Shown one piece after another: positions 1 through 32,000 of a stretch of 32,000 nucleotides of DNA. Under the pieces are notes generated by a model that saw nothing but the letters and a program-made list of their open reading frames with translations, was not told the DNA's origin and ran no database searches. This DNA is from Acidothermus cellulolyticus 11B (GTDB lineage Bacteria; Actinomycetota; Actinomycetes; Acidothermales; Acidothermaceae): the NCBI RefSeq assembly GCF_000015025.1, contig NC_008578.1:1470001-1502000 (forward strand). The letters are read 5' to 3'. How positions within the stretch are numbered: position 1 is the first letter of the stretch; each line of letters starts with the position of its first letter. The position numbers and the translations under genes are program-made.

Positions 1-119
1 GGGGCGAAACCCATCGCGCGGAGTCGTTGCGCGACCGCTGTTTCACTGTCGGCAGCCAGCGTGCCGGTGAGCAGTTTTCCGCTGCGGTCCCGAACGGAGT
101 ACTGGTAGGTCGCGGTCAT
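1..119 (-). CDS. pilC: Type IV pilus platform protein PilC/GspF family, first 39 codons only (gene continues beyond the left edge)
   Basis: Reverse complement of 1-119 starts at ATG (119-117) and reads MTATYQYSVRDRSGKLLTGTLAADSETAVAQRLRAMGFAP. This is the typical Y-x-Y-x-x-R-D-x-x-G-K...G N-terminus of PilC/GspF. It starts 13 nt after the pilT stop. It is absent from the ORF track because it is truncated. Confidence 0.6.
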   Translation of the reverse strand, partial: MTATYQYSVRDRSGKLLTGTLAADSETAVAQRLRAMGFA

Positions 120-132
120 CGTGTCGTCCTAC

Positions 133-1800
133 TCATGCTCGGCCGACGAGTCGGTTGAAGTCTTCGACGTGGTGGCACTTCTCCAACCCCGTCTCGTAGG
201 TAATCTTGCCGGATTTCACCAGCTCAGCGAGGCTCTGGTCCATCGTGTGCATGCCGTATTTCGCTCCGGCCTGCAGTGCGGAGTAAATCTGATGCGTCTT
301 CCCTTCCCGGATGAGGTTCCGGATCGCAGGCGTTGCGACCAGCACTTCCGTCGCCACCACGCGCGCCCGGCCGTCCGCCGTTTTGCAGAGCGTCTGAGCG
401 ACGATGCCCTGGAGCGATCCGGCTAGCTGCACCCGGATTTGCTGCTGCTGATGGGGTGGGAAGACGTCGATGATGCGGTCGATGGTCTGTGCGGCGTCCT
501 GGGTGTGCAAGGTCGCGAGCACCAGGTGTCCGGTTTCCGCCGCTGTCAAGGCAACCGAGATGGTCTCGAGGTCCCGCATCTCACCGACCAGGATGATGTC
601 TGGGTCTTGCCGCAGCACGTGTTTGAGGGCATTGGCGAAGGAATGCGTGTCATCGCCGACTTCCCGCTGGTTGACCAGACACGACTTGTGGGTGTGCAGG
701 AACTCGATGGGATCCTCGACCGTCATGATGTGGTCGCGGCGCTGCCGGTTCGCGATGTCGATGATGCCGGCGAGCGTCGTCGACTTTCCGGACCCGGTCG
801 GCCCGGTGACGAGGACAAAACCGCGCGGCAGCATCGCGAAATTTGCGACGGCGGGCGGAATTCCCAAGTCCTCCAACTTTTTTATTTCGAAGGGAATGAG
901 GCGGAACGCGGCGCCAAGTGCCTCACGCTGCCGGTACAGGTTGACCCGGAACCGCGCACGGCCGGGCACAGCGTACGCGAAGTCAAGTTCCAGCTCCTCT
1001 TCGAAGCGCTCCCGCTGTTTCTGGGTGAGAATCTCGTACATCATCTGGTGGATGACCGGCGGCGTCAGCACCGGCAAATCCTCCATCGGCACCAGACTGC
1101 CGTTGATGCGGAGCGTTGGCCGGGCCCCTGCGGTCAGGTGCAGGTCGGAGGCGTTGTGCTCGAGCACCCGGATCAGCATGTCGGTGAGGCTGACGCCCTC
1201 GAGCAGGCGCGGTTGGTCCATTCCGGTGCCCACCGTCGGGAAAGCCTCGCCCTGCGACGGCTGAATGCCGATCCCACTCGACGTCCCGACCACTCCCCCG
1301 TCAGCGGGCGGAGCGAGGGGTTGCAGCGCCGGTGCCGGAGACGAAGGGCTCGCAACTCCACGCGGCGGAGGAGTCGGCGCGGTCGGCGCCGGTGTAGGCG
1401 CCGGCGATGCGGCAAGCCCGGTGAACGGCGAGACGCCATTCCCGGCCACCGAGCTGCCGGACGCTGGGACACCGGATGGCGCACCCGTTCCCGGCGAGGG
1501 TGGAGGCGCGACGACCGACGGCAGCGGACCGAAGAGTGGATCGAAATCAGCGTTCGGCGCGTTCTGCGGCGATCCGCCCGCGGCGCCGGCCGGCGCAGGC
1601 ACCTGCGCCGTCCCGGACGGCGCGCGGTCGGCGTCCGGATTAGCAAAGAAACCGTACGGCTCCACGCAGCTACCCCTTTCGGCGCAGATTTGCCCGTCGG
1701 CGACGAGCAGTCTCCTGCAGGCATCGGACACCAGGCGGCTTCCCTTGAGCTCCGCCAACCGGGCGCCGCCGGCGCAGACCCGGCCCGCCGCGTTGTCCAC
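133..1800 (-). CDS. pilT: PilT-type twitching-motility (pilus retraction) ATPase with a ~190-aa N-terminal extension
   Basis: 555-aa ORF. The C-terminal ~355 aa carry Walker A GPTGSGKSTT, Walker B DPDIILVGEMRD, His box TGHLVLATLHT and the PilT/PilU signature AIRNLIREGK. The N-terminus has a 4-Cys segment followed by a P/A/S/G-rich linker. GTG at 1800 leaves 53 nt to the pilB stop. An internal ATG at 1221 would give a canonical-length PilT, so the start is uncertain. Confidence 0.88.
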   Translation of the reverse strand: MDNAAGRVCAGGARLAELKGSRLVSDACRRLLVADGQICAERGSCVEPYGFFANPDADRAPSGTAQVPAPAGAAGGSPQNAPNADFDPLFGPLPSVVAPPPSPGTGAPSGVPASGSSVAGNGVSPFTGLAASPAPTPAPTAPTPPPRGVASPSSPAPALQPLAPPADGGVVGTSSGIGIQPSQGEAFPTVGTGMDQPRLLEGVSLTDMLIRVLEHNASDLHLTAGARPTLRINGSLVPMEDLPVLTPPVIHQMMYEILTQKQRERFEEELELDFAYAVPGRARFRVNLYRQREALGAAFRLIPFEIKKLEDLGIPPAVANFAMLPRGFVLVTGPTGSGKSTTLAGIIDIANRQRRDHIMTVEDPIEFLHTHKSCLVNQREVGDDTHSFANALKHVLRQDPDIILVGEMRDLETISVALTAAETGHLVLATLHTQDAAQTIDRIIDVFPPHQQQQIRVQLAGSLQGIVAQTLCKTADGRARVVATEVLVATPAIRNLIREGKTHQIYSALQAGAKYGMHTMDQSLAELVKSGKITYETGLEKCHHVEDFNRLVGRA

Positions 1801-1853
1801 CCGCCAACCGGACCGGCAGCCGCTCCGCCAACCGGGCGCAATGCCGGTGCACC

Positions 1854-3515
1854 TCAGACGACCACGCGGAAAATCTCTTCGAGAGTCGTGACCCCGGCTG
1901 CGACTTTGCGCAGTCCGTCCTCGCGGAGGGTGACCATGCCCTGCTCACGGGCCACCCGGCCGATCGCCTCCGCGGAGGCCCGCTCCACGGCGAGTCGTTC
2001 GATCTCCTCAGTGACGGTCATGACCTCGTGCAGCGCAATCCGCCCCTTGTACCCCGTCTTCGCGCACGCCGCACAACCGACCGCCCGGTACAACGTGGGG
2101 AGCGGCTCGCCGTCCCGCCACGGGAATTTCGCCTCCCGCAGACTCTGCGGCGTCGGCATGTACGGTTCCTTGCATTTCTCGCAGAGCCGCCGGGCCAGTC
2201 GTTGCGCGAGAACACAGTCCAGGGCCGAGCCGACGAGGAACGGTTCAATCCCCATTTCGATAAGCCGGTTCACCGCGCTCGGCGCATCGTTGGTGTGCAG
2301 CGTCGACAGAACGAGGTGACCGGTCAATGCCGCCTCGATCGCGATCTGCGCCGTTTCGTGGTCCCGGATTTCGCCGATCAGCACGATGTCCGGGTCGGCG
2401 CGGAGAATCGTCCGCAGCGCCGACGCGAAGGTGAGACCCGCCTTGACGTTCGTTTGGATCTGGTTGATGCCTGGGAGCCGGTACTCCACCGGGTCTTCGA
2501 CCGTGATGACGTTCTTCTCCACCGACGAAATAATGTTGATCGTCGCATAAAGGGTTGTCGACTTCCCCGATCCGGTGGGCCCGGTGACGAGAATCATCCC
2601 GTACGGCTTAGTAAAACTCGCCGAATAGCGGGCGTAATTGTCTTCGGCGAACCCGAGGTCGCTGAGGGTCAGAAGCGCGGTCGAGGTGTCCAGAATCCGC
2701 ATGACAACTTTCTCGCCCCACACCGTCGGCAGCGAAGCGACCCGCAGGTCCACCTTCTTGCCGTTGACAGTCACCGACATGCGGCCGTCCTGCGGCACCC
2801 GGCGTTCCGCAATATTCATGTCCGCCATAATTTTCAGCCGGCTGATGACGCCGGACTGAATATTCCGCGGTGACCGCATCACCTCGTGCAGCACGCCGTC
2901 GATCCGGAACCGGACCCGCAAATCCCGCTCGGTCGGCTCGATGTGAATGTCCGACGCCCGGTCTTGCACCGCCTGGGTGATCAGCAGGTTGACGAATTTC
3001 ACGATGGGCGCGTCCTCGACCACCTCGTCGAGGCTTGCCAGGTCTTCGGTCTCCTCAGCCGCCAGCGTGCTCGTCAGGTCGTCGAGTTCCTCGTCGGCGC
3101 GGTGGTACCGGTTGATGGCGGCCAACACGTCGGCCCGGGTCGCGACGACCGGCTTGACGTCCAGGCCGGTGATCGACCGGATGTCGTCGATGGCAAAGAC
3201 GTTCGCCGGGTCGGCCATCGCGACGACGAGCTTGCCGTCTTCGTAACCGATCGGGAGCGCCGTGTACCGCCGGCAGACCGCCTCTGGCACCCGGGACACC
3301 GCCGAGCCGTCAATAGCGACGTCGGTCAGGTCGACGAACCGCAGGCCGATCTGGGTCGCCAAGGCGGCGACCAGCTGGGCTTCGGTCAGAATGCCTTGGT
3401 CGACGAGGACGCGACCGAGGCTGCGGCCGTTGCGTTGATGCTCGGCGTACGCGGCGGCGAGCTGTTCGGGGGTGACCAGGCCGCCTTCCAGAAGGATGTC
3501 GCCGAGTTGCTTCAT
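1854..3515 (-). CDS. pilB: PilB/GspE-type type IV pilus assembly (extension) ATPase
   Basis: N-terminal T2SSE_N/MshEN-like helical repeats, Walker A GPTGSGKSTT, Walker B DPDIVLIGEIRD, His box TGHLVLSTLHT, and tetra-Cys CEKC...CAAC. The ORF track begins at GTG 3521. I prefer ATG 3515 because the purine-rich GGGGGGA (complement of 3524-3530) lies 8 nt upstream of it. Confidence 0.92.
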   Translation of the reverse strand: MKQLGDILLEGGLVTPEQLAAAYAEHQRNGRSLGRVLVDQGILTEAQLVAALATQIGLRFVDLTDVAIDGSAVSRVPEAVCRRYTALPIGYEDGKLVVAMADPANVFAIDDIRSITGLDVKPVVATRADVLAAINRYHRADEELDDLTSTLAAEETEDLASLDEVVEDAPIVKFVNLLITQAVQDRASDIHIEPTERDLRVRFRIDGVLHEVMRSPRNIQSGVISRLKIMADMNIAERRVPQDGRMSVTVNGKKVDLRVASLPTVWGEKVVMRILDTSTALLTLSDLGFAEDNYARYSASFTKPYGMILVTGPTGSGKSTTLYATINIISSVEKNVITVEDPVEYRLPGINQIQTNVKAGLTFASALRTILRADPDIVLIGEIRDHETAQIAIEAALTGHLVLSTLHTNDAPSAVNRLIEMGIEPFLVGSALDCVLAQRLARRLCEKCKEPYMPTPQSLREAKFPWRDGEPLPTLYRAVGCAACAKTGYKGRIALHEVMTVTEEIERLAVERASAEAIGRVAREQGMVTLREDGLRKVAAGVTTLEEIFRVVV

Positions 3516-3622
3516 CGTCACATCCCCCCATCGGCCGGAAGGCCGTCTCCGCTACCGGAATGCGCTCCAGGCCACCGAGGTTCCACCGCTGACCCCAGCC
3601 GCACCGATCTCCTGCCGCCGGC

Positions 3623-4204
3623 TCAGGCCTGCGCCGCCGCGACGTCATCCAGCGAATCGACGACCGCATACAACAAGGCGAGAAGCACGTTCTTCACCGA
3701 CTCCCGATCGAGCGCATTACACGGCACGACCGGGGTCCGCTCATCGACGTCGAGGACATCCCGCACCCGGGCCGCCGTCTCCGGCTCCACCACGTCCGCG
3801 CGATTGAGCGCCACGACGAACGGAACGTTCGCCATCGCCCGGAAGGCGCGCAGGATTCCAACCGCTTCGTGCAAGGATTCGTCGCGTTCGGCGTCCACGA
3901 GCAGCACGTAACCGAGCATCCCCTCGCCGAGGATCTCCCACATGAAGTCGAACCGCTCTTGACCCGGCGTCCCGAAAAGGTAGAGCACAAGATCGTGATC
4001 GATCGTGATGCGCCCGAAGTCCATCGCGACGGTCGTTTCGTGCTTGCGGGCTCGGGTCTCGTCGGTGATCTCTTTCTCGGTGGAGAGAACCGTGATCTCA
4101 CTGATCGTACGGATCAGTGTCGTCTTGCCAGCCGCGAAGGGACCGGTAATTACGATCTTCACTGCCTGGGCGCTGCCGCCCCGGCGTCCGCGTTTGATCG
4201 TCAC
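3623..4204 (-). CDS. Small P-loop GTPase of the MglA/CvnD (conservon ATP/GTP-binding protein) type
   Basis: 193 aa. G1 is GPFAAGKTT, switch-I-like is ETTVAMDFG, G3 is LFGTPGQERF (Thr replaces the Ras Asp, as in MglA-like proteins), G4-like is LNRAD, and G5-like is PCNA. GTG start at 4204 is preceded by GGGAGGGG. It lies 31 nt downstream of the DUF4388 gene. Confidence 0.82.
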   Translation of the reverse strand: MTIKRGRRGGSAQAVKIVITGPFAAGKTTLIRTISEITVLSTEKEITDETRARKHETTVAMDFGRITIDHDLVLYLFGTPGQERFDFMWEILGEGMLGYVLLVDAERDESLHEAVGILRAFRAMANVPFVVALNRADVVEPETAARVRDVLDVDERTPVVPCNALDRESVKNVLLALLYAVVDSLDDVAAAQA

Positions 4205-4235
4205 GTGCCCCTCCCGACGAGTAGCGGCCAGCTCA

Positions 4236-5522
4236 TTACAGCCCCCTCACCCCGGCGATCAGCCGAAGCAGCAGGCTCTTGTTGACGCTCGGGTCGCGCT
4301 CGATACGCGGTCGCGGCTCGGACGCCGGCGAGGCGAGCGCAGCAGCCGTGCCGACAACGCGCGGCTCCGGCGGCTCCTCGGGGTAGGCAGGCCGGCGCGG
4401 CGGCAGGAACGGTTCCGGGCGGGGCGGCACGACCGGCTGCCGGGTGTCCGGGATGAGCCGCGGGCCGGCGTCCGGTTTGGCGGCGGCAAGCACCGACGCA
4501 ACCGTCGACGCGGCCGGCAGATCGGCGCTCTCGGGGTCGAACGCGAGCGCCGGATCCACGGCAGGTTCGCGCGCCGAGGCGGCTGTGCCCACGGCCGCGG
4601 CGGCCGGGCTGGCGGCGGCCGTGCCCCCGGGACTCGACGGGGTCGACGCTCGATCCGAGTCACCGCCGGTCTCCGGCTCGGCGGGTGCGGTCCGCTGCTC
4701 CGAGATCCGCGCGGACTCCGCCACGCCAGCCGAACCGCCGGCACCTCGATCCGCCGATGCGCCGCCGTCCAACCGGGACAACAGCTCGTGACGCCGGATG
4801 AGTCCGTCGACACCGCCGTCATCCTCGCCGCCGCGAACGATCAGCAACCGCCGTTCCACCAAACCCGCCAGGGTGGACACGACGGCGAAATCCCCCCGGC
4901 CGGCAAGCTGCACCAGCTCGGCAACGCTGCGCCGGCCGTCAACTAGCGCCAGCAGCGCCCACTCGGCCCGGGAGAGCCGGGGCTCCTCCCCGATGCAGAC
5001 CGGGACGGCAAGGACCGTCTGCGGCGATGGGATGATCCGGCACGCCCGTTCCCAGACATCCAACCGGCTTCGCGCCTCGGCGATCACCTCGTCCGTCGCG
5101 AGCCGGACCCCGACGTCGTCGGGCGAAACCTCGTCCAGGCCGAACGAGAACTCTCCATCCGGCCAGCGAAGAAAGTCAAAGACAGCGTCCACAGCCTGAT
5201 CCGTCACGACGCTGCGCAGCAAGGCGTCGTCGACCGCACCGGCGTCGAGCAGCGCACGGCCAACCCCGACGCCCTCACTCCTGGCACGTTCGACCGCCTG
5301 CTCGAGAACGCCGATCGGGACCTCAGCCGCCCCGATCAGCCGCCGGGCCAGCGATTGACGGCCGTTGTCGGCGAGTGCGCCCGTGATGGCGCCCTCCGCG
5401 AAGTAGACGCACCCGTGCTGGTTGCCACGGCGCAGGTGCAACCCGCCGGACTTCTTCGTGAAGCTGAGCAGCTGGAAGATGTCCGGAAGGCTGAAGGCGT
5501 CGAGCGAACCTTCGAGTTTCAC
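4236..5522 (-). CDS. DUF4388 (PATAN) domain protein with central winged-helix-like segment, long disordered P/A/S region and a short hydrophobic C-terminal peptide
   Basis: 428 aa. The N-terminus MKLEGSLDAFSLPDIFQLLSFTKKSGGLHLRRGNQHGCVYFAEGAI matches the L-x-G-x-L-x-x-F-x-L-x-D-(I/L)-x-Q-L...G-x-L...G-x-(I/V)-x-F-x-x-G signature of DUF4388. Residues ~182-229 (LSRAEWALLALVDGRRSVAELVQLAGRGDFAVVSTLAGLVERRLLIV) look like a wHTH. Stop is TAA at 4236. Confidence 0.8.
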   Translation of the reverse strand: MKLEGSLDAFSLPDIFQLLSFTKKSGGLHLRRGNQHGCVYFAEGAITGALADNGRQSLARRLIGAAEVPIGVLEQAVERARSEGVGVGRALLDAGAVDDALLRSVVTDQAVDAVFDFLRWPDGEFSFGLDEVSPDDVGVRLATDEVIAEARSRLDVWERACRIIPSPQTVLAVPVCIGEEPRLSRAEWALLALVDGRRSVAELVQLAGRGDFAVVSTLAGLVERRLLIVRGGEDDGGVDGLIRRHELLSRLDGGASADRGAGGSAGVAESARISEQRTAPAEPETGGDSDRASTPSSPGGTAAASPAAAAVGTAASAREPAVDPALAFDPESADLPAASTVASVLAAAKPDAGPRLIPDTRQPVVPPRPEPFLPPRRPAYPEEPPEPRVVGTAAALASPASEPRPRIERDPSVNKSLLLRLIAGVRGL

Positions 5523-5619
5523 GGTCGTCCTGTCCGGGATCGGGCGGGTGGGCTATCGGGGTCGCGGGCAACGAGCACGAGGCTCGGGATGGCATGCGGT
5601 CAATGCGATCACGACGCGG

Positions 5620-6312
5620 TCAGCCCCATCCCGGACGATCAGGAAGGACGCTGCCCGACGGGGTGTACGACGACCACGGTGCGGGTTCTGGTTCGGCCGG
5701 CTGTTCGGTGGGGGCGGCAGCCGCCGAGGGTTCACCGGTGGCGGCGGCGTACGCCGTCTGGTACGGCTCCCCGGAAACCGTCGGAAAGCCTCCCGGCGGG
5801 CCGGCGGACGGTGTCGGCGGCGGGGAGCCGGCGGGCACCGTGACGCCGTACTCGCGCATCGTGTAATCCGCAAGGGTTTCGCGGATCGTCTCAACCGGCG
5901 GTGCCGGCGGCGGAGCGGGCGTCCGTAGCACGTCGGCGACCTGGCTGGCGGCGAGCCGGATCTCGTACAGCATCATGCCGACCTTCGCCCCCGCCGACGT
6001 GACAGCGACCAGCACCCCCTCGTCCTGCGCCGCCACCAGAAACACGGTGCCGTTCTCCCCCTCGATGTACACCTGGGAGAGGGCGCCTCGGCCCAAGCCC
6101 TGAGTCGCGCGTTCCGCGAGCGACAACAACGCGGCGCTCATGGCCGCGACCCGGTCCTCGTCCATGTCCGCAGGGAGTGCCGATGCCATCGGCAGCCCAT
6201 CGAACGAGACGACCGCTGCGGCCTCGATCCCCGGCGTCTGGCGGAGGAGGTCGTTGAGGATGCGGTCGAGACGGCTGGCCCGGCTGGTGGGATCAACGGG
6301 GACGGCGGACAT
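5620..6312 (-). CDS. Roadblock/LC7 (MglB/CvnB-like) domain protein with ~100-aa Pro-rich C-terminal tail
   Basis: The track ORF 5620-7140 is over-extended. The internal ATG at 6312 is preceded by GGAAAGAGGG. MSAVPVDPTSRASRLDRILNDLLRQTPGIEAAAVVSFDGLPMASAL...GTVFLVAAQDEGVLVAVTSAGAKVGMMLYEI is a typical Roadblock/LC7 fold sequence. The upstream part of the ORF is Arg/Asp/Gly-rich junk lying antisense to the membrane-protein gene. Confidence 0.8.
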   Translation of the reverse strand: MSAVPVDPTSRASRLDRILNDLLRQTPGIEAAAVVSFDGLPMASALPADMDEDRVAAMSAALLSLAERATQGLGRGALSQVYIEGENGTVFLVAAQDEGVLVAVTSAGAKVGMMLYEIRLAASQVADVLRTPAPPPAPPVETIRETLADYTMREYGVTVPAGSPPPTPSAGPPGGFPTVSGEPYQTAYAAATGEPSAAAAPTEQPAEPEPAPWSSYTPSGSVLPDRPGWG

Positions 6313-6450
6313 CGGACAAACCCTCTTTCCGGGACGGGTGCGACGCGTGATGCGGCCTTCCGCTATCCCTTCGGCGGTCCTGCCGGAGGGCTTGAATACA
6401 CCGGCGGCGCCGACGTCCCCGAAATTTCCACCATTGGATCTCGCGTCAAC

Positions 6451-7452
6451 GTGGCGCAGCCGGGCACAATATCCGCTATGCGTCAACTGATCAATTCGCC
6501 TCGGGTCATGCTCATGCTCGCCGCAGCGGCGGCCGTCGGTGCACTGGCCGCCGTCCTTGCCGGTTTGTCGTTCGCCCTCGCCTCGGTCTTCGACACCGGC
6601 GCGGCCCACGACCTCCGGGTCGGCGCCGCATGGATCGGCTTCGCCGCGTGGTTGATCGCCATCGTCGCGGTGGCACGCCTCGGCTGGCAGCTGATCTTGG
6701 AGTCCCGCTGGACGCCGGTGGCCGAGATCGGCGGGGTCGTGATCTCCGTTCTTCTGATCACGATCGGCGCGTTGGTTGACGCCCTCGATGTGACCGGACG
6801 TCGGGGCAGCGGCGGCGGGGTTCTCGCCGCCGTCGGTTTCGGGTTGCTTGGCCTGGCGGTGCTGGTTGTCGCCGCCCGCCAGTCGATCGCCGAGTTCCGG
6901 GAGAACGTCCAGCCGCACCGGCGGTCCGCTTACCTGTGGTCGTTCGGCGCCGGAGCGGCGATTCTGTACGCGATCGCGGTGGGGTTGACGGACACACCGC
7001 TCGGATTGGCTGGAACCACGGACGTCACGCAGGGCGACCTCATCGCGTCCGGCGTGCTCGCCCTGCTCTGCTGGGCCGTGCTCATTGCCGTCGCGGCCGG
7101 TGCGCTCCGGGTCGGCATCGCCCGGTTGGCGACCGTCCAAGGGCTTGTCGTTGCGCTGGGCATCCTCGTGCTGAGCGCGATCGCGCTGATCGTGGCTGCC
7201 GCGACCCAGATCCCGGTCTCCGCAGACCTCACCGGGTTCCGGGTCGCGTTCTCGCTCCCGGAATTCCTCCTCGCAGTTGGACTGCTCGTCCTGGCGTCGA
7301 TCTCAGCCGCGCGTGGGGACGCCTTCGGTGGTCTAGCCAGCCGGGTGCAGCCGGCTCCCCGCCCGGCGCCGGCACCGCCGGGCCCAACCACCCCGCCGGC
7401 GGCGGAGACGACACCGATGCCCGTCTCACCACCGGAACCACCGGGGGTCTGA
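6451..7452 (+). CDS. Hypothetical polytopic membrane protein (about 8 predicted TM helices) with Pro-rich C-terminal tail
   Basis: 333-aa ORF with eight hydrophobic 20-23-aa stretches and a PAPRPAPAPPGPTTPP tail. It is divergent from the Roadblock gene. GTG at 6451 or ATG at 6478 (MRQLINS...) are possible starts. I recognise no family. Confidence 0.55.
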   Translation: MAQPGTISAMRQLINSPRVMLMLAAAAAVGALAAVLAGLSFALASVFDTGAAHDLRVGAAWIGFAAWLIAIVAVARLGWQLILESRWTPVAEIGGVVISVLLITIGALVDALDVTGRRGSGGGVLAAVGFGLLGLAVLVVAARQSIAEFRENVQPHRRSAYLWSFGAGAAILYAIAVGLTDTPLGLAGTTDVTQGDLIASGVLALLCWAVLIAVAAGALRVGIARLATVQGLVVALGILVLSAIALIVAAATQIPVSADLTGFRVAFSLPEFLLAVGLLVLASISAARGDAFGGLASRVQPAPRPAPAPPGPTTPPAAETTPMPVSPPEPPGV

Positions 7453-7456
7453 CCAC

Positions 7457-7477
7457 CCCGCCCGGCAGGGCAGCGGG
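7457..7477. terminator. GC-rich imperfect hairpin in the 32-nt convergent gap between the membrane-protein gene and aroE
   Basis: cccgcccggcagggcagcggg has CCCGCCC / GGGC(AG)CGGG arms around a GGCA loop. There is no U-tract. Confidence 0.3.
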
Positions 7478-7484
7478 AACGCGC

Positions 7485-8444
7485 TCAGTCCAGCCGATCG
7501 CGGACCGCTGCCCGCATCGCGTCGATCGGTGCGGGTCGGCCGGTCCACTGCTCGACCTGAGCCGCCGCCTGGCGGACCAGAAGCTCCAGACCGCCGATGA
7601 CCGTGCAACCGGCGGACCGTGCCGCTGCGGCGAGCGGCGTCGGCCACGGGTGGTAAATGACGTCGAAGACCACCTGGCCGGCGCGCAGCGGCGCCTCCCG
7701 GGCAACGCGGTCGGCGGCCCCCGCCGGCACCGTGGAGATCACAAGGGCGGCGTCGGCGACCGCGGCCAGACCCGGCCAGGCCGTGAAGGTGAGCTGGACG
7801 CCGAGCCGATCCGCGGCGGTCCGCAGCGCCGCAGCCCGGCCTTGGTCACGCACGACGACCCCGACCTCCGCCCAGCCGAATTCGCGGACCGCGGCCAGTG
7901 CGGCCGCCGCCGTCCCGCCGGCGCCGAGGACGACGACCCGGCCGGCGGCCGGCCGGGGATTCACGCCGCGCAGCGCGGCGACCATGCCGGTGACGTCGGT
8001 GTTGTCGCCGACCCGACGCCGCCGGGCCGGCTCGTCGAGGAACGTCACGGTGTTCACCGCGCCGACGTCACGGGCCAGCGGGCTCACGTCGTCCAGAAGG
8101 GGAAGCACGGCGCGTTTGAGCGGCATGGTCAGTGAGAGGCCAACGAATTCCGGGCCGAGCTCGTCGAGGAGCGTGCCCAACCGGGTCTCGTCGCACTCGA
8201 TCGCGTCGTACGACCAGTCCAGCCCGAGCGCCCGGTACGCCGCGCGGTGCAGCACCGGCGAGAGCGAATGGTCAATCGGGGATCCGAGCACCGCGGCCCG
8301 GCGGCGGAGAACGGCCGGCCCAGCGCCGTCCGCGGCCGGGCTCGGGTCGCCCAGGCGGGTCACGCCGTCCGCTGCCCGGCTCGTGCCAGCCGGGTCATCA
8401 CCGATCCCGGTCCTGCGGGTCACGTCATCACCCACCCGGGTCAC
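7485..8444 (-). CDS. aroE: Shikimate dehydrogenase
   Basis: LGSPIDHSLSPVLHRAAY, SLTMPLK, GAVNTV, GDNTDVTG and VLGAGGTAAA motifs. The GTG start at 8444 overlaps the mltG stop (GTGA). A ~45-aa low-complexity N-terminal lead makes the start uncertain. Confidence 0.85.
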   Translation of the reverse strand: MTRVGDDVTRRTGIGDDPAGTSRAADGVTRLGDPSPAADGAGPAVLRRRAAVLGSPIDHSLSPVLHRAAYRALGLDWSYDAIECDETRLGTLLDELGPEFVGLSLTMPLKRAVLPLLDDVSPLARDVGAVNTVTFLDEPARRRRVGDNTDVTGMVAALRGVNPRPAAGRVVVLGAGGTAAAALAAVREFGWAEVGVVVRDQGRAAALRTAADRLGVQLTFTAWPGLAAVADAALVISTVPAGAADRVAREAPLRAGQVVFDVIYHPWPTPLAAAARSAGCTVIGGLELLVRQAAAQVEQWTGRPAPIDAMRAAVRDRLD

Positions 8445-9559
8445 GGCGTCGGAGCCGTCGCCGACGCCGCGTACGAGGCCTGCACCTGCGCCCGTAACTT
8501 CTCAAATTCCTTCTGCGAGGCGGTGAACGTCGTCTCGCCGGTCACCGGGTCGGTCGTCACGAAGTACAGGTAATCGCCGTGCGCAGGATGCAGCGCCGCG
8601 AGCAGGGCGGCCTTGTCCGGTGAGTCGATGGGCGTCGGCGGCAGCCCCGTGTGCAGGTACGTGTTGTACGGCGACTCGGTTTTCAGATCGCTCTGGGACA
8701 GCAGGAATTTCGACGTGCCGAGTGCGTAGTTCACCGTCGAGTCCAGTTGCAGCGGCATGCCGCGGTGCAGCCGGTTGAGGATGACCTCGGCGACCAACGG
8801 ATAGTCCTGCGGCCGTTTCACTTCCGCCTCGATCAGGCTCGCGATGATCACGACCTGGTAGGGCGTCAGGCCAAGCTGCTTGGCACCGGCTTCGAGGTCG
8901 ATCGAGGCGGCGACCTGGCGGAACGTCGCCACCATTTCGCTGAGCAGGCTGGTCGCCGTCGTGGATTCGTCGACGTTGTAGGTGGCCGGGTACAGGAAAC
9001 CCTCGGCCTGGCCGTGTGCGTATGCCGGCAGGCCGAGTGCGTCCGGCTTGGCCAACGCGGCCTGCAGCTCGGCCACCGAGATGCGGCTATGGCTTGCGAT
9101 GATCTGCAGCGTCTTCGACAGCCGCATGCCTTCCGGAATCGTGACCCGCGCTCCAACGAACGACGTCGGGTCGAGGAGCAGGCCGAGCGCCGCCTGCGCG
9201 GACATGTGCAGCCGGAGTTTGTACACACCCGGCTGGATGTTCTGCGCCTGCTCGTTGACCTGTGCCGCATCCACAAATGCCGTCACGCTCTTCACGACCC
9301 CGTCGGCGACCAACGTGCGGCCGATGTCGGTGAGCGAATCCCCGGGATGAACCTCCACGAGCACGGTGCCGCTGCCGTCGCCGACCCAATCGTTGGCCTC
9401 CGTGGGATGGAAGACCTTGCCCGCCAGCAGGACACCGCCGGCGACGAGCGCGACGACCAGGGCGAGGGAGACGCCGATCGCCGGAATTTGGAGCAGCCGG
9501 CGATACAGCGGAGGCTTCGGGGGGTGCGGCTCCAGGCCGAGGTCGAAAATGTCCGTCAC
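8441..9559 (-). CDS. mltG: Endolytic murein transglycosylase MltG (YceG-like)
   Basis: N-terminal TM (IPAIGVSLALVVALVAGGVLLAG), then the YceG core with TIPEGMRL, GFLYPATY, ASLIEAEV and SPYNTYLHTGLPPTPI. The track ORF to 10018 is over-extended through ruvX. GTG at 9559 lies 1 nt after the ruvX stop. Confidence 0.85.
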   Translation of the reverse strand: MTDIFDLGLEPHPPKPPLYRRLLQIPAIGVSLALVVALVAGGVLLAGKVFHPTEANDWVGDGSGTVLVEVHPGDSLTDIGRTLVADGVVKSVTAFVDAAQVNEQAQNIQPGVYKLRLHMSAQAALGLLLDPTSFVGARVTIPEGMRLSKTLQIIASHSRISVAELQAALAKPDALGLPAYAHGQAEGFLYPATYNVDESTTATSLLSEMVATFRQVAASIDLEAGAKQLGLTPYQVVIIASLIEAEVKRPQDYPLVAEVILNRLHRGMPLQLDSTVNYALGTSKFLLSQSDLKTESPYNTYLHTGLPPTPIDSPDKAALLAALHPAHGDYLYFVTTDPVTGETTFTASQKEFEKLRAQVQASYAASATAPTP

Positions 9560-9560
9560 G

Positions 9561-10097
9561 TCACCCTGCCTCCCGGCGCCGAGCCGCGGCGGTGTCGTCC
9601 GGGTCGGCGGGGGTGACCAGCCGGCCGGGCGGCCGGCCGGTGGCGCGTTCGGCGTCCAATGCGTCCTGCAGGAGGATCGCGGCGGCAAGCTGATCCACAA
9701 CCGCCCGCCGCTGCCGGCCGGCGAGTCCAGCCGATTGCAGCCGCCGGTCGGCGTGCACCGTGGTGAACCGCTCGTCGACCAGCCGGACCGGCACCGGGTG
9801 CACGGCTGTCGCCAGCCGGCGGGCGTACCCGGCAATGTCCCGGGCTGCGGCACCCGCGGTACCGCGGAGCGAGACCGGCAGGCCGACGACAACCTCGACA
9901 GCGCCGCGCTCCTCGACGAGCTGGGCAAGGCGGCGCAGCTCACCGGCTCCGGAAGCGTCACGCGGCAGTGTCTCGGCCGGTACGGCGAGCCGCCCGTCGG
10001 GATCGCTGACCGCGACACCGATCCGTACCGTGCCGACGTCGACGCCGATCCGCACTCCCGGTCGCACGGCTGTGTCGCCCATGGTTGGTAGTGTCAC
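9561..10097 (-). CDS. ruvX: Holliday-junction-resolvase-like putative pre-16S rRNA nuclease YqgF/RuvX
   Basis: [17 protein letters not shown]...VVVGLP...RLVDERFTT...[11 protein letters not shown] pattern. GTG at 10097 overlaps the alaS stop (GTGA). An alternative ATG lies at 10082. Confidence 0.85.
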
Positions 10098-12754
10098 CCG
10101 ACCTGGGCGCGGACGGCGTCCAGCGCGGCCGACACCGCGTCGTCCACCGCCGCAGGATTCGTCCCGCCGCCTTGCGCGAAGTCCGGGCGGCCGCCGCCAC
10201 CGCCGCCCAACCGCTTGGCCGCGACGCCGACCAGCTCGCCCGCCTTGACCCCGCGGGCGAGCGCCTCGCTCCCGACCGCGGCGACGACCACCGGCCGGCC
10301 GCCCGCAACACCGGCCAGGACGACGACCGCACTGCCGCCAAGCCGCTGGCGGAGATCGGTGGCGAGCAGCCGGAGCCCGTCGGCGTCCACCCCGTCACCG
10401 TCCACCCGGGCGGCGACGACCGCCAGGCCGCCGACGTCCACCCGGGCGGCGGCAAGCCGCGGTGCCTCGGCCAGGAGCCGGGCCTGCCGGAGTTTCTCCA
10501 GCTCCTTCTCGGCGTCCCGCAGTCGGGCGAGCATGCCGGCGATCCGGTCAGGAAGCTCGTCCGCGGGTGCCTTGAGCTGTTCGGCGAGCTGGGAGACCAA
10601 CACGGCCTCCCGGGCCAGGTACCGGTAGGCGTCCAGCCCGACCAGTGCCTCGATCCGGCGCACTCCGGCACCGATCGACGACTCACTGACGATCTTGATG
10701 ACGCCGAGGTGGCCGGTGTGCGGAACGTGGGTGCCGCCGCAGAGCTCCCGCGACCAATCCCCAATTGAGATCACTCGCACCTGGTCGCCGTACTTCTCCC
10801 CGAACATGGCGATCGCGCCGCTGGCAATGGCCTCCTGCTGGCGCATGATCTGCGCGGTGACCTCGAGATCGTGCAGGAGGAGGTCGTTGACCCGCTCCTC
10901 CACCTCCCCGAGCACCGAGGGAGGTACGGCGCTGGGATTGGTGAAGTCGAACCGGAACCGGCCGGGCGCGTTCTCCGACCCGGCTTGCGCCGCGGTGTCC
11001 CCGAGGAACTCCCGGAACGCCTTGTGCACCATGTGGGTCGCCGTGTGCGACCGGGAGATCGCCCATCGCCGGTCGACGTCGATGCGGGCGAGGACCGTCT
11101 CCCCCACGGTGATCTCACCGTCGGCCACCCGGCCGCGGTGCACGATGAGCCCGGGCAGCGGTTGCTGGACGTCGTCCACGTCGATCCGGCCGGCGGCGAA
11201 CTCGAGGACGCCGTGGTCCGGCAGCTGGCCGCCGCCTTCGGCGTAGAACGGCGTGCGGTCCAGCACCACCTCGACCCGCTGGCCGGCGTGGGCCGCGGGC
11301 ACCGCAGCCCCGTCGACGAGAAGGCCGCGGACGACGGCTTCCCCGCTGCGTTCGGTGTAGCCGGTGAATTCCACCGGGCGGCCGAGCAGCTCCGCCGCCG
11401 CACGGTACGCCGCCCGATCGGCGGCCCCGGTCTTCCTCCGCTCCGCATCTTCCTTGGCCCGTCGCCGCTGCTCGGCCATGAGGGCGCGGAACCCCTCCTC
11501 GTCGACGGTCACGCCCTGCTCGGCGGCCATCTCCAGGGTGAGATCGATGGGAAAGCCGTACGTGTCGTGCAGCACGAACGCCTGCTCCCCGGAGAGGACC
11601 CCGCCGCCGGCTTCCCGAACCGCGGCCTCGAACCGTGCGGTGCCCGCGGCCAGCGTCGAGAAGAACGAGGCCTCCTCGCCGTCGGCGACCGCGAAAATCC
11701 GCTCGGCGTTCCGGCTGAGTTCGGGGTATTGCGGCGTGAACACCGCAATCGCGGTGGCGACCAGCTCGTGCATGGTCGGTTCCCGGGCGCCGAGCAGCCG
11801 CATCGCGCGGACCACCCGGCGCATGAGCCGCCGCAGCACGTACCCGCGTTCCTCGTTGGACGGGACGACGCCGTCGTTGACGAGCATGGTGATGGCCCGG
11901 ATATGGTCGGCGACCATGCGCAGCCGGACGTCGTTCTGGCCCCCGGACCCGTACCGCTGGCCGGTCAGTTCAGCGGCCTTGTCCAGGATCGGCCGGGTGG
12001 TGTCGATCTCATAAATGTTGTCGACACCCTGGAGAATGGCCGCCATCCGTTCCAGACCCATTCCGGTGTCGATATTCTTCGCCGGCAATTCGCCGAGAAT
12101 CGGGTAATTGTCCTTGGCGCCGCCCGGGCCGCGTTCATATTGCATGAAAACGAGGTTCCAGACCTCGAGGTAGCGTTCCTCGTTGGCGACAGGGCCGCCG
12201 CCGACGCCGAATTCCGGCCCCCGGTCGTAGTAGATTTCGCTGCACGGACCGCAGGGACCCGGCACGCCCATCGACCAGAAATTGTCCGCCATGCCGCGGC
12301 GCTGGATGCGGTCGACCGGCAGACCGACCACCCGGTGCCAAATATCGGCGGCTTCGTCATCGTCGGTGTAGACCGTGACCCACAGTCGGTCGGGTGCGAA
12401 ACCGTAACCGCCGTCGGCGACCGGCGTGGTGAGCAATTCCCAGGCCAGGGGAATCGCGGTTTCCTTGAAGTAGTCGCCAAAGGAGAAATTGCCGCACATG
12501 TGAAAGAACGTCGCGTGCCGGGTCGTCTTGCCGACCTCGTCAATGTCCGGTGTGCGCAGCACTTTCTGCACGCTGGTCGCGCGCGGCCAGGGGGCGGGTG
12601 CGTCGCCGCGGAAATACGGTTTGAACGGTTGCATGCCGGCGACGACAAAGAGCAATTCGGGATCGTCGGCGACCAGCGGGGTCGACGGGACGACGACGTG
12701 GTCGCGTTTCTCGAAGAATGCCAGCCACCGACGGGCTATTTCCGCGGACTCCAT
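10094..12754 (-). CDS. alaS: Alanine--tRNA ligase
   Basis: 886 aa. Class II AlaRS N-terminal core (FFEKRDH, HTFFEMLGNF-like [18 protein letters not shown]), editing-domain HTATH...CGGTH motif and C-terminal DHHA1-like region. ATG at 12754. Confidence 0.97.
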
Positions 12755-12996
12755 CGGTCCTCGCTCACCGGTCCTTCGTCCGTCAACGCCTCCTGGAGTT
12801 CGGCTTCGCGTTCCGCCATTGCGGCGCGTACGTCGTCGATGAACCCGCGGATCGCCGCGGCAACGCCCGCCCCGCTCCGCCGCGCCTGGTCGGCGAGCCC
12901 CCCGGGGGTGAGCCGATCAGCGGCGCGCATCACCCGGCGGGCGACGACTACGCCGACGCCGACGCCGACCGCGAGATAGAAGACTCGCTTCATCAT
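12736..12996 (-). CDS. Small hypothetical protein with N-terminal membrane anchor
   Basis: 86 aa, [22 protein letters not shown]... followed by a charged helical region. Its ATG overlaps the DUF948 stop (ATGA), and its 3' end overlaps the alaS start by 19 nt. The frame has coding-like composition. Confidence 0.5.
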
Positions 12997-13424
12997 CGCG
13001 CTGGTTCCGCGGACTCGCTCGTCGCCGCCTTGCGGGCGGCCTTCATCTCCGCCCGCACGCGCTTCTCAACGTCCCGGCGTTTACGGTCGGCGATCGCCCG
13101 CCGCACGCCGTACGTGAACGCGGCCACCTTGATGACCGGGCTGCCGAGGGTCGCGGCGAACAGTGAGGTCAGCCCGGAAATGTTCGTCGTCACCTGCTGG
13201 ACGTTGGCCGTGATGGCGTCCACCCGTTCGAGTTGGTGGTTGGCGTGGTCGACCGTCGTGTTCACCCCGCGGATCAGTGGCACGGTCTCGTCGGTCACGC
13301 CACGGACGAGGCGTCGCGCCTCGTCCAGCACCTTCCCGAGCTTGATCAGTGGGACGGCGGCGAGCCCGACCAGGAGCACAAAGGCTCCAGCGGCGATGAT
13401 TCCGGCGATGTCACCGACAGACAT
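12993..13424 (-). CDS. DUF948-like membrane-anchored coiled-coil protein
   Basis: 143 aa from the internal ATG at 13424, preceded by GGGGAGAAGAGG. N-terminal [24 protein letters not shown] is followed by helical repeats, as in DUF948 proteins found upstream of alaS in Gram-positives. The track ORF to 13760 is an over-extension into rarA. Confidence 0.65.
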
Positions 13425-14913
13425 CCTCTTCTCCCCTCGCCGTGGACGGCATCCCGTGGGCGGTCGGTGCGGTCTCGGTCGGCGCGGTCGCGCCACCGCC
13501 GGAATGACCGGTCGTCGGTGCGCCGGCCGCCTCGCCCGAGGATATCGATCCGCCGCCGCGCAGCGCAGCCCGGATCGCGGCAAGCCGGTCGGCGATCTTC
13601 GCTTCGTGGCCGTGGCGGCTCGGCTGGTAGTAGACCCGCCCGGCGAGCTGGTCCGGTGCGTACTGCTGGGCGACGATCCCGGCCGGATCGTCGTGCGGAT
13701 AGCGGTAACCGACCCCGTGGCCGAGCCGGGCCGCGCCCGGGTAGTGGGCGTCGCGGACATGGAGCGGAACCGGTCCGGCGAGCCCGGCGCGGACGTCGTC
13801 CAGCGCTGCGCTGAGCGCCCGGGTCACCGCGTTGGACTTCGGCGCGACGGCAAGCGCGATGACGGCATGCGCCAGGGTGAGGCCTGCCTCCGGCAGGCCG
13901 ATGAAGGCGACCGCGTGGTAGGCGGCAACCGCGGTCGGTAAGGCAGCCGGATCGGCCAGCCCGATGTCTTCACTCGCCAGAATCACCAACCGGCGGGCGA
14001 TGAACCGCGGGTCCTCCCCCGCCTCGAGCATCCGGGCCAGGTAGTGCAGGGCCGCATCCACATCGCTGCCCCGGACCGACTTGATCAGCGCACTGGCCAC
14101 GTCGTAATGCTGATCGCCCTGCCGGTCGTAGCTGGGCAGCGCCCGGCTGGCGGCTCCCTCGACCTCGGCGACGTCGATCACCGGTTGATCGGGCTGGGCC
14201 GCGGCCTCCAGGTAGGTCAGGGCCCGGCGGGCGTCTCCGCCGGCGAGCCGGATAAGCCTCTCCTCCGCCGCCGGGGTGAGGGTGTGCCGGCCGGCCAGCC
14301 CGCGGGGATCGACGACCGCGCGGCGGATGACGGTCCGCAGCTCGTCGTCGCTGAGCGGCTGCAAGGTGAGCAGCACCGCGCGGGACAGCAACGGCCCGAT
14401 CACACTGAAGGACGGGTTCTCCGTGGTAGCGCCGATCAGCGTGACGATGCCGTTCTCGACCGCCGGAAGCAGGCTGTCCTGCTGGGCTTTGGAAAACCGG
14501 TGAACTTCGTCGAGGAACAAGACGGTTCCCCGTCCGGACGCCGCACGCTCCCGGCGGGCAGCCGCGATCACGTCGCGCACGTCCTTGACGCCCGCGGCGA
14601 CCGCGGAGAGCTCGACGAACCGGCGTCCGGACGCGTGGCTGACGAGATACGCCAGCGTCGTCTTGCCGCTGCCCGGCGGCCCCCAGAGCAGGAGCGACGG
14701 GGCGGTTGCCTGCGGGTCGTCGAGCAGGCGGCGCAGCGGGGTGCCGGGGGCGAGGAGGTGTTGCTGGCCGACGAATTCGTCGATCGTGCGCGGCCGCATC
14801 CGGACAGCCAGCGGAGCGTGGGCGGAGGGTGACGTCTGTCCGTGGGCGGAGGGTGACGTCCGCTCGTGGGCCAACTCTGCGTCGGAGAAGAGCCGGTCGC
14901 CGGTGCCATCCAC
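13411..14913 (-). CDS. rarA: Replication-associated recombination protein A (RarA/MgsA AAA+ ATPase)
   Basis: [18 protein letters not shown], Walker [12 protein letters not shown], Walker [19 protein letters not shown], MgsA C-terminal domain ([23 protein letters not shown]-like). GTG start at 14913. Confidence 0.9.
14817..14870. repeat. 24-bp tandem repeat (2.25 copies), in frame in the rarA 5' region
   Basis: cgtgggcggagggtgacgtctgtc / cgtgggcggagggtgacgtccgct / cgtggg. The first 20 nt are identical. It encodes [16 protein letters not shown]. Confidence 0.85.
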
Positions 14914-14923
14914 GCCTGCGACC

Positions 14924-16702
14924 CTACGCGGATTGCCTCCCCGGCGGCCGGCCTGCGGCGGCGTACGGGTCGGCGTCGATGCCGGCCTCCTTCCGCTGCT
15001 CTGGAGTGATCGGCGTCGGAGCTCCGGTGAGCGGGTCGGTGCCGGACGCGGTCTTCGGAAACGCGATCACGTCCCGGATCGACTCCACACCGGCGAGCAG
15101 AGCGGCGATCCGGTCCCACCCGAAGGCGATCCCACCGTGCGGAGGCGGCCCGTACCGGAAGGCCTCCAAGAGGAAGCCGAACTTCGCGTTCGCCTCCGCT
15201 TCGGAAATGCCGAGGACCTCGAACACCCGCTGCTGGACATCGGCCCGGTGGATACGGATCGAACCACCGCCGATCTCGTTGCCGTTGGCGACGATGTCGT
15301 ACGCCGCCGCCAGCGCCTCCCCGGGTTTGTCGGCGAACCGGTCCATCCACTCCGGCTTCGGCGCGGTAAACGGGTGGTGCACCGAGGTCCAACCGCCGGC
15401 GCCGTCCGGCTCGAACAACGGCGGGTCGACGATCCAGCACAGCGACCACGCCGGCGCGCCGGACGCCGGGTCGGTCAACCGGCACCGGCGGGCGATCTCC
15501 AGCCGGACGGCGCCGAGGAGTTCCTGACTCGCCCGCTGCTCTCCGGCGGCGAAGAAAATCGCGTCACCGGGCCGGGCGCCGGTCGCAGCGGGAAGCCCGG
15601 CACGTTCGGCGTCGGAGAGGTTCTTGGCGATCGGCCCGGTGAGCTCCGCACCGACGAGAACGTACGCGAGTCCCTTCGCGCCGCGGGAGCGGGCGAACGT
15701 CGTCCATTCGTCCAGCTCAGATCGGCTCTGACCCGCACCGCCCGGCATCACCACGGCGCCGACGTAAGGGGCCTGGAAAATCCGCAGCGAGGTGCCGGCA
15801 AAGAATTTCGTGAGGTCGACAATTTCCTGGCCGAACCGCAAATCCGGTTTGTCGGAACCGAATCGGCGCATCGCCTCGGCGTACGTGAGCCGCGGCAACG
15901 GGAGGGCAAGCTCCACCCCGGCGAGCTGGCTCCACAGCGTGGCGATGACGTCCTCGGCGAGCGCCATGACGTCGTCCTCGGTGACGAAACTCATCTCAAT
16001 GTCCAGCTGGGTGAATTCCGGTTGGCGGTCGGCCCGGAAATCCTCATCCCGGAAACACCGGGCCAGCTGGTAATACCGCTCCAGCCCGGCCACCATCAGC
16101 AATTGCTTGAACAATTGCGGGGATTGCGGAAGCGCGTACCAATGCCCGGGCTGCAGCCGGGCCGGCACGAGGAAATCCCGCGCCCCTTCCGGCGTGGAGC
16201 GAGTAAGGTACGGCGTCTCCACCTCCACGAACCGGTGCCGGGCCATCACCTCACGAGCCAGCCGGTTCATCTCCGACCGGAGCCGCAACGCCCGGGCCGG
16301 TCCGGGACGCCGCAGGTCGAGGTACCGGTATTTCAGCCGGGTCTCCTCGTTCACCTCCACCGGACCGGTCACCGGGAACGGCAGCGGCGCCGCCTCCGAG
16401 AGCACCTCGATCTCGTCGGCCACCACCTCGACGTCCCCGGTCTCGAGCTCCGGGTTCTCATTGCCCGCCGGACGCAGCCGCACTTCGCCTGCCACCCGGA
16501 GGCAGAATTCCGCCCGCACCCGGGACGCCACCTGCCCGGCGACGCCCTCGCGCGCCACAACCTGGACGATGCCGGAGGCGTCCCGCAGGTCGAGGAAGAC
16601 CACTCCACCGAGGTCACGACGCCGGGCGACCCAGCCGGCGAGCACGACCCGGCTGCCGGCGTCCGCCGGCCGCAACGTCCCGGCTTCGTGCGTCCGGATC
16701 AC
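14924..16702 (-). CDS. aspS: Aspartate--tRNA ligase
   Basis: OB-fold N-terminus ([22 protein letters not shown]), class II motifs ([37 protein letters not shown]). I place the start at GTG 16702, overlapping the hisS stop (GTGA). The track start at 16747 would overlap hisS by 49 nt. Confidence 0.95.
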
Positions 16703-18024
16703 TCGTTCCTCTCCTTCTCCTCGAGGACGCCGACCAGCCGCGGCCACCGGTCATCCTCCGGGGGTTGCCAACTGCCGGCATCCGCGGCGTATTGGTCGCC
16801 GCTGCGAATGTCCTTCACACTGTCCGGCGCGCCGGGGAACCAGACGAACGGGATCCCGCGCCGGCTGGCGTACTGGATCTGCTTACCGTACTTGGCCGCG
16901 GACGGCGAAACGTCCGCCGGAATCCCCCGGGACCTGAGCTGCCGGGCGATCCGGTCCGCTTCAGGGCGCCGCTCCTCGGACGGGACGGCGACCAGCACGC
17001 AGGTCGGAACCGACCGGCTCGCAGTCACCTGGGTGAGCATCCGGGCGAGCAGCCGCGACACCCCGATCGACATGCCGACCCCCGGGTAGCGGGTGGTCCC
17101 CTCGGCGGCGAGGTTGTCGTACCGGCCGCCGGAGCTGATCGAGCCGAGGTCTTCGTGTCCGGCGAGCGCCGTCTCGTACACAGTGCCGGTGTAGTAGTCC
17201 AGGCCTCGGGCGATCCGCAGGTCGACTTCGACCAGGCCGGGCCAGACGGCTTCGACACCGTCGACGACCCGGGCGAGTTCCGCCAGCCCGTCGTCGATGA
17301 GCTCCCCGGTCAGGCCGAGTTTCCGTACCCGCTCCGCGACGTCCCGCCCGCGAATCTCCGCGAGCGCCAGGCAGGTGCGGGCGGCGGCGGCGGACAATCC
17401 GCTGTGCGCGACAAGTTCCCGCTCCACCGCGTCCGGGCCGATTTTGCCGAGTTTGTCGACGATCCGCAGCACTGTCGGGACGTCGCGGGCGCCCAATGCC
17501 CGATAGCACCCTTCGGCGAGTTTGCGGTTGTTCACCTGGATGCGCACCGGCGGGATCGGCAGCGCGGCCAGTGCCTCGGCAATGACGAGGGGCAATTCAA
17601 TCTCGTAATGCGCGGCGAGGTCACCGCGGTCGACAATGTCGATGTCCGCTTGGGTGAATTCCCGGAAGCGTCCTTCCTGCGGCCGCTCGCCGCGCCACAC
17701 CTTCTGGATCTGGTAGCGGCGGAACGGGAATGTCAGCCGTCCCGCGTTCTCCACGACGTACCGGGCGAACGGCACGGTGAGGTCGAAGTGCAGTCCGAGC
17801 CCGGTACCGGCGTCGTCATCGTCGGCATGCAGCCGGCGGAGCACGTAAATTTCTTTCTCAACGTCGCCGCCGCGGAGCAGCCGATCGAGCGGTTCGACGG
17901 CCCGGGTGTGCAGCGGGGTGAAGCCGTGCAGCTCGAAGACCCGCCGGATCCGCTCGATGACAAGCTGTTCGGCGATCTGTTCGGCCGGCAGCCACTCCGG
18001 AAACCCGGAGAGTGACGTAATCAC
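16699..18024 (-). CDS. hisS: Histidine--tRNA ligase
   Basis: GFPEWLP, class II motif 2 ([27 protein letters not shown]), GGRYDNL, and C-terminal anticodon-binding domain. The GTG start at 18024 overlaps the MBL hydrolase stop (GTGA). Confidence 0.95.
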
Positions 18025-18806
18025 TGTGGCTCCCGGGCTGCTCGAAGGCCGGCAGGCCGGGCCAGGCCGCGCAGGAAGGGATTCGCCGCCCGCTCCCGGC
18101 CAAGGGTGGTCCGCGGGCCGTGACCAGGCAGGACGACGGTCTCATCCGGCAGGTCGGCCGCGGCAGCGATCCGGGTCAGGCTGGCGCTCATCGCCGCCGG
18201 ATCGCCGCCGGGCAGGTCGGTTCGGCCGATCGAGCCGGCGAAGAGCAGATCCCCGGAGAAGAGCAGATCCCCGGAGAGGAGCCGATCAGCGGAAGGGTGC
18301 CGATCCCCGGCGAGGTGCAGATCCCCGGTAGCCGTTGCCGGCAGGTAGAAGACCACCGAACCCTCGGTGTGCCCGGGCGTGTGCAGGACGCGAATCCGCA
18401 ATCCTGCAACGTCCAGCCACTCCCCGTCCGCCAGCGGCCGCACGTCGTCCGGTTCGTCGAGACGCACCCCGAGCAGGCCGAGGGAGCCGAGGACCTCCGG
18501 CGGGAAGGTCGCCGCCGGATCCGCCAGCCGATACCGGTCGGCGGGGTGCAGGTACGCCGGGGTGCCATGCGCCGAGCAGAGCGGATACACCGACCACGTG
18601 TGATCGAGGTGACCGTGGGTGAGCAGGACGGCGACCGGGTGGAGGCGGTGGGTCGCCAAGGCCTCCGCTACGGCTGGTACGGCATCCTGCCCGGGGTCGA
18701 CGATGATGCAGTGCTCACCCGGTCCGGCGGCGAGGAGGTAGCAGTTGGTGGCGAAGACGCCGGCGGGAAATCCGACGACGAACACGGCCACCTCGTTCTC
18801 GCTCAC
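18021..18806 (-). CDS. MBL-fold metallo-hydrolase (glyoxalase II-like)
   Basis: THGHLDHTW metal motif, HTPGHTEGS, and GSIGRTDLPGGD. It holds the same position next to hisS as in other actinobacteria. It contains a 5-unit hexapeptide repeat. GTG start at 18806 has a weak RBS, so the start is uncertain. Confidence 0.85.
   Translation of the reverse strand: MSENEVAVFVVGFPAGVFATNCYLLAAGPGEHCIIVDPGQDAVPAVAEALATHRLHPVAVLLTHGHLDHTWSVYPLCSAHGTPAYLHPADRYRLADPAATFPPEVLGSLGLLGVRLDEPDDVRPLADGEWLDVAGLRIRVLHTPGHTEGSVVFYLPATATGDLHLAGDRHPSADRLLSGDLLFSGDLLFAGSIGRTDLPGGDPAAMSASLTRIAAAADLPDETVVLPGHGPRTTLGRERAANPFLRGLARPAGLRAAREPQ
18241..18330. repeat. Five tandem 18-bp units (two identical, three diverged), in frame inside the MBL hydrolase gene
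   Basis: The units are aagagcagatccccggag, aagagcagatccccggag, aggagccgatcagcggaa, gggtgccgatccccggcg and aggtgcagatccccggta. They encode TGDLHL-AGDRHP-SADRLL-SGDLLF-SGDLLF. Confidence 0.9.
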
Positions 18807-19045
18807 ACCACCGGGAGACGTCGCGGGCGTGACCGCGATTCGCCGTACCTGAAGAGTCGCTGAGGAATCGCGGCGCCCCGTGCAGGAAGCCTACAAGGAC
18901 GCCCTAGACTGTCGCCGCCTGCACGTGCCGGCTGCACGTACCCGACGACGGGAAGGCTTGGTAGGCGACGTCGAACCGGCCGGTCACCCGGCGGGCGCAC
19001 CCAGACAGCATCAGGTCAGATAGGCGCGTACCCGGAGGAGGTCCG

Positions 19046-19807
19046 GTGGCCGGCAAGGAACGGAGACGGGAGGCAGCGCGGCGGCGGTACGAGCGCCGCC
19101 AGGCGGCTCGGGCCGCGGCGCGGGCCCGGCGGCGTCGCTTGTTGACGGTCGGCTCGGCTGCCGGTGGCGTGGTCGTCGTCGTCGGAATCGTGCTCGCGAT
19201 CGTCTTGAGTGGCGGTAGCAGCAAGAAGCCGGCGGCGCTCTCGGCGGGAACGACCGCCTCCGGGTCGGCGTCGCCGTCCACCTCCGTTCCACCGCCGCCC
19301 ACCCACGCGCCCGGCTGCACCTTCAACCCGGCGACGGCGACACCGACGGCCGGTGCGTCGCCGAAACCTTCGGCCACCTGGACGCTGCCGCCGGGGGCCA
19401 GCGCTGAGTTGCGCACCGAACCGTCGATCACTATTCCGGCGGGCGCGGTTCCGATCACGCTGCAGAAGAAGGATTTGATCGTCGGAACCGGTGAGACCGT
19501 GCAGCCCAAAGACACTGTCACGGTCAACTACGTGGGCATCAACTACGTCGATTGTGCGGAATTCGATTCCTCGTGGTCCCGCGGCCAGCCGGCGACGTTC
19601 TCGCTGTCGAACCTGATTCCCGGCTTCCAGCAGGGCATGGAAGGTATGAAGGTCGGCGGCCGCCGCGAGATCATCATCCCGCCGAGTCTCGGCTACGGCA
19701 CCCAGGGGGCCGGCAGCGTCAAGCCGAACGAAGAGCTGGTCTTCGTGGTGGACTTGCTCGGGGTCACCCATCCAAGCCCGTCAGCGAGCGGGTCGGCCAC
19801 CCCCTAG
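19046..19807 (+). CDS. Membrane-anchored FKBP-type peptidyl-prolyl cis-trans isomerase
   Basis: Arg-rich N-terminus, TM GGVVVVVGIVLAIVL, P/S/T linker, and C-terminal FKBP domain (VTVNYVGINY...FDSSW, IPGFQQGMEGMKVGGRREIIIPP.LGYG, LVFVVDLLGV). The GTG start is preceded by GGAGGAGG (19034-19041). Confidence 0.85.
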   Translation: MAGKERRREAARRRYERRQAARAAARARRRRLLTVGSAAGGVVVVVGIVLAIVLSGGSSKKPAALSAGTTASGSASPSTSVPPPPTHAPGCTFNPATATPTAGASPKPSATWTLPPGASAELRTEPSITIPAGAVPITLQKKDLIVGTGETVQPKDTVTVNYVGINYVDCAEFDSSWSRGQPATFSLSNLIPGFQQGMEGMKVGGRREIIIPPSLGYGTQGAGSVKPNEELVFVVDLLGVTHPSPSASGSATP

Positions 19808-19838
19808 TCGCGGAGCGGTTTCCCGGACGCGGCCTCGA

Positions 19839-19853
19839 CGCGGCCCGGCCGCG
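19839..19853. terminator. GC palindrome in the convergent FKBP/relA gap, possible bidirectional terminator
   Basis: cgcggcccggccgcg is self-complementary. There is no U-tract, and the geometry is marginal. Confidence 0.25.
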
Positions 19854-19922
19854 GTCTGGGGGTCAAACCCCGGGGACTCAGCGCGTCGATGCTTCGGACG
19901 CCGTCCCGGACGCGGCCTGGGG

Positions 19923-22385
19923 TCAGGCCGGCTGGGGTGTCGACGCCCGGGTGTTGGCCACCCCGCCGGTAACCCGGTAGGCGTCGTAGACCCCGTCGAC
20001 CGCGCGGACCGCGCGGAGCACGTGCCCGAGGTGCGTCGGATCGGCCATCTCGAAGGTGAACCGGTTGATCGCTACCCGGTCCCGGGTGGTTGTCACCGAC
20101 GCCGCGAGGATGTTGACGTGCTGGTCGGAGAGCACCTGGGTGAGGTCGGCCAGCAACCGGCTGCGATCAAGCGCCTCCACCTGAATGACGACCAGGAAGA
20201 GCGATCCGGAGCTCGGTGACCATTCGACCTCGACCGCTCGGTCCGGTTCGTTGGCCAGCATGGCGACAAGGTTCACGCAATCGCTGCGGTGCACCGACAC
20301 GCCGTTGCCCCGGGTGACGAATCCGCGGATCGCGTCGCCGGGAACCGGGGTGCAACACCGGGCGAGTTTGACCCAGACGTCGCTCGCCCCCTTCACCACG
20401 ACGCCGGGATCTCCCGCCGGCCGGGCACGTCGTCCCCGCTGTCTACTCGGGGTGACCGCCTCGGCGAGGTCTTCGACCGCGCCTTCCTCGCCGCCCCGCG
20501 CCTGCAGCAACCGTTGGACGACGGCCTGTGCACTGAGGTGCCCCTCGCCGACCGCCGCGTACAACGCGGAAATGTCGGTGTAGTGCATGTCCCGGGCGAG
20601 GGTGCCGAGCGCGTCGTCGGAGAGGAGCCGCTGCAGGGGCAGCCCCTGCTTGCGCATCACCCGGGCGATCGCCTGTTTGCCTTCTTCGATCGCGTCTTCC
20701 CGGCGCTCTTTGGCGAACCATTGCCGGATTTTCGTCCGGGCGCGGGCGCTCTTCACGAAGGTGAGCCAGTCACGGCTCGGGCCGGCGCCGGGCGCCTTGG
20801 AGGTGAAAATCTCGACGACGTCACCGTTGTCAAGCACACTGTCGAGCGGTACGAGCCGGCCGTTCACCCGGGCGCCAATGCATCGGTGTCCGACCTCGGT
20901 GTGCACGGCGTACGCGAAGTCGACCGGCGTCGCCCCTTGCGGCAAGGCCAGGACGTCGCCCTTCGGCGTGAAGACGTAGACCTCATTGCCGCGGATGTCA
21001 AAACGCAGGGACTCGAGAAATTCCCCTGGATCCGCGGCTTCCTTCTGCCAGTCGAGAAGCTGCCGGAGCCAGGCCATGTCGTTCCCGGAGCCCTTGGTGG
21101 ACGAACCGGTGGCTTCTTCCTTGTATTTCCAGTGCGCGGCGATGCCGTACTCGGCGCGCCGGTGCATGGCATGCGTCCGGATCTGCACCTCGACGGGTTT
21201 GCCTTCCGGGCCGATGACCGTCGTGTGCAGCGATTGATAGAGGTTGAATTTCGGCATCGCGATGAAATCCTTGAACCGGCCGGGAACCGGATTCCACATC
21301 GCATGGATGATGCCGAGCGCGGCGTAGCAGTCGCGCACGGTGTCAACGAGAACGCGGACGCCGAGAAGGTCATAAATATCGGCGAAATCCCGGCCGCGCA
21401 CAATCATCTTCTGGTAAATGGAATAGTAGTGTTTCGGCCGGCCGGTCACGGTTGCTTTGATTTTCGCGGCGCGCAGCTGCGCGCTGACCTGCTCAATGAC
21501 GTTGGCCAGGTAGGTGTCGCGGCTCGGCGCCCGTTCCGCGACGAGCCGGGCGATTTCTTCGTACCGCTTGGGATACAGCGTGGCGAACGAGAGGTCCTCC
21601 AGCTCCCACTTGAGGGTGTTCATGCCCAGCCGGTGTGCGAGCGGTGCGTAGATTTCCAGTGTTTCCCGGGCTTTGCGCTCCTGCTTCTCCGGCGGGAGGT
21701 ACCGCAGCGTGCGCATGTTGTGCAACCGGTCGGCGAGCTTCAGCACGAGCACACGCGGGTCGCGGGCCATCGCGACCACCATTTTCCGGACAGTCTCCAC
21801 GGTCGCCGCGTCGCCGTATTTCACCCGGTCCAGCTTGGTCACCCCGTCGACGAGCGAGGCCACCTCATCGCCGAAGTCGCGGCGGAGTTGGTCGAGGGTG
21901 TAGGTGGTGTCCTCCACCGTGTCGTGCAGCAGAGCGGCGACGATGGTCGGCGGCGTCATGCCGAGCTCCGCGAGAATCGTCGCGACTGCGAGCGGATGGG
22001 TGATGTACGGGTCGCCGCTGCGGCGCAGTTGACCGCGGTGGTAGAACTCGGCGACCTCATAGGCGCGTTGGACGTCGCGGACATCCGCCTTGGGGTGGCT
22101 CGCGCGGATCGTGCGAATCAACGGCTCGAGGACGGGAATCGTGCCGCCGCGTTGCGCCGCGAGCCGGGCCAGCCGGCTCCGCACCCGTCGTCCGCCGGAC
22201 GGCGATGTGGCGGCGACGTCGTCCACCCGCTCGGCCGCATCGGAGGAGCCGCCCGGCGCCGGCGAGCCGCCCGGTGCTGGTGATCCAGCCAGCTCGTCGC
22301 GGTTCGGCGCGCTGTCAGGCGATTGATCGTAGTCGGAGCCGGCCAGCGCGCCGGCGGCCTCGTCTACGCTCGCTCGATGCTCCAC
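19923..22385 (-). CDS. relA: Bifunctional (p)ppGpp synthetase/hydrolase Rel (RelA/SpoT homologue)
   Basis: 820 aa. HD hydrolase domain ([31 protein letters not shown]), synthetase domain ([15 protein letters not shown]-like LYQSLHTTV), TGS ([21 protein letters not shown]) and C-terminal ACT-like domain. The N-terminal low-complexity lead makes the GTG start at 22385 uncertain. Confidence 0.95.
22246..22281. repeat. 18-bp tandem duplication (2 copies, differing only at three synonymous third-codon positions) in the relA 5' region
   Basis: gagccgcccggcgccggc / gagccgcccggtgctggt, encoding the duplicated hexapeptide in [14 protein letters not shown]. Confidence 0.8.
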
Positions 22386-22532
22386 CTGCCACCGCTCCTC
22401 ACCGACGGTGATTGCCAGTCTAGCCGCAGGGTCGCGGCGTCCCGGCTGATCCGATCGCCGGATGCGGGCCGGTCAGGTGCGGGCGCCCCGGATGAGGAAA
22501 CCCGGACCGGCGGGCGACGGGAGCACGCAACC

Positions 22533-23066
22533 TCAGACGCGCAGCAACGACCGCACCATGGACGCCGGCAGCCGAGAGCGGCCTCCCAGCGCGGAGAGCT
22601 CAATGAGGAAGGACAATCCGACCGCTTTCGCGCTGGCCTGGTCGATGAGCTCCAGCGCCGCCGCGGCGGTACCGCCGGTCGCCAGGACGTCGTCGACCAC
22701 CAACACCCGGTCGCCGGGCCGGAACGCGTCCACATGCACCTCGATGGTCGCCGTCCCGTACTCCAGGGCGTAGCTGGTCTCCAGCGTGCGGTACGGCAAT
22801 TTCCCTTTTTTGCGCATCGGCACGAACCCGGCGCCCAGGTGGTAGGCAACCGGCGCGGCGACGATGAAGCCCCGCGCCTCGATGCCGACCACCTTGTCCA
22901 CCGTGCCGTGCTGATAATCCCGCACCAGCGCGTCGACGACCGCGGCAAAAACGGCCGGCTCAGCAAGCAGCGGGGTGATGTCCTTGAAGACGATGCCGGG
23001 GCTCGGATAATCCGGGATGTCGCGGATGTGCGCCGCTACTAGTTCGCCGATGTCCGCGGGTGGCAT
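22533..23066 (-). CDS. apt: Adenine phosphoribosyltransferase
   Basis: IRDIPDYPSPGIVFKDITPLL, GIEARGF, and PRPP motif VLVVDDVLATGGTA. The internal ATG at 23066 is preceded by GGAGAGGGGGAGA. The track start at 23162 would overlap secF. Confidence 0.9.
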   Translation of the reverse strand: MPPADIGELVAAHIRDIPDYPSPGIVFKDITPLLAEPAVFAAVVDALVRDYQHGTVDKVVGIEARGFIVAAPVAYHLGAGFVPMRKKGKLPYRTLETSYALEYGTATIEVHVDAFRPGDRVLVVDDVLATGGTAAAALELIDQASAKAVGLSFLIELSALGGRSRLPASMVRSLLRV

Positions 23067-23115
23067 CGTCTCCCCCTCTCCGCCCTGGGCCGAGCGTCCC
23101 CTCGCCACACCGGGC

Positions 23116-24360
23116 TCAGCGTCGGCGTTTCTTGCTGGACGGACGCCCGCGCCGGCGCGCATTCGCCTGCTGGCGTCGAATCACCGCCCCGCTGGCGATC
23201 GGCTGCGCGGACGGCGTACCGTCGCCGTCGTCGCCGTCGTCGGCCGGAGCGTCGCGGCGGGACGCGTCACCCGGTGCCGGAGTTTGCCCATGTGCCGAGG
23301 GTGAACCGGCGGCCGGGTCGATCGCCGCCGTCACAGTACCTCCGCCGGCCGCGACAGCGACCGGCACGGTTGCCGGAACCTGTCCGCCGTACCGAGTGGC
23401 GACCCGCTTCGCCAACGCCCGAAATTGCGGCTCGCGTTCCTTCAGCAGGGTGAGGATCGGGGTGGCGACAAAAATTGAGGAGTAGGTTCCGGTGGCCAGG
23501 CCGACAAAGAGGGCGAGGGCGAGGTCTTTGAGGGAACCGGCGCCGAGCAGGCCCGCACCGACGAAAAGCAGCGAGGCGACCGGGAGCAGCGCGATGACCG
23601 AGGTGTTGATGGACCGGACGAGGGTCTGGTTCACGGCGAGGTTCGCCGCTTGGCTGTAGGTCATCCGGCTCCCGCCGGCGATCCCCCGGGTATTCTCCCG
23701 GACCTTGTCGAAAACAACGACGGTGTCATACAGCGAATATCCGAGAATGGTCAGCAGACCGATCACCGTCGCCGGGGTGACGTCGAAGCCGACCAGGGCG
23801 TAGATGCCCACAGTGATGATGAGGTCGTGCAGCAGCGCAATGATCGCGCTGATCGCCATCTTCCATTCAAAGAACAGCGTCAGGTAAAGGACGACCGCCA
23901 CCAGAAAGACGATCAGGCTCTCGACCGCCTTATTGGTGATTTGTTTGCCCCAACTCGCCCCGACGGTCGTCGTGGAAACCTCGTCGGCCGGAACACCGAG
24001 TTTCGTCGTGATGGCCTTGATAACAGCGTCGGACGCGGACTTGTCCAGGGCCTTGGTCTGCACCTGGAAGGTGGCGCCACCCACGCCGGGCCGGCTCAAA
24101 TGCTGGACGACGGGATCCGAGACACCTGCGCCGCTGACCACGTCAGCAACCTGGGATGTGGAGTATCCCTTGTCCGGGAAGGTGAATTCGGTACCACCTT
24201 TGAATTCCAGGCCGAGGTGCAACCCGCGGACGCCAAGACCGATCAGCCCGATGACGATGACGACGGCGGAGAGGGTGAACCAGCGGCGCCAGCGGCCGAC
24301 GAAGTCGAAGGAGATCTGCCCGGTGTACAGGCCATGGCCGATCGAACCCAGCTTGCTCAT
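23116..24360 (-). CDS. secF: Protein translocase subunit SecF
   Basis: MSKLGSIGHGLYTGQISFDFVGRWRRWF is a typical actinobacterial SecF N-terminus, followed by GLEFKGGTEF and 6 TM segments. The C-terminal tail is P/A/D-rich and basic. ATG at 24360 has GGAAAGG 7 nt upstream. An alternative GTG at 24393 overlaps the secD stop. Confidence 0.9.
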   Translation of the reverse strand: MSKLGSIGHGLYTGQISFDFVGRWRRWFTLSAVVIVIGLIGLGVRGLHLGLEFKGGTEFTFPDKGYSTSQVADVVSGAGVSDPVVQHLSRPGVGGATFQVQTKALDKSASDAVIKAITTKLGVPADEVSTTTVGASWGKQITNKAVESLIVFLVAVVLYLTLFFEWKMAISAIIALLHDLIITVGIYALVGFDVTPATVIGLLTILGYSLYDTVVVFDKVRENTRGIAGGSRMTYSQAANLAVNQTLVRSINTSVIALLPVASLLFVGAGLLGAGSLKDLALALFVGLATGTYSSIFVATPILTLLKEREPQFRALAKRVATRYGGQVPATVPVAVAAGGGTVTAAIDPAAGSPSAHGQTPAPGDASRRDAPADDGDDGDGTPSAQPIASGAVIRRQQANARRRGRPSSKKRRR

Positions 24361-24389
24361 CGACGTGCCTTTCCGCGAGACATGGCCGC

Positions 24390-26207
24390 TCACACTCTCC
24401 GCGCCGGTACCGGACGTTGCGCCCCACCCGCCGTCCCGGGCAGCCGGGTGATGCCGAGGTGCGCCGGGTCAAGACCAGAGAACCGGTGGCCGTTGCCGAA
24501 GAAATCGGTCCGGCTGAGCAACGTGACGAGCGGCTTGGTGAAGGCGAAGACGATGAAGAGGTCGACGATGGTGGAAAGGCCGAGGGTGAAGGCAAATCCG
24601 CGGACGTCGCCTACCGCCAGCCAGTACAAGATGATGGCCGCGATCAAGGAGACGAGGTCGGCCGAGACGATGGTCCGCCGGGCCTGCAACCATCCCTTCT
24701 CGACGGCGCTGCGCAGCGAATTACCCTCCCGAACCTCGTCGCGCAACCGTTCAAAGAACACAACGAACGAGTCGGCGGTCACCCCGACCGCGACGATGAG
24801 ACCGGCGATACCGGCGAGCGTCAGGGTGTAGCCGATGCCCTGACCGAGGAGGACGAGCAGCGGGTACTGGATCGCCGCAGAGAGAGCCAAGCTGCTGACG
24901 GTGACGAGCGACAAACCTCGGTAGTAAAAGATCGAATAAAGAATGACGAGCAGCAGTCCGAGCATGCCGGCGAGCAGCCCCGCGCGCAATTCGCTGTTCC
25001 CGAGGGTCGCGGACACCGTTTCCGCGCTCTGCTGCTCGAACCGAAGCGGCAGCGCGCCGTACTTGAGGACGTTGGCCAATTCGCTCGCGGTCTTATGGGT
25101 GAAATTGCCGCTGATCTGCGTCTTGCCGTTGGGAATCGCTTCTGCGATGTACTCCGCCGACATCACCAGACCGTCGAGCACGATGGCGGTGTCCTTGTTG
25201 ACGTTCGCCGCGGTAAATTTTGCCCACCGCGAGGCGGCACCGCTCTTCATCGTCAGCTGGACGGTCCATTGGGTTCCGGTCTGCGGGTCGAGCTGAGCGG
25301 AGGCGCTGGCGATTTCCTTGCCTTCAATCAGCGTTGGGTAAAGCAGGAACTTGTACCAGCCGCCGTCGACATTCCCGCAGGTGACAAGGAATTTCGCCGG
25401 ATCGTCGGTGATCCCGCCCTTCTGGTTCTCCGGCTTCGTGCAGTCCAGCGCCTGGTAGGCGGCGATCTCTTGCGGGGTCGGGGCGGTTTCGGCGTTCGGC
25501 ACCGCGTAGTACCCGGGATTCGCCGCCGGCGAGGGGCTCGGGGACGGAGCGGCTGGGGATGCGGTCGGCGCCGGCGATGGGCTGGCGGTCGCGGCGCTGC
25601 TCGCCGCGGACGCCGCCTGGCGGACGAAGCCGGCCAGCTGAATGCCCGGCGTCCGGCCAACGCCGAGCCCTGCGGAGCTCGCGGACGGCTTCGGGGTCGC
25701 TGGGGAAGCGGCACCGCTGGGCGACGGGCTTGGGCTCGGTGACGGGCTCGCAGAAGATGACGAGCTCGCCGCAGGCGGCGGTGACGCGCTCGGCGTTGCG
25801 CTCAGACCGGGCGCTGTGACGCCGGTCATCACCGGGTCGTTGGACGCGTAGACCTGCCGGATGCTGAGCAGCGCGGTCTCGCCAATCTTGTCAAGGACGC
25901 CCTGCTTGTCCTTGCCAGGCACCGAGATCACAATGTTGGTCCCCTCGGTGTGCACGTCGGCGTTGGCGACACCCAGACCGTTCACCCGGTTGCGCAGGAT
26001 GTTGACCGCGGTGTTCAGCTCAGACGAGGTGACCTTCTGGCCCGGGTTCGGTTTCGCCGCCAGGGTGACCGTCGTTCCGCCGCGGAGGTCCAACCCGAGT
26101 TGCGGACCGTAATGCCCGGTCGCGGCCATCCCGCCGTACAACGCGGCTAGCACCACCCCGGTCGTCAACAGGCCTCGACTGGGCCTTGATCTCCTCACCG
26201 GCGGCAC
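24390..26207 (-). CDS. secD: Protein translocase subunit SecD
   Basis: LGLDLRGGT, periplasmic P1 domain, and C-terminal 6-TM RND-like core (GIAGLIVAVGVTADSFVVFFERLRDE). It contains a S/P/A-rich insertion. GTG at 26207 is preceded by AAGGAAGGGGAGAA. Confidence 0.92.
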   Translation of the reverse strand: MPPVRRSRPSRGLLTTGVVLAALYGGMAATGHYGPQLGLDLRGGTTVTLAAKPNPGQKVTSSELNTAVNILRNRVNGLGVANADVHTEGTNIVISVPGKDKQGVLDKIGETALLSIRQVYASNDPVMTGVTAPGLSATPSASPPPAASSSSSASPSPSPSPSPSGAASPATPKPSASSAGLGVGRTPGIQLAGFVRQAASAASSAATASPSPAPTASPAAPSPSPSPAANPGYYAVPNAETAPTPQEIAAYQALDCTKPENQKGGITDDPAKFLVTCGNVDGGWYKFLLYPTLIEGKEIASASAQLDPQTGTQWTVQLTMKSGAASRWAKFTAANVNKDTAIVLDGLVMSAEYIAEAIPNGKTQISGNFTHKTASELANVLKYGALPLRFEQQSAETVSATLGNSELRAGLLAGMLGLLLVILYSIFYYRGLSLVTVSSLALSAAIQYPLLVLLGQGIGYTLTLAGIAGLIVAVGVTADSFVVFFERLRDEVREGNSLRSAVEKGWLQARRTIVSADLVSLIAAIILYWLAVGDVRGFAFTLGLSTIVDLFIVFAFTKPLVTLLSRTDFFGNGHRFSGLDPAHLGITRLPGTAGGAQRPVPARRV

Positions 26208-26321
26208 CCCGGTTCTCCCCTTCCTTTACGGCGCACGGATAGTGTCACGGCCCGGTGAGCCGCACGTCTCCCCTCCGAGGATGCAACGGGCGGCCCGTCT
26301 TCGACGTTCGCTGCGGGACCT

Positions 26322-26339
26322 CCGCGCGCAAGCGCGCGG
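26322..26339. terminator. Perfect 8-bp-arm GC palindrome in the 162-nt yajC-secD spacer
   Basis: ccgcgcgc-aa-gcgcgcgg. A second small hairpin acgggcggcccgt lies at 26286-26298. Neither has a U-tract. Confidence 0.3.
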
Positions 26340-26369
26340 GATCTCGCCCCGCAGTATGGCGGACGACGC

Positions 26370-26765
26370 TCAGCGGCCCGAGACCGCCCCCGACTCCGCG
26401 GCGGATCCGGCCCGCCCGTCCGGCGACGCCGCGTCATCCGGCGCCGTCCCGTCGTCCGCCGACGCCTCCGCGCCGCCGGCCGTGGCGTCGGTTGACGCAG
26501 CAGCCGTGCCTTCTTCGTCACCGACCACCCGCATGACCGCGGCCCTCAGCACGCGCACGGTCACGCCGTCGGCAATCTCGAGATCGATGGCGGTGTCGTC
26601 AAGCCCGACGATGGTGCCGAAAAATCCCGAGGTCGTCACGATCCGCGTGCCGGGCTGCAAGGAGCGTTGCAGCGCGGCGGCCTGCTTGCGCCGCCGATTC
26701 TGCGGAACGATCAGCAGCAGGTAGAACGCGGCGATGATGACAATGAGCAGGATGATTTGACCCAC
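26370..26765 (-). CDS. yajC: Preprotein translocase subunit YajC
   Basis: N-terminal TM IILLIVIIAAFYLLLIVPQNRRRK, then G.RIVTTSGFFGTIV...V.VRVLR.AV. Acidic/Ala-rich C-terminal tail. The GTG start is preceded by GGAAGGA. Confidence 0.85.
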   Translation of the reverse strand: MGQIILLIVIIAAFYLLLIVPQNRRRKQAAALQRSLQPGTRIVTTSGFFGTIVGLDDTAIDLEIADGVTVRVLRAAVMRVVGDEEGTAAASTDATAGGAEASADDGTAPDDAASPDGRAGSAAESGAVSGR

Positions 26766-26858
26766 TGGGGATTCCTTCCGAAACGACGATCCGCCGAGGC
26801 GTCCGCGACGGCGGGTGCCGGTCTTGATCGGCGGACGACGGAAACTCTCCGGCCGAGT

Positions 26859-27962
26859 TTACGCGGTCGGTTCGCCAGCGTCACGGTCGATCTCGAAGGC
26901 AAGCTGGGCCGCGCCCAGCGCCTCCGGCGGCGGGGTGATGCCGAGATGCCGCCACGCGGCGGCCGTGGCCATCCGGCCGCGCGGTGTGCGGATCAGGAAG
27001 CCGGCGCGGAAGAGGAAGGGTTCGGCGACCTCCTCGACTGTCTCCGGTTCTTCGCCGACGGCCACCGCGACCGTGCCGAGCCCGACCGGGCCGCCGCCGA
27101 ACCGCCGGACCAGCGCGTCGAGAACCGCTCGGTCCAGCCGGTCGAGTCCGTGTTCGTCGACCTCATAGACGGCCAACGCCGCCTGCGCAACCTCGCAGGT
27201 GATCACGCCGTCGGCCCGCACCTCGGCATAGTCCCGGACCCGTCGCAGCAGGCGGTTGGCGATCCGTGGAGTGCCCCGGGACCGCCGCGCAATTTCCGCC
27301 GCGCCGTCGGGCGTGATGCGTACGTCGAGCAGCCGGGCGGACCGGTGCACGATCCGTTCGAGGTCGGCCGGCTCGTAGAAGTCCAGGCGTGCGGTGAAGC
27401 CGAACCGGTCCCGCAGCGGTCCGGGGAGCAGGCCGGTCCGGGTGGTCGCGCCGATGAGGGTGAACGGCGCCAGTTCGAGGGGGATCACCGAGGCGCCCGG
27501 CCCCTTGCCGACGACGACGTCGACCCGGAAGTCCTCCATCGCCAGGTAGAGCATTTCCTCCGCAGGCCGGGCCATCCGGTGAATTTCGTCGAGGAAGAGC
27601 ACCTCGCCCTCGCTGAGCTGGGTGAGGACGGCGGCGAGGTCACCGGCGTGCTGGATCGCCGGCCCGCTCGTCACCCGGATCGGCGTGTTCAACTCCGCCG
27701 CGACGATCATTGCCAGGGTTGTCTTGCCGAGTCCCGGAGGTCCGGAGAGGAGGATGTGGTCCGGCGGCCGGCCGCGCTGCTTAGCGCCGTCGAGGATCAA
27801 AGAGAGTTGGTCGCGGACACGCTGCTGGCCGACGAATTCGTCGAGCCGGCGGGGGCGAAGCGCCGCCTCGACCGCATGCTCATCACTCTCGGCGTGGGCG
27901 TCGATGAGGAGCCGTCCGAGGTCGACGGCCGGCGGTCGGTCGGTGAGGGGCTCGTCGGTCAT
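26859..27962 (-). CDS. ruvB: Holliday junction branch migration DNA helicase RuvB
   Basis: [12 protein letters not shown], Walker [12 protein letters not shown], Walker [39 protein letters not shown]. The ATG at 27962 overlaps the ruvA stop (ATGA). The track ORF to 28622 is an over-extension. Confidence 0.95.
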
Positions 27963-28549
27963 GGCCGTTTCAACGTAGCGAGGGCAAGGCGGAGGGCGGT
28001 GGCGGTATCCACCGCGGCGGAGTCGTCCAGCTCGCCGGCGATCGCGGCGATCGCCTCGTCGGCCTGCCGGGCGGTGTAGCCGAGGTTGAGCAGCCCGGCG
28101 TGGACGGCGTCCCGCCAACCGGACGTCGACTCGGCCGCGGCGGTCGACGGGGTGCCGAGCCGGTCTTTGAGTTCGAGGATGATGCGCTGCGCGGTCTTCC
28201 GGCCGATGCCAGGGACGAGGGCAAGTGCCTTGACATCCTCGGTCGCGACCGCGGCGCGCAGCGCCGTCGGGGAGTGAACGCCGAGCATGGCCAGGGCGAG
28301 CCGCGGTCCGACCCCGCTGGCGGTCTGCAGCAGTTCGAAGACGGTGCGCTCGTCGTCGTCCGCAAAGCCGTACAGGGTGAGCGAGTCCTCCCGGACGACG
28401 AGCGAGGTGGCGAACCGCGCCCGCTCTCCGACCCGGGCGCGGGCGATAGTCGCCGGGGTGGCGAGCAATTGGACGCCGAAACCGCCGACCTCGACGATCA
28501 CCGAATCGGGTGTGACCGCGGCGACCCGGCCCGACACAAAAGAGATCAC
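27959..28549 (-). CDS. ruvA: Holliday junction branch migration complex subunit RuvA
   Basis: VISFVSGRV...[30 protein letters not shown] and LVPGIGKKTA-like [20 protein letters not shown] (HhH motifs). The GTG at 28549 overlaps the ruvC stop (GTGA). Confidence 0.9.
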
Positions 28550-29082
28550 CGAGCGCCTCCCGCGGCGAGCCGAGCCATCGCCGCACCCCGCCAGAGCTGG
28601 CAGATCGCCAGGGCGAGGGCATCGGTGGCGTCCGCGGGTGCGGCGAGGCCCGGGGCGCGGAGCAGCCGTCGGACCATGAAGGCGACCTGGTCCTTGCCGG
28701 CTCGGCCCTGTCCGGTGACCGCCGCCTTCACCTCGCTCGGGGTGTGCCAGACCACCGGGACGCCGCGGCGGGCCGCGACGAGGAGCGCCACGGCACCGGC
28801 TTGCGCGGTGCCCATCACGGTCCGGACATTGTGCTGGCTGAACACCCGCTCCACCGCGACGACATCGGGCGCGGCGCGGTCCAGCCACTGGACCAGTCCG
28901 TCCTCCAGCGCGGCCAGCCGGTCGCCCAGTTCAGCGTCGGCCGGGGTGTGGAGCACGTCGACGCCGACAAGCCGAGCCAGACCGGGGTATCCGTCGACGA
29001 CGCCGATGCCGCAGCGGGTCAGCCCAGGGTCAACGCCCATCACCCGGCGGATCGAACGCATGTTCGGAAGATTAGCCGCCAC
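28546..29082 (-). CDS. ruvC: Crossover junction endodeoxyribonuclease RuvC
   Basis: [46 protein letters not shown], and [12 protein letters not shown]. The start is ambiguous, with in-frame candidates at 29082 (GTG), 29061 (ATG), 29043 (GTG) and 29040 (ATG). Confidence 0.88.
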
Positions 29083-29187
29083 GGCGGTGGTTTCCCGGGC
29101 GCCACGCCGGGATTCTGCGCATCGCGGGAGCGCGCGGATGCCCGGTTCCGGGCGGCGGGTGTATCAGCCACCCGGCTCCGGGCCGGC

Positions 29188-29254
29188 GACCAGCGGGCCT
29201 CAGACCTCGGCGAGCACGGCGACCAGCGGCGCCTCAGACCTCGGCGAGCACGGC
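29188..29254. repeat. 33/34-bp direct tandem duplication spanning the yebC stop codon and 3' flank
   Basis: gaccagcgggcctcagacctcggcgagcacggc (29188-29220) is followed directly by gaccagcggcgcctcagacctcggcgagcacggc (29221-29254). The two copies differ by a 1-nt indel. Confidence 0.9.
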
Positions 29255-29980
29255 GTCGGAAATGTCGAAGTTGGCCCAGACCGCCTGCACGTCGTCGCAG
29301 TCTTCCAACGCTTCGATGAGCCGGAGCACCTTGCGGGCGGTGTCGTCATCGAGCGGCACGTTCACCGTCGGCTGCCACGCGACGTCCGCTGATTCGTAGC
29401 GGATTCCGGCGGCCGAGAGCGCGTCCCGCACCCGGGTGAGATCGCCGGGTTCGCTCACGACCTCGAAGGACTCGCCGAGGTCGTTCACCTCCTCCGCCCC
29501 GGCGTCGAGAACCGCCGCCAGGACGTCGTCCTCGCTGCGACCCTCCTTCGGGACGATAACGATCCCTTTCCGGTTGAACAGGTAGGCCACGGATCCGGGG
29601 TCGGCCATGCTCCCGCCGTTGCGGGTCATCGTCGTGCGCACTTCGGACGCCGCCCGGTTGCGGTTGTCGGTGAGGCATTCGATGAGCAGGGCGACGCCGC
29701 CCGGGCCGTACCCTTCGTAGATGATCGGCTCCCAGTCGGTGCCGCCGGCTTCGAGACCGGCGCCCCGGCGGATCGCGCGTTCGATGTTGTCATTCGGCAC
29801 CGATTGATCTCTGGCCTTGGCGATGGCGTCGGCCAGTGTTGGGTTGCCGTTGGGATCGGGTCCGCCGACCCGTGCCGCCACCTCAATATTCTTGATCAAT
29901 TTGGCGAAGAGCTTGCCCCGCCTGGCGTCGATGACCGCCTTCTTGTGCTTGGTGGTGGCCCATTTCGAGTGCCCGCTCAT
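29234..29980 (-). CDS. yebC: YebC/PmpR family DNA-binding transcriptional regulator
   Basis: [37 protein letters not shown] is the canonical family N-terminus. The ATG is preceded by GGAAGGGGA. Confidence 0.92.
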
Positions 29981-30031
29981 CGCCTGTCCCCTTCCTCTCC
30001 GCCCGGCAGCGGGGCGCCCTGTCGTGCCCGA

Positions 30032-30670
30032 TCACACCCGAGCCTGCGCAGCGACCATCGCGACGAAGAAGGCGTGCAACCGCCGATCAGCAGTGAGCTC
30101 CGGGTGGAAGGCGGTGGCCAGCACAGCGCCTTGCCGGACGGCGACGATCCTACCCGCGTGCCGGCCGGACGGCACACGCCCGAGGACCTCGACGTCCGGG
30201 CCGGTCTCCTCCACCCAGGGCGCCCGGATGAAGACAGCGCGCAGCGGGCCGCCGTCCAGACCGGTCAGCGGGATGTCGGCTTCGAAGGAGTCGACTTGGC
30301 GGCCGAAGGCGTTGCGTCGCACGGTGATGTCCAGGACCCCGAGGGTCTCCTGGCCGGGAGCGGCGTCGACAACCCGCGCCGCAAGCATGATCATCCCTGC
30401 GCAGGAGCCGAAAGCCGGCATCCCTGCCGCCAGCCGGGCTCGCAGCGGTTCCCAGAGGCCGAACGCCCGCGCGAGTTTGTCCATCGTGGTGGATTCGCCG
30501 CCTGGGATGACGAGGGCGTCGACCGTCGCGAGCTCGTCGGCACGCCGCACCGGCACGGCGTCCGCTCCGGCGTCGCCGAGTGCGGCGAGGTGTTCGCGGA
30601 CGTCGCCCTGCAAAGCGAGAACGCCGACCCGAGGCCGGTTCGATGGGATGGTCACGGCCGGTCCGGTCAC
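30032..30670 (-). CDS. pdxT: Pyridoxal 5'-phosphate synthase glutaminase subunit PdxT
   Basis: [24 protein letters not shown], catalytic GSCAGMIML, and TAFHPELT. Start is either GTG 30670 (GTGA overlap with the pdxS stop) or GTG 30655. The track ORF to 31198 is an over-extension. Confidence 0.9.
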
Positions 30671-31635
30671 CACCCGCGGCCGGCGAGGCGGCGCTCGGCA
30701 GGCAGGCTCTCGGCGGAAATCCCGACCATCGGTTCGCCGAGGCCGCGGGAGACCTTGGCGAGGACGTCGGGGTCGTCGTAGAACGTGGTCGCTTTGACGA
30801 TGGCCGCGGCGCGCTTGGCGGGATCGCCGGATTTGAAGATGCCGGAGCCGACGAAGACGCCGTCCGCGCCGAGCTGCATCATCAGCGCCGCATCCGCGGG
30901 CGTGGCGATTCCGCCGGCGGTGAACAGGACGACGGGGAGCCGGCCGGTGCGGGCGACTTCGCGGACCAGCTCGTACGGGGCCTGCAGTTCCTTGGCGGCG
31001 GCGTACAGTTCGTCGTCCGGCAGGCTGGTGAGCCGACGAATCTCGTCGCGGATCGCCCGCATGTGGGTGACCGCGTTGGAGACGTCCCCGGTGCCTGCCT
31101 CGCCCTTGGAGCGGATCATCGCTGCGCCTTCGGTAATCCGGCGGAGGGCTTCGCCGAGGTTGGTGGCGCCGCAGACGAACGGCACGGTGAACTGCCACTT
31201 GTCGATGTGGTGGGTGTAGTCGGCGGGGGTGAGCACCTCGGATTCGTCGATGTAGTCGACGCCGAGAGCCTGCAGGATCTGGGCTTCGACGAAGTGGCCG
31301 ATCCGGACCTTGGCCATCACGGGGATCGACACCGCGTTCATGATCTGCTCGATGAGTTCGGGGTCGCTCATCCGGGCGACGCCGCCCTGGGCGCGGATGT
31401 CCGCCGGCACGCGCTCGAGGGCCATCACCGCGACCGCGCCGGCGTCCTCGGCAATCTTCGCCTGCTCCGGCGTGACCACATCCATGATCACACCGCCCTT
31501 GAGCATCTCCGCCATTCCCCGCTTGACCCGGACCGTGCCGACCTGCGGTTGGGCCTCCGCCCCGGCCGATGCACCGCGCGGGGTGTCGCCGATGCGGTAG
31601 CGGAGTTCGGGGTCTTGCGACGTCGTCTGAGGCAC
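30667..31635 (-). CDS. pdxS: Pyridoxal 5'-phosphate synthase lyase subunit PdxS
   Basis: [51 protein letters not shown], and GEAGTG. GTG at 31635 is preceded by AAAGGAGA with a 5-nt spacer, which I prefer over the track start at 31671. Confidence 0.93.
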
Positions 31636-31795
31636 GGAAATCTCCTTTGCCGCCGAATTCGGTTTGATCACTGCGGGCGCAGGTAGCGCCGTGGATGGCG
31701 GTCTTGCCTTGAGTCTAGGGCGGTCCGATGGACAGGTATGGAGGTGTTGCGAGCGGCGACCTCGGTCACGTGTGTGCCGCCCTCAGTTCTGAATC

Positions 31796-31824
31796 TTGAC
31801 ACGGGATCACGGCGAGGTTACCCT
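31796..31824 (+). promoter_or_regulatory. Candidate housekeeping-sigma promoter for the downstream plus-strand gene
   Basis: TTGACA (31796-31801), 17-nt spacer, TACCCT (31819-31824, fits TAnnnT). It lies ~45 nt upstream of the GTG at 31868. It is flanked and overlapped by GATC-containing inverted repeats. Confidence 0.35.
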
Positions 31825-31867
31825 CTGTGATCGTTCGTGAAGATCAACCACAAGGAGGGTGCGCGTC

Positions 31868-32000
31868 GTGTCAATCTGGCGGCGCATGAGTTACAGCGGC
31901 TTCGCTCTCCTTGTGTGCGCGGGAACAATTTTCGCGAGCGGGGTACCCGCGCACGCCGACGGCTCTCCCGGACTGGTGAATGGAACGGAGAGCATGAATA
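31868..32000 (+). CDS. Secreted hypothetical protein, N-terminal 44 codons (runs off the right edge)
   Basis: The GTG at 31868 is preceded by AAGGAGG (31852-31858). It reads VSIWRRMSYSGFALLVCAGTIFASGVPAHA/DGSPGLVNGTESMN, with a basic n-region, hydrophobic core and an A-H-A cleavage-type site. It is not in the ORF track because it is truncated. Confidence 0.45.
   Translation, partial: MSIWRRMSYSGFALLVCAGTIFASGVPAHADGSPGLVNGTESMN

Follow-up and report, generated by a model that had tools for sequence, protein, structure and literature searches.

What does a small-GTPase gene trio do directly upstream of the genes for a type IV pilus motor, and to which kind of module does it belong? The question is raised by six consecutive minus-strand genes of Acidothermus cellulolyticus 11B (Acel_1325 to Acel_1320), which lie at the start of a 32,000-nucleotide stretch of contig NC_008578.1 (hereafter the window, whose numbering is used throughout) and encode, in order, a Roadblock protein, a PATAN/DUF4388 protein, a small GTPase, PilB, PilT and PilC. 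The first-pass annotation, made from the letters of the window, had interpreted the trio as a conservon lacking its kinase, with a PATAN protein in the slot of CvnC and the pilus motor as its output. The features on which the analysis rests are as follows.

Positions 5620..6312, minus strand: Roadblock/LC7 (MglB-like) protein Acel_1325, 230 aa (Pfam Robl_LC7, E 2e-19; exact match to ABK53097.1)
Positions 4236..5522, minus strand: PATAN/DUF4388 adaptor Acel_1324, 428 aa (Pfam DUF4388, E 1.7e-25; exact match to ABK53096.1)
Positions 3623..4204, minus strand: MglA-family small GTPase of Group 5 type, Acel_1323, 193 aa (exact match to ABK53095.1)
Positions 1854..3521, minus strand: PilB, type IVa pilus extension ATPase (T2SSE, E 5e-142; MshEN, E 1e-24)
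Positions 133..1800 (longest open reading frame), minus strand: PilT, retraction ATPase (pilT_fam, 491 bits, residues 205-544)
Positions 1..119, minus strand: 5' end of pilC, platform protein (translation; T2SSF likeness in related loci)
Positions 6451-7452, plus strand: divergent open reading frame upstream of the Roadblock gene (about 8 hydrophobic segments)

All six co-directional reading frames were found where they had first been placed, and the arithmetic of their coordinates returns the same intergenic distances of 97, 31, 107, 53 and 13 nt; the one boundary that did not stand is the start of pilT, for which comparison of orthologues favours a different codon. A sequence scan predicted no terminator-like sites between the six genes. 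The divergent reading frame had no match in a Pfam search, and the genes next beyond the six-gene block are aroE and mltG. Identical gene order was found again in dozens of diverged genomes, and the six-gene arrangement is far beyond chance.

The downstream half of the string encodes the pilus motor. PilB, with candidate starts at GTG 3521 or ATG 3515, scored 657 bits against the NCBIfam model type_IV_pilB, just short of the equivalog cut-off of 675.65. A predicted MshEN-type c-di-GMP-binding motif occupies its residues 5-57 (nt 3351-3509; 63.3 bits with the motif model NF053729, cut-off 38), and residues 30-59 weakly cross-matched (E 0.0076) the part of the DUF4388 model that represents its helical insertion, in accordance with the published similarity of that insertion to PilB N-termini. 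The ATPase core of PilT spans 133-1221 and is preceded by a clade-specific, Pro/Ala-rich N-terminal extension, for which the databases hold two starts, 1800 (555 aa, RefSeq) and 1221 (362 aa, GenBank). GTG 1665, which is preceded by the Shine-Dalgarno-like GAAAGGGG and opens the conserved peptide VE[TP]xG[FY], is the likeliest start; of 37 orthologous loci, 35 keep the frame open all the way from the core to the stop of pilB. With this start the pilB-pilT gap would be 188 nt. Promoters could sit in this gap and in those of 101-107 nt, the promoter scan being ill-suited to high-GC actinobacteria. The pilC gene leaves the window after 39 codons, whose translation (MTATYQYSVRDRSGKLL...) resembles the start of 404-425 aa proteins encoded 3' of pilT in three related loci (L002, L005 and L090); these are T2SSF proteins, and N_methyl pilins come next. 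The window thus holds an MshEN-bearing extension ATPase and a PilT-family ATPase of a type IVa motor, with PilC and the pilins confirmed via the three related loci.

Profile-HMM searches upheld the family assignments of the trio, including that of the GTPase, which matches the Pfam ATP_bind_1 and small-GTPase models (E 4e-21) and TIGR00231 (45.4 bits, cut-off 42.5). Alignment placed its motifs as G1 GPFAAGKT, G2 ETTVAMDFG, G3 GTPGQ (within LFGTPGQ), G4 NRAD and G5 CNAL. Its nearest solved structures are of MglA, at E about 1e-4 only, and the Group 1 MglA proteins of Myxococcus xanthus and Thermus thermophilus, which are likewise Ras-like GTPases with a Roadblock partner and a link to type IV pilus placement, are accordingly distant, with TVPGQ and an arginine finger where Acel_1323 has GTPGQ and ETT. 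Threonine in place of the arginine finger in G2, together with a GTPGQ G3, is as defined for Groups 2-5 (PMC4316618), and the Roadblock and PATAN genes adjoin the GTPase gene, as in Group 5. G4 departs from this pattern: [NT]KxD is given for Groups 1, 4 and 5 (PMC4316618), whereas the window has NRAD and its orthologues have NR[AS]x (NRAS, NRAE, NRSS, NRSQ and NRAA); in most of the more distant relatives with a short insert, the motif is NKQD. As the G4 Asp is not conserved among orthologues, the guanine specificity of the GTPase is only putative.

MglA/MglB/PATAN gene modules were reportedly first noted by Makarova et al. in 2006. In the catalogue of Wuichet & Søgaard-Andersen (2015; PMC4316618, Table S2), Acel_1323 itself is listed as an MglA of Group 5 with the arrangement <MglA><PATAN><MglB>, and the same trio is recorded in Aquificae, Chloroflexi, Cyanobacteria and Deinococcus-Thermus, four phyla without conservons. 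The catalogue covers the three genes only and gives no function. The three-gene combination, which had been put forward as experimentally undescribed in its attachment to pilBTC, is therefore not new; no experimental description of the trio was found in the literature. The order MglB>PATAN>MglA is that of Aquificae and Roseiflexus, and the locus differs from the catalogued modules in running straight into pilB-pilT-pilC, an arrangement kept across a large actinobacterial clade, and in the extra domains of its PATAN protein.

Against this background it is improbable that the locus is a degenerate conservon (CvnA-D) that lost its kinase, had CvnC replaced by a PATAN protein and acts in Streptomyces-like fashion with the pilus motor as output. 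A conservon (MglA Group 2) likewise encodes, within one actinobacterial operon, an ATP_bind_1-type GTPase together with a Roadblock protein. Genuine CvnD proteins from plasmids share 35-46% identity with Acel_1323 and have TTVAMDFG and GTPGQERF in common with it, as well as, in the orthologues of Acel_1323, a CDA start of G5. All four CvnD signatures are nonetheless missing: Acel_1323 has GPFAAGKT for GGFGVGKT, NRAD for NxF, CNAL for DAR and a G1-G3 spacing of 49 against 57-60, the G1-G2 interval of CvnD being about 8 residues longer (the G4 NxF(D) and G5 DAR standards are from PMC4316618, and GGFGVGKT and the spacing from four genuine CvnDs). A neighbour-joining tree drew the clade beside CvnD but without support, this grouping being recovered in 0/100 bootstraps; monophyly of the clade reached 53/100 and no sister group was supported. 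Mean identity of the Acidothermus GTPase clade is 45.5% to CvnD versus 44.7% to other Group 5 proteins, and the tree did not separate these two placements. The published tree puts Acel_1323 in Group 5, and the MglA-family table of the same paper lists A. cellulolyticus once only (PMC4316618).

The Roadblock core of Acel_1325 (residues 13-130) finds other Roadblock proteins as its nearest solved structures, including CvnB5 (3leq, E 1.2e-11) and Rv3364c (E 4.7e-13), a resemblance (overall range E 1e-11 to 5e-13) that, with the Robl_LC7 match, makes it a CvnB-type Roadblock protein; MglC was matched at E 0.027 only, and MglB was not among the solved structures retrieved by this query. An Asp-Gly pair (FDGLP) is present, a feature of the MglB partners of Groups 2-5 (PMC4316618). 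Beyond the core lies a Pro/Ala-rich tail ending in conserved Trp motifs (WSSYTPSGSVLP...GWG), which are kept in orthologues. Every genuine conservon used for comparison has a kinase, whereas a Pfam search found no sensor histidine kinase in the six proteins or the divergent reading frame, and the nearest GTPase relatives, in their seven informative contexts, likewise have neither a kinase nor DUF742 as a neighbour. Those relatives adjoin PATAN, Roadblock or pilB genes and, in their motifs as in their gene context, are of PATAN/Roadblock and not of conservon type; pilus genes flank the trio here in contrast to the P450s and other typical neighbours of conservons. With the signatures missing, no kinase or DUF742 present and Group 5 already published, the original proposal of a kinase-less conservon with a refilled CvnC slot is not supported.

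In Acel_1324 a PATAN domain with helical insertion (residues 4-158, nt 5049-5513) comes first, then a winged helix at residues 185-230 or thereabouts (nt 4833-4970); some 150 aa of disordered linker with conserved short motifs and an invariant C-terminal helix (IERDPSVNKSLLLRLIAGVRGL, nt 4239-4304) complete the protein. An AlphaFold2 model has pLDDT >90 over residues 1-235, disorder over 255-405 and a helix at 411-425. Distant relatives have the C-terminal motif as well, encoded immediately 5' of the GTPase gene. A winged helix also occurs in DUF742, the middle protein of conservons, and the two align (hhalign E 3.6e-6; score 37.6, where 150 column shuffles reached at most 17.7), with the profile-profile match confined to this shared fold. 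For Acel_1324 itself, DUF742 was not matched at any E-value up to 10. In a set of 89 family members, the middle domain matched MarR_2 in 35, HTH_27 in 14 and DUF742 in 3, all of these Pfam matches being weak (best E-value 2.7e-4, below the gathering threshold). That conservon GTPases and the winged helix of CvnC descend from a Group 5-type module would be a more speculative extension of the docking model given below.

The confidently modelled winged helix, with its MarR_2 and HTH_27 matches, also invites a reading of Acel_1324 as a GTPase-controlled transcription factor that regulates the pil operon through a MarR-like domain and makes no contact with the motor. We regard this as very improbable. 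The matches themselves fall below threshold, the putative recognition helix (GDFAVVSTLAGLVERRLL) appears from its residues to be hydrophobic and acidic and not basic or polar, and the weak structural neighbours of the domain, the GATOR1/SEA subunits (E 0.1-0.3, not significant), sit in GTPase-regulating complexes and are not DNA binders. PATAN proteins that have been studied work through protein contacts at the membrane. In Synechocystis, PixE binds the N-terminal half of PilB1 and the N-domain of PilC through its PATAN domain, which alone suffices to reverse phototaxis (bioRxiv 10.1101/2021.06.11.447907); genes for MglA/MglB are frequent neighbours of PATAN genes, according to the same study. 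Acel_1324 resembles the PatA-type regulators PixE, PixG and LsiR in its N-terminal PATAN domain with helical insertion and in its likely pilus-motor target. It differs from these PATAN-REC proteins in having no receiver domain (no Response_reg match in Pfam) and no chemosensory or photoreceptor input, in being flanked by small-GTPase and Roadblock genes, and in a C-terminal half made up of winged helix and disordered tail, and its contacts may differ from those of the REC-bearing cyanobacterial regulators.

Linkage to the pilus genes was assessed in relatives, and the survey of neighbourhoods bore out a conserved association. The trio is intact in all 58 related actinobacterial loci with enough flank, and pilB-pilT lies within 3 kb downstream of it in 52 of 63 informative loci; the closest relatives (L001, L002, L004 and L006) have only ~0-22 nt between GTPase and pilB. 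Among the nearest GTPase relatives outside the clade, three of seven informative contexts are pilus loci, each with a different gene order (PatA_N-GTPase-PilB-PilT-PilC-pilin-PilD in L090/L091, PATAN tail-GTPase-PilB in L093 and GTPase-pilins-PilB in L088). This linkage, recurring in three more distant lineages, makes the pilus-related output suggested at first reading plausible.

The exceptions to the linkage are the basis of another explanation, in which the trio is a general polarity or envelope switch residing beside aroE, at a site that receives varied islands of surface genes, so that its adjacency to pilBTC is positional. In the remaining 11 of the 63 loci the trio is intact with no pilB within 4-9.4 kb, and it is therefore not strictly bound to adjacent pilus genes; one of these loci (L032) has the polysaccharide-synthesis genes GT4, GT2 and Wzx as neighbours, although the polysaccharide genes of pil-less loci are mostly on the opposite strand and thus outside the operon of the trio. 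A Wzy_C O-antigen-ligase-like gene stands between GTPase and pilB in 12 loci, aroE precedes the trio at a distance of less than 700 nt in 52 loci, with a further 12 having it within a few kb, and in some relatives the GTPase is paired with a Roadblock gene only or adjoins gyrA or c-di-GMP genes. The trio is anchored beside aroE in almost all loci, and part of the linkage could stem simply from surface-structure genes having one site of insertion in common. A purely positional explanation is nevertheless unlikely given the near-contiguity of GTPase and pilB genes in several close relatives, pilus adjacency in separate lineages with different gene orders, and the experimental contacts of PATAN domains with PilB and PilC.

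We therefore favour, with a probability of roughly 0.6, the reading that this locus is a Group 5 GTPase module set in one gene string with pilB-pilT-pilC and acting as a switch on pilus extension via its PATAN adaptor. MglB is a GTPase-activating protein for MglA in Thermus and Myxococcus. By analogy, were the same PATAN and MglB contacts and roles to apply in A. cellulolyticus, the GTPase Acel_1323 would alternate between GTP and GDP states and the Roadblock protein Acel_1325, presumably a dimer, would set the rate of GTP hydrolysis as MglB does for MglA. Acel_1324 would read the state of the GTPase and pass it to the motor by binding PilB at its N-terminal MshEN region, PilC at its cytoplasmic N-domain, or both, and the switch would decide the timing or place of pilus extension, with c-di-GMP on the MshEN motif of PilB as a possible second, independent input. 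A narrower form of this model, in which the trio is a self-contained G-protein switch docked on the pilus motor, with the PATAN protein as GTPase effector binding PilB or PilC, is put forward more tentatively. The docking sites would be the C-terminal helix of the PATAN protein, the Trp motifs of the Roadblock protein and the N-terminal peptide of PilT, and the scope would be monoderm actinobacteria related to Acidothermus and Frankia together with some more distant lineages.

The locus reveals no new kind of system: the kind of module is already known, and what is new is the conserved linkage between trio and pilus genes. Modules of Group 5 MglA, PATAN and Roadblock proteins occur in at least six phyla with functions that are so far putative, and the conserved and recurring position of the trio on pilB-pilT-pilC makes the clearest case yet from genomes for control of type IV pili by such modules. 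The generality of PATAN binding to the motor was raised as a question by the authors of the cyanobacterial work (bioRxiv 10.1101/2021.06.11.447907), and the locus names concrete protein pairs with which it can be tested. If the docking model is true, it would give these widespread modules their first function. In Myxococcus, MglA is linked to the pilus via SgmX, FrzS and SopA, and mglBA is not beside pilB. With this locus, control of pili by a G protein would reach beyond the diderms Myxococcus and Thermus and include a monoderm thermophile.

An ORF listing placed six co-directional minus-strand genes at exactly the positions reported in the first-pass annotation, with gaps consistent with the coordinates. 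Profile matches (Pfam/NCBIfam) confirmed the Roadblock, DUF4388 (PATAN) and small-GTPase families proposed for the trio upstream of pilB-pilT-pilC, and the divergent membrane-protein gene said to lie upstream of the block was also recovered:

5620-6312, minus strand: Roadblock protein Acel_1325 (Robl_LC7, E 2e-19, Pfam/NCBIfam)
4236-5522, minus strand: PATAN protein Acel_1324 (DUF4388/PATAN, E 1.7e-25, Pfam/NCBIfam)
3623-4204, minus strand: GTPase Acel_1323 (ATP_bind_1 and small-GTPase models, E 4e-21; TIGR00231 above cut-off)
1854-3521, minus strand: PilB (T2SSE and MshEN; c-di-GMP-binding motif model NF053729)
133-1800, minus strand: PilT-family ATPase (Pfam/NCBIfam)
first 119 bases, minus strand: PilC N-terminus (from translation; T2SSF proteins occupy the equivalent place in related loci)
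6451-7452, plus strand: divergent polytopic membrane protein (about eight hydrophobic segments)

Exact-sequence look-up gave Acel_1323 (ABK53095.1), Acel_1324 and Acel_1325 of A. cellulolyticus 11B for the GTPase, PATAN and Roadblock genes. The divergent ORF matched no Pfam/NCBIfam family, and L001, the closest Acidothermus relative, was the only locus where it was detected (50% identity); at most of the others aroE lies <700 nt from the Roadblock gene. The earlier view of the pilus block as the sole non-housekeeping stretch agrees with the gene content of 7485-32000, for which the evidence is confined to ORF translations and tblastn synteny. This region carries housekeeping-like genes on the minus strand: aroE, mltG, alaS, a RarA-like ATPase gene, aspS, hisS, relA/spoT, apt, secDF, ruvC and a gene for a YebC-family protein. 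A generic scan for promoters and terminators between the block genes gave nothing useful. The WhiG/FliA-type promoter (TAAA...GCCGATAA) behind pilus-gene expression in Rubrobacter and Actinoplanes (PMC8325347) had no full match, nor any near-match in the relevant intergenic regions.

The suggestion that the trio is a kinase-less conservon was not borne out by motifs, neighbours or literature, and conservon membership was rejected on all three grounds. The MglA family has been divided into five groups, with the conservon GTPase CvnD in Group 2, which is marked by the G4 motif NxFD and the G5 motif DAR, while Groups 2-5 have in common a Thr replacing the Group 1 arginine finger and the G3 motif GTPGQ (PMC4316618). 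Acel_1323 has ETTV and GTPGQ, as in Groups 2-5, but NRAD, a degenerate G4, and CNAL in place of the Group 2 NxFD and DAR. Four genuine CvnD proteins served for comparison, all encoded on Streptomyces or Kitasatospora plasmids within annotated kinase-Roadblock-DUF742-GTPase operons; relative to these, Acel_1323 lacks the GGFGVGKT P-loop and has about eight residues fewer between G1 and G2. Neither a histidine kinase nor a DUF742 protein was found in the block (Pfam/NCBIfam). Because Table S2 of PMC4316618 names Acel_1323 and the trio is also recorded there in Aquificae, Chloroflexi, Cyanobacteria and Deinococcus-Thermus, the three-gene combination was already catalogued, without a function.

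In a search against 1.84 billion representative proteins, the nearest relatives of the GTPase were of the short-insert, GPFxAGKT type, with conservon-type sequences only lower in the list. A neighbour-joining tree of 76 GTPases recovered the monophyly of the Acidothermus-like actinobacterial clade in 53/100 replicates and placed no sister group beside it with bootstrap support; CvnD-type sequences shared a mean identity of 45.5% with the clade, against 44.7% for the remainder. Gene context is clearer than this tree for placing the clade. Among the seven nearest non-clade relatives with informative contigs, none has a DUF742 or kinase neighbour, and in all seven PATAN and/or Roadblock and/or pilus genes adjoin. 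A degenerate conservon appears improbable.

Some of the other GTPase contexts have features of their own. One close relative sits in a gyrA-GTPase-Roadblock string (L096 2-3149, L097), which recalls the mycobacterial conservon GTPase MfpB and its reported link with DNA gyrase. Plasmids of Deinococcus sp. D7000 carry two copies of a hypothetical-GTPase-Roadblock module (L082 1339-6646 and L083 4267-6580), whose GTPases share 41-44% identity with Acel_1323; the copy in L082 (plasmid p_3) is surrounded by GGDEF, HD and HD-GYP genes. The protein encoded upstream of these GTPases looks PATAN-like at its N-terminus, with no Pfam match and a non-significant hhalign comparison to PATAN.

Conservation was assessed by scanning the PATAN alignment against one genome per species, which gave 158 relatives and 80 retrieved loci, almost entirely metagenome-assembled and all except one titled as Acidothermaceae, Frankiales/Frankiaceae, Sporichthyaceae, Mycobacteriales or unclassified actinomycetes. 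The order mltG-aroE-Roadblock-PATAN-GTPase-pilB-pilT was found in most loci (tblastn with window proteins), and the trio was intact in every locus with sufficient flank (58/58). In 40 loci, including L001, where the matches abut, pilB lies <700 nt beyond the trio; in 12 further loci (L005, L047, L007, L009, L010, L013, L027, L038, L043, L045, L055 and L068) it follows an insert of 1.5-2.9 kb. The inserts examined (L005 11380-12867; L047 12040-13914) encode a polytopic O-antigen-ligase-family Wzy_C protein (E 1e-14 to 1e-15), which could be a pilin glycosylase. Three relatives of the GTPase from outside the clade (50-58% identity) are likewise located in pilus loci:

L090/L091: aroE-PilB-like-PatA_N-GTPase-PilB-PilT-PilC-pilin-PilD
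L093: PATAN tail-GTPase-PilB
L088: GTPase-pilin-pilin-DUF7305-PilB-PilB

In L090 (5267-8528; ~60% GC, a more distant lineage) a second full-length PilB-like ATPase (MshEN and T2SSE, 557 aa) replaces the Roadblock gene before PATAN, at the same mltG...aroE position.

In 11 loci, pilB is absent within 4-9.4 kb of the trio. One of these pil-less loci, L032 11778-21176 (Acidothermaceae bacterium B102, complete genome AP028633.1), has GT4, GT2 and Wzx-type flippase genes beyond the trio (Pfam). Three others (L015, L050 and L075) have polysaccharide-synthesis neighbours, including GDP-fucose synthase and sugar transferase genes, as judged by eye only; the polysaccharide genes at pil-less loci are mostly on the opposite strand. 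Since pilB is near the trio in most loci, missing in 11 and recurs beyond the clade, the link to the pilus is recurrent (52 loci, plus distant lineages) but not obligatory. The pil-less loci would suit a general polarity or envelope role in which the linkage is positional only; set against the recurrence of that linkage, we consider such a role unlikely.

In alignments of 15 and 89 homologues of the PATAN protein, the PATAN domain at the N-terminus is invariant and conservation returns in a second block, at about residues 185-230; the variable Pro/Ala-rich linker beyond it has the short conserved motifs STVASVLAAA and RPEPFxPRRRPxFPE. The AlphaFold2 model has pLDDT >90 for residues 1-235, where a small beta-sheet and a four-helix insertion (56-118) precede a long helix and then a winged helix. 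The model is disordered over 255-405, with a terminal helix at 411-425. Foldseek returned no PDB match to the model at E 0.001 or better; the only partial matches, all weak, involved GATOR1/SEA winged helices and an N-terminal fragment of PilB. The winged helix aligned with that of DUF742 (hhalign probability 87.5%, E 3.6e-6, well above column shuffles), but in Pfam scans of the 89 family members, hits to MarR-type models greatly outnumbered those to DUF742. The resemblance is therefore read as a common fold only, not descent, and specific CvnC/DUF742 homology of the middle domain was rejected in favour of generic MarR-type winged helices. A DNA-binding role for this winged helix seems highly improbable.

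The C-terminus of the PATAN protein, IERDPSVNKSLLLRLIAGVRGL (residues 407-428, window 4239-4304), is invariant in the alignments, with the consensus (D/E)xx(V/I)(N/S/D)(K/R)(S/G)L(L/I)xR(L/F)IxG(V/I)(R/K)G(L/M). It closes the GTPase-preceding gene in all six distant relatives with that end available, and is kept even where the GTPase is only 50-58% identical. The genes carrying it in distant loci include:

L088, 3-224
L089, 2-340
L090, 7001-7984
L093, 2-304
L094, 3-272

The motif is probably a short docking peptide or helix; on the idea of amphipathic membrane targeting, its hydrophobic moment was indistinguishable from shuffles. The Roadblock tail (window 5620-5715) is likewise variable and Pro/Ala-rich; it ends in a pair of conserved Trp motifs, W(S/P)SYxPxGSVLP and, at the very terminus, W(S/G/A), which are retained also at loci without adjacent pilus genes. 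The best structure match of the Roadblock protein was 7f8m, whose source was not found in the literature. All three regulators and PilT contain extended disordered stretches that bear conserved short motifs.

[quoted passage not shown] Pilus extension is probably also under c-di-GMP control. PilT has a clade-wide Pro/Ala-rich N-terminal extension of ~150-250 aa (window 1219-1800), an unusual feature for PilT; at 35 of 37 orthologous loci its frame remains open as far as the stop codon of pilB. The conserved peptide VE[TP]xG[FY] opens this extension, with a Shine-Dalgarno-like GAAAGGGG ahead of it; these features point to GTG 1665 as the likely start, which would leave 188 nt between pilB and pilT, and both database annotations (362 and 555 aa) probably have the wrong one.

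MglB-type Roadblock dimers are GAPs for MglA (summarised in PMC4316618), MglA/MglB genes frequently adjoin PATAN genes, and general control of pili by PATAN proteins has been raised as a question (bioRxiv 10.1101/2021.06.11.447907), as has a role in pili for PATAN together with MglA/MglB. In Myxococcus, two PATAN proteins were detected near the pilus regulator SgmX. Because this literature on MglB and PATAN combines with the conserved synteny, a GTPase switch acting through a PATAN adaptor on the pilus motor is the most economical model, to which we assign a probability of about 60%. The Roadblock protein would tune the GTPase switch and the PATAN adaptor would relay its state to the motor proteins PilB or PilC and in this way control extension of the pilus, with c-di-GMP on the PilB MshEN motif as a separate input; all of these protein contacts in A. 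cellulolyticus we infer. As supposed at first pass, no description of the trio attached to pilBTC was found in the literature, nor was any experimental work on modules of Group 5, the class under which PMC4316618 lists Acel_1323. The module type, and even the Acel_1323 locus, has thus been catalogued before, and the linkage evidence defines no new kind of system. What is new is support from an operon-like linkage that is conserved and recurs in other lineages, and this makes the pilus question directly testable.

Follow-up and report, generated by a model that had tools for sequence, protein, structure and literature searches.

The gene at 4236..5522(-) of the window, a term we use for the whole 32,000-nucleotide stretch of DNA that was analyzed, encodes a fusion of a PATAN domain with a CvnC-like protein. 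Our main reading, to which we assign a probability of roughly 55%, is that this protein is a two-module adaptor, the PATAN-fused CvnC subunit of a conservon lacking a sensor kinase, and that it couples a GTPase cycle to the type IV pilus motor. The evidence comes from the architecture of the protein, its conservation, its synteny, and its similarity in profile and fold to DUF742 proteins. The original prediction of a PATAN domain fused to a CvnC-like adaptor is supported by profile similarity, by conservation of the C-terminal peptide, by a linker that proved genuine, and by the position of the gene.

Results

The gene is a single ORF of 428 aa without interruption, with a GTG start, the N-terminus MKLEGSLDAF, and a stop codon at 4236-4238. 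Among the scored candidates, 1336 homologues of the fusion protein were found at E<=0.001. The central domain matched ~790 50%-identity cluster representatives, and nearly all of the 150 representatives that were inspected had the same build. Complete-looking relatives (n=186) ranged from 289 to 511 aa in length, and the invariant and at least 90% conserved residues given below were determined in 118 relatives with an overall identity of only ~55%. When the whole protein and its isolated segments were compared with Pfam, DUF4388 was the only match besides HTH_27 at E=0.21, and an NCBIfam scan of the protein and its segments returned no match. A profile of the full family found nothing meaningful among PDB sequences, and Foldseek, which was used comparatively only, found nothing in the PDB at E<=0.001 for the full-length model. 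The PATAN head, winged helix, linker, and C-terminal peptide that had been described from the sequence were all recovered where they had been placed, and AlphaFold2 gives a folded winged helix and a C-terminal helix with a disordered region between them.

The PATAN/DUF4388 domain occupies residues 4-158 (5049..5513, minus strand) and matches Pfam PF14332 at E=1.7e-25, scoring 89.8 bits where the cutoff is 25 and covering the full model (1-122). This span bears out the DUF4388 signature previously read in residues 1-~135, and PF14332 is matched by all 118 relatives (118/118). The AlphaFold2 model of the domain has a pLDDT of 84-96 with a single dip to 72 at residues 51-60, and places a four-helix 'alpha-clip' insertion between beta elements at residues 54-118 (5169-5363, minus strand). 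A local Foldseek match to the N-terminal domain of Xanthomonas citri PilB (7lkm_B; prob 0.94, rmsd 1.6, 52 columns) was obtained with the full-length model, in an output that does not give the aligned query residues. The N-terminus of the PilB encoded in the window itself has a weak DUF4388 match (Pfam, E=0.0076). In the cyanobacterial regulator PixE, the PATAN domain binds the N-terminal domains of PilB1 and of the platform protein PilC (bioRxiv 10.1101/2021.06.11.447907).

A winged-helix core resembling DUF742 follows at residues 165-233 (4824..5030, minus strand; AlphaFold2 and hhalign), comprising a leading strand, three helices, and a wing, and the sequence LSRAEWALLALVDGRRSVAELVQLAGRGDFAVVSTLAGLVERRLLIV was confirmed in this central segment. 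AlphaFold2 predicts the order strand-helix-helix-helix-strand with a pLDDT of ~90-95, the strands at residues 170-172 and 228-230 and the helices at 185-193, 200-207, and 211-223. In the model of a canonical DUF742 protein (P0121), the strands lie at 39-42 and 94-97 and the helices at 52-60, 67-74, and 78-90, followed by a loop and a last helix at 108-120. The element order and helix lengths of the two cores are identical, at a constant offset of 133. Both models also share their top Foldseek neighbors in the PDB (8adl_S, 9h4q_T, 9o5a_C/H, 9o5d_C/D, 9v0j_A/B, 8jj9_A, 3k9t, and 2yu3), with E-values that are weak throughout (0.02-1).

Profile-profile comparisons were run on alignments of our own making, one of 186 family sequences and, as references, two of diverse DUF742 sequences (21 and 14) drawn from plasmid conservons and from a profile search, with secondary structure left out of the scoring. 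In hhalign, residues 160-233 aligned to DUF742 columns ~24-100 with a probability of 84% (21 sequences) or 68% (14 sequences) and P=7e-6 to 5e-5; the one control domain, PATAN, gave 0.1%. Within the HTH clan, probabilities of 68-92% are typical of any pair of members. A narrower reference, the Kitasatospora type of DUF742 subfamily, gave a consistent register with scores below 7 bits and probabilities of 12-38%, and was replaced. With single sequences, the Pfam DUF742 model (PF05331, gathering score 27 bits) matched neither the fusion protein nor its central segment at E<=10. Among the 118 relatives, sub-threshold Pfam matches were to MarR_2 in 56, HTH_27 in 24, and DUF742 in 3, the best DUF742 match having E=0.0038; one relative (P0282) reached 14.2 bits, with residues 168-233 on model positions 25-90. 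MarR_2 and HTH_27 are likewise the commonest sub-threshold matches of remote relatives. The N-terminal DUF742 motif RPYxxTGGR, present in the diverse DUF742 alignment, is absent from the fusion protein, in which the PATAN domain precedes the winged helix.

The original prediction of a central segment related to DUF742 and to MarR-like winged helices is upheld at the level of profiles. Profile-profile similarity, element order, and shared structural neighbors speak for it, as do the sub-threshold matches to MarR_2, HTH_27, and DUF742; the Pfam threshold is not reached, and RPYxxTGGR is missing. Because there is no Pfam DUF742 match and MarR_2 is far commoner, the core could be a generic winged helix. 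Judged from the sequence, the CvnC assignment holds by profile and fails by Pfam threshold, and the protein is aptly described as 'CvnC-like' and not as a Pfam DUF742 member. Neither the DUF742 profile nor the central-domain profile found anything meaningful among PDB sequences; designed Kelch 'SAKe' proteins, which the central profile matched at E~1e-9, were set aside as summed weak repeats of ~6 bits each.

The protein ends in the peptide IERDPSVNKSLLLRLIAGVRGL (residues 406-428; 4239..4307, minus strand), which, we propose, corresponds to the C-terminal helix of DUF742. Across the 118 relatives, 17 of its residues are strictly invariant and the other five are at least 90% conserved, and of 94 cluster representatives (50% identity) with a complete N-terminus, at least 80 have the peptide in recognizable form. 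The expectation that the last ~20 residues would be conserved and the linker would not is borne out by the alignment of relatives. AlphaFold2 predicts a helix at residues 411-422 with a pLDDT of only ~62; the last helix of canonical DUF742 proteins is predicted as part of the small domain, with a pLDDT of 70-84. When the peptide was spliced to the core, the hhalign probability was 90-92% (21 DUF742 sequences) or 87-90% (14 sequences), the score rose from 34.4 to 39.5 and from 30.2 to 37-39, and the alignment reached the DUF742 C-terminus; shuffling the columns of the peptide 20 times never gave a score as high. The motif LLxxΦΦxGΦ(R/K/Q) occurs in the last 30 aa of 14/14 DUF742 representatives (below 60% identity), 60/60 family ORFs, and 1/792 background ORFs, as counted with a regular expression (ΦΦxxΦΦxGΦ+) that was fitted post hoc, both families having already been seen. 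With a position-specific matrix of the peptide, 11 diverse DUF742 tails outscored 792 background tails (Mann-Whitney p=1.3e-5). The peptide is thus most likely the displaced C-terminal helix of a DUF742 module and no novel add-on, and since it matches the motif of that helix (LLxxVLxGLRxL), the linker is probably an expanded internal DUF742 loop.

This linker had been described as ~180 aa of disordered low-complexity sequence. Mostly disordered and variable it is, but it is not featureless, as it contains a conserved helix and a conserved proline motif. The helix follows the wing at residues 238-254 (ALxRRHxLLxRLE; 4761..4811, minus strand; pLDDT ~77 in AlphaFold2), and its residues L241, R243, L248, L251, and E252 are at least 90% conserved in the 118 sequences. 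We also considered this helix as the counterpart of the last DUF742 helix and rejected it: the hhalign score was not raised, as it is by the terminal peptide. Residues ~255-408 are predicted to be disordered (pLDDT ~40) and vary in sequence and length among relatives. Their first part, rich in P/A/S/G/E (residues 255-359; 4446..4760, minus strand; pLDDT ~40), has a commonest-residue frequency of 0.19 and a mean gap fraction of 0.52 over residues 255-330, and includes a partly conserved STVASVLAAA around residues 333-345. Conservation then reveals a proline-rich short linear motif, RxxVxPxRPEPFxPxRxPxxPE (residues 360-382; 4377..4445, minus strand), with R361, P366, R368, P369, E370, P371, F372, P374, R376, P378, and P381 at least 90% conserved in the 118 sequences and a mean conservation of 0.62 versus 0.19-0.39 in the flanking linker. 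A second variable disordered stretch (residues 383-405; 4308..4376, minus strand; pLDDT <50, conservation 0.39) leads to the peptide. Since GC3 is uniform through the linker (0.80-0.87) and the peptide remains in frame across orthologues despite many indels, the linker is no frameshift or assembly artifact, an origin that the original prediction had named as fatal to its case.

Upstream of the fusion gene lies a Roadblock/LC7 gene of the CvnB/MfpD type (5620..6327, minus strand; Pfam Robl_LC7, E=2e-19), whose product has a P-rich C-terminal tail. In a search of PDB sequences this protein was closer to CvnB than to MglB/MglC; the best match was 7f8m_A (E=8e-21), and Rv3364c (E=5e-13) and CvnB5 (E=1e-11) were also found. 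The downstream partner is a small Ras-like GTPase gene of the CvnD/MfpB type within the MglA superfamily (3623..4204, minus strand; Pfam ATP_bind_1/Ras, TIGR small_GTP), with the P-loop GPFAAGKT and the G3 motif GTPGQ. With conservon 'ATP/GTP-binding proteins' from Streptomyces and Kitasatospora plasmids, whose genes lie beside annotated DUF742 genes in the same gene order, the GTPase shares 40-46% identity; its closest solved structure is MglA, at only E=1e-4. A Thr replacing the G3 Asp (TxxGQ), the signature of MglA proper, was rejected for this GTPase, Gly being aligned to the Thr of MglA. The claim that the fusion gene holds the CvnC position between Roadblock and GTPase genes stands, given an Rv3364c/CvnB5-like Roadblock protein and a ~46% identical, conservon-like GTPase. 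Canonical plasmid conservons include a sensor kinase gene. No CvnA-type sensor kinase gene was found in the 32-kb window: aroE/mltG/alaS lie upstream, the PilB and PilT genes downstream, and the other major ORFs scanned are housekeeping genes; a promoter and terminator scan of the locus found no terminator-like site between the genes.

Beyond the GTPase gene lies a gene for a PilB-type type IV pilus extension ATPase (1854..3521, minus strand; MshEN, E=1e-24, and T2SSE, E=5e-142, in Pfam), which directly follows the GTPase gene in most orthologous loci. Next is a gene for a PilT-like retraction ATPase (133..1800, minus strand; Pfam T2SSE, E=1e-46), with its core from about nt 1190 downward and a possible ~200-aa P-rich N-terminal extension in an ambiguous reading frame; PilT-like orthologues following PilB are 77-97% identical. 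The order mltG-aroE-Roadblock-fusion gene-GTPase was found in 80 species-level genomes, usually with PilB-PilT next. Every species locus with enough flank (80/80) has the Roadblock-fusion gene-GTPase triad and aroE directly before the Roadblock gene, and PilB-PilT is immediately downstream in most. About 12 of the 80 loci have no PilB/PilT within 10 kb, so the triad may have non-pilus targets, and the pil genes of these exceptions may sit elsewhere in their genomes. One of them (L032), from B102, a cultured strain of Acidothermaceae, has glycosyltransferase genes after the triad instead; its layout resembles that of L015, with Roadblock and GTPase genes present and PilB not adjacent. PilB is the most persistent neighbor and is retained beside remote relatives that lack Roadblock or GTPase genes (L095, L097, L098, L099, and L102). 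A Deinococcus plasmid protein encoded upstream of a GTPase/Roadblock pair (L083) was considered as a miniature version and rejected at a profile probability of 0.1%.

Discussion

We propose that the first module of the adaptor, the PATAN domain (residues 4-158), holds PilB/PilC. The second, CvnC/DUF742-like module would consist of the winged-helix core (165-233) and the C-terminal helix (about 408-428), the short DUF742 loop between them having potentially grown to ~175 mostly disordered residues. Together with the adjacent Roadblock protein, this module might bind and regulate the adjacent GTPase, by analogy with MfpC and MfpD. MfpC, a DUF742 protein, has been reported to act on the GTPase MfpB as its exchange factor in one study of this one protein (PMC11343762), and the Roadblock protein MfpD has been reported as the GAP of MfpB (PMC11343762; PMC9769811). 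The nucleotide state of the GTPase could then switch or localize pilus extension, and the system would be an actinobacterial counterpart of MglA/MglB pilus control in Myxococcus. Every physical interaction, any exchange-factor activity of the second module, and any consequence for pili are inferred.

A very different role would follow if the central domain were a MarR-type DNA-binding winged helix. The protein might then be a transcription factor, for example for pil genes, with the PATAN domain as its sensor or partner, and its gene position would not reflect descent from CvnC. The predominance of MarR_2 and HTH_27 over DUF742 among sub-threshold matches, in close and remote relatives alike, is compatible with such a role, and DNA binding was once predicted for PATAN proteins, according to a passing mention in bioRxiv 10.1101/2021.06.11.447907. 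However, instead of being basic and polar, the 'recognition' helix (AVVSTLAGLVERR) and the wing (LLIVRGGEDD) have a hydrophobic or acidic character, which DUF742 shares, and the dimerization helices of MarR are absent from the AlphaFold2 model. The alignment to DUF742 extends past the tri-helical core into the leading strand and the C-terminal helix, and the top structural neighbors are, as for DUF742, protein-binding winged helices of GATOR1/SEACIT and not MarR repressors. We consider a transcription factor very unlikely for these reasons. The C-terminal peptide, for its part, could be unrelated to DUF742 and serve as a membrane-targeting amphipathic helix that anchors the adaptor to the inner membrane close to the pilus base. 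MinD and FtsA carry such helices at their C-termini, and the sequence KSLLLRLIAGVRGL is amphipathic, is flanked by basic residues, and lies at the extreme C-terminus behind a long flexible tether. In addition, the PATAN domain of PixE reaches the membrane independently of PilB/PilC (bioRxiv 10.1101/2021.06.11.447907). The degree of conservation of the peptide among proteins that are ~55% identical argues instead for a stereospecific protein interface. Membrane-targeting helices tolerate substitutions. Moreover, the same motif ends all canonical DUF742 representatives, in which it forms a more confidently predicted helix, and the peptide degenerates where the GTPase degenerates. It is off consensus in four loci with PilB adjacent and the GTPase degenerate or absent (L098, L099, L102, and L105), and invariant in L015 (protein P0098), where Roadblock and GTPase are present and PilB is not adjacent, a pattern seen in about five loci, for which overall divergence is a confounder. 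An anchor of this kind seems quite unlikely to us. Of the two roles originally suggested for the peptide, docking or membrane targeting, docking is favored because its residues are fixed, as judged from the alignment, and generic membrane targeting is disfavored.

The triad might also be a general module for polarity or the cell envelope, acting in growth zones, division, or polysaccharide export, in which case the adjacency of pilB and pilT would be incidental and the PATAN domain would bind another partner. The loci in which PilB/PilT are distant or absent nearby, including the one with glycosyltransferase genes, fit this idea, as does the constant placement of the triad beside mltG-aroE, and Anabaena PatA has been reported to interact with the divisome (PMC7380572). 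Against it stand the persistence of PilB beside remote relatives in which the Roadblock or GTPase gene has been lost, the chance that the exceptional loci have their pil genes elsewhere, and the fact that PilB and PilC are the only experimentally defined PATAN partners (bioRxiv 10.1101/2021.06.11.447907); overall, we regard an incidental pilus linkage as unlikely. The probability that a PATAN-winged-helix gene and a small peptide gene were joined by a frameshift in the GC-rich linker is negligible. Indel errors arise readily in low-complexity DNA of high GC content, and a few database relatives do have R/P/S-rich, out-of-frame tails, but the one-ORF build with an in-frame peptide recurs in hundreds of independent assemblies whose linkers differ in length and keep the frame, and GC3 is uniform.

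To our knowledge, conservons are widespread and their downstream effectors are largely unknown. The published work consulted here describes them as sets of four proteins, a sensor kinase among them, and one survey maps them by that kinase. The locus described here is a conserved version without a kinase in relatives of Acidothermaceae, Frankiaceae, and Sporichthyaceae, in which the CvnC-like subunit is fused to a domain that elsewhere binds the pilus extension motor and the genes lie directly upstream of pilB-pilT. With such a fusion, the type IV pilus motor would be a concrete predicted target of an actinobacterial G-protein switch, and the fusion makes the targets of conservon GTPases and the function of CvnC/DUF742 addressable by binding and nucleotide-exchange experiments on defined fragments, for which the invariant 20-residue peptide and the proline motif are candidate interaction handles. 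More tentatively, and with the odds against it, CvnC/DUF742 proteins in general may be bipartite docking subunits, with a winged helix and a terminal LLxxΦΦxGΦR helix that clamps the Roadblock-GTPase pair; the hinge would here have become a ~175-residue tether with a proline docking motif, fused to a PilB-binding PATAN domain. If so, a direct effector, the type IV pilus motor, would be identifiable for an actinobacterial G-protein system for the first time, and the system would work independently of a kinase. By way of the tether, an adaptor bound to the motor could capture or release the GTPase and so act as a spatial switch between pilus extension and retraction, and a structural link would join DUF742 to NPRL2 and NPRL3, the winged-helix proteins that regulate Rag GTPases.

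Several known systems resemble this one in part. Like CvnC/MfpC (DUF742, PF05331), the third conservon subunit, the fusion gene lies between CvnB-type Roadblock and CvnD-type GTPase genes, and its product shares the strand-helix-helix-helix-strand core followed by an LLxxΦΦxGΦ+ helix, joined profile probabilities of 87-92%, and the same PDB neighbors. It differs in remaining below the Pfam threshold, in having a 158-residue PATAN domain in place of RPYxxTGGR, and in a loop between wing and last helix of ~175 residues, with its own helix and proline motif, versus ~10-20 residues in CvnC; moreover, no CvnA sensor kinase is encoded near the fusion gene. The cyanobacterial PATAN-REC regulators of the PatA type (PixE, PixG, LsiR, and PatA) have, as here, an N-terminal PATAN domain with an alpha-clip and a genetic link to the pilus motor, and their PATAN domain is the proposed PilB/PilC-binding output, as we propose for the fusion protein. 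Their receiver domain (Response_reg) has no Pfam match at E<=1 in the fusion protein or its remote relatives; the input proposed here is the cycle of a small GTPase and not phosphorylation, and the lineage is Actinomycetota. In Foldseek, the DUF742 model and the fusion model both match the eukaryotic NPRL2/NPRL3 (Npr2/Npr3; GATOR1/SEACIT) best, with a resemblance that is structural only and weak (E 0.02-1). NPRL2 and NPRL3 are winged-helix regulators of Rag GTPases that act with Roadblock/longin proteins (Ragulator), and their complexes and biology are very different.

In Myxococcus xanthus, the polarity module MglA-MglB (with SgmX/RomR-RomX) likewise places a Ras-like GTPase and its Roadblock regulator in control of PilB/PilT-dependent pili. 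Unlike MglA-MglB, the GTPase and Roadblock protein here are much nearer to CvnD/CvnB, with GTPGQ at G3 versus TVPGQ in MglA, the adaptor is unrelated to SgmX (a TPR protein) or RomR/RomX, and all components lie in one cluster. This suggests that the GTPase/Roadblock control of pili in Myxococcus may have a counterpart in Gram-positive actinobacteria that is independent and built in a different way. The occurrence of PATAN genes near MglA/MglB genes has been noted earlier (PMC4316618).

Results

The adaptor gene (4236-5522, minus strand; 428 aa, starting MKLEGSLDAFSLPDIF) lies in a same-strand run with genes for a Roadblock/LC7 protein (5620-6327, minus), a small Ras-like GTPase (3623-4204, minus), a PilB with MshEN and T2SSE domains (1854-3521, minus) and a PilT-like ATPase (133-1800, minus). 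In the order Roadblock, adaptor, GTPase, PilB, PilT-like, these genes are separated by 97, 31, 101 and ~53 bp, and a sequence scan found no terminator-like site between them. Upstream of the cluster are aroE, mltG, ruvX and alaS; elsewhere in the 32-kb window the major ORFs that were scanned have housekeeping functions (rarA, aspS, hisS, relA, secDF), and no histidine kinase was found among the ORFs scanned. A 333-aa multi-pass membrane ORF without a Pfam match (6451-7452, plus) separates aroE from the Roadblock gene and runs on the opposite strand; it looks like a lineage-specific insertion, since the aroE-Roadblock spacing is only ~100-250 bp in most orthologous loci.

The architecture of the original prediction, a PATAN/DUF4388 head followed by a winged helix (wHTH), a disordered linker and a C-terminal peptide, was recovered by domain search, modelling and conservation. 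The Pfam DUF4388/PATAN match covers residues 4-158 (E=1.7e-25). In an AlphaFold2 model built from a 27-sequence alignment, residues 1-233 are folded (pLDDT ~90), with a four-helix insertion in the PATAN domain at 54-118 and a strand-helix-helix-helix-strand unit at 170-230; a helix of moderate confidence (238-254), a disordered stretch (255-408) and a short helix at 411-422 (pLDDT ~62) complete the chain. Across 118 relatives, which share only ~55% identity overall, conservation is high over the N-terminal 254 residues, segments 255-359 and 383-405 vary in both sequence and length, and the proline motif RxxVxPxRPEPFxPxRxPxxPE at 360-382 is all but invariant. Conservation in the adaptor peaks at the terminal IERDPSVNKSLLLRLIAGVRGL, while the linker outside the proline motif varies, as had been anticipated. 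A frameshift or assembly artefact, in which the linker would split two genes, is excluded because GC3 is uniform across the linker and all orthologues keep the peptide in its reading frame even though the linker has many indels.

Low-complexity sequence extends beyond the adaptor. The Roadblock protein has a ~100-residue proline-rich C-terminal tail past its Robl_LC7 domain (5620-~5920, minus), and the PilT-like ORF (133-1800, minus) contains ~200 P/A/S/G-rich codons 5' of the conserved ATPase core (~1190-1800). This extension may or may not be translated, since the codon-position GC signal is ambiguous; orthologous loci preserve a gap of 600-730 bp from the PilB stop to the PilT core, and in L095, a remote locus, the equivalent position has a 517-aa gene call. 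Together with the adaptor linker, and possibly counting the PilT extension, three cluster proteins therefore carry long low-complexity regions. PilB itself has a weak DUF4388 match (residues 30-59, E=0.0076) N-terminal of MshEN, consistent with the reported kinship of the PATAN alpha-clip and the PilB-GspE N-terminal repeat.

Whether the central domain is CvnC/DUF742-like, as had been proposed, depends on the measure used. The window protein has no Pfam DUF742 match at E<=10, and sub-threshold matches across the 118 relatives are to MarR_2 (56), HTH_27 (24) and DUF742 (3, best E=0.0038). By Pfam's own criterion the domain is therefore not DUF742; profile comparison, modelling and gene context nevertheless point to that family. 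The adaptor occupies the CvnC position, as the relatives of both flanking proteins indicate: the best annotated relatives of the GTPase (~46% identity) are 'ATP/GTP-binding proteins' of Streptomyces and Kitasatospora plasmid conservons, each preceded by genes for a Roadblock protein and an annotated DUF742 protein, and the solved relatives of the Roadblock protein include Rv3364c (E=5e-13) and CvnB5 (E=1e-11), with MglC at only E=0.03. We compared 186 family sequences by hhalign with a DUF742 set of 11 diverse plasmid-conservon proteins plus database members. The core (160-233) aligned to DUF742 columns ~24-100 with 84% probability when 21 DUF742 sequences were used and 68% with 14 representatives below 60% identity, against 0.1% for a PATAN control. 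The AlphaFold2 model of a canonical DUF742 protein, P0121, has the elements E39-42, H52-60, H67-74, H78-90, E94-97, a loop and H108-120, and the window protein is predicted to have the same element order and helix lengths at a constant offset of 133. Foldseek returned largely identical top PDB neighbours for the two models, an unusual set that is not MarR repressors: Npr2/Npr3 and NPRL2/NPRL3 of SEACIT/GATOR1, the FAM91A1 N-terminal domain, 3k9t and the RPC39 winged helix (2yu3); all E-values are weak (0.02-1), and only the overlap of the two lists was used.

The terminal peptide appears to belong to the same module. The last element of canonical DUF742 proteins is a helix bearing the motif LLxxVLxGLRxL (for example ...PDRALLEAVMHGLQKL, ...DRELLSAVLDGLKTRFGA and ...VELLEDVLNGLRRLKAVG), and the window protein ends in ...NKSLLLRLIAGVRGL. 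With the peptide spliced onto the core, the hhalign alignment runs through to the C-terminal end of DUF742, with SLLLRLIAGVRGL set against LLexVlxGLrxl, and the score increases from 34.4 to 39.5-40.7 (probability 90-92%) or, with the 14 DUF742 representatives, from 30.2 to 37.2-39.0 (87-90%). None of 20 shuffles of the peptide columns reached the real score (maximum 38.0), and adding helix 238-254 instead of the peptide brought no gain. A PSSM of the peptide ranked 11 diverse DUF742 tails above 792 background ORF tails (Mann-Whitney p=1.3e-5). A common motif expression matched within the C-terminal 30 residues of all 14 DUF742 representatives and all 60 family ORFs, against 1 of 792 background ORFs; these counts are illustrative, the expression having been composed after both families had been seen. 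From the splicing, PSSM and motif tests we therefore read the peptide, with moderate confidence, as the last helix of a DUF742-like module, displaced from its usual place; the linker (~175 residues) would then be an expanded form of the 10-20-residue loop that ordinary DUF742 proteins have before this helix.

A profile of the central domain (residues 158-256) retrieved 788 representatives (50% identity clusters, E<=0.001). Nearly all of the best 150 have the domain ~160 residues from the N-terminus of proteins of 290-510 aa. A recognisable peptide with the core LLxRLIxGVxGL ends at least 80 of 94 N-terminally complete representatives, and most of the others look truncated or frame-shifted. Two long proteins, P0361 (1455 aa) and P0379 (1492 aa), have a PATAN-like N-terminus followed by 4-5 separate central wHTH matches, and may be multi-repeat relatives or mis-joined gene calls. 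The order mltG-aroE-Roadblock-adaptor-GTPase is kept, wherever the contig allows, in 80 species-level genomes of Acidothermaceae, Frankiaceae, Sporichthyaceae and related 'Mycobacteriales' MAGs. PilB and PilT lie directly downstream of the GTPase in most of these loci and are absent within 10 kb in ~12; the cultured Acidothermaceae strain B102 has glycosyltransferase genes there instead. One metagenomic relative (L103) has three extra genes (164 aa, 219 aa and DUF7305; 6812-9383) between the GTPase and two tandem PilB paralogues, and a PIN/MazE toxin-antitoxin pair between mltG and aroE. A locus from a MAG labelled Spirochaetaceae (L074, JAJAYQ010000222.1) is a typical actinobacterial mltG-aroE-Roadblock-PATAN locus (46-77% identity to window proteins), and its label is probably a binning error. 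On the Deinococcus proteolyticus plasmid pDEIPR01 (L083), a 180-aa 'hypothetical protein' (3485-4027) lies directly upstream of GTPase and Roadblock genes, the former encoding a protein 43% identical to the window's GTPase. Its wHTH-like segment and its end, ...RRFLNALRRLTGGA, are reminiscent of the adaptor in miniature; a profile comparison was not significant.

Where Roadblock and GTPase are present and PilB is not adjacent (e.g. L015/P0098), the peptide is still invariant. In remote relatives with readable contexts the GTPase is degenerate or missing, through loss of the P-loop Lys, shortening to 105-149 aa or absence of a P-loop, and some of these loci also have no Roadblock gene. Between adaptor and PilB there is a GTPase relic with the P-loop GPPGAGTT in L095/P0384 (7215-7811; peptide GLLMRLIDGVKQA), a 149-aa relic with GPPGSGRR in L099/P0324 (1115-1564; ELLRRAIAAVTSL), a 105-aa relic in L098/P0282 (1524-1841; ATLLRLINALERMP) and no gene in L102/P0388 (GLLNRLFDGVKGQ); in L105/P0382 a 188-aa product without a P-loop follows the adaptor (995-1561; VVARLIDGVRGL). 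The peptide is off consensus in all five and PilB is still adjacent in at least four, a pattern from a small sample that is confounded by overall divergence. It fits a division of labour in which PATAN would serve the motor, and the wHTH and terminal helix the G-protein module.

Discussion

PATAN, the DUF742-like wHTH, Roadblock, the CvnD-like GTPase and PilB/PilT are all known parts, and reports from 2006 and 2014 describe a loose neighbourhood association of PATAN with MglA/MglB. In the literature searched, we found no PATAN fused to a CvnC-like module, no CvnC-like module split by a long disordered insert and no fixed placement directly upstream of pilB-pilT across a whole actinobacterial clade. 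A conservon-type system without the CvnA kinase was likewise not found there; current definitions count this kinase as a core component of 'a minimum of four proteins' (PMC13621833).

The DUF742 protein MfpC speeds nucleotide exchange on the conservon GTPase MfpB, and the Roadblock protein MfpD is its GAP (PMC11343762; PMC9769811); mglA/mglB homologues have been seen to lie near PATAN genes (PMC4316618). The cyanobacterial protein PixE binds the N-terminal domains of PilB1 and PilC through its PATAN domain (bioRxiv 10.1101/2021.06.11.447907). Combining this literature with the protein's anatomy, we infer that the window protein is most likely an adaptor joining the pilus extension motor to the Roadblock/GTPase pair. 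The PATAN head would hold the motor and the CvnC-like module would engage the pair, so that pilus extension could be gated or localised by the GTPase cycle; helix 238-254 and the proline motif are additional putative docking sites. Such an adaptor, whose relationship to DUF742 sits below curated thresholds, would give conservon-type G-protein systems a concrete effector link open to testing, and would provide a way into the function of DUF742.

Among PDB folds, P0121 best matches Npr2/Npr3 and NPRL2/NPRL3 (8adl_S: E=0.019, prob 1.00, rmsd 2.5, 74 columns), and the window protein matches the same entries. SEACIT/GATOR1 is a GAP for Rag GTPases, and these matches, at weak E-values, hint that bacterial Roadblock/wHTH/GTPase modules may be structurally linked to the eukaryotic Rag machinery.
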